A DNA stretch of 24,578 nucleotides from Candidatus Sulfobium sp. (GTDB taxonomy: Bacteria > Nitrospirota > Thermodesulfovibrionia > Thermodesulfovibrionales > UBA6898), in the NCBI GenBank assembly GCA_037380845.1, contig JARRRI010000073.1, positions 1 to 24,578 of the forward strand, in the 5' to 3' direction. The notes under the pieces were generated by a model. The model searched no databases. It had not been told where the DNA came from and worked only from the letters and a program-made list of their open reading frames with translations. How positions within the stretch are numbered: position 1 is the stretch's first letter; every line of letters begins with the position of its first letter. Made by a program: the position numbers and the translations under genes. Below are positions 1-24,578 of this stretch, piece by piece.

Positions 1-1
1 G

Positions 2-1708
2 GCGGCGACAGCCCTGGGCGCAACATTCGACGTCACCACCCCGACTGAATTTCAGAGCGCGATGACTGCTGCGGCCGCAAACGGTGAAGCCGACGTTATC
101 AATGTTGCGGCGGGAACATACAACATCACGACGACTCTCACCTATCAAACGGACGACGGCGACGGCGGCCACACGCTGACCATCCAGGGCGCGGGGGCGG
201 CAGCGACGGTCCTCTCCGGCGGCGGAACGACGCCGATCATGAGCATCAGCACCGACACGGGATTAGACGGGGGGGACGCCGGCGGCAACATTGTGATACG
301 GGACCTGACCTTCCGGGCCGGCAACAACACCGGCAACCCCGGGGGAGGGGCAAACATTTTCACATTTTATGCAAACGCCACCTGTCAGGACAGTATCTTT
401 ACGGGCAATACTGCGGACAACGCCGGCGGTGTCCTCTTTCTTTCGTTTTACGGGACAGTTACGGTTACGGGCAACACCTTTTCGTCCAACACCGCGTCGT
501 CGGCCTCCTCGGGCGGCGGGGGCGGACTCGCGGCCGCCTCGCAATATGCCTCGGTCACGCTCACGAGCAATATTTTTACGAATAATTCCTCCGCCTCGGG
601 CGGCGGGGGCGCCGTTGCCGGGGCAGCAGTCTCGTTGACGGTCGCGGGGAACACGTTTTCCGGAAACACCGCAACGACCACCGATCCTTTCGGCGGCGGC
701 GGTATCAGGGCCGCGGGGACCGACGGAGCGGTCCTGCTTGAAGGCAATGAATTTTCGAACAATTCCGCCCCCTCTTCGAGGGCAGGGGGGGCCGCGGTGC
801 TCATCGCCGGGAATGGAAGCGCCACGGTCTCGGACAATTCCTTTTCAAACAACTCCGCCATCGACGGCGGCGGCGCATGGGTATTTTCAATCGCCTCGGG
901 GCCCGTTTCTGTCGTCCGCAATATCTTTTCCTCCAACAATGCCTCCGGCCAGGGGGGCGGCGCGGCAGGAGGGACAAACGGCATTGCGACATTCGCCGAC
1001 AATGTGTTTCTCGGAAATTCGGCCGACATAGGCGGCGGCCTTGTCACCGGTCCCGGAGACGGTCCGGGCAGCGCGAATGTCGTCAACAACACATTCTCCG
1101 GAAATACGGCATCCACACAGGGCGGCGGTATGGCTGGTATACTGTATCAGGAACTCGGCACCCTGAACGTCTACAACAATATCTTCTGGAACAACGCCGC
1201 GCTTTCCGGCGGCAACGACGGCGACGACGTATACGTCGAGGCGGACATCGACGGCAACGAAGTCGGCGGGCCATTGAACCTTTTCAATAACGATTTCTCC
1301 GGTAATGCTGACTTCGCGTCGGCCCAGAGCGAAGACCTCGTCGTCACGCTTCTCGACAACTACAGTCAGGGCAACAATATCCAGCAGGACCCCCATTTTG
1401 TCAGCTCAGGGGACGTGCACCTTCAGTCAGGTTCCTCCTGCATCGATAGAGGCGACAACAGCGCCCCCTCGATTCCGGCAACGGATTTCGACGGAGGCGG
1501 CAGGATCGTCGACGGCGACGGCAACAGCACGGTGGTGGTTGACATCGGTGCGGACGAGTTTCTATCCGATGCGCCGCAGGCTGTCAATGCTGTCAGTGTC
1601 CCCACCATGAATGAATGGGGGGCTCTCCTCTTCGCCGTGCTTGCCGGGCTGGCGGCGGTATCCCGGATGCGGAGGCGGGCGGGCCGGACACGCCGGAATG
1701 ACATCTGA
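2..1708 (+). CDS. Secreted/surface parallel beta-helix protein with C-terminal choice-of-anchor-Q-like region and IPTL-CTERM sorting signal (5' end outside window)
   Basis: Frame is open from base 2 (AATALGATFDV...). Repeated FxxNxA..GGG beta-helix units; DPHF...HLQSGSSCIDRG...DIGADE motif; tail VPTMNEWG + hydrophobic helix + RMRRR. Confidence 0.85.
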   Translation, partial: AATALGATFDVTTPTEFQSAMTAAAANGEADVINVAAGTYNITTTLTYQTDDGDGGHTLTIQGAGAAATVLSGGGTTPIMSISTDTGLDGGDAGGNIVIRDLTFRAGNNTGNPGGGANIFTFYANATCQDSIFTGNTADNAGGVLFLSFYGTVTVTGNTFSSNTASSASSGGGGGLAAASQYASVTLTSNIFTNNSSASGGGGAVAGAAVSLTVAGNTFSGNTATTTDPFGGGGIRAAGTDGAVLLEGNEFSNNSAPSSRAGGAAVLIAGNGSATVSDNSFSNNSAIDGGGAWVFSIASGPVSVVRNIFSSNNASGQGGGAAGGTNGIATFADNVFLGNSADIGGGLVTGPGDGPGSANVVNNTFSGNTASTQGGGMAGILYQELGTLNVYNNIFWNNAALSGGNDGDDVYVEADIDGNEVGGPLNLFNNDFSGNADFASAQSEDLVVTLLDNYSQGNNIQQDPHFVSSGDVHLQSGSSCIDRGDNSAPSIPATDFDGGGRIVDGDGNSTVVVDIGADEFLSDAPQAVNAVSVPTMNEWGALLFAVLAGLAAVSRMRRRAGRTRRNDI

Positions 1709-1726
1709 AGTCTGCTGCTATGCCGC

Positions 1727-1913
1727 CCCTTAGAAAATTCAGGTGAGCGAGGACGCCGCAGGATTAAAGATTTCAGGCTGTCTGAGCCCGCAGGGCGAGT
1801 TCCTGAAATCCAGTGAGGAGGGCGAGCCGTTAAGAATTTTCGCTGGGGTGACCTTCTTTCGGCTACATTTCCTGGTCGGCAAGAAAGGTAGCCGGGGTGC
1901 GGGGCAAGGCCCG
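1727..1913. repeat. Structured interspersed repeat (MITE-like), copy 1
   Basis: cccttNgaaaaNtcaggtgagc ... gagttcctgaaatc ... gagccgttaagaattttcg ... ggggtgcggggcaa recurs at 2923-3160. Internal inverted repeats gatttcagg/cctgaaatc and gaaaattc/gaattttc. Confidence 0.8.
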
Positions 1914-1973
1914 AGGGCAGTAAATCCAAGGAAAAAAGCGAGGGATACATCCCTTATTCTCGATGAAATTCCC

Positions 1974-2129
1974 TCATCCCGCCATCACGTGGACCATCTT
2001 CCAGTCATCCGACTTGTGTGCGGCTTTCCACAGGTCATAATTACGCTGGAGGTCGAGCCAGAGCTCAGGGGTGATGTTAAACGGCTTGGAGAGACGAAGC
2101 GCCATGTCAGGGATGACCGCGCCGGCGGC
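1974..2129 (-). pseudogene. higA: HigA-family antitoxin, C-terminal remnant
   Basis: Manual translation: AAGAVIPDMALRLSKPFNITPELWLDLQRNYDLWKAAHKSDDWKMVHVMAG*. Matches the HigA pattern (T)PxMALRL...TPELWLxLQxxYDLW. The N-terminal HTH is missing; in-frame stop at 2142-2144. Confidence 0.8.
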
Positions 2130-2530
2130 TATAAGCTCCAGTCAACGACCTTGAGGTTCTTGATCCGCTTGAACTCCCGGGTATTGTTGGTAACGAGGGT
2201 AGCGCCGAGATCAAGGGCATGCGCTCCTATCATCATATCCATCGAGCCGATCGGCGCCCCTTCTTTTTTGAGTGACGCCCTCACTTTTCCATACATTTCA
2301 GCCGCCTTCTCGTCGAAATCTGCAAGCTCAAGCGGCAGAATGAAGTCATCAAGGGCCTGCCGGTTCTTTTCGGCCTGACGGCTTTTCTCGACCCCGAACC
2401 TCAGTTCCGCAAGCGTTATGGAAGAAATGCCGATATCGCCAACTGAAAGGGCCTTGAAATGCTGAAGTACCTTATCGGGTTTCTGCTTGATGAGATAGAT
2501 ACAGATGTTGGTATCAAGCATGTATTTCAT
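2129..2530 (-). CDS. vapC: Type II TA toxin, PIN-domain VapC
   Basis: YMLDTNICI, ITLAEL, IGSMDMMIGAHA, LVTNNTREF. ATG overlaps the vapB stop (TGATG). Confidence 0.95.
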   Translation of the reverse strand: MKYMLDTNICIYLIKQKPDKVLQHFKALSVGDIGISSITLAELRFGVEKSRQAEKNRQALDDFILPLELADFDEKAAEMYGKVRASLKKEGAPIGSMDMMIGAHALDLGATLVTNNTREFKRIKNLKVVDWSL

Positions 2531-2757
2531 CAAAAAGACTCCCGCTTCTGCGTCTTCGGCTGTTTCCGTTCCGACATGAAATCCGGCGAGAACTTGTCGA
2601 GGCTCTTAAAAAGAGTCTCCCAGGAATCCTTGGCAGGGATCAGTATGACAACGTTGCCGGATTTCTTGACATATACATGATCATCCTCGAAGCGGAATTC
2701 CTTGGGCAGGCGGACCGCCTGGCTCTGACCGTTCTGGAACAATTTAGCTGTTTTCAT
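2530..2757 (-). CDS. vapB: Type II TA antitoxin VapB (AbrB/SpoVT fold)
   Basis: MKTAKLFQNGQSQAVRLPKEFRF; GGAGG RBS; directly upstream of vapC. Confidence 0.95.
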   Translation of the reverse strand: MKTAKLFQNGQSQAVRLPKEFRFEDDHVYVKKSGNVVILIPAKDSWETLFKSLDKFSPDFMSERKQPKTQKRESF

Positions 2758-2770
2758 AATAACCTCCGTG

Positions 2771-2813
2771 TAATCTATACTAATAATATAGACTATGTGC
2801 TTCTACATTGCAA
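2771..2813 (-). promoter_or_regulatory. sigma70 promoter of vapBC with overlapping palindromic operator
   Basis: TTGCAA-17 bp-TATATT on the minus strand; palindrome TCTATA-N7-TATAGA (2774-2792) overlaps the -10. Confidence 0.7.
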
Positions 2814-2839
2814 GTCCTTTCCCTTGCGTTCAACTCAGC

Positions 2840-2902
2840 TCCTGCCTGAAAACCTGGATTCCCGATTACTACCTCGGGAATGACGGACTTAAATGCAGAT
2901 CT
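2840..2902. repeat. REP-like palindrome (ctggattcccg-N-cgggaatgac family)
   Basis: gaaaacctggattcccgattactacctcgggaatgac; near-identical copies at about 4238 and 9018, variants at 11437 and 21438. Confidence 0.85.
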
Positions 2903-2922
2903 TAAGTCGTTGTGGTGTTTCC

Positions 2923-3160
2923 CCCTTCGAAAAGTCAGGTGAGCACGGATGCCCAACTACGGTGAATAGTCAACAGTGAATAGTAAATAGTGAGTAATAA
3001 GTAGTGAAAAGTGAAGCGTGAACGGCGTGGAAGGGGGAGTTCCTGAAATCTACTGAGGACGTCCGGCAGAGCCGTTAAGAATTTTCGTTGGGGTGACCTT
3101 CTTTGGGCTACGTTTCCTGGTCAGCAAGAAAGGTAGCTGGGGTGCGGGGCAAAGCCCCGG
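2923..3160. repeat. Structured interspersed repeat, copy 2, with internal heptamer array
   Basis: Aligns to 1727-1913. Nine degenerate GTGAATA units (2962-3024) occupy the position of the first hairpin arm of copy 1. Confidence 0.8.
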
Positions 3161-3172
3161 GTTCATATAATC

Positions 3173-3529
3173 TTATTCCTTCTCTTCTTCATCCTTGTTC
3201 CACCCCGAAAGACCGTAGGAAAGAGTCATGTCCTTTAGCAGTTCCCTGACCGTCTCCGCCTTCTCCTTCTCCACCATAAGCCTGACAGGCTCGGCAAGAG
3301 GCCGGACGTAGTTGAAATGCTCGTTGTTGAAATAATAAAGTATATCCTGGCCCTCAAGTATGGACTTGATAAAGGCTATGTCGAAGGGGTTGAAGGTCGT
3401 GAGGACCTCCTCGTACTCCACGAACTCCGGTTCCGGCTCCGGCTCAAGTTCAGGGACAAGAGGTATACGGCAGTCACTGCACATCTTAAATCCTTCCCTG
3501 AACTCCGATCTGCATCGGGGACAGAACAT
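3173..3529 (-). CDS. Zinc-ribbon + DUF2007-like (putative signal-transducing) protein
   Basis: MFCPRCRSEFREGFKMCSDC (two CxxC), then IAFIKSILEGQDI...VRLMV...ELL pattern. Confidence 0.75.
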   Translation of the reverse strand: MFCPRCRSEFREGFKMCSDCRIPLVPELEPEPEPEFVEYEEVLTTFNPFDIAFIKSILEGQDILYYFNNEHFNYVRPLAEPVRLMVEKEKAETVRELLKDMTLSYGLSGWNKDEEEKE

Positions 3530-3566
3530 GCCTGTTAAATCATCCTTTCAGTTTGAAAATGCGGGT

Positions 3567-3842
3567 TCACCGATATACCTCGTCATGACTTCCAATGTCG
3601 AGAAGTTGAATTTCCTTCTCGGTTACTACAACGGTCATTACAATGCGATAGTCGTCGGTAATGCTCACAGCCTGTATGCCTTTATATTTTCTTCCGAGTT
3701 TATGATATTCAAGGTGGGGCTGAAACGGGTCTTTTTCGAGATCGCGAAGGATACCCGCGATTTTCTTTTTCAGGTCCGGGTGGCTTTTTATAAATTTCTT
3801 CGCTGCACGGGTGAAATGCGGGGTCCAGACCAGAGTAAACAC
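3567..3842 (-). CDS. RelE/ParE-superfamily toxin (YafQ-like)
   Basis: WTPHFTRAAKK...DPFQPHLEYHKL...DYRI...LLDIGSHDEVY; GTG start 2 nt after the antitoxin stop. Confidence 0.88.
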   Translation of the reverse strand: MFTLVWTPHFTRAAKKFIKSHPDLKKKIAGILRDLEKDPFQPHLEYHKLGRKYKGIQAVSITDDYRIVMTVVVTEKEIQLLDIGSHDEVYR

Positions 3843-3844
3843 CC

Positions 3845-4108
3845 TCAGTCTTCCAACTCCAACTCACGTATCAGGTCTTCTGCAGTCCCGCGTCTGACCC
3901 TCCCTGCCTTCACGTCTTCCAGAGACTTGCGGAGACGAGCCATATATGCCTCATCCTCGGCCTCGATCAGTTCCCTATACCGCGCCTCGCTAATCACCAC
4001 ATACTGAGGCTGATTGTTCTTGATGACGTAGACCGGCCCCTCCTTGAGGGCTTCGTCGACGGCCGATATCCCCTTGCGTTTGATTTCTTGTGCAGCAACT
4101 GTCTTCAT
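3845..4108 (-). CDS. Phd/YefM-family antitoxin
   Basis: MKTVAAQEIKRKG...GPVYVIKNNQPQYVVISEARY; AAGGAG RBS; paired with the RelE-like toxin. Confidence 0.88.
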   Translation of the reverse strand: MKTVAAQEIKRKGISAVDEALKEGPVYVIKNNQPQYVVISEARYRELIEAEDEAYMARLRKSLEDVKAGRVRRGTAEDLIRELELED

Positions 4109-4123
4109 GTCAGCACTCCTTTC

Positions 4124-4173
4124 AGTACTACTTTAGGTACCAAAAGTATACCATTAGGCGAGCTAATTATCAA
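4124..4173 (-). promoter_or_regulatory. sigma70 promoter and likely operator of the Phd/RelE operon
   Basis: TTGATA-17 bp-TATACT; two GTAC-core palindromes (AGTACT, GGTACC) just downstream of the -10. Confidence 0.65.
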
Positions 4174-4178
4174 GAAAG

Positions 4179-4316
4179 CACGGACGTCCAACTGAAGTGA
4201 ATAGTAAGTAGTGAGCTTAGTCGGCCTCTACCTGCCTGAAAACCTGGATTCCCGATTACTGCCTCGGGGAATGACGGACTTAAAATGCAGATCTCCCTTC
4301 GAAAATTCAGGTGAGC
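4179..4316. repeat. Composite repeat: heptamer module + REP + start of the structured repeat
   Basis: cacggacgtccaact..gtgaatagt matches 2944-2970; REP matches 2840-2902; cccttcgaaaattcaggtgagc matches 1727 and 2923. Confidence 0.8.
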
Positions 4317-4400
4317 CACCAAGCAGACAAGCCGCAGGCGAGAAAAAAGGGAAGCCGGAGAGATGGCGCAATGTTTTTTTGAACCCCGCCTTAATCAGCT

Positions 4401-4429
4401 TTGACACGCGACCTGAGCCGTGCTAATTT
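4401..4429 (+). promoter_or_regulatory. sigma70 promoter of the peptidase-like gene
   Basis: TTGACA-17 bp-TAATTT with extended TG. Confidence 0.55.
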
Positions 4430-4449
4430 TTAATTGGGATGTCGGGATC

Positions 4450-5955
4450 ATGAAACTCAAATTCGGATTAAATGATTTCATTTCGATTTCGGCAGCGGTA
4501 TTCGCGCTGCTCGCATCAGCTACCGGTTTTGCGCAGGTGCTTGCGGGGCCATGCCTTGATCCGGCCGTCCCGTTGAGTGCCGAAGAGGCGCGCCTCCTTT
4601 ACGCCCTTCCGGATAATCAGGATCCTTCCGTTCTGCAGGACACAACCTTTGCAGAACAGATGATCATGGGGGCCGGATTTCAAGATTTCGGACCCTGGGT
4701 CGTAAAAAGGCTCTGCAAAGCTCCCAACTTAAAGGTTGCCCGGGGCATAGTCATGCGGAGCGGCCGGCGATTGTGGCGGGCGGCCGTTGACCGGGCCCAA
4801 AAAAACGGGCCGGCAGTGGGGAGCCTTCCCTATAGTGACGACCGGCCGCTTTACTGGACGCGTCTGCAAATAAGAGCGGCGCTCAGTCAGTGGATACCGC
4901 GGTTCAACCTGTCGGCTGATGACCGGGCCTCCCTGATCACTGCTTTTGACCGGGCGTCCCGGGGGATGTTCGATATCGATTTTCCTGCGGGCAAGGGCGT
5001 GAAAAGGCTTATCATGAGCGGTTTCGACCCTTACATACTTGACGGGGGTGACCACGGGACCGCTCCCGGGGCGGCGGGGAACAATATCCGGCACGGCAAC
5101 CCCTCGGGCGCCGCGGCCCTGTCGCTCGACGGCACTCATTACAAATCCGGGGACGGCAGGGTCGTATTCATCGAAGCGTACATCCTGCCCGTCAATTTCC
5201 CTGAATTCAGGGAAGGATACCTCGAAGATACCATCGGCCCCTTCATGCTGCCGGGGAAGCGGCGGGTGAATGCCTCGGTCACGGCGAGCCAGGGGGCAGG
5301 CGGCTTTCAGTTTAATATCGAGCAGTGGAACGCACGCTACCATGGCACCTTGATCGGCAACGATAATTACGCGCCGTGCCCGGACTTGGAAGGACCCCAG
5401 CTTGCCATCGACATCCATGAATGCAACATCACGGTGGTCGACCGCTGGGGAGGACCTGGAATGTTTGACCTGTTCGATCCGCCCCAGTGGACGGAGAGCA
5501 GCCTGCCTGTCGCAGAAATGATCGCCGCCGACACGGGTGCGTCGGTCCCGCGGCCTCCAGGCGACACATGGCCGGACACTTCCGTCGCATTCGGAGTGGT
5601 CTGGCACACCAGCTATATGGCCTTCCCGGACTGCCAATCGGATGTCCTTCAGACCTTCAACAGCCCCGCGCCCGTTGCCTACCCACCGGCGATCCCTCCG
5701 GTCCCGCCTGAGCCGGGTTCCTGCTCTTATAGCGGAGGCGGCGGAAACTACCTGGCAAATGAAAGCGCCTACCGCGAAACTCTGCTTCGTGACCGCATGG
5801 GGCTTGACATACCCGCAGGGCACATTCACACTCCGGATATGCAGCATTTTGAGGCCCTGTACAACCTGAGCGATGCGACCTTCGACGCCTGGCGGCTTGC
5901 GATCGTGAAGCAGCTGAAGAACCTCATCCATGTCATTGGGGATAACGCTCCCTGA
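4450..5955 (+). CDS. Secreted pyroglutamyl-peptidase (C15)-like protein
   Basis: Signal-peptide-like N-terminus; DDRPLYWTRL, MSGFDPY, NPSGAAAL, ILPVNF, GGGGNYLANESAYR, AGHIHTP motifs of the large Pcp-like family. Confidence 0.8.
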   Translation: MKLKFGLNDFISISAAVFALLASATGFAQVLAGPCLDPAVPLSAEEARLLYALPDNQDPSVLQDTTFAEQMIMGAGFQDFGPWVVKRLCKAPNLKVARGIVMRSGRRLWRAAVDRAQKNGPAVGSLPYSDDRPLYWTRLQIRAALSQWIPRFNLSADDRASLITAFDRASRGMFDIDFPAGKGVKRLIMSGFDPYILDGGDHGTAPGAAGNNIRHGNPSGAAALSLDGTHYKSGDGRVVFIEAYILPVNFPEFREGYLEDTIGPFMLPGKRRVNASVTASQGAGGFQFNIEQWNARYHGTLIGNDNYAPCPDLEGPQLAIDIHECNITVVDRWGGPGMFDLFDPPQWTESSLPVAEMIAADTGASVPRPPGDTWPDTSVAFGVVWHTSYMAFPDCQSDVLQTFNSPAPVAYPPAIPPVPPEPGSCSYSGGGGNYLANESAYRETLLRDRMGLDIPAGHIHTPDMQHFEALYNLSDATFDAWRLAIVKQLKNLIHVIGDNAP

Positions 5956-5990
5956 GGCAGCATTTAACGAACTCATGTGCTTCGTGCGAA

Positions 5991-6162
5991 CAAGCCCACC
6001 AGGCTGACAAGCTAGCAAGCTGACAAGCGCGGAAAAAAGGCAAGAGGCAATGGGCGATAGGCGACAGGAAAAAATGGCGGCCAAGCCGGCAAGGTGACAA
6101 GCCGGAATGACACCTGAAGTCGGTTGAGCGTTTCCGGAGGTTTAAGGATTTCGGGCTGTCTG
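5991..6162. repeat. Degenerate octamer/heptamer arrays plus modules shared with 1692-1784
   Basis: CAAGCTGA-like units at 5991-6031 and 6082-6105; GGC(A/G)AxA-like x4 at 6039-6066; gccggaatgacaYctgaagtc and ttaaRgatttcRggctgtctg also at 1692 and 1764. Confidence 0.7.
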
Positions 6163-6262
6163 TCTGCCCCATAGCCGCGACACTTGTCATTGGGCAAGCG
6201 GGACTATCGGTTTATAATTAACTATTTAAGGACACCAGAAAATGTTGCCGGGGGAGGACCAT

Positions 6263-6733
6263 ATGGGAGATGACCTGACAGACCAAACAGACAAGAAGTT
6301 CATGCGGGAAGCTTTCCAGCAGGCCCTGGCCTCGTATAACGAGGGCGGTCTTCCGATCGGGGCCGTGATGGTGGAAAACGGGGCTATTATCTCTGTCGGC
6401 CACAACCGTCGCGTGCAGGACGGCGACCCTACCGCTCACGGTGAGATGGACTGTCTGCGGAAGGCGGGACGACGTACGCGTTATGACGGCGTGACACTCT
6501 ACACTACGCTGAGTCCCTGCATGATGTGCGCGGGCACGGTGCTCCAGTTTGGAATCGGGAGGGTCGTTATCGGGGAGGACCGGAATTTCCCCGGGAATAT
6601 CGATCTGCTCCGCAGTCACGGCGTCGATGTAGTTCTGTTGGATGATCCGGAATGTATCGCTCTCATGCGGCGCTTTATCGACGAGCGCCCCGAGGTGTGG
6701 GACGAGGATATCGCCGGGCGGGAGAATGTTTGA
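6263..6733 (+). CDS. Zn-dependent nucleoside/cytosine deaminase (CDA fold)
   Basis: HGEMDC and PCMMC zinc motifs, C-terminal WDEDI; GGAGG RBS before ATG 6263. Confidence 0.88.
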   Translation: MGDDLTDQTDKKFMREAFQQALASYNEGGLPIGAVMVENGAIISVGHNRRVQDGDPTAHGEMDCLRKAGRRTRYDGVTLYTTLSPCMMCAGTVLQFGIGRVVIGEDRNFPGNIDLLRSHGVDVVLLDDPECIALMRRFIDERPEVWDEDIAGRENV

Positions 6734-6945
6734 AAGAATTCCACGCAATATCCAGGTATTCGTCTTAAAAAGCCGTGCGGACCGGATATCCCGATGCAGA
6801 TCCCGTTTTACGTCCGGCCGGGCCCGTATCTGACGTATCGTCTCATTGCTAAAACAGGACTAAAAGGGTACTCTTTAGTCGTAAGGTACGATTTGAGGAA
6901 GACCCTTAGGAAGGTCTTAACGGAGATGAAAGGAGGTAAAGTGCT

Positions 6946-7306
6946 ATGAGGACCATGTTTGCGATAAGTGTGGTTCTGCTTTTCCTTCTGTCCGTTGCGG
7001 GTGCGGCTTTTGCGGCCGGAAACGCCGGAACATACCAAGGCCAGGTATCGGCCATCAACACTGAGCAGGGAACGATTGCCCTGAAGACGTTTCAGCCGGC
7101 AGTTTCGCCGTCTGATACGCCCGGGTTCGTTTTCAAGACGAGATAAAATGACGGTTCTGACCACTTGTAACGGAAGCGGGAACATTCGTGATCTGAAGGT
7201 CGGCGACGAGGTCAGCCTGCAGTATCAGGTAAAAGGCGATGAGTATGTCGCTCAGAACATTGTTCAGAGTGGCGGCGCCGGAGCCATGATGCTGGCGTGC
7301 AGGTAA
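6946..7306 (+). pseudogene. Small secreted OB-fold-like protein split by a +1 frameshift at about 7141
   Basis: AAGGAGGT RBS, signal peptide, GQVSAIN...FVFKT; continues in the next frame as DKMTVLTTCNGSGNIRDLKVGDEVSLQYQVKGDEYVAQNI...ACR*. Confidence 0.7.
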
Positions 7307-7752
7307 GGATCATGGTCACCGGCTTGATCCGGAAAAGGGTGCCGTTTCAGGTCACGCAGCATGTCCCCCGTCAGCTTCTTCATCTTATCCTCAACAAAGA
7401 TCCAGGTCGGAAAAAGACACGGTATCCCTGTAAAGGTCTCCCTGCTGATCACTGTAGTTTCAGCTTCGTTTCCGTCGAAAAAGAATTCATGCCTCGCCCG
7501 TACTCCGAATCTCCGTCCGGATAAAACGATCTTCCTGCCGGGTGCGACTTCTTCTGCCAGCGGCTCCAGTAGCACCTCAAATACAAAAGGACGAATCAGG
7601 AAAGTAAAACTTGTCCCCTCTGTAATCTTTCCCGTCTCTCCGGAAGATACGACGGTGAGGACCGTGTTCCATTCATGCCAGCATGACAGATCGATGAATA
7701 TTCCCCAGACCTTGCCGATGCCGGCATTGATTGTAACCGTTTCTTCGATCAC
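7264..7752 (-). CDS. SRPBCC (START/polyketide cyclase-like) family protein
   Basis: IEETVTINAGIGKVWGIFIDLSCWHEWN...HEFFF...ETFTG. Confidence 0.8.
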   Translation of the reverse strand: MIEETVTINAGIGKVWGIFIDLSCWHEWNTVLTVVSSGETGKITEGTSFTFLIRPFVFEVLLEPLAEEVAPGRKIVLSGRRFGVRARHEFFFDGNEAETTVISRETFTGIPCLFPTWIFVEDKMKKLTGDMLRDLKRHPFPDQAGDHDPYLHASIMAPAPPL

Positions 7753-7774
7753 GGCTGTCTGCAGGTTAAGACTG

Positions 7775-8797
7775 TCAATCTAAGCACGGACCATGCGTTC
7801 TCCCCGGTCGCCGCCATTCCTTCTGCTCGGCATATCGGGGGTGCATCTTAAATTTTCTGGAGTACTGTTCAACCCGCTCTCCTACCAGCCCGTCAAGGGA
7901 ATAATCGCCATAGCCATCTTTTTGGAGATACCATAAATAGCCAATATTTTCAGGATTGAGGCCCATTAACCTGGCACCGAGCCCGTCGGCTTTCAGTGGG
8001 TCTGCAGATGCAACTGCAACACCCAGCGTGACAACTTCCCCCAGCAGCGGACCCTCGCCTTCCATTCCCGTCATGGCATCCAGTACTACCAGGTCGAGCT
8101 TGGTGGCTTTTGCCAGTTGAGCGAGATTTTGATTGGTCAGTACTACCGATTTGGCGTAACCGCCGAGATTTAAGACGATGCGTCTTCCCAGATTCTGGAG
8201 CGGCTTCCACATGAGCTCCGGCAGGAAGGAGAACATCCTGGTCCCGCCCTGAAGAAATGTCCTGCCCCTCAGGCCGTGGATATGAATCCTGTCATGCCTG
8301 TGTACCATGCCCATGATGTTCTTTATTCCAAAGGTGGCGATCACAAAGTCATGAGTTTTTGGAAGCGAAAGAGAAATGACATAATCAAAGTCGTGTTTCA
8401 TTATCCTGACTTCGCTATGCCCGTAAACCATCTTCACACGCATAAACGAAAAGTCTTTCCAGTCGTCAAGATCGATAACTCTTACGTTACCGTATTTCTT
8501 TTCCAGTCCGTAATAGCCGAAACGCTCAAGCAATGTTCTTGTACGCATGCCGGAGAGGAAGGCGCTGCCGCTGCTTTCGCCGACACTTATCGAGAGACCC
8601 TTAAAATTGTCGTTCAGGAATTCTATCAGACCTTCAACGGCCTCCAGACTTGTATTGGCATTCTCATTTCTGGATGCACTGAGATTTGGCTTTATTAACA
8701 CTTTTCCGCAGGCTTTAATCTCATCTCTTATCAGTTCAAGAGCTTTATAGAGATTTGCTTTTCTCGATTCACCGGCAACGAGTGATACCCTGGGCAT
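7775..8797 (-). CDS. DUF362 domain protein
   Basis: VLIKPNL, GESSG, PKTHD...TFGIKNIMG, DAMTGMEGEGP..G, ASADPLKAD. Confidence 0.85.
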   Translation of the reverse strand: MPRVSLVAGESRKANLYKALELIRDEIKACGKVLIKPNLSASRNENANTSLEAVEGLIEFLNDNFKGLSISVGESSGSAFLSGMRTRTLLERFGYYGLEKKYGNVRVIDLDDWKDFSFMRVKMVYGHSEVRIMKHDFDYVISLSLPKTHDFVIATFGIKNIMGMVHRHDRIHIHGLRGRTFLQGGTRMFSFLPELMWKPLQNLGRRIVLNLGGYAKSVVLTNQNLAQLAKATKLDLVVLDAMTGMEGEGPLLGEVVTLGVAVASADPLKADGLGARLMGLNPENIGYLWYLQKDGYGDYSLDGLVGERVEQYSRKFKMHPRYAEQKEWRRPGRTHGPCLD

Positions 8798-8900
8798 TAT
8801 GAGTTGTAGTCGGTTCTAATCATCGTTTAGTTGAATTGCGGACCGTTTCCGGACATAAGAATCGTCCTTATACCGCAATGTTATGCTTCCCTATGCTATC

Positions 8901-8929
8901 AGGTTAGTCGACGATGCCTTGTAAGTCAA
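8901..8929 (-). promoter_or_regulatory. Possible sigma70 promoter of the DUF362-SRPBCC genes
   Basis: TTGACT-17 bp-TAACCT. Confidence 0.4.
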
Positions 8930-9016
8930 TCGGATGGCGCCACAAGTTTGAGAAAATCGGTGATCTGGTAGGGGTGGAGTGGCTGGAGTGACGGTCTGCT
9001 TCGGGTCTAATTTCTC

Positions 9017-9069
9017 CGAAAACCTGGATTCCCGATTACTACCTCGGGAATGACGAACTTGTAATGCAG
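9017..9069. repeat. REP-like palindrome
   Basis: gaaaacctggattcccgattactacctcgggaatgacg identical to the copy at about 2848. Confidence 0.85.
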
Positions 9070-9177
9070 GCCTTTTTCCGCGGCGTTAGGAAGTATTTGA
9101 ACGGTCCCTGGTTATGACTGGGGGAATTCTCAGCCCGGGCTTTGAATGACATAGTCATAGAAAGGCATAGGCAAGGA

Positions 9178-9255
9178 TGGCGGGGCGGACGGGGCTCGAA
9201 CCCGCGACCTCCGGCGTGACAGGCCGGCGTTCTAAACCAACTGAACTACCGCCCC
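9178..9255 (-). tRNA. tRNA-Asp (GTC)
   Basis: GGGGCGGTAGTTCAGTTGGTTTAGAACGCCGGCCT-GTC-ACGCCGGAGGTCGCGGGTTCGAGCCCCGTCCGCCCCGCCA; full cloverleaf, encoded CCA. Confidence 0.97.
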
Positions 9256-9283
9256 CGCTGACTGCAAGGCAACTACCTCGTAT

Positions 9284-9335
9284 GCGACCTTCCCGACGAG
9301 TCGGGAAGGTCTAAACCAACTGAACTACCGCCCGC
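9284..9335 (-). pseudogene. tRNA-Asp-derived fragment with the anticodon arm replaced by a palindrome
   Basis: 24 nt (9310-9333) identical to 9231-9254, and gcgacct (9284-9290) identical to 9204-9210; between them tcccgacgagtcgggaagg. Confidence 0.75.
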
Positions 9336-9439
9336 GAAGAATAAGCGAGCAAAACATCTAAAATCTAACTGCCGTCAGCCCGGGTACTGACAGCTTATCA
9401 CATCATCCTTATCACATCATCCATTGACCGGGTAGTTAA

Positions 9440-9515
9440 TGGTAGGCGGAACAGGGATCGAACCTGTGACCCCAGCCTTGTAAGGGCTGTGCTCTCCCAG
9501 CTGAGCTATCCGCCC
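9440..9515 (-). tRNA. tRNA-Val (TAC)
   Basis: GGGCGGATAGCTCAGCTGGGAGAGCACAGCCCT-TAC-AAGGCTGGGGTCACAGGTTCGATCCCTGTTCCGCCTACCA. Confidence 0.97.
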
Positions 9516-9524
9516 GAAGATTCT

Positions 9525-9554
9525 TTTATACTATATGCTATCACGATTTGTCAA
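9525..9554 (-). promoter_or_regulatory. sigma70 promoter of the tRNA-Val/Asp operon
   Basis: TTGACA-18 bp-TATAAA ending 9 nt before tRNA-Val. Confidence 0.6.
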
Positions 9555-9675
9555 ATGCACCGTCGCCCATCTCCATCTGCCCCTTTTCCGCCCCGTAAAT
9601 CAACCCGTCCGGCAGCATCCTGAACAACCGGAACCATGCAAAATCTTTCAATAATATTGACAGTGCGGACGCTAA

Positions 9676-10395
9676 ATGTTAAGATTTTTTATGCTTAAAA
9701 TAGCCTTTTCGGTATTTTTTATGCTTATGATGGTTTCTCCCGCCTTTCCGGTTGTCTATAAATATGTCGATGCTAACGGGGTGGTCTGCTATACGGATGC
9801 CCCCATGACGCAGAAGAGCGAATTGGTCAGTAAGGATGCCCCGGTCCGGCGTGATGTCAAAGTCCGGCAAGCCTCTTACAGCGTAAACCATGATTACTCG
9901 GAGTATGTCTCCAGGGTTGCATCCAAATATGACCTGGAGCCGGGACTCATCAGGGCGGTCATAAGGACCGAATCTAACGGGGACCGGACCGCTGTATCGA
10001 AAAAGGGCGCCATCGGATTGATGCAGATAATGCCCGCCACCGCCGACGACATGAACGTCGGCAACCCCTTCGACCCCAAGGAAAATATCGAAGGCGGGAC
10101 GAAATATCTGAAGTATCTGCTGGAAAGGTTCGATGGTGATTTAACCCTTGCCCTGGCCGCTTACAATGCGGGACCGGCAACGGTCGAAAAGTACGGCGGC
10201 ATGCCGCCTATACAGGAAACGAGACAGTACGTAAAGAAAGTGCTTTCCCTTTACAACGGAAGTGGAAGCGCAAGTTCGGGTTTCGGAAGGAAGACAAAAT
10301 CAGCTCCCATGCATATCTATAAGGTAGTGCTGGCTGACGGCACCACCCTTTTCACCAATTCATCTCTGGCAAGGGCGGACAGAACAAGGTTCTAG
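9676..10395 (+). CDS. Lytic transglycosylase (SLT) with DUF4124-like N-terminal domain
   Basis: VYKYVDANGVVCYTD; AVIRTES, GAIGLMQIMPAT, ALAAYNAG motifs. Confidence 0.92.
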   Translation: MLRFFMLKIAFSVFFMLMMVSPAFPVVYKYVDANGVVCYTDAPMTQKSELVSKDAPVRRDVKVRQASYSVNHDYSEYVSRVASKYDLEPGLIRAVIRTESNGDRTAVSKKGAIGLMQIMPATADDMNVGNPFDPKENIEGGTKYLKYLLERFDGDLTLALAAYNAGPATVEKYGGMPPIQETRQYVKKVLSLYNGSGSASSGFGRKTKSAPMHIYKVVLADGTTLFTNSSLARADRTRF

Positions 10396-11382
10396 ATGCC
10401 CCCGGAAACAGAAGATCTTCGGGAACAGATTCTGGAGCTGAAGGCGCAGAAGCGCGCGATCATCCTGGCGCATAATTACCAGCGCAGCGAGGTCCAGGAC
10501 ATTGCCGATTTTGTGGGCGACTCGCTCGAACTTTCAAGGACGGCGGCCACCATGGACTGTGAACTGATCGTCTTCTGCGGGGTCCATTTCATGGCCGAAA
10601 GCGCCTCTATCCTCTCACCCGACAAGACGGTCCTTCTTCCGGAGATGGAGGCGGGCTGTCCCATGGCCGACATGATTCAGGTCGACTCGCCGAGGCCGGT
10701 GCGTACGTCGTTCCCCGGCTTTAAAAACCCCCCTGCCTTTGTATATCCCCCGGAGTTTACGCTCAGGGACATCAAGAGACAATACCCGGGCGTGCCGGTC
10801 GTCGCTAATGTAAATACCACGGCTGCCGTGAAGGCCGAGAGCGACATCTGCTGCACTTCCGCCAATGTGGTCAGGGTGATAGAGTCCCTGCCGGGGGACA
10901 GGGTCATCTGCATACCCGACAAGAACCTATCGATGTGGGCGGCCAGGAACACGAAAAAGCAGGTCATCGCCTGGGACGGCTACTGCAACATCCACGAAAG
11001 GGTGACGGCGGACGACGTGAAGAATGCCCGGGCGGATCACCCCGGTGCGCTGGTCATGGCCCATCCTGAATGCAGGCCCGAGGTCCTGGACCTCGCCGAC
11101 CACGTGACCAGCACTTCCGGCATGCTCCGCTTTGCGAAGTCTTCCCCGGCAAAGGAATTTGTTGTCGGTACGGAAATCGGGCTGATGCACAGGCTGGAGC
11201 GGGAAAACCCCGGCAAGTCTTTCTTTGCCCTGAGGAAGGACATGATCTGCCCCAACATGAAGAAGACAACGCTGAAAAGTGTCCTCCGGGCATTCAGGGA
11301 AAATACTTACGAGATCAAGGTGCCCGAAAATATAAGGATACCGGCCAAGAGGGCGCTGGACCGGATGCTGGCAGTAAAGTAG
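10396..11382 (+). CDS. nadA: Quinolinate synthase
   Basis: ILAHNYQ, GDSLELS, FCGVHFMAE, AGCPMA, AHPEC, ICPNMK; three Fe-S cysteines present. Confidence 0.95.
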   Translation: MPPETEDLREQILELKAQKRAIILAHNYQRSEVQDIADFVGDSLELSRTAATMDCELIVFCGVHFMAESASILSPDKTVLLPEMEAGCPMADMIQVDSPRPVRTSFPGFKNPPAFVYPPEFTLRDIKRQYPGVPVVANVNTTAAVKAESDICCTSANVVRVIESLPGDRVICIPDKNLSMWAARNTKKQVIAWDGYCNIHERVTADDVKNARADHPGALVMAHPECRPEVLDLADHVTSTSGMLRFAKSSPAKEFVVGTEIGLMHRLERENPGKSFFALRKDMICPNMKKTTLKSVLRAFRENTYEIKVPENIRIPAKRALDRMLAVK

Positions 11383-11436
11383 TAATTCAGTGTCAGTGAC
11401 CAGACCTACTTCAAAACCGGTTCCAGATTCAAGCCC

Positions 11437-11557
11437 GTCATTCCCGACGTAGTAATCGGGTCGTAGCGACCCTACGCGGAGACCCGCTTCGGGACTCGCA
11501 TCGAGAAGCCAGGTTTTGAGAAGGAGTGGATGCCCGACTAAGGACCTCGGGCATGAC
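11437..11557. repeat. Inverted REP pair with a nested 45-bp insertion
   Basis: gtcattcccgacgtagtaatcggg [11461-11505] aagccaggtttt ... tggatgcccgactaaggacctcgggcatgac. Confidence 0.75.
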
Positions 11558-11573
11558 GAAAAAGAGTTACAAC

Positions 11574-12397
11574 ATGAAAAAGATACTCGTATGGCACCAG
11601 GGGGCGCTGGGGGACCTTATACTCTCCCTTCCCGCCGTTCATGCCATTAAAAAACATTACGAAGAGACCCCGCTTCATCTGATCTGCCGGGGGGACATGG
11701 CAGACGTCATCGTCGAAAGAGACCTGGCCGAAACGGTGAGTTCAAACGAGAAGGGCGAATTCGGGTCTCTCTTCGCCGACTGTACAGACTTCCCCCGCGA
11801 ACTGGGGACTTTCCTGGAGGGGTTCGACGCTGCGTTTGTGTTCATGCGGAGCCGGCATGATGCGTTTTTTGACAACCTGCGGCGATATATCCCGCAATGC
11901 CGCCATATCCCGACCCTTCCGCCCCCCGGTGTAAGGCGGCATGTCGCGAGTTATCAACTGGAACAGCTGACGGGGCCGGGCATCGACCATGACCGGAGTT
12001 TTCCCGTCCTGGGTGCGGGCCGGGAGGTGGCCTGTCCGGTCGGTCCGCCGCTCGTTGTCGTCCATCCGGGAAGCGGAGGTAAGAAGAAATGCTGGCCCCT
12101 CCGGAAATATTTACAGGTGATCGAGGATTGAGGGAGGCGGCCCTTTATATCGGCAACGATTCGGGAATTACCCATCTTGCCTCTGCCCTGGGGACGCCCG
12201 CGGTTGTCATATTCGGTCCGACGGACCATGAGGTATGGAAACCGGCGGGCGGCAACGTCAGGATAGTGCGTTCCGGTTACCCGTGCTCTCCCTGCGGCGA
12301 GAAGGACTACCGTACCTGCAGGGATGTGGAATGCCTTGAATCGCTCGGGGTGGAAAGAGTGCTGGAAGAGTGCACGAGGGTAGTGCGTAGAGTCTGA
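11574..12397 (+). pseudogene. Glycosyltransferase family 9 (heptosyltransferase-like), frameshift and internal deletion at about 12125
   Basis: GALGDLIL...HPGSGGKKKCWP in one frame (stop 12131); LYIGNDSGITHLASALG...FGPTD...CSPC...C in another. Confidence 0.8.
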
Positions 12398-12437
12398 GAA
12401 TCAGAAATGTTTAAACCGGCAAGCCTCTCCGCGATCA

Positions 12438-12492
12438 TAACTCCCCTTCTCCCCTCTTATCTTAAGAGGGGGTGCCGAAAGCGGGGGCGTTA
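12438..12492. repeat. Nested palindromic intergenic element
   Basis: cccctctta-tct-taagagggg inside taactcccc...ggggcgtta. Confidence 0.55.
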
Positions 12493-12560
12493 TCCAAAGA
12501 AGTAATTATCCCTGGCCCTGGCAAAGGGGGGGAAGACGGGTGCTATAATAGCGACTAACC

Positions 12561-13022
12561 ATGCCGGAAATGAAAGAAGAAGACCTTCATTTTATGAGAC
12601 TGGCCCTGAAAGAGGCGTCGCGTGCGGGAAGGATAGGGGAAATACCGGTGGGAGCCTTGCTGGTGAGGGACGGCGAGGTGCTGAGCAGCGCGTATAACCT
12701 GAGGGAGATGCTCAAAGACCCGTCGGCACACGCAGAGGTGCTCGCGTTGCGTGCGGCTGCCGAGAAGTCCGACAGCTGGAGGCTTACGGGGACCACGCTC
12801 TATGTTACCAAGGAACCGTGCATCATGTGCGCCGGCGCCATAATAAACGCCAGGATCTCCAGACTCGTTTACGGCTGCAGGGACGCCAAGGCCGGAGGAG
12901 TCGACAGTCTCTACAATATCCTGAACGACAAGAGACTGAATCACCAGGTGGAGGTTGTCCCAGGCGTTCTGGATGAGGAATGTGCAGCCCTCCTGAAGGA
13001 CTTCTTCCGGGAGAGAAGATAA
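12561..13022 (+). CDS. tadA: tRNA adenosine(34) deaminase
   Basis: GEIPVGA, DPSAHAE, WRL, TKEPCIMCAGA, LNH, LLKDFFRERR; TGcTATAAT at 12541. Confidence 0.93.
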   Translation: MPEMKEEDLHFMRLALKEASRAGRIGEIPVGALLVRDGEVLSSAYNLREMLKDPSAHAEVLALRAAAEKSDSWRLTGTTLYVTKEPCIMCAGAIINARISRLVYGCRDAKAGGVDSLYNILNDKRLNHQVEVVPGVLDEECAALLKDFFRERR

Positions 13023-13053
13023 AATTCCGCACTCATCTTCCGCTTTCGCATGC

Positions 13054-13533
13054 CTACTCTACCACCCACAGGGCCGCGCATTGTTTCGGGATGTGGAGCA
13101 TCCTGTTCGATGTGCTTCCCAGGATAAACTCTTCCTTCTTCGATTTCCCTCTCCTGCCGACAACGACCGTCCCCGCCCCGAGTTCCCGGGCTTCTTTGAA
13201 TATGCATTCGGCAACGGACGGACAATCGCCCACCCTCACCTTAACAGCGACCGTTTCCTCGCCAAACCCGGACTTGACCATGATCTGCCGGTAAGTGTCG
13301 AGCATCTTCCGTGTGACCTCCTCATGCGCGGCGATCCACTCCAGCCGGTCCTCATCTTTTTCGAAAAAGTCCTCCGGAGGCACGAAGACGATGTTCAGCA
13401 GTGTGGCCCTGACTTCGGGAAGACCTCCGAGCACGTACGACACATAGGCAAGCGTCCTCCTTGAATTTTCCGATTCATCCACCGCTATCACGAAATGCTT
13501 GTTGAGCGGACATGCCGTATAGTCAGCGTCCAT
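13054..13533 (-). CDS. Universal stress protein (Usp)
   Basis: VIAVDESENS...VVVGRRGKSKKEEFILGSTS. Confidence 0.9.
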   Translation of the reverse strand: MDADYTACPLNKHFVIAVDESENSRRTLAYVSYVLGGLPEVRATLLNIVFVPPEDFFEKDEDRLEWIAAHEEVTRKMLDTYRQIMVKSGFGEETVAVKVRVGDCPSVAECIFKEARELGAGTVVVGRRGKSKKEEFILGSTSNRMLHIPKQCAALWVVE

Positions 13534-13548
13534 ATCCTTCCTCCATTT

Positions 13549-14538
13549 TCACCAGGATTTTGCCTCCTTCAGGTCCGTCAGGAGTTCTTCCGTGTCTTCA
13601 TAAAAAACCTCCGCCGACGACGAAAAGTGCATGAGTATAAAATTGAGACTATCCGTGATGTACGGATAGACCTTTTTCAGATTGACCACCCTGTTTCTGA
13701 AGATGACGTTCAGGTCTCCGTCATCCAGTTTCTCCATCACTGCAGACCCCTGCCTGCGGAGAGACTGGACCGTCACGTCCCCCCTACCGACCAGATAAAT
13801 AAAAATGTTGCCGAGGCCGTAAAGGTCGTATCCGAACATATGCTCCTTGTGATAGTAATTGTAGTCGAAATCTATCCAGACGCACCTGCCCGTTGCCCTG
13901 TCCTTAATCACATGGTCGCGCCTGATATCGCCGTGTTTTTCCCCGTGGTCATGGAGGAACTTGATGGCCGTGACCGTCTCTACATATTCTTCCAGCACGG
14001 CGGGTAAATGGGTGTAATAATAATCCTCGTGGTCCTCACCCAGCCCGAGGGCATAGTCCGCCAGGGTTTTGCCGGGGATATAATCCGCGACTCTTACGAT
14101 GTTGCCCGAAGAGTCCTGGACCGAAAAACCCTGCATGAAATTCGGGTGGCCCTTCACCATTTCCAGTATCCTGGCCTCTTTCCTGGGACTCCTCACGCAG
14201 TCATAGACCACGTCGCCGATCCGTGCCTTGAACTCCTCCCGGAAGACGAATTTGATGATCTTCATCTTACCGTCGGTGAGGTCCATCGCCCTTCTTACCC
14301 AGAATTTCGGTTCCTCGTCTATCCCGAACCTGCCCTCCCTTTCGTAGTTCCTGATCAGATAGGGAACGGAACCGAGCACGAGCACGTCGTCATAGTCGAC
14401 CCTGAAAAAATCCGAAGTGTCGAAGAGTATCCTGGGATGTTTCGGCACCCTGGCGGGGTCCAGCCACCGTGCGATCATGTCGCGGACCTGATCCTCTGTC
14501 AGTAAATCCCGGCCGGCCGGATCTTTGTGGGAAGACAT
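13549..14538 (-). CDS. Protein-kinase-like fold protein (atypical motifs)
   Basis: KIIK, EARIL, HGDIRRDH, WIDFD, DLYGLG align to kinase subdomains II, III, VIb, VII and IX. Confidence 0.75.
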   Translation of the reverse strand: MSSHKDPAGRDLLTEDQVRDMIARWLDPARVPKHPRILFDTSDFFRVDYDDVLVLGSVPYLIRNYEREGRFGIDEEPKFWVRRAMDLTDGKMKIIKFVFREEFKARIGDVVYDCVRSPRKEARILEMVKGHPNFMQGFSVQDSSGNIVRVADYIPGKTLADYALGLGEDHEDYYYTHLPAVLEEYVETVTAIKFLHDHGEKHGDIRRDHVIKDRATGRCVWIDFDYNYYHKEHMFGYDLYGLGNIFIYLVGRGDVTVQSLRRQGSAVMEKLDDGDLNVIFRNRVVNLKKVYPYITDSLNFILMHFSSSAEVFYEDTEELLTDLKEAKSW

Positions 14539-14647
14539 AGTTCTTTATTATCATAATTCGATGGACTCCGCAATTGGAGGAATAGCGGGAGTCTCTTATT
14601 GCAGTTGCCGCGGGCCCGCAAAGGAGAATGAAGAAAGGACCCGAACC

Positions 14648-14672
14648 AAAAATAGCCGGCATTTCTGCCGGC
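14648..14672 (-). terminator. Intrinsic terminator after hsp20
   Basis: GCCGGCA-GAAA-TGCCGGC followed by TATTTTT on the minus strand. Confidence 0.7.
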
Positions 14673-14690
14673 AGAGGGGCATTGCCGTAA

Positions 14691-15188
14691 TCAACCGCTG
14701 ATCGAGATCTTTCTTGCTCTGCTTTGCGCCTCTTCGGTCCTCGGAAGCCTTACTTCCAGAACACCGTCTTCCATGTGTGCCTTTATCTTGTCTATGTCGA
14801 TATCATAAGGAAGTTCGAACCTCCTGAAGAAGGAACCGTGCGAGCGTTCATACCTGAAATACTTTTCTTTTTCTACCTTTTCCTCTTTCTTCTTTTCACC
14901 CGAAATCGTCAATACGTTCTCACTCAGTGAAATATCAACGTCCTCTTTCTTCATGCCCGGCAGATCGGCCTTCATCACCAGCTCTTTGCCTTCGTCGTAG
15001 ATATCTACGTGAGGCAAGCCGGTTTCGAACTCCTCTATGGCCCCCAGCTGCGGCCACATCGATGATCTCAGCATCGAAAAAGGTCTCTTCCAGGCCTCGT
15101 CGAACCATCTTTCTATTTCCTCAAAAGGCGCAACATGTCTCGGTCTCTCGGTTCTTACGAGCTCTTTTGTCTTCTCTCTGAAAGCCAT
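14691..15188 (-). CDS. Hsp20/alpha-crystallin small heat-shock protein
   Basis: PHVDIYD, ADLPG, LTISGEK, ERSHGSFFRRFELP, DGVLEVRLP; AAGGAGGTGA RBS. Confidence 0.95.
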   Translation of the reverse strand: MAFREKTKELVRTERPRHVAPFEEIERWFDEAWKRPFSMLRSSMWPQLGAIEEFETGLPHVDIYDEGKELVMKADLPGMKKEDVDISLSENVLTISGEKKKEEKVEKEKYFRYERSHGSFFRRFELPYDIDIDKIKAHMEDGVLEVRLPRTEEAQSRARKISISG

Positions 15189-15239
15189 AATCTCACCTCC
15201 TTGAGAGGGTTTCTCTTCTTTTCACCCTCTCCCAGTTTT

Positions 15240-15268
15240 AATATATTCTCATGTTGGAATATATGCAA
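15240..15268 (-). promoter_or_regulatory. hsp20 promoter with embedded inverted repeat
   Basis: TTGCAT-17 bp-TATATT; ATATATTC-N8-GAATATAT at 15241-15264. Confidence 0.6.
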
Positions 15269-15692
15269 CCGCGGATAACTCCCTCCCTGCGCACGCCGCT
15301 GCGTTCCGGATTGAATAGGGCGGAATAAGTACTGTTTTCTCTTGTTTATACCGCTTATCTCATGATAGGAAGAGCTGTTTTTCAGGCCGGCCAGACCTGA
15401 CATCCCCGTTGCATAAAGAAAATCAGACAGCGCTGAAGGGGCAGCGAAAAATGTCTTTTAGCGACACCTTACAGCCCCTCAGAGCGGTCTGCCAGCCTTT
15501 TTTGGGACGTCACCGAACGTTAAGTAGTCATTTATGCGGAAGATAAATAAAATGTGTCGTCATTAGAAGACTTTTTCGGTGTTCCTTTTAGCGCTGTTTT
15601 GCAATATCAGGGATAAGGTATCAATCCGATGGAAAAAGAATGCTGCAGGATCTTTGCGGAGCGTAGTCTTGAATAATCCGGGGTCAACCTTT

Positions 15693-16085
15693 TCACGTGA
15701 AACTTGAGAAGTTCTTTTCTCTCAGGATCTTCTCAACCTCTTTTCTCACTTCCAACCATACCGGATGTACCGAACAGCTCGCGCTCAGACCGCAGACCGA
15801 CTCATCTAGCGCGCAGGCGTTCATTGCCACGGGTCCCTGGACCGCCTCTATGACGTCCAGGAGGCTTACCTGCGCCGGCTCTCTGGCGAGTTCAAAACCT
15901 CCCTTGACCCCCCGGTATGACCTTACGATACCGGCCCTGGTCAGTTTCTGCAGGATCTTGGCCAAAAAGCTCTTCGGGACGGACTTCTTCCTGGATATTT
16001 CATCGACCATGGTTACTGAGCCGCGTTTCCCCGCCAGGTAGAGGACACACCTTATTGCATAATCCGTTTCCCTTGTTATCTGCAT
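15693..16085 (-). CDS. Rrf2-family transcriptional regulator (likely Fe-S binding)
   Basis: TRETDYAIR, FLAKILQKL, SYRGVKGGF, C-x6-C-x5-C-x2-H. Confidence 0.93.
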   Translation of the reverse strand: MQITRETDYAIRCVLYLAGKRGSVTMVDEISRKKSVPKSFLAKILQKLTRAGIVRSYRGVKGGFELAREPAQVSLLDVIEAVQGPVAMNACALDESVCGLSASCSVHPVWLEVRKEVEKILREKNFSSFT

Positions 16086-16378
16086 AAGCTTCTCAGGGGA
16101 GCGGGTGCTGCTCCCGCTCCGCGGTCATACGTTACAATATTACATTTTAATCGTATGCTTCAAGTTCGGAAGCCTCGTCGGGCCCTATTTTTGTTCTGAA
16201 GATGCGGCAAGTCCATATCTGGCAGGCGATGACCCGGCACGAAGAACAGGGCCGCCCCGGTCATTATCTTCAGGGTATATAAGCTCGACGACGAGTTGAA
16301 GATCGTGAGACTGTACCGGGGGGCGACGCCGGAGGGTCAGGGCTTTAGGGACGGACAATCCCTCCAGTGACGGATGGA

Positions 16379-17227
16379 TTAATCCCCCCGCGAGACAACG
16401 AGGGTGACCCACTTTCCGGTATCTGTCTTTTCCGTCAGGAAGAACCCTTCTCCCGTGAATGCCGACAACACATCGACATCCTGTCCGGGCAGCATGCCCG
16501 AGAGAACGGCGATACCGTCTGGGTTGAGACGACGGGCGAGCCCGGGGGCGATGCCGACCAATATTTCGGAAAGGAGGTTTGCAGCGGCGAAATCGAAAGA
16601 ACCGTCTACGGCCGTTATGTCTCCCGGGATGACCGACATATTGTCGAGACCGTTGAGCTGCGCGTTTTTGAGGCTTGCCTCGACAGCCATTGGATCGGTG
16701 TCGACAGCGACGACCGTACGGAACCCAAGCCTTGCGGCCCCGATTGCAAGGACCCCTGTGCCGGTGCCGACATCCACAAAAATATTCTTGTTGGTGCGGG
16801 GCGAATATTTCTCGATCATTGCGAGACATGTCCTGGTCGTTTCGTGGTATCCCGTGCCGAACACCATCCCGGGGTCGATTATGACGGGAATGCGGTCGGG
16901 GGGTCCTTTTAGCCAGGAAGGTATTATGGTCAGATGCTCTCCTACAGCCATGGGGAGAAAGGTCTTCTTCCAGTTCTCGTTCCAGTCCCTGTCCGACAGA
17001 AGGCTGTAGTCGTATGAAAAATCCGAATCGAGGCCTGAAGACCTGAGAACATCCCTGAAAAGGCGGAGTTCATCCACAATTCTGTCGATCTGTCCCTGGT
17101 CTTCAAAGTAAGCCAGCAAATCGCCGGACGTCTCCGAAATTCCGGTAGATCCAAGCTCCATCATCCTATTGATGACGGCTTCCCGGGATTCCTCCGGCGC
17201 TTTTATGGATACCGCGTAATAAACCAT
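16379..17227 (-). CDS. prmA: Ribosomal protein L11 methyltransferase
   Basis: DWNENWK, IDPGMVFGTGYHETT, DVGTGTGVLAI, ANL, LSG. Confidence 0.93.
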   Translation of the reverse strand: MVYYAVSIKAPEESREAVINRMMELGSTGISETSGDLLAYFEDQGQIDRIVDELRLFRDVLRSSGLDSDFSYDYSLLSDRDWNENWKKTFLPMAVGEHLTIIPSWLKGPPDRIPVIIDPGMVFGTGYHETTRTCLAMIEKYSPRTNKNIFVDVGTGTGVLAIGAARLGFRTVVAVDTDPMAVEASLKNAQLNGLDNMSVIPGDITAVDGSFDFAAANLLSEILVGIAPGLARRLNPDGIAVLSGMLPGQDVDVLSAFTGEGFFLTEKTDTGKWVTLVVSRGD

Positions 17228-17229
17228 CC

Positions 17230-17562
17230 TTACAGATTTTCCAGAATGGACTTCGGTACCTTGATGAAGCAGACGCCCTGCGGCATCCTGCAGTTGCCGG
17301 CCTTTTTCTGACCGACGGCATCCCCGGGAAGGGTGATGCCGGATATTCTCCGCTCCGCTTCGGAAAGCAGCCCGGGGATTTCTTCCGGGAGAACCTCTTT
17401 CCGGGAAGCTCCGCTTGTCTTTGCATCCGAAATACCTTCTCTGGCCCAGTTAACCGTATTTGCAAACGCCTTGCAATGACCGCAGACGGGATCTGTCTGC
17501 TGGCTGACCAGTACGCCGGAGATGAAGTGGAAGAAACGTATCCTGTTAATCAGCTGTTCGAT
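17230..17562 (-). CDS. Unannotated 110-aa hypothetical protein with four Cys; non-canonical (ATC or ATT) or mutated start
   Basis: Manual translation: (I/M)EQLINRIRFFHFISGVLVSQQTDPVCGHCKAFANTVNW...GQKKAGNCRMPQGVCFIKVPKSILENL*. AGGAGA 7 nt before ATC; stop 2 nt before prmA. Confidence 0.65.
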   Translation of the reverse strand: MEQLINRIRFFHFISGVLVSQQTDPVCGHCKAFANTVNWAREGISDAKTSGASRKEVLPEEIPGLLSEAERRISGITLPGDAVGQKKAGNCRMPQGVCFIKVPKSILENL

Positions 17563-17706
17563 TGTTGTTTCTCCTGTAATCCGCCTTCTTTATGGTAAGC
17601 GAGCCGACTTCCGGTTTTCAAGAAGTTCCGGTCAAAGAGGGCTGCTTCCTTGAAAAAATTTCCGTTCCATGACCAAATATGTTTTACAATCATACCGAGG
17701 TGGCGC

Positions 17707-18377
17707 GTGTTTGCTTTTAAGAAATTAATTACACCTTTTCTCCTGCCCCCGGGGATATTTGTCGTTATACTGATAGCCTCGGGTCGGTTTCGGATGCCCT
17801 TATGAAGGGTCTGGAGACCGGTCTGACCATTCCCGCAAACCCCCGGGGCGATGTGATAATCCTTCTTGGAGGAGGCGCTCGCGAGGGAGCGAAGGACCTG
17901 ACCGGGGTCGGTGCCCCCTCGGAAGATACCCTCGCCAGGATCGTAACGGCTGTGCGGCTTGAGAAAAGGCTGCACGTGCCGGTCATTGTCTCCGGCGGGG
18001 CGGTCTTCCCGTGGAAAAAGTCCGAGGCCCCGGTGGACAGGCGTTTTCTCATGGACCTGGGTGTTCAGGGTGACAGGATAATCGTGGAAGACAAGAGCCG
18101 TGACACCTTCGAAAATGCCAGGTATGTAAAAGAGATATGCGAAAAACGCCGTTTCAAAAACCCTGTCCTCGTGACGTCGGCTTATCATATGAGGCGGTCG
18201 CTGCTGATGTTCAGGAAGTTCAATATGGGGGTGACGCCGGTGCCCGCCGGGTTCAGGGCATGGGACAGGAAATACGGCTGGGCGGATTACCTGCCTGGAG
18301 ACCTGGCGGCCTCCAGGACCGCATTCCGGGAATACGTCGGCCTTCTGTACTATAAAGCGGTTTTCGGGATCGAATAA
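17707..18377 (+). pseudogene. YdcF/ElyC (DUF218) family protein, frameshift and internal deletion at about 17785
   Basis: GAGGTGG RBS + GTG: MFAFKKLITPFLLPPGIFVVILIASG. Other frame: VSDALMKGLE...ILLGGG...VSGG...EDKSRDTFENA...LVTSAYHMRRS...EYVG. Confidence 0.8.
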
Positions 18378-18482
18378 GACCCAGCCGGCCTTTTCCGGCG
18401 GCCGGGATAACGGAGAGGGCGTTTAACCGCAGACAATTGCGGACCGACACAGACAAACGAGCAGATGACCAGGCCTCGAAAG

Positions 18483-18510
18483 TTGACATTTGGGCGGCCG
18501 ATGGTAGGAT
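18483..18510 (+). promoter_or_regulatory. sigma70 promoter of the pfpI-yyaL-like pair
   Basis: TTGACA-16 bp-TAGGAT with extended TG. Confidence 0.5.
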
Positions 18511-18565
18511 TTAAGTACGCCCCGAAGCAGACAGAAACGCTACGCAGCAAAACAGGAGGCCCACC

Positions 18566-19072
18566 ATGAAAGTACTAATGATCAGCGCGGACAATTTTGA
18601 GGATGCAGAACTTCTTTTCCCCTATTACCGCTTGAGGGAAGAAGGGATAGACGTCGATCTTGCCTCGATGACCAGGGGGAAAATCAAGGGCAAACACGGA
18701 TATGAAATCGAAGCCAACATGTCCCTGGATGAGGTAAAACCGGAGAAGTACGACATGCTCATCCTGCCGGGGGGGAAGGCCCCGGCGGCGGTGCGGAAGG
18801 AGAAGAAGGCACTGGATATCGCGAAATACTTCTTCGAGAAGGATAAACCCGTGTCTTCCATCTGCCACGGACCGCAGATATTGATATCGGCCGGTCTGAT
18901 GAAGGGAAGACATGCCACCTGCTATAAGTCCGTAGCGCCGGAGCTGAAGGAAGCCGGGGCGGACTATGAAGACAGGGAAGTTGTGATCGACGGAAAACTG
19001 GTTACGTCCCGGCAGCCCTCCGATCTGCCGGCCTTCATGCGGGAGACCATGAAGAAACTGAAAGGGAAGTAG
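18566..19072 (+). CDS. pfpI: DJ-1/PfpI family (type 1 glutamine amidotransferase-like) protease/deglycase
   Basis: FEDAEL..PYYRL, LILPGG, SICHGPQ, LVTSRQPSDL; AGGAGG RBS. Confidence 0.92.
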   Translation: MKVLMISADNFEDAELLFPYYRLREEGIDVDLASMTRGKIKGKHGYEIEANMSLDEVKPEKYDMLILPGGKAPAAVRKEKKALDIAKYFFEKDKPVSSICHGPQILISAGLMKGRHATCYKSVAPELKEAGADYEDREVVIDGKLVTSRQPSDLPAFMRETMKKLKGK

Positions 19073-19077
19073 GCGCC

Positions 19078-21036
19078 GTGAACAGGCTCGCCGGGGAAAG
19101 GTCTCCATATCTCAGTCACGCCGCGTCCCAGGAAATCGACTGGTATCCGTGGTCTCAGGAGGCATTCGACGAGGCGAAAAAGCAGAACAAGCCTGTATTC
19201 ATGAGCAGCGGCGCCGTATGGTGTCACTGGTGTCATGTAATGGCGAAGGAATGTTTTGAAAACGAAGAGATTGCCCGGATGCTCAATGAGAGTTTCATCA
19301 GCGTGAAGCTTGACAGGGACGAGAGGCCCGACATAGACAAGCGGTATCAACGCGCGGTGGCCGCAATGGGGCAGGGCAGCGGCTGGCCCCTCAGCGTATT
19401 CCTGACCCCCGAGAAGAAACCCTTTTTCGGGGGTACCTACTTCCCTCCGGAGGACCACGTCGGCAGGCCCGGGTTCAAGACGGTGCTCAGGAGCGTCATC
19501 GAATTCTACAGGTCCAGGGGAGAGGAGGTTTCTGAATACGGCGAAAGACTTCTGGATTCCCTGAGACCCGGACCGGGCATGGAGGGGGAAATCCCGGCCT
19601 CGCTCCTCGATGAAGCGGAGAAGGCTGTTATGGGGCAGTTCGACGCCACAAACGGGGGTTTCGGAAAGTCGCCTAAGTTCCCGATGCCGGGGGCCCTGGA
19701 ATTCCTGATGCTCAGGTATTTTTCCGGCCGCGACGCGAAAACCGGGGAGGCGGCAAGAAAGACTCTGGAGGCAATGGCAAAGGGAGGATTCCATGACCAG
19801 CTGGGGGGCGGTTTCCACAGATACTCTGTCGACGAGGCATGGACGGTCCCCCACTTCGAAAAAATGGCGGACGACAACGCCTGGCTTCTGAGAAATTACA
19901 TTTGTGGCTACTTCCTCTTCGAGGACGATTATTTCAGGAGGGTGGCCGAGGGAACGATCGACTTTGTCAAAGAGGTGCTCTCGGACCCCGGGGGAGGGTT
20001 TTACGCCAGCCAGGACGCCGACGTGACAGTGGATGATGAAGGCGGATATTTCATCTGGACCGACGAAGAATTCAGGGGCGTCCTCGACGACGAGGAATAC
20101 AAGGTGTTGTCGCTGCACCTCTTCCACGAAAGAGCGGCCGCCCATCACGATCTGTCGAAAAGGGTCCTCCTGATCGCCACGGATCCGGCCGAGATTGCGG
20201 AGCGGACGGGCATTGAGCCGAGAAGGGTTGCGAAGATTATCAATAGCGGCATGGACAAATTGCTTGAGGAGAGGAACCGCAGACCGCAGCCCTTCGTGGA
20301 CAAGACCTTTTACACTTCCCTGAACGGGATGATGATCTCATCTTTTCTTCTGGCTTACCGCTGTCTCGGCCGTGATGACGTGAAGGGGTTTGCTCTCAGG
20401 AGTCTCGACCGTATACTCGCTGAATACTTCGACGGTGAAAGGCTTCTCCATACTGACGGTGTTACAGCGACACTGGACGACTACGTATATCTTGTCGAGT
20501 CCCTGTTATCGGCCTACGAAGTTACGGGAGACGATTCCTATTCAGCCCGGGCGGCCCGGGCCATGGGATCGTGTATCGGGTCGTTCTGGGACGCCGGTTC
20601 CGGGGGGTTTTTCGATACCGGCGAGGATGTGCTCGGTGTGCGGCTCAAATCGTTTGAGGACATCCCTCATCCGTCTCCAAACGCGCTGGCCGTTGTGCAA
20701 TTGCTGAAGTTGTATCACATGACGGGGAAAGAGAGTTACTTCAGCCTTGCCGAAAAGACACTCAGGGCCTTTTCCCGACAGGCGCGGGAAACAGGCATCC
20801 ATGCAGGATATTATTTCTGCGGCCTGGATGCGTATTACCATATGTTCAAATTGACGCTCGAGACCTCGCCCGGCAGCGACCTGGCGCGCACCGCACTGAA
20901 TTTTTTCATGCCCTATAAAGGAATTGTATACGGGGAAGACAAGAACCTCGTAACCCCTTGTCTCCCCTCGGGAGTTTGCCTCGAACCGGTCGGTGAGGCA
21001 GATGACCTCAGGCAGTTCCTGACGCGCCCGTCTTGA
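19078..21036 (+). CDS. Thioredoxin-domain protein, YyaL/SSP411 (DUF255) family
   Basis: NRLAGERSPYL, WCHWCHVM, DRDERPDID, GWPLSVFLTP, GGGFHRYSVD, PHFEKM. Confidence 0.93.
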   Translation: MNRLAGERSPYLSHAASQEIDWYPWSQEAFDEAKKQNKPVFMSSGAVWCHWCHVMAKECFENEEIARMLNESFISVKLDRDERPDIDKRYQRAVAAMGQGSGWPLSVFLTPEKKPFFGGTYFPPEDHVGRPGFKTVLRSVIEFYRSRGEEVSEYGERLLDSLRPGPGMEGEIPASLLDEAEKAVMGQFDATNGGFGKSPKFPMPGALEFLMLRYFSGRDAKTGEAARKTLEAMAKGGFHDQLGGGFHRYSVDEAWTVPHFEKMADDNAWLLRNYICGYFLFEDDYFRRVAEGTIDFVKEVLSDPGGGFYASQDADVTVDDEGGYFIWTDEEFRGVLDDEEYKVLSLHLFHERAAAHHDLSKRVLLIATDPAEIAERTGIEPRRVAKIINSGMDKLLEERNRRPQPFVDKTFYTSLNGMMISSFLLAYRCLGRDDVKGFALRSLDRILAEYFDGERLLHTDGVTATLDDYVYLVESLLSAYEVTGDDSYSARAARAMGSCIGSFWDAGSGGFFDTGEDVLGVRLKSFEDIPHPSPNALAVVQLLKLYHMTGKESYFSLAEKTLRAFSRQARETGIHAGYYFCGLDAYYHMFKLTLETSPGSDLARTALNFFMPYKGIVYGEDKNLVTPCLPSGVCLEPVGEADDLRQFLTRPS

Positions 21037-21060
21037 CTTTTCCCGCCCTGCTGATAGAAT
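21033..21060 (+). promoter_or_regulatory. sigma70 promoter upstream of the UGA-rich peptide
   Basis: TTGACT-16 bp-TAGAAT with extended TG. Confidence 0.6.
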
Positions 21061-21131
21061 GGAATCGGGTCAATATAAGGGCGGAAAGCGGTTTGTGACC
21101 GCTTTGTTGTCAGGGAAGGAGGTGAAGCAGG

Positions 21132-21299
21132 ATGAAGAAGACAGTGAGCAAAAAGGCTCTTGTCAAGGAGGCCGCTTTCTGGAGCAGCTTCAGGAACGCG
21201 GTTAAAGAAAATCCTGGCAAGATATGCCACAAGTGAAAGAGTTGAAAGAGCTGAAGTCGCCGGTCGGCGACGAAATGAGGGGGGCAGGTGGGGCGTTAA
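21132..21299 (+). CDS. Putative selenocysteine-containing RiPP precursor peptide (up to four in-frame UGA)
   Basis: AAGGAGGTGA RBS. MKKTVSKKALVKEAAFWSSFRNAVKENPGKICHKUKSUKSUSRRSATKUGGQVGR*. UGA at 21234, 21243, 21252 and 21276; first UAA at 21297. The true end may be the 3rd or 4th UGA. Confidence 0.7.
21256..21271 (+). promoter_or_regulatory. SECIS-like hairpin
   Basis: GUCGCC-GGUC-GGCGAC; loop starts 25 nt after UGA1 and 16 nt after UGA2. Confidence 0.6.
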
Positions 21300-21330
21300 T
21301 GGTGATAATTTCCGCCTCATCTGCCCTTTT
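21282..21330 (+). other. Long stem-loop (second SECIS, terminator or stability element)
   Basis: GGGCAGGUGGGGCG pairs with CGCCUCAUCUGCCC (14 bp, 2 G-U); possible apical GGUG; followed by UUUU. Confidence 0.6.
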
Positions 21331-21437
21331 GTATGAAGCGGTGTTTTTGAGGGTCTCACGGCGGGATATGTATCGTCTGTCTTTATGCCGCCATGCCCGG
21401 GTCTTTAGCCGGACATCCGTTCCGGAGTTTTAAAACA

Positions 21438-21499
21438 CCTGGATTCCCGTCCCCGGTCGCCTCTGGCGCTGCCAGAGACGGGTAAACTGCGCGGGAATG
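21438..21499. repeat. REP-like element with nested hairpin insertion
   Basis: cctggattcccg [tccccggtcgcctctggcgctgccagagacgggtaaact] gcgcgggaatg. Confidence 0.6.
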
Positions 21500-21549
21500 T
21501 GGGGACCCTTATATATGAAGCTGCAATATTTCCGATGAGGTGAACAAAG

Positions 21550-22596
21550 TTGTCGACGAACGATTCGCATGATTTTTTTATTCAGTGGCATCTGACCGAC
21601 CGCTGCAACCTCAGGTGCAGGCATTGTTACCAGCAGGGCGGCACGGCGGACGAGATGTCTCTTTCCGAAATCGGGTCAGTCGCCGGCGAGGTGGAGGAAA
21701 CGCTGAAGATCTGGGCAGACGCCTATGACATTTCCTTCACTCCCAGTTTCAATATCACCGGGGGAGAGCCTTTTCTCAGGAAGGATATCTTTGAAATACT
21801 CGCTGAGCTGACGGAGCGGGGATTTGAAATATATCTTCTTTCCAACGGAACGCTGATCGATGGCAAGAAAGCGCGCAGACTGTCGGAACTGGCGACAAAA
21901 GGCGTCCAGATAAGCATGGAGGGACCGGAACACATCCATGACGCAATCAGGGGAAGAGGCAGTTACTCCGCATCGGTGAAAGGGATTTCCCGCCTTCTTG
22001 ATGCAGGGGTGAAGGTCACGATGAATGTTACACTGTCGGGCCTCAATGTGGCTTTTTTCAGGGAGCTTGTCGCACTCGCGTCTTCTCTCGGCGTCCAGAG
22101 GCTCGGCTTTTCGAGACTCGTGCCTTCCGGCAGGGGGGCGGGGCTCCTGAACAGCATGCTGGGAAAGGAAGATGTGCGAAGCGCATATGCAGAAATATTT
22201 TCACTCTCCGCGGGGCAGGTCGAGATCGTTACAGGAGACCCCGTTGCTGCGCAGATGTCTGTTCCGCCCGGTGAGGGTGATGCGGGTGGATTTCCCGGCG
22301 GCGGCTGTGCGGCCGGCGTGTCCGGCCTGACCTTTCTCCCCGACGGTACCATAATCCCGTGCCGGAGGCTGCATGTCCCCGTCGGAAACATTCTGAAGGA
22401 CAGTCTGCGCGAGGTGTGGGCGACTTCCGGCGTGCTGGAGGCGCTGAGGGACAGGAAGAGGTACGGCGGGAAGTGCGGGACCTGCAGCAGGTGGGCGGAC
22501 TGCAGGGGATGCAGGGCCATCGCATATGCATATTCGCAGTCGGGAGGAGGGGAAGACTTCCTTTGCGAGGACCCGCAGTGCTTTATCCGGGACTGA
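21550..22596 (+). CDS. Radical SAM/SPASM domain enzyme, candidate peptide maturase
   Basis: QWHLTDRCNLRCRHCY, TGGEP, HDAIRG; SPASM GCAAG...PCRR...KCGTC..W..CRGCRA...EDPQC. GAGGTGA RBS, TTG start. Confidence 0.92.
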   Translation: MSTNDSHDFFIQWHLTDRCNLRCRHCYQQGGTADEMSLSEIGSVAGEVEETLKIWADAYDISFTPSFNITGGEPFLRKDIFEILAELTERGFEIYLLSNGTLIDGKKARRLSELATKGVQISMEGPEHIHDAIRGRGSYSASVKGISRLLDAGVKVTMNVTLSGLNVAFFRELVALASSLGVQRLGFSRLVPSGRGAGLLNSMLGKEDVRSAYAEIFSLSAGQVEIVTGDPVAAQMSVPPGEGDAGGFPGGGCAAGVSGLTFLPDGTIIPCRRLHVPVGNILKDSLREVWATSGVLEALRDRKRYGGKCGTCSRWADCRGCRAIAYAYSQSGGGEDFLCEDPQCFIRD

Positions 22597-22600
22597 CGCC

Positions 22601-23182
22601 TTGGCGGACCTGCTTGCACTTCTGGCCATCATTGTCTGGCCCGTTGTTCCGCTTTTCTGGATACCCGTTCACGGATTTCCGCAACTGTTCAGAAAACTCG
22701 GCATTCTCTCGTATGTTGTACCCTTCGTACTCTGGCTTCCCGTGGGCTATCTCATTTACCATAACAGGGACTTTCTTCTTCACTATAAGGCCGGCCTGCC
22801 GTTCTGGCTGAACATTGCCGGATTTGTTTTTCTTGGAGCGGGCTGTGGACTTCAACTCTGGACAGGCAAGCTCCTCGGACTCTGGGGACTGATGGGCCTG
22901 CCGGAGATCTCGGGCAGGGTCAGGAGCAGGCTGGTGGCCGACGGGGCCTTTGCGGTGGTCAGGCATCCGACCTATCTGTCCCACACCCTGATATTTTCCG
23001 GCGTATTCCTTATAACGGGGGTTTTAGCGGTGGGAGCCATCACAGTGGCCGACTTCATCGTGATCAACACCTTAATCATCCCCCTCGAAGAAAAGGAACT
23101 GGCCGCACGGTTTGACGGCGAATATGAAGAATACAGGAAGCGGGTACCCAGGTTCTTCCCGGGGCTGCACCGCAAACATTAA
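22601..23182 (+). CDS. Isoprenylcysteine carboxyl methyltransferase (ICMT/PEMT)-family membrane protein
   Basis: Hydrophobic helices; LVADGAFAVVRHPTY, EEKELAARF..EYEEYRKRVPRF; TTG 4 nt after the rSAM stop. Confidence 0.85.
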   Translation: MADLLALLAIIVWPVVPLFWIPVHGFPQLFRKLGILSYVVPFVLWLPVGYLIYHNRDFLLHYKAGLPFWLNIAGFVFLGAGCGLQLWTGKLLGLWGLMGLPEISGRVRSRLVADGAFAVVRHPTYLSHTLIFSGVFLITGVLAVGAITVADFIVINTLIIPLEEKELAARFDGEYEEYRKRVPRFFPGLHRKH

Positions 23183-23347
23183 TGCCGGCTGTTTGTCGCA
23201 ACCGTTTCTACCTTGCTGCCCCGGATGTGATAAGATAGTTTGTGCTAAGGACAAGATACCGGAAGTTTTTTCCGATCATATTCAGCTATAGAGCAGAGGA
23301 TATATGAAGTCACCGTATCGTTGGGGCGGACTGAGCCGCCCTTTATC

Positions 23348-24578
23348 ATGAGATTCGAAGATCTTGACATCCCGGCCTCTATCCTTGAGGGGATCAGGGC
23401 GGCGGGCTTTACCGAGTGTACTCCCATCCAGGCGCTTACGCTGCCTGAGGCCCTTCGGGGGAGGGACATAGCCGGTCAGGCCCAGACGGGCACGGGCAAG
23501 ACCGCAGCCTTCCTTATCGCGATTTTTTCACGGATGCTTGTTCTTCCACCTGCAGGTCGAGGGCCGTCCCCAAGGGCCCTGATTATCGCACCCACCCGTG
23601 AGCTGGTTGTGCAGATCGAGGCGGAGGCCCGGATTCTCGTGGGGTCGGCAGGTTTTAGGATAGTGTCCGCTTACGGCGGCATAGATTACCTGAGACAGCG
23701 CGAGGAAATAGCCAGGGGCGTGGATGTCCTTATAGGGACTCCCGGACGCCTGATAGACTATCTGAAACAGAAGGTTTACAGCCTGAAAAAGACCGGTTTT
23801 CTCGTCATCGACGAGGCCGACCGCATGTTCGATATGGGCTTCATCAGCGACCTGCGGTTCCTGCTCCGCAGAATGTCGTCCTATGAGAAGAGGCAGTCGA
23901 TGCTCTTTTCGGCCACACTATCCAACCGGGTGATGGAACTCTGTTACGAACACATGAACATGCCGGAGAAATTCAGCGTCACCCCCGAGCAGGTAACGGT
24001 CGAGCAGATAGAGCAGGAGATATATCATATCGGCAAGGACGAGAAGGTCGGCCTGCTCCTCGGTCTTCTTAGACGCGAAGCCGGTGGCCGCTATCTGATT
24101 TTTTGCAATATGAAGTCGACGGCTGAGAGGCTGGAGGCCCTCCTGAACGCCAATGGTTACGGCACCGCGGCCATCACCGGGGACATACCCCAGAAGAAGC
24201 GCATGAGGGTCTTGTCCAGGTTCAAGGAGGGCATCTTCCCGATCCTGGTGGCAACGGACGTGGCGAGCAGGGGGCTCCACATCGAGGGGGTGACGCACGT
24301 AATCAACTACGACCTGCCGCAGGACCCGGAAGACTATGTGCACCGCATAGGCAGGACGGCGCGGGCCGGTGCGGGGGGCAAGGCGATCAGTCTTGCCTGC
24401 GAGGATTACGTCCACTCCCTGCCGGACATCGAGGATTTCATCAGGCAGAAGATACCGGTTGTTCCGGTGACGGACGAGCTGGTCGTCGCCGGATACAAAA
24501 GGGCCGCCGGGAAACCGCGCAAAACGTCTTTACCGCCGAGGGGAAAACCTGAGTCGAGAAGAGGGCGGGGGAACGGGA
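23348..24578 (+). CDS. DEAD-box RNA helicase, RhlB-like (3' end outside window)
   Basis: Manual translation: MRFEDL...GFTECTPIQ...GQAQTGTGKTAAF, PTREL, TPGRL, DEADRMFDMGF, SAT, HRIGRTARAG. Confidence 0.95.
   Translation, partial: MRFEDLDIPASILEGIRAAGFTECTPIQALTLPEALRGRDIAGQAQTGTGKTAAFLIAIFSRMLVLPPAGRGPSPRALIIAPTRELVVQIEAEARILVGSAGFRIVSAYGGIDYLRQREEIARGVDVLIGTPGRLIDYLKQKVYSLKKTGFLVIDEADRMFDMGFISDLRFLLRRMSSYEKRQSMLFSATLSNRVMELCYEHMNMPEKFSVTPEQVTVEQIEQEIYHIGKDEKVGLLLGLLRREAGGRYLIFCNMKSTAERLEALLNANGYGTAAITGDIPQKKRMRVLSRFKEGIFPILVATDVASRGLHIEGVTHVINYDLPQDPEDYVHRIGRTARAGAGGKAISLACEDYVHSLPDIEDFIRQKIPVVPVTDELVVAGYKRAAGKPRKTSLPPRGKPESRRGRGNG

Follow-up and report, generated by a model that had tools for sequence, protein, structure and literature searches.

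A two-UGA small gene co-inherited with a radical SAM/SPASM enzyme points to a second family of selenium-containing modified peptides in Thermodesulfovibrionales

The closest described system is SbtA/SbtM (thio(seleno)oxazole) of Geobacter and Desulfobacteria. According to the accessible text of PMC9204691, its precursor is a small UGA-selenocysteine (Sec) peptide, likely with at least two Sec residues and with a SECIS; the Sec of SbtA stands in a GGUG motif, and the partner is a radical SAM (rSAM)/SPASM enzyme with three Fe-S clusters. SbtA/SbtM was the only natural Sec peptide made with a radical SAM enzyme that we found described in the literature. As far as the available part of PMC13188914 describes them, there are also the "UXX-star" families, whose Sec is the third residue from the C-terminal end, and the UxxU double-Sec proteins (NF041114, NF041211, and NF041115). 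In addition, PapB and Tte1186 take Sec for Cys, and Se binds the auxiliary cluster before the Se-C bond is formed, according to the accessible portion of PMC10177961.

We analyzed a stretch of 24,578 nucleotides (the window) from Candidatus Sulfobium sp. (contig JARRRI010000073.1), a member of Nitrospirota and thus of a different phylum from the SbtA/SbtM hosts. As in SbtA/SbtM as given in the accessible text, a small UGA-Sec precursor gene with a SECIS-type element adjoins an rSAM/SPASM enzyme gene, and the second Sec is preceded by Gly in 21 of 29 loci, which resembles the Gly-Sec unit of SbtA. In contrast, the enzyme scored 141.1 bits against TIGR04082 (cut-off, 350) and, unlike SbtM, lacks the N-terminal approximately 190 residues, the match covering model positions 199-503 of 516. 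The Sec context of the peptide is HK-U-K[GS]-U-KS and not the GGUG given for SbtA in that text, and no NCBIfam model matched the peptide. An earlier note on this DNA, made from its sequence alone, had doubted that the pair was SbtA/SbtM, and these comparisons agree with that view. The U-x-x-stop end and the U-x-x-U spacing are shared with the UXX-star and UxxU families as described in the available text; owing to this position of Sec close to the end of the chain, the SECIS comes to lie 3' of the stop codon. The HMMs of these three families gave no match to the peptide at E<=10, and that text describes no rSAM pairing for them, unlike the peptide here.

The small open reading frame starts with the ATG at 21132 (+ strand) and contains in-frame TGAs at 21234, 21243, 21252, and 21276 (codons 35, 38, 41, and 49); the first stop codon of this frame other than TGA is the TAA at 21297. 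With TGA read as U, the translation is MKKTVSKKALVKEAAFWSSFRNAVKENPGKICHKUKSUKSUSRRSATKUGGQVGR*. Direct reading of the sequence showed a Shine-Dalgarno element, AAGGAGGTGA (21116..21125, +), whose GGAGGTG core ends 7 nt before the ATG. A promoter-like TTGACT-16 nt-TAGAAT with an upstream TG (21033..21060, +) was assigned by consensus match (10/12), two such sites being found versus 0.3 expected in shuffles. The earlier note had reported this reading frame, its TGAs, the promoter, and the ribosome-binding site, and all of them were reproduced. It had also excluded genome-wide recoding, and indeed the neighboring genes end in TGA (21034-21036 for a DUF255 gene and 22594-22596 for the rSAM gene). 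Its expectation that gene callers stop the peptide at 34 residues proved right for 17 of 17 database clusters and nearly all of 113 representative clusters. Two overlapping open reading frames, 20913-21359 (-) and 21224-21433 (+), had no Pfam family and were taken as spurious.

The TGA codons were compared in 34 distinct orthologous loci, and 317 genomes assigned to Thermodesulfovibrionales by their record titles were surveyed. The first TGA (21234..21236, +), read as selenocysteine 35, was TGA in 34/34 loci, and the second (21243..21245, +), read as selenocysteine 38, was TGA in 33/34, with TAA in L070. At the third (21252..21254, +), TGA occurred in 21 loci, TAA in 7, TAG in 2, GAA followed by TAG in 3, and TCA followed by TAG in 1. 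Because 13 of the 34 loci have TAA or TAG there or one codon later, the third UGA is read as a real stop codon; the two conserved UGAs and this stop therefore define a product of 40 residues. Across the survey, exactly two in-frame TGAs were present in 111 of 114 matches (110 genomes), a pattern far beyond chance, and none of the 114 had zero. TAA at a Sec position was seen in a few copies (L070/G074 and G093), which may represent decay. A Cys variant of the peptide was found in none of the 17 database clusters, 113 representative clusters, or 317 genomes. The sole small match among the 113 clusters that aligned past profile position 34 (P0143) had three TGAs read as W.

The earlier note had counted three or four Sec residues. 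A 55-residue peptide with that number, ending at the TAA at 21297, would accord with the window, where an in-frame TGA stands at all four places; such a product is nevertheless most improbable, given that codon 41 is TAA/TAG or precedes TAG in the 13 loci above. Moreover, the fourth TGA (21276) occurs in the window only, among the loci read, the closest relatives having R or P there, and a hairpin begins 0-2 nt past codon 41, in which one-base loop indels (GGTC vs GGTCA) shift the frame past the third TGA. The conserved "SCRSG/SRRSA" stretch past the third TGA is read as the SECIS hairpin and not as peptide. The note's proposal of a Sec-rich precursor with an rSAM partner was thus supported for the encoding of Sec and for the pairing, but not for the Sec count.

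The gene (21132..21254, +; 40 codons plus stop; kept in 110 of 317 genomes) is predicted to encode a lysine-rich 40-residue precursor peptide ending in C-H-K-U-K-S-U-K-S, with Sec presumably inserted at both UGAs. Residues 1-31 constitute the leader, in which E13 and W17 are invariant and a PGK hinge is conserved, and C32-H-K-U35-K-S-U38-K-S40 constitutes the core, with C32, K34, K39, and S40 invariant. Searches against NCBIfam and Pfam gave no meaningful match (in NCBIfam at E<=10, a chance SkfF match only). If translation ended at the first UGA, a 34-residue peptide with Cys only would be formed and the downstream stretch would be some other RNA element; nearly every public gene call ends at this codon, and an Rfam SECIS match is absent, in line with such a reading. 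Against it, a genuine stop codon varies between TGA, TAA, and TAG, as codon 41 does, yet codons 35 and 38 are TGA in all and in all but one of the 34 loci, respectively. Furthermore, differences at third codon positions exceeded those at first and second positions on both sides of the first UGA, the values per site for positions 1/2/3 being 0.218/0.212/0.428 before it and 0.103/0.017/0.287 at codons 36, 37, 39, and 40, so that triplet-periodic variation goes on past it. With, in addition, a hairpin that corresponds in form and spacing to the Sec hairpin of FdhA and a full Sec machinery in the genome, termination at the first UGA appears very improbable.

A bacterial SECIS is expected to be a stem-loop within a set distance 3' of the UGA, its apical loop containing G/U. 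The SECIS-type hairpin, GUCGCC-GGUC-GGCGAC (21256..21271, +), lies in the 3' untranslated region, one base past the stop codon in the window, and consists of 6 bp with a GGUC loop. A script search found a 6-7-bp hairpin in 34/34 loci, and 31 of these carry G-G-U-C within or next to the loop; the exceptions were L032 (AGUU), L060 (GGGC), and L068 (GGC), and the stem of L055 was weak and A/U-rich. In the 34 loci, its distance was fixed relative to the UGAs and not to the stop, namely 19-20 nt after the first UGA and 10-11 nt after the second (9 in two loci). In the model-fitted alignment, 99.4% of the cells were paired, three of the six pairs were compensatory, and 0 of 500 shuffles attained its score for covariation. 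The FdhA gene of this genome (TIGR01591, 888.6 bits vs cut-off 666) has a UGA followed after 12 nt by GUGGCC-GGUCU-GGCCAC, and the present hairpin, being of the same type as this Sec-codon hairpin, was read as a SECIS. The distance of 19-20 nt from the first UGA, compared with 12 nt in FdhA, counts against the Sec reading. An Rfam E-value scan of 21100-21560 gave no SECIS match, its only output being miRNA-like matches, taken as chance, to the terminator-like hairpin described below, and a gathering scan of the whole window found two tRNAs and nothing else.

The genome contains selA, selB, selC (tRNA-SeC), and selD, the last of which itself carries a TGA; the machinery that the earlier note had proposed to look for is therefore present. 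As selB was found in 293 of the 317 genomes of the order, it is not a specific discriminator for the peptide. Of the genomes with the peptide, six gave no selB match, and these were 70-89% complete.

Between the peptide and enzyme genes lies a strong intrinsic-terminator-like hairpin with a U run (21278..21334, +; -30 kcal/mol; z = -4.4 for the fold of 21225-21345). A simple terminator scan did not pick up this element, probably because its apical part exceeds the 3-8-base loop limit of the scan. With a strict script, a like element was found in 18 of 34 loci. The order of UGA-UGA-stop, SECIS hairpin, terminator-like hairpin, and enzyme gene would suit a selenium-sensing leader, in which translation of the UGAs, depending on the supply of Sec-tRNA, decides termination and controls the enzyme, the peptide itself having no function. 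This explanation is very unlikely, since the peptide is strongly conserved in the six invariant residues above, its gene stands alone in 20 genomes, and its leader is modelled on the enzyme; in two loci, merely 20-26 nt without a terminator precede the enzyme gene.

The enzyme gene (21550..22596, +; TTG start) encodes a 348-residue radical SAM/SPASM protein matching PF04055 (81.2 bits) and PF13186 (34.6 bits), both above the cut-offs. SPASM domains have a canonical seven-Cys spacing. C19-x3-C23-x2-C26 and seven C-terminal Cys residues (253, 271, 309, 312, 318, 321, and 344) were invariant in sets of 26 and 36 sequences. An RRE/PqqD leader-binding domain is common but not universal in rSAM/SPASM peptide maturases; as the earlier note had observed, none was present here, no such Pfam match being found in the enzyme, whose rSAM core begins at residue 15 of 348. 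The nearest solved structures were the peptide/protein maturases SkfB, SuiB, and anSME, followed by PqqE and CteB, with MoaA and viperin also listed. SkfB, SuiB, CteB, PapB/Tte1186, and anSME, the nearest by sequence and fold, nonetheless share only 15-22% identity with the enzyme. Like anSME, it has approximately 350 residues and no RRE; these maturases differ in that their natural substrates hold Cys, while no Cys form of the present peptide was found. The best NCBIfam bit scores were those of AhbD (168) and NirJ2 (162; cut-offs, 500), enzymes of similar length, and ACGX was also among the matches, all far below cut-off. Some public records label the enzyme "AdoMet-dependent heme synthase." Unlike AhbD/NirJ, whose cut-offs it reaches to a third, it is co-inherited with the peptide gene. 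Separate paralogues at approximately 33% identity occur in the genome (e.g., C62:10501-11514).

In the survey of 317 genomes (enzyme orthologue threshold, E<=1e-90; gene lists compared by hand), the peptide was found in 110 genomes and the enzyme orthologue in 106. Both occurred in 102 of the 114 genomes holding either, eight having the peptide only and four the enzyme only. The two genes were adjacent on one strand in 82 of the 102, amid otherwise variable neighbors, and unlinked in 20, of which 15 belong to one family (f12); one unlinked peptide copy lies beside selD and YedF and another beside selB. The earlier note had named three observations that would speak against it, namely a lack of Sec machinery, TAA or TAG at the first UGA or no conservation beyond it, and rSAM homologues that have no upstream peptide and cluster with cofactor enzymes (NirJ/Ahb); none of these was encountered.

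The peptide leader and the enzyme were also modelled as a complex, in which the leader helix was placed on the enzyme with a score of 0.87, compared with 0.03 for the best of three controls. The runs agreed in at least 84% of contacts, with a partner pLDDT of at least 76, and the modelled contacts fell on invariant enzyme residues. Among 157 solved complexes, 116 attained the mark for this score, as did 2 of 215 mismatched pairs; these counts are only roughly valid here. The input comprised peptide residues 1-34 without the Sec core and, unlike the calibration set, included ligands. The model suggests that the enzyme may bind the peptide leader.

These data also bear on whether the two genes act together at all. 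The peptide could be a two-Sec small selenoprotein acting alone, either metal- or selenium-binding or redox-active in the UXX-star manner, while the enzyme makes a tetrapyrrole or another cofactor and only regulation or pathway is common to them. The unlinked genes in 20 of 102 genomes, the stray copies beside selD/YedF and selB, the AhbD and NirJ2 matches, the missing RRE, and the proposal, in the available part of PMC13188914, that UxxU and UXX-star selenoproteins are metal ligands are in line with this explanation. It is unlikely, given that the genes co-occur even where they are unlinked and keep their adjacency amid variable neighbors, that the modelled leader is separated so widely from its controls, and that the structural neighbors are mainly peptide maturases, the AhbD and NirJ2 scores lying far under their cut-offs.

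Approximately 5 nt past the rSAM stop codon is a gene for an ICMT/PEMT-like membrane methyltransferase (22601..23182, +, from a predicted start codon). Of the 34 distinct loci with the peptide, 11 have this gene directly after that of the enzyme, and its product is possibly an accessory tailoring enzyme. The DUF255/thioredoxin gene upstream was rejected as part of the system, adjoining the peptide in just 8 of the 34. A conserved protease or exporter was not seen around the peptide loci. Metatranscriptome contigs of relatives (85-99% likeness; four runs, three studies) span 21116-21279; neither these contigs nor their depth or the parts left uncovered give a measure of expression level, and RNA libraries may contain DNA. 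The stretch is also contained in marsh and salt-marsh DNA runs.

The sequences themselves show the gene with its two conserved UGAs, its stop codon, and its hairpin, a Sec machinery in the genome, and inheritance together with the enzyme. On this basis, the locus probably encodes a two-Sec peptide precursor and a dedicated rSAM/SPASM maturase, with one SECIS behind the stop. In the mechanism we propose, SelB would insert Sec at both UGAs via the single hairpin that closely follows the stop codon. With a ribosome at the third UGA, this hairpin, only one base away, would already have to be unwound, and the third UGA would therefore terminate translation. The terminator-like hairpin and the gene for the dedicated enzyme would follow. 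Lacking an RRE, the enzyme would itself bind the amphipathic helix of the leader and thread the Cys/Sec core to its auxiliary Fe-S cluster for radical modification. As a guess, the chemistry could either form a selenoether (Se-C) cross-link within the peptide or, in the manner of SbtM, oxidize or heterocyclize the Gly/Ser-Sec unit.

As to the role of the product, peptides are the starting material of PQQ and mycofactocin. By analogy, we tentatively suggest, with considerable doubt, that the present peptide, rather than being an antibiotic-type RiPP, gives rise to an intracellular cofactor that is obligately based on selenium, or else carries selenium or a metal. The radical SAM enzyme would fix its S/Se/Se triad (C-x-x-U-x-x-U), which would be used in the sulfur or selenium energy metabolism of these anaerobes. 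This idea fits the core, invariant across more than 100 species, the lack of a Cys form and of a conserved protease or exporter in our searches, and the stray copies beside selD/yedF and selB.

The literature covered, to which subscription journals did not belong, contained no description of this peptide family, and selenoproteome supplements could list it. The locus suggests that modified peptides containing selenium include a second, undescribed family. If this is true, it would be a second family of the Sec-peptide/rSAM kind, unrelated to SbtA/SbtM, and the absence of a Cys form in our searches speaks for a requirement for selenium chemistry as such. As the gene is missing or shortened in annotation and the enzyme is often labelled a heme synthase, selenoprotein and RiPP catalogues miss the system. 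The locus would also provide a compact natural case of one 3'-UTR SECIS serving two UGAs while a third UGA is the stop, in which the distance rule of SelB decoding is directly testable. Within one order of sulfur-cycle anaerobes, roughly one genome in three carries the peptide.

The window was read directly, and the earlier note's description of its peptide region held. A promoter-like TTGACT-16-TAGAAT (21033-21060, consensus match) and the Shine-Dalgarno sequence AAGGAGGTGA precede the ATG at 21132, and with TGA read as U the frame gives MKKTVSKKALVKEAAFWSSFRNAVKENPGKICHKUKSUKSUSRRSATKUGGQVGR, with TGAs at 21234, 21243, 21252, and 21276 and the first non-TGA stop, TAA, at 21297. Genes on both flanks end in TGA; therefore, genome-wide recoding is absent, as had been claimed. 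The note had also called for a check of the Sec machinery, and in the window's genome (3.18 Mb, 104 contigs, 100% complete by marker genes) selA (620 bits), selB (331.6 bits), selD, which carries its own in-frame TGA, and tRNA-SeC (C31:4083-4180) were all found.

Orthologues of the radical SAM/SPASM enzyme encoded downstream were gathered at 52-68% identity from relatives and public genome records, the latter by title nearly all Nitrospirota (Thermodesulfovibrionales, 'Ca. Sulfobium', and Dissulfurispiraceae MAGs), and their upstream DNA was translated. The same small ORF was observed there, giving 34 distinct peptide loci after 5 duplicates were dropped. Codon 35 was TGA in all 34 loci and codon 38 in 33, the sole exception being TAA in locus L070, whereas codon 41 was TGA in 21 loci, TAA in 7, TAG in 2, GAA followed by TAG in 3, and TCA followed by TAG in 1, and so behaves like an ordinary stop codon. 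The earlier note had proposed three or four Sec residues: the first two UGAs are conserved, but the third appears to be the stop, and the closest relatives have R or P at the position of the fourth. This comparison indicates a product of 40 residues (37 in one clade) with the C-terminus C-[HR]-K-U-[KS]-[GS]-U-K-S; E13, W17, C32, K34, U35, U38, K39, and S40 were invariant in the peptide alignment. Among the 29 loci with the 40-codon form, pairwise differences at codon positions 1/2/3 were 0.218/0.212/0.428 5' of the first UGA and 0.103/0.017/0.287 in codons 36, 37, 39, and 40; because they stay uneven in these codons, peptide coding is concluded to extend past the first UGA. Some genomes (G073, G074) have two or three peptide gene copies. 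The enzyme-adjacent copy of G074 is L070, with TAA for the second Sec codon, and a second copy elsewhere has two TGAs.

The stretch 3' of the peptide stop folds as GUCGCC-GGUC-GGCGAC. A hairpin of 6-7 bp was located by script in all 34 loci (with a weak A/U-rich stem in L055), and 31 of them have G-G-U-C in or at the loop, the exceptions being L032 (AGUU), L060 (GGGC), and L068 (GGC). The hairpin starts 19-20 nt past the first UGA (18 in two loci), 10-11 nt past the second (9 in two loci), and merely 0-2 nt past codon 41; the last distance is unchanged in loci with an additional codon ahead of the stop, which ties the spacing to the UGAs, not to the stop. Any reading frame through the hairpin would be broken by the one-base loop indels among the loci (GGTC versus GGTCA or GGTCT). 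In a model-fitted alignment that leans towards structure, built from 36 matches and comprising 28 distinct rows, 99.4% of cells were paired, compensatory changes occurred in three of six pairs (17 cells), and the covariation score was reached by none of 500 shuffles. These comparisons indicate that the conserved stretch is an RNA element, not peptide.

When the genome was scanned in full for GGUC-loop hairpins 3' of in-frame TGAs, the formate dehydrogenase alpha subunit was recovered (C29:35904-38633; TIGR01591, 888.6 bits against a cut-off of 666); in it, 12 nt separate the Sec codon from GUGGCC-GGUCU-GGCCAC. The selD gene has a candidate hairpin 24 nt past its UGA. GGUC likewise forms the apical loop of the E. 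coli fdhF SECIS, which functions at about 11 nt from its UGA. From its RNA character, UGA-fixed spacing, and likeness to the formate dehydrogenase element, we read the hairpin as a single SECIS serving both UGAs; the third UGA would be too near it and would terminate translation. Closely spaced Sec residues have precedent, since UxxU double-Sec families of bacteria are tabulated in a 2026 review (PMC13188914). Elsewhere in the window's genome, a 145-residue open frame (C89:53-487, minus strand; L126) has an in-frame TGA (..HLPHA-U-STMNLF..) with a 7-bp GGUC-loop hairpin 12 nt past it and no match in NCBIfam; it may be a further unannotated selenoprotein.

Folding placed a strong hairpin with a U run at 21278-21334. 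A strict script recovered like elements in 18 of the 34 loci, and more were recognised by eye, suggesting that the peptide transcript often ends ahead of the enzyme gene; the intergenic gap is just 20-26 nt in two loci. The stretch 21116-21279 is covered by metatranscriptome contigs from four runs of three studies (sediment, soil). At 85-99% likeness these contigs stem from relatives, and in one of them 37 other letters separate the peptide end from the enzyme start. This is a weak hint that the region is transcribed in relatives.

In protein databases, a word-indexed search gave 17 clusters, 'hypothetical protein' or without name, which all cover 85% of the query and so end at the first UGA. 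A profile run exhaustively against 1.84 billion representatives returned 113 hits; in nearly all, the match ends at profile position 34, and a few long repetitive proteins among them were dismissed as chance matches. The sole small hit aligned past that position, the public protein P0143 (49 aa), has the three TGAs as W (..CHKWKSWKSWSCRSATRH), and its gene call probably used a genetic code with TGA as Trp. No Cys form of the peptide was found among these clusters and hits.

Among 317 genomes of the order Thermodesulfovibrionales, the peptide profile matched 110 (114 matches, 111 with exactly two in-frame TGAs) and the enzyme, at E<=1e-90, matched 106. Compared by hand, 102 genomes had both, 8 the peptide only, 4 the enzyme only, and 203 neither, counts whose statistical weight is overstated as kin are not independent. 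Several discordant genomes involve contig ends (G002, G003, G067) or MAGs 66-89% complete. Of the 102 genomes, 82 carry the two genes side by side on the same strand, and in 20 (15 in family f12) they are unlinked, on different contigs or 19-420 kb apart; that unlinked genes still co-occur is a strong sign, at the level of gene content, of a functional tie.

Other neighbours vary. A DUF255/thioredoxin gene lies upstream in 8 of the 34 loci, and an ICMT/PEMT-like membrane methyltransferase gene lies directly downstream of the enzyme in 11. In the window the latter (22601-23182) begins about 5 nt past the enzyme stop and has weak, below-cut-off matches to isoprenylcysteine carboxyl methyltransferase and methanethiol S-methyltransferase MddA; it could methylate the peptide C-terminus or a selenol. 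One unlinked peptide copy (L130, G196:C26:59500-67000, at about 3864-3983, minus strand) adjoins selD (367 bits) and YedF (208.5 bits), another (G204:C228:2218-2337) adjoins selB by coordinates, and a third (L132) has a TsuA/YeeE-type transporter close by. These contexts hint at a tie to selenium handling but are anecdotal, four having been scanned with Pfam/NCBIfam and G204 read by its coordinates. In the five loci without an adjacent Sec peptide (L059, L063, L067, L071, L075), a conserved small 4-Cys protein (..C-x-N-x-D-C-x-L-R-K-x-K-x-C-x-G-F-E-G-C-P-G-F-K-G-K) is encoded upstream of the enzyme on the opposite strand, divergently; it may be a second substrate, or its position may reflect synteny alone. 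Its counterpart in the window's genome lies elsewhere, at C9:48649-48825 (L127:1150-1326), beside a helix-turn-helix membrane-protein gene, RodZ-like by eye. At L052/L029, where the peptide gene is on another contig (G037:C13), a Gly/Met/Pro/Tyr-rich repeat protein (GYGYGMGPGMMGPG...) is encoded upstream on the opposite strand. The window also has two tRNA genes (9181-9255 and 9443-9515, minus strand).

A domain scan of the enzyme (348 aa, 21550-22596) gave Radical_SAM at 81.2 bits and SPASM at 34.6 bits and found no RRE domain. The motif C19-x3-C23-x2-C26 is invariant, as are seven C-terminal Cys (253, 271, 309, 312, 318, 321, 344), a pattern consistent with a complete SPASM domain that holds two auxiliary clusters. 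Its NCBIfam matches were far under cut-off (AhbD, 168 bits; ACGX, 162.7; NirJ2, 162; GeoRSP, 155.6; SbtM, 141.1), and public records name it 'radical SAM protein' or 'AdoMet-dependent heme synthase'. The closest solved structures were SkfB, PqqE, anSME, and CteB by sequence and SkfB, SuiB, and anSME by fold (TM-scores up to 0.74; AF2 model, pLDDT 79, pTM 0.83). For the complex prediction, alignment A4 represented the enzyme, supplied with SAM and three 4Fe-4S clusters, and alignment A5 represented the peptide, which ended at residue 34 and so lacked the Sec core. It scored 0.87 against 0.03 for the best of three controls, with contact agreement of at least 84% and partner pLDDT of at least 76 among runs; in the calibration, 116 of 157 solved complexes attained this mark, as did 2 of 215 mismatched pairs, counts only roughly valid here because own alignments and riding ligands were used. 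Leader residues 8-17 were placed on enzyme residues 283-300, W55, and Y59, among which are invariant or nearly invariant positions, and peptide residues 29-34 reached C253 and its surroundings (246-254) as well as enzyme residues 229-231. Binding of the leader is thus supported by the model, the Sec core lying outside it.

The closest known system is SbtA/SbtM of Geobacter and Desulfobacteria, in which, according to PMC9204691, a Sec peptide with Sec in a GGUG motif and a radical SAM/SPASM enzyme yield a thio(seleno)oxazole. The likeness is one of outline, a Sec peptide with such an enzyme; the present locus passed neither HMM test and lacks the GGUG motif, so it is not a member. The 'UXX-star' selenoproteins, as described in PMC13188914, share the U-x-x-stop architecture but gave no HMM match. 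PapB and Tte1186 take Sec for Cys and bind Sec at an auxiliary cluster (PMC10177961), which makes selenoether formation plausible, by analogy, for the present enzyme. A description of this two-Sec peptide family was not found in the literature searched, which excluded subscription journals and supplements. Taken together, the comparative evidence indicates that the two-Sec peptide encoded at this locus is real, conserved, and unannotated, and that it comes with a SECIS in the 3' UTR and a dedicated radical SAM/SPASM partner.

Follow-up and report, generated by a model that had tools for sequence, protein, structure and literature searches.

The window, i.e., the whole stretch of 24,578 nucleotides analyzed here, contains a 34-codon ORF that is closed by three UGA codons, all in the same frame as the ATG at 21132, as read directly from the sequence. 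After the 34 codons (…NPGKICHK) the order is TGA at 21234, AAG AGT, TGA at 21243, AAG AGC, TGA at 21252 and one A, and a short hairpin comes next. This raises the question which of the three UGA codons are sense and which is a stop, and whether a single hairpin could serve more than one of them. The reading preferred here, to which we assign a probability of roughly 0.8 from sequence comparison, is that one 3′ hairpin would recode both UGA1 and UGA2 as selenocysteine (Sec), that UGA3 would stop translation, and that the peptide is a likely maturase substrate. The features of the locus are collected in Table 1.

Table 1. Features of the predicted selenopeptide locus, in positions of the window.
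Feature	Position	Strand	Remarks
Promoter-like site, upstream of the peptide gene (putative)	21033..21060	+	TTGACT, 16 nt, TAGAAT
Shine-Dalgarno sequence AAGGAGGTG	21116..21124	+	7 nt before the ATG; read from the sequence
Selenopeptide gene (predicted)	21132..21254	+	40 codons and stop; predicted product MKKTVSKKALVKEAAFWSSFRNAVKENPGKICHK-U-KS-U-KS
UGA1, codon 35, probably read as Sec	21234..21236	+	TGA in 79/79, 109/109 and 28/28 homologues
UGA2, codon 38, probably read as Sec	21243..21245	+	TGA in 79/79, 109/109 and 28/28 homologues
UGA3, supported as the true stop	21252..21254	+	Third codon varies: TGA, TAA or TAG in homologues
SECIS-type hairpin	21256..21271	+	Stem 21256-21261/21266-21271, GUCGCC/GGCGAC; loop GGUC 21262-21265
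Second hairpin, about 18 pairs, ending in UUUU	21278..21334	+	Terminator- or attenuator-like, between the peptide and enzyme genes
Radical SAM/SPASM enzyme, likely peptide maturase	21550..22596	+	Pfam Radical_SAM and SPASM
Membrane methyltransferase (PEMT/ICMT-like)	22526..23182	+	Overlaps the end of the enzyme gene

The peptide gene and its three UGA codons

The Shine-Dalgarno sequence of the peptide gene is strong, and in the promoter-like site, a putative one identified by consensus match only, 10 of 12 positions agree with the consensus and a TG precedes the TAGAAT hexamer. Public gene calls end the peptide at CHK; all 17 database relatives were found to be cut in this way, and they are unnamed or annotated as ‘hypothetical protein’. 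Neither the peptide read to CHK nor the peptide read through was assigned to a family in NCBIfam (June 2026) or Pfam. A match of the peptide to SkfF (E 0.014) was taken as noise.

The region 21116–21276 showed 75–96% identity in 22 loci of relatives among the 30 loci fetched around enzyme orthologues, and one further locus among these was the window itself. All 23 loci, the window's own included, keep C-[H/R]-K, TGA, K-[G/S], TGA, K-S and a stop, and the sequence likeness to the relatives ends immediately 3′ of the SECIS-type hairpin. Metatranscriptome contigs from four runs in three studies matched 21116–21279 and part of the start of the enzyme gene with 85–99% likeness. Because the likeness is only of this degree, these contigs derive from relatives. 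They are evidence that sequences of this kind are present in RNA libraries, and they do not demonstrate transcription of the window's own locus.

Three samples of homologues were compared. The genome sample was drawn from species representatives with a pattern in which TGN was allowed for the first and second codons and TRN for the third; 93 stretches matched, 80 were fetched and 79 were used after removal of an unrelated Cys-rich ORF with an unrelated upstream frame, which was the sole Cys match in this sample. The metagenome sample, for which TAA, TAG, TGA or TGG was allowed at all three places, gave 120 loci with 111 distinct sequences. Two of these were discarded as AT-rich chance matches without an open upstream frame, leaving 109. 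For the enzyme-anchored sample, a set of 301 genomes of the phylum was searched and the enzyme was detected in 58 of them. Thirty loci were fetched at the best matches, and the peptide gene lies directly upstream of the enzyme gene in 28 of the 30. Together, more than 180 loci of the peptide family were found, mainly in Nitrospirota/Thermodesulfovibrionales genomes, and the leader and the C-terminal motif are kept in all homologues.

The third codon was shown to be TGA in 38, TAA in 37 and TAG in 4 loci of the genome sample (n = 79), TAA in 61, TGA in 40 and TAG in 8 of the metagenome sample (n = 109), and TGA in 14, TAA in 11 and TAG in 3 of the enzyme-anchored loci (n = 28, counted from the DNA). 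It thus varies as ordinary stops do and the first two never vary, which supports UGA3 as the stop codon in this comparison. The sequence-only reading had left UGA3 either as the stop or as a codon served by the next hairpin, and the frequent TAA and TAG decide for the former. The latter, in which all three UGAs are Sec and the peptide continues to the next stop at codon 49, is suggested by the UGA found at the third place in the window and in its own genus and by the second hairpin downstream. It is highly improbable in view of the third codon being TAA or TAG in 41/79, 69/109 and 14/28 homologues. Besides, the frame past the third codon is of variable length (from 7 to over 30 codons) and not conserved, and indels were found both between the stop and the hairpin (1–8 nt) and as 1-nt differences in loop length (GGUC vs. 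GGUCA or GGUCU). Since these indels break the frame, nothing appears to be translated past the third codon. The loop of the second hairpin is also placed about 41 nt past UGA3, beyond the 37 nt of the bacterial SECIS model described below, and this hairpin has a U run at its end and is lacking from some of the homologues.

Between the UGAs, the residues after UGA1 are K-G, K-S, S-S or N-S and those after UGA2 are K-S, K-T or K-A. The codon changes detected there in the genome and enzyme-anchored loci are AAG/AAA, AGC/AGT and once a Ser encoded by TCC, and the sequence comparison indicates that these codons behave like coding sequence. The in-frame 9-nt spacing of UGA1 and UGA2 is invariant. 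Both observations argue against UGA1 being an ordinary stop of a 34-residue peptide ending in CHK, with the hairpin acting as a regulatory RNA, e.g., within an attenuator that controls the enzyme gene. Such a reading would agree with every public gene call ending at CHK, with the terminator-like hairpin that comes next and with a peptide that has no Cys homologues. An ordinary stop, however, would be expected to vary like the third codon, and both positions are TGA in 109/109 sequences under a pattern that allowed every stop, and in 28/28 enzyme-anchored loci. The hairpin also shares its loop, size and spacing with the genuine SECIS elements found elsewhere in this genome; we regard this reading as very unlikely.

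A product of the −1 frame (MPQVKELKELK...), from an ORF of its own or from a hairpin-stimulated frameshift, was also considered. No stop interrupts this frame over the UGA cluster (ORF 21224–21433) and several substitutions are silent in it too (TTG/CTG, CTG/CTA). Its ATG arises only from particular Ile or Val codons before the Cys and is not conserved (e.g., in locus L032), there is no slippery heptamer, and the indels in and before the hairpin break this frame as well. Moreover, the changes AAG to AAA and AGC to TCC leave the residues of the peptide unaltered, and the −1 frame would have Lys and Val, respectively, in place of Glu. The probability of this explanation is close to negligible.

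Cys-containing homologues were found neither among the 17 database proteins nor in the 79 genome, 109 metagenome and 28 enzyme-anchored loci, and the usual Sec/Cys support for a selenoprotein is therefore missing from these samples. A looser scan of the genome for in-frame UGA pairs before hairpins with a G in the loop gave 121 candidates, which were mostly out-of-frame TGAs inside ordinary genes. From the sequence evidence, the peptide is very likely 40 residues long and ends in C-H-K-U-K-S-U-K-S.

The hairpin directly 3′ of the third UGA

The SECIS-type hairpin consists of six Watson-Crick pairs and a 4-nt loop and is separated from UGA3 by one A. It starts 19 nt after UGA1, 10 nt after UGA2 and 1 nt after UGA3, and 25, 16 and 7 nt separate the three UGAs from the beginning of the loop. 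The perfect 6-bp stem with a GGUC loop that had been described at these distances is thus read in the sequence in every detail. The hairpin was also predicted by RNAfold (−11.0 kcal/mol for the 40 nt from the third UGA). Throughout the genome, 473 hairpins with a GGUC(N) loop were counted (3.18 Mb, both strands; stems with 5 or more pairs, G-U included), from which the chance of finding such a loop 16–37 nt past a given UGA is about 0.002. Conservation is a stronger argument for the hairpin than this estimate.

A hairpin of at least 5 pairs was found right behind the stop in 79 of the 80 sequences (the window and the 79 genome loci), a single sequence being without it. The loops are GGUC (32), GGUCA (28), GUU (7), GUC (5), GGUCU (4) and GGA, GGGC and GGUUA (one each), where GUU and GUC correspond to GGUUC and GGUCC with one additional closing pair. 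All 79 hairpins have a G within the first two loop bases. The loop measures 3–5 nt and the stem 5–9 bp, and the distance to the loop is 15–22 nt from UGA2 (16 nt in 57/79), 24–31 nt from UGA1 and 6–13 nt from the stop. The hairpins of the metagenome sample gave the same picture as those of the genome loci. A distant member (L040), which reads C-R-K-U-S-S-U-K-S and has TAG as its stop, was found to have an unrelated stem (UCCCGC-AGUU-GCGGGA) with the same 16/25-nt spacing.

Covariation, which had been proposed as a check, was analyzed in an alignment of 80 rows over a 5-pair core helix. The core helix is 99% paired and three of its five pairs change on both sides; the closing pair of the hairpin is C-G in 46 rows, U-A in 24, A-U in 4 and U-G in 4. 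The number of doubly changed cells was 43 compared to 13.6 ± 2.6 in shuffled alignments, and none of 500 shuffles reached this number, a count that overstates independence as the rows are related. Controls in which the partner was slid by 1–3 columns gave 0–10 doubly changed cells, and these controls together with the several pair types argue for a real helix. With a hairpin in 79 of 80 sequences and compensatory changes in its stem, the covariation check thus came out in favor of the structure. The proposal that UGA1 and UGA2 share this hairpin is likewise supported by the comparison of sequences, both codons always being TGA and the hairpin being conserved in the homologues.

The bacterial SECIS model, as given in a 2026 review (PMC13188914), demands a loop of 3–9 nt, an upper stem of 4–16 bp, a minimum free energy (MFE) of at most −7.5 kcal/mol, a G as the first or second loop base, with G or U as the usual next base, and a distance of 16–37 nt from the UGA to the loop. 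The hairpin agrees with this model in loop size, stem length, loop G and MFE, and its spacing does so for UGA1 (25 nt) and UGA2 (16 nt). The 7 nt of UGA3 are too short for the model, in keeping with UGA3 as the stop. Among the homologous hairpins, 59 of 79 reach −7.5 kcal/mol and 20 of 79 are weaker when energies are computed for the stem only. A structure kept in homologues with compensatory changes, as sought for a SECIS, was found, and a Cys homologue, as commonly sought for a selenoprotein gene, was not. An Rfam scan of 20500–22000 with E values up to 10 gave nothing SECIS-like, only three chance-level matches to microRNA or lncRNA families.

Further comparison was made with known SECIS elements. 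In E. coli K-12 fdhF, the TGA is followed after 18 nt by GGUC within GGUUGCA-GGUC-UGCACC; the distance of about 18 nt given in the sequence-only reading is exactly 18 nt in this record. The minimal SECIS of E. coli is described in a review as a 17-nt upper stem-loop that is required at 11 nt from the UGA (PMC11431864), to which UGA2, located 10 nt from a hairpin of 16 nt, comes close and UGA1 at 19 nt does not. The comparison with the genome's own elements, which had also been suggested, held in part: fdhA (TIGR01591, 889 bits) contains a similar GGUC-type hairpin (GUGGCC-GGUCU-GGCCAC, loop 18 nt after the UGA), while the SelD hairpin has a different loop, and GGUC is therefore common in this genome and not universal. 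A GGUC loop was also found at 23 nt in ArsS (TIGR04167, 420 bits). In a MerB-like ORF with two UGAs, a separate GGUC(U) hairpin follows each of them, with spacings of 17 and 19 nt. The verified UGA-to-loop spacings in this genome are thus 17–23 nt, and 16 and 25 nt fall just outside this small sample.

Like the SECIS elements of fdhF and fdhA, the hairpin is a GC-rich stem-loop located just 3′ of a UGA with a GGUC-type apical loop, and some members of the family carry GUUGCA-GGUC-UGCAAC, which is almost the upper stem-loop of E. coli fdhF. Unlike these, it is located outside the coding region directly past the stop, has no lower stem and no bulged U, and would serve two UGAs 9 nt apart instead of one. 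Judged by its sequence features, the hairpin is most probably a bacterial SECIS in minimal form, placed in a 3′ untranslated region.

As no other hairpin is present between UGA1 and this one, both Sec codons would have to use it. When UGA1, and three codons later UGA2, is in the A site, the hairpin would still be folded outside the mRNA entry channel, where it would hold SelB with the charged tRNA, so that selenocysteine could be inserted twice. With the third stop codon in the A site the hairpin, then only 1 nt away, would be unwound inside the ribosome; SelB would be without its signal at this codon and the release factor would terminate the chain.

Selenocysteine machinery and the neighboring genes

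The Sec machinery was shown to be complete in the same genome, which contains selA (620 bits), selB (332 bits), selD with one in-frame TGA, and a canonical tRNA-Sec with the anticodon UCA (73 bits). A second tRNA of 94 nt (contig C62, 31154–31247) has a tRNA-Sec-like fold with a GCA (Cys) anticodon; it scores 47.3 bits compared to the Rfam tRNA-Sec threshold of 47, is called tRNA-Cys (GCA) by ARAGORN and has an 8-bp acceptor stem when read by eye. A search with this tRNA in 61 relatives gave matches in 14 genomes; 13 of these are relatives at 74–77% identity over most of the query or over short pieces only, and their matches are indistinguishable from ordinary tRNA-Sec.

According to a 2026 hydrogenase paper (PMC13582414), tRNA-Sec-like Cys tRNAs place Cys at UGA codons that depend on a SECIS and are enriched in genomes with UXXU motifs, in which the UGAs may then be read as Cys. 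The hairpin could accordingly be a SECIS used in SelB recoding with Cys placed at one or both UGAs by a tRNA-Sec-like tRNA, which would give a partly or wholly Cys-containing peptide. Both the 94-nt tRNA, with its score, anticodon and acceptor stem, and the reported enrichment are consistent with this. Set against them are the canonical tRNA-Sec (UCA) and the complete selA, selB and selD, as well as the fact that a plain UGY codon would give Cys, yet no homologue uses one. Cys insertion is therefore considered unlikely. For the preferred reading, with Sec at both positions, the binding of SelB, the insertion of Sec and not Cys, an efficient decoding at either spacing and the reaction of the enzyme are all inferred.

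The radical SAM/SPASM enzyme gene starts 295 nt past the peptide gene, and the peptide gene is located directly before it in 64 of the 80 genome loci as well as in the 28 enzyme-anchored loci mentioned above. Where the peptide gene is unlinked, all five genomes encode an orthologous enzyme elsewhere (58–65% identity). The enzyme scored below all NCBIfam cut-offs, the best match being AhbD (168 bits vs. 500). A complex of the enzyme with the 34-residue leader was predicted with a score of 0.87, the best control reaching 0.02; of the solved complexes, 116 of 157 come up to this mark, and of the mismatched pairs 2 of 215. At least 63% of the contacts were common to the runs, and the pLDDT of the partner was at least 71. 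The input of the model was the leader alone, with the Sec core left out, and the conserved leader helix was placed on invariant residues of the enzyme, including W55, R287, E288 and W290. This model supports binding of the peptide leader by the enzyme, and the peptide is most likely the substrate of the adjoining radical SAM/SPASM enzyme. Acting on the Cys/Sec cluster, the enzyme might form a Se-C cross-link or a heterocycle, for both of which there are precedents.

The second hairpin lies between the two genes, with a fold that spans 21278–21330 and a U run behind it. A simple terminator scan with a loop limit of 8 nt did not list it; by our own rule, which asks for a strong helix with four or more T directly behind it, 41 of 79 homologues have such an element. 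The stem sequence (GGCAGAUAUG-like) is shared between genera and a loose motif of it was found in 42 of 80 sequences, and the hairpin is absent where the enzyme gene begins 27–48 nt after UGA1. The second hairpin would most probably govern how much peptide transcript is made relative to enzyme transcript, and it is not needed for the reading of the SECIS. The PEMT/ICMT-like methyltransferase gene accompanies the enzyme gene in 10 of 30 loci and is an accessory gene that is kept in part of the family only. An upstream DUF255/thioredoxin-like gene was rejected as part of the system, being kept in merely 10 of 80 loci.

Comparison with known selenopeptide and selenoprotein systems

The peptide family was not found among the 119 selenoprotein families in the table of the 2026 review, and the only RiPP-type entry in this table is the SbtA ‘selenobacteriocin’ (PMC13188914). 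A description of the family was not found in the literature searched and may be contained in reference 64 or the supplements of this review. Gene callers cut the peptide at the first UGA, and as a result a conserved selenium peptide is missing from the annotations and curated lists that were checked. At even odds, we would extend the preferred reading to a general one, a natural and widespread system: a single minimal and untranslated SECIS licenses two Sec insertions at different spacings, its nearness to the third codon enforces termination, and the product is the precursor of a second, undescribed family of genetically encoded and modified selenium peptides, made by a radical SAM/SPASM enzyme on a Cys-Sec-Sec cluster. 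The cassette, one hairpin of 16 nt with two UGAs and one stop, is a natural test of the reach of SelB. The shared use of a SECIS by UXXU motifs would become directly testable with so small a cassette, and the arrangement could guide the design of multi-Sec peptides that need just a 3′ tag.

UXXU motifs in bacteria are known from computational work (PMC2398784; Table 1 of PMC13188914). The families listed in that table are Prx-like proteins, the FmdB family, the metal-binding family NF041115 and Group 4 [NiFeSe] hydrogenases, and ‘UXX-star’ proteins are also given (PMC13188914). That both UGAs of a UXXU motif use a single SECIS is stated as a possibility in the hydrogenase paper (PMC13582414). 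Thus, the idea of a single SECIS for two UGAs is not new, and the cassette is a very clean instance of it in which the whole SECIS is outside the coding sequence. In common with these families, the two UGAs are two codons apart with room for one downstream SECIS, and, as in UXXU/‘UXX-star’ families, Sec is C-terminal and the SECIS is partly or wholly behind the stop. In contrast, the known UXXU families are enzyme domains with Cys-containing relatives, whereas the motif described here ends a 40-residue leader-plus-core peptide for which no Cys form was found, and its SECIS is entirely untranslated and thus free of coding constraint.

The thioether-forming radical SAM/SPASM maturases PapB and Tte1186 can use SeCys instead of Cys, with formation of a Se-C bond (PMC10177961). 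As SPASM enzymes that act on a Cys of a short peptide they resemble the enzyme described here, whereas the Sec in their substrates is synthetic in that work, and the enzyme scores 65 bits against the PapB model, compared to a cut-off of 340.

A further close arrangement is that of SbtA/SbtM (TIGR04081/TIGR04082), a comparison based on two reviews and the NCBIfam names. In this ‘selenobacteriocin’ system the SECIS is located just after the TGA of the precursor (PMC11002830 and PMC13188914), and SbtM makes a thio(seleno)oxazole (PMC11002830). A small Sec precursor beside a radical SAM/SPASM maturase is common to both systems. The peptide does not match TIGR04081 and its motif is C-x-K-U-x-x-U-K-S compared to SGUG in SbtA; the enzyme has no N-terminal part corresponding to that of SbtM and is aligned to positions 199–503 of the profile only, with 141.1 bits compared to a cut-off of 350. 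This comparison points to a second pair of Sec peptide and radical SAM enzyme besides SbtA/SbtM.

Intergenic stretch and flanking genes

Between the UGA-containing peptide gene and the radical SAM/SPASM enzyme gene, the SECIS-type hairpin is followed by a longer hairpin with a U run and by a stretch of about 65 nt (see table). The stem sequence of the long hairpin (GGCAGAUAUG...CAUAUCUGCC-like) was found again in different genera, an uncommon trait for a simple terminator. When truncated sequences were folded, this long hairpin could instead base-pair with the 5′ arm of the SECIS-type hairpin. Six further matches to the stretch of about 65 nt were found in the same genome (on contigs C44, C38, C5, C51, C71, and C4; 78–93% identity), and it looks like a short dispersed repeat. 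Downstream, the methyltransferase gene overlaps the final 70 nt of the enzyme gene, and it was retained in 10 of 30 related loci.

Features of the window, its genome and a related locus
Feature	Location	Strand	Remarks
Long hairpin with U run	window 21278-21334		between peptide gene and enzyme gene
~65-nt stretch	window about 21433-21499		between terminator-like hairpin and enzyme gene
PEMT/ICMT-like membrane methyltransferase gene	window 22526-23182
Distant member, peptide gene end and enzyme gene start	L040:2491-2600	minus
MerB-like ORF (L166)	own genome, C89:53-871	minus	NCBIfam scores below cut-offs
Zinc-ribbon-like ORF	own genome, C6:30172-30357 (L168:23-208)		62 codons, two CxxC pairs
tRNA, 94 nt	own genome, C62:31154-31247 (= L009:1501-1594)		outside window; 47.3 bits, above Rfam tRNA-Sec threshold

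Variant loci and paralogous enzymes

In the distant family member L040, the ATG at which the enzyme gene probably starts overlaps UGA1 (AUGA), which would place both the 3′ end of the peptide gene and the hairpin within the enzyme reading frame; an additional hairpin with a GGUCU loop was found 38 nt past UGA2. At locus L163 (the same place as L301), the peptide gene upstream of the enzyme gene survives only as a degenerate remnant, reading …PYCK, TAA, RG, TGA, KS…, with the first UGA now UAA, and the same genome contains an intact copy at another place.

At two further loci (L043 and L044), a radical SAM/SPASM paralogue (37–41% identical) is preceded by a gene for a membrane protein, the C-terminal tail of which contains many C-S-G-C and G/S repeats (…CSGCSSGD…). 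This arrangement suggests that Cys-x-x-Cys tails are targets of related enzymes.

UGA-containing ORFs and a tRNA-Sec-like tRNA

In-frame UGA codons also occur in other ORFs of the genome. The MerB-like ORF has two, about 195 nt apart, and each is followed by a separate hairpin with a GGUC(U) loop, at a distance of 17 nt for one and 19 nt for the other. In the zinc-ribbon-like ORF, which was without a match in NCBIfam, the UGA read through lies 5 codons from the ORF end, with a GGUCC-loop hairpin 21 nt past it.

The 94-nt tRNA, with the anticodon GCA (Cys) and an acceptor stem of 8 bp, is similar to ‘tRNA-ReC’ (SelC*), for which Cys insertion at SECIS-dependent UGA codons is reported (PMC13582414).
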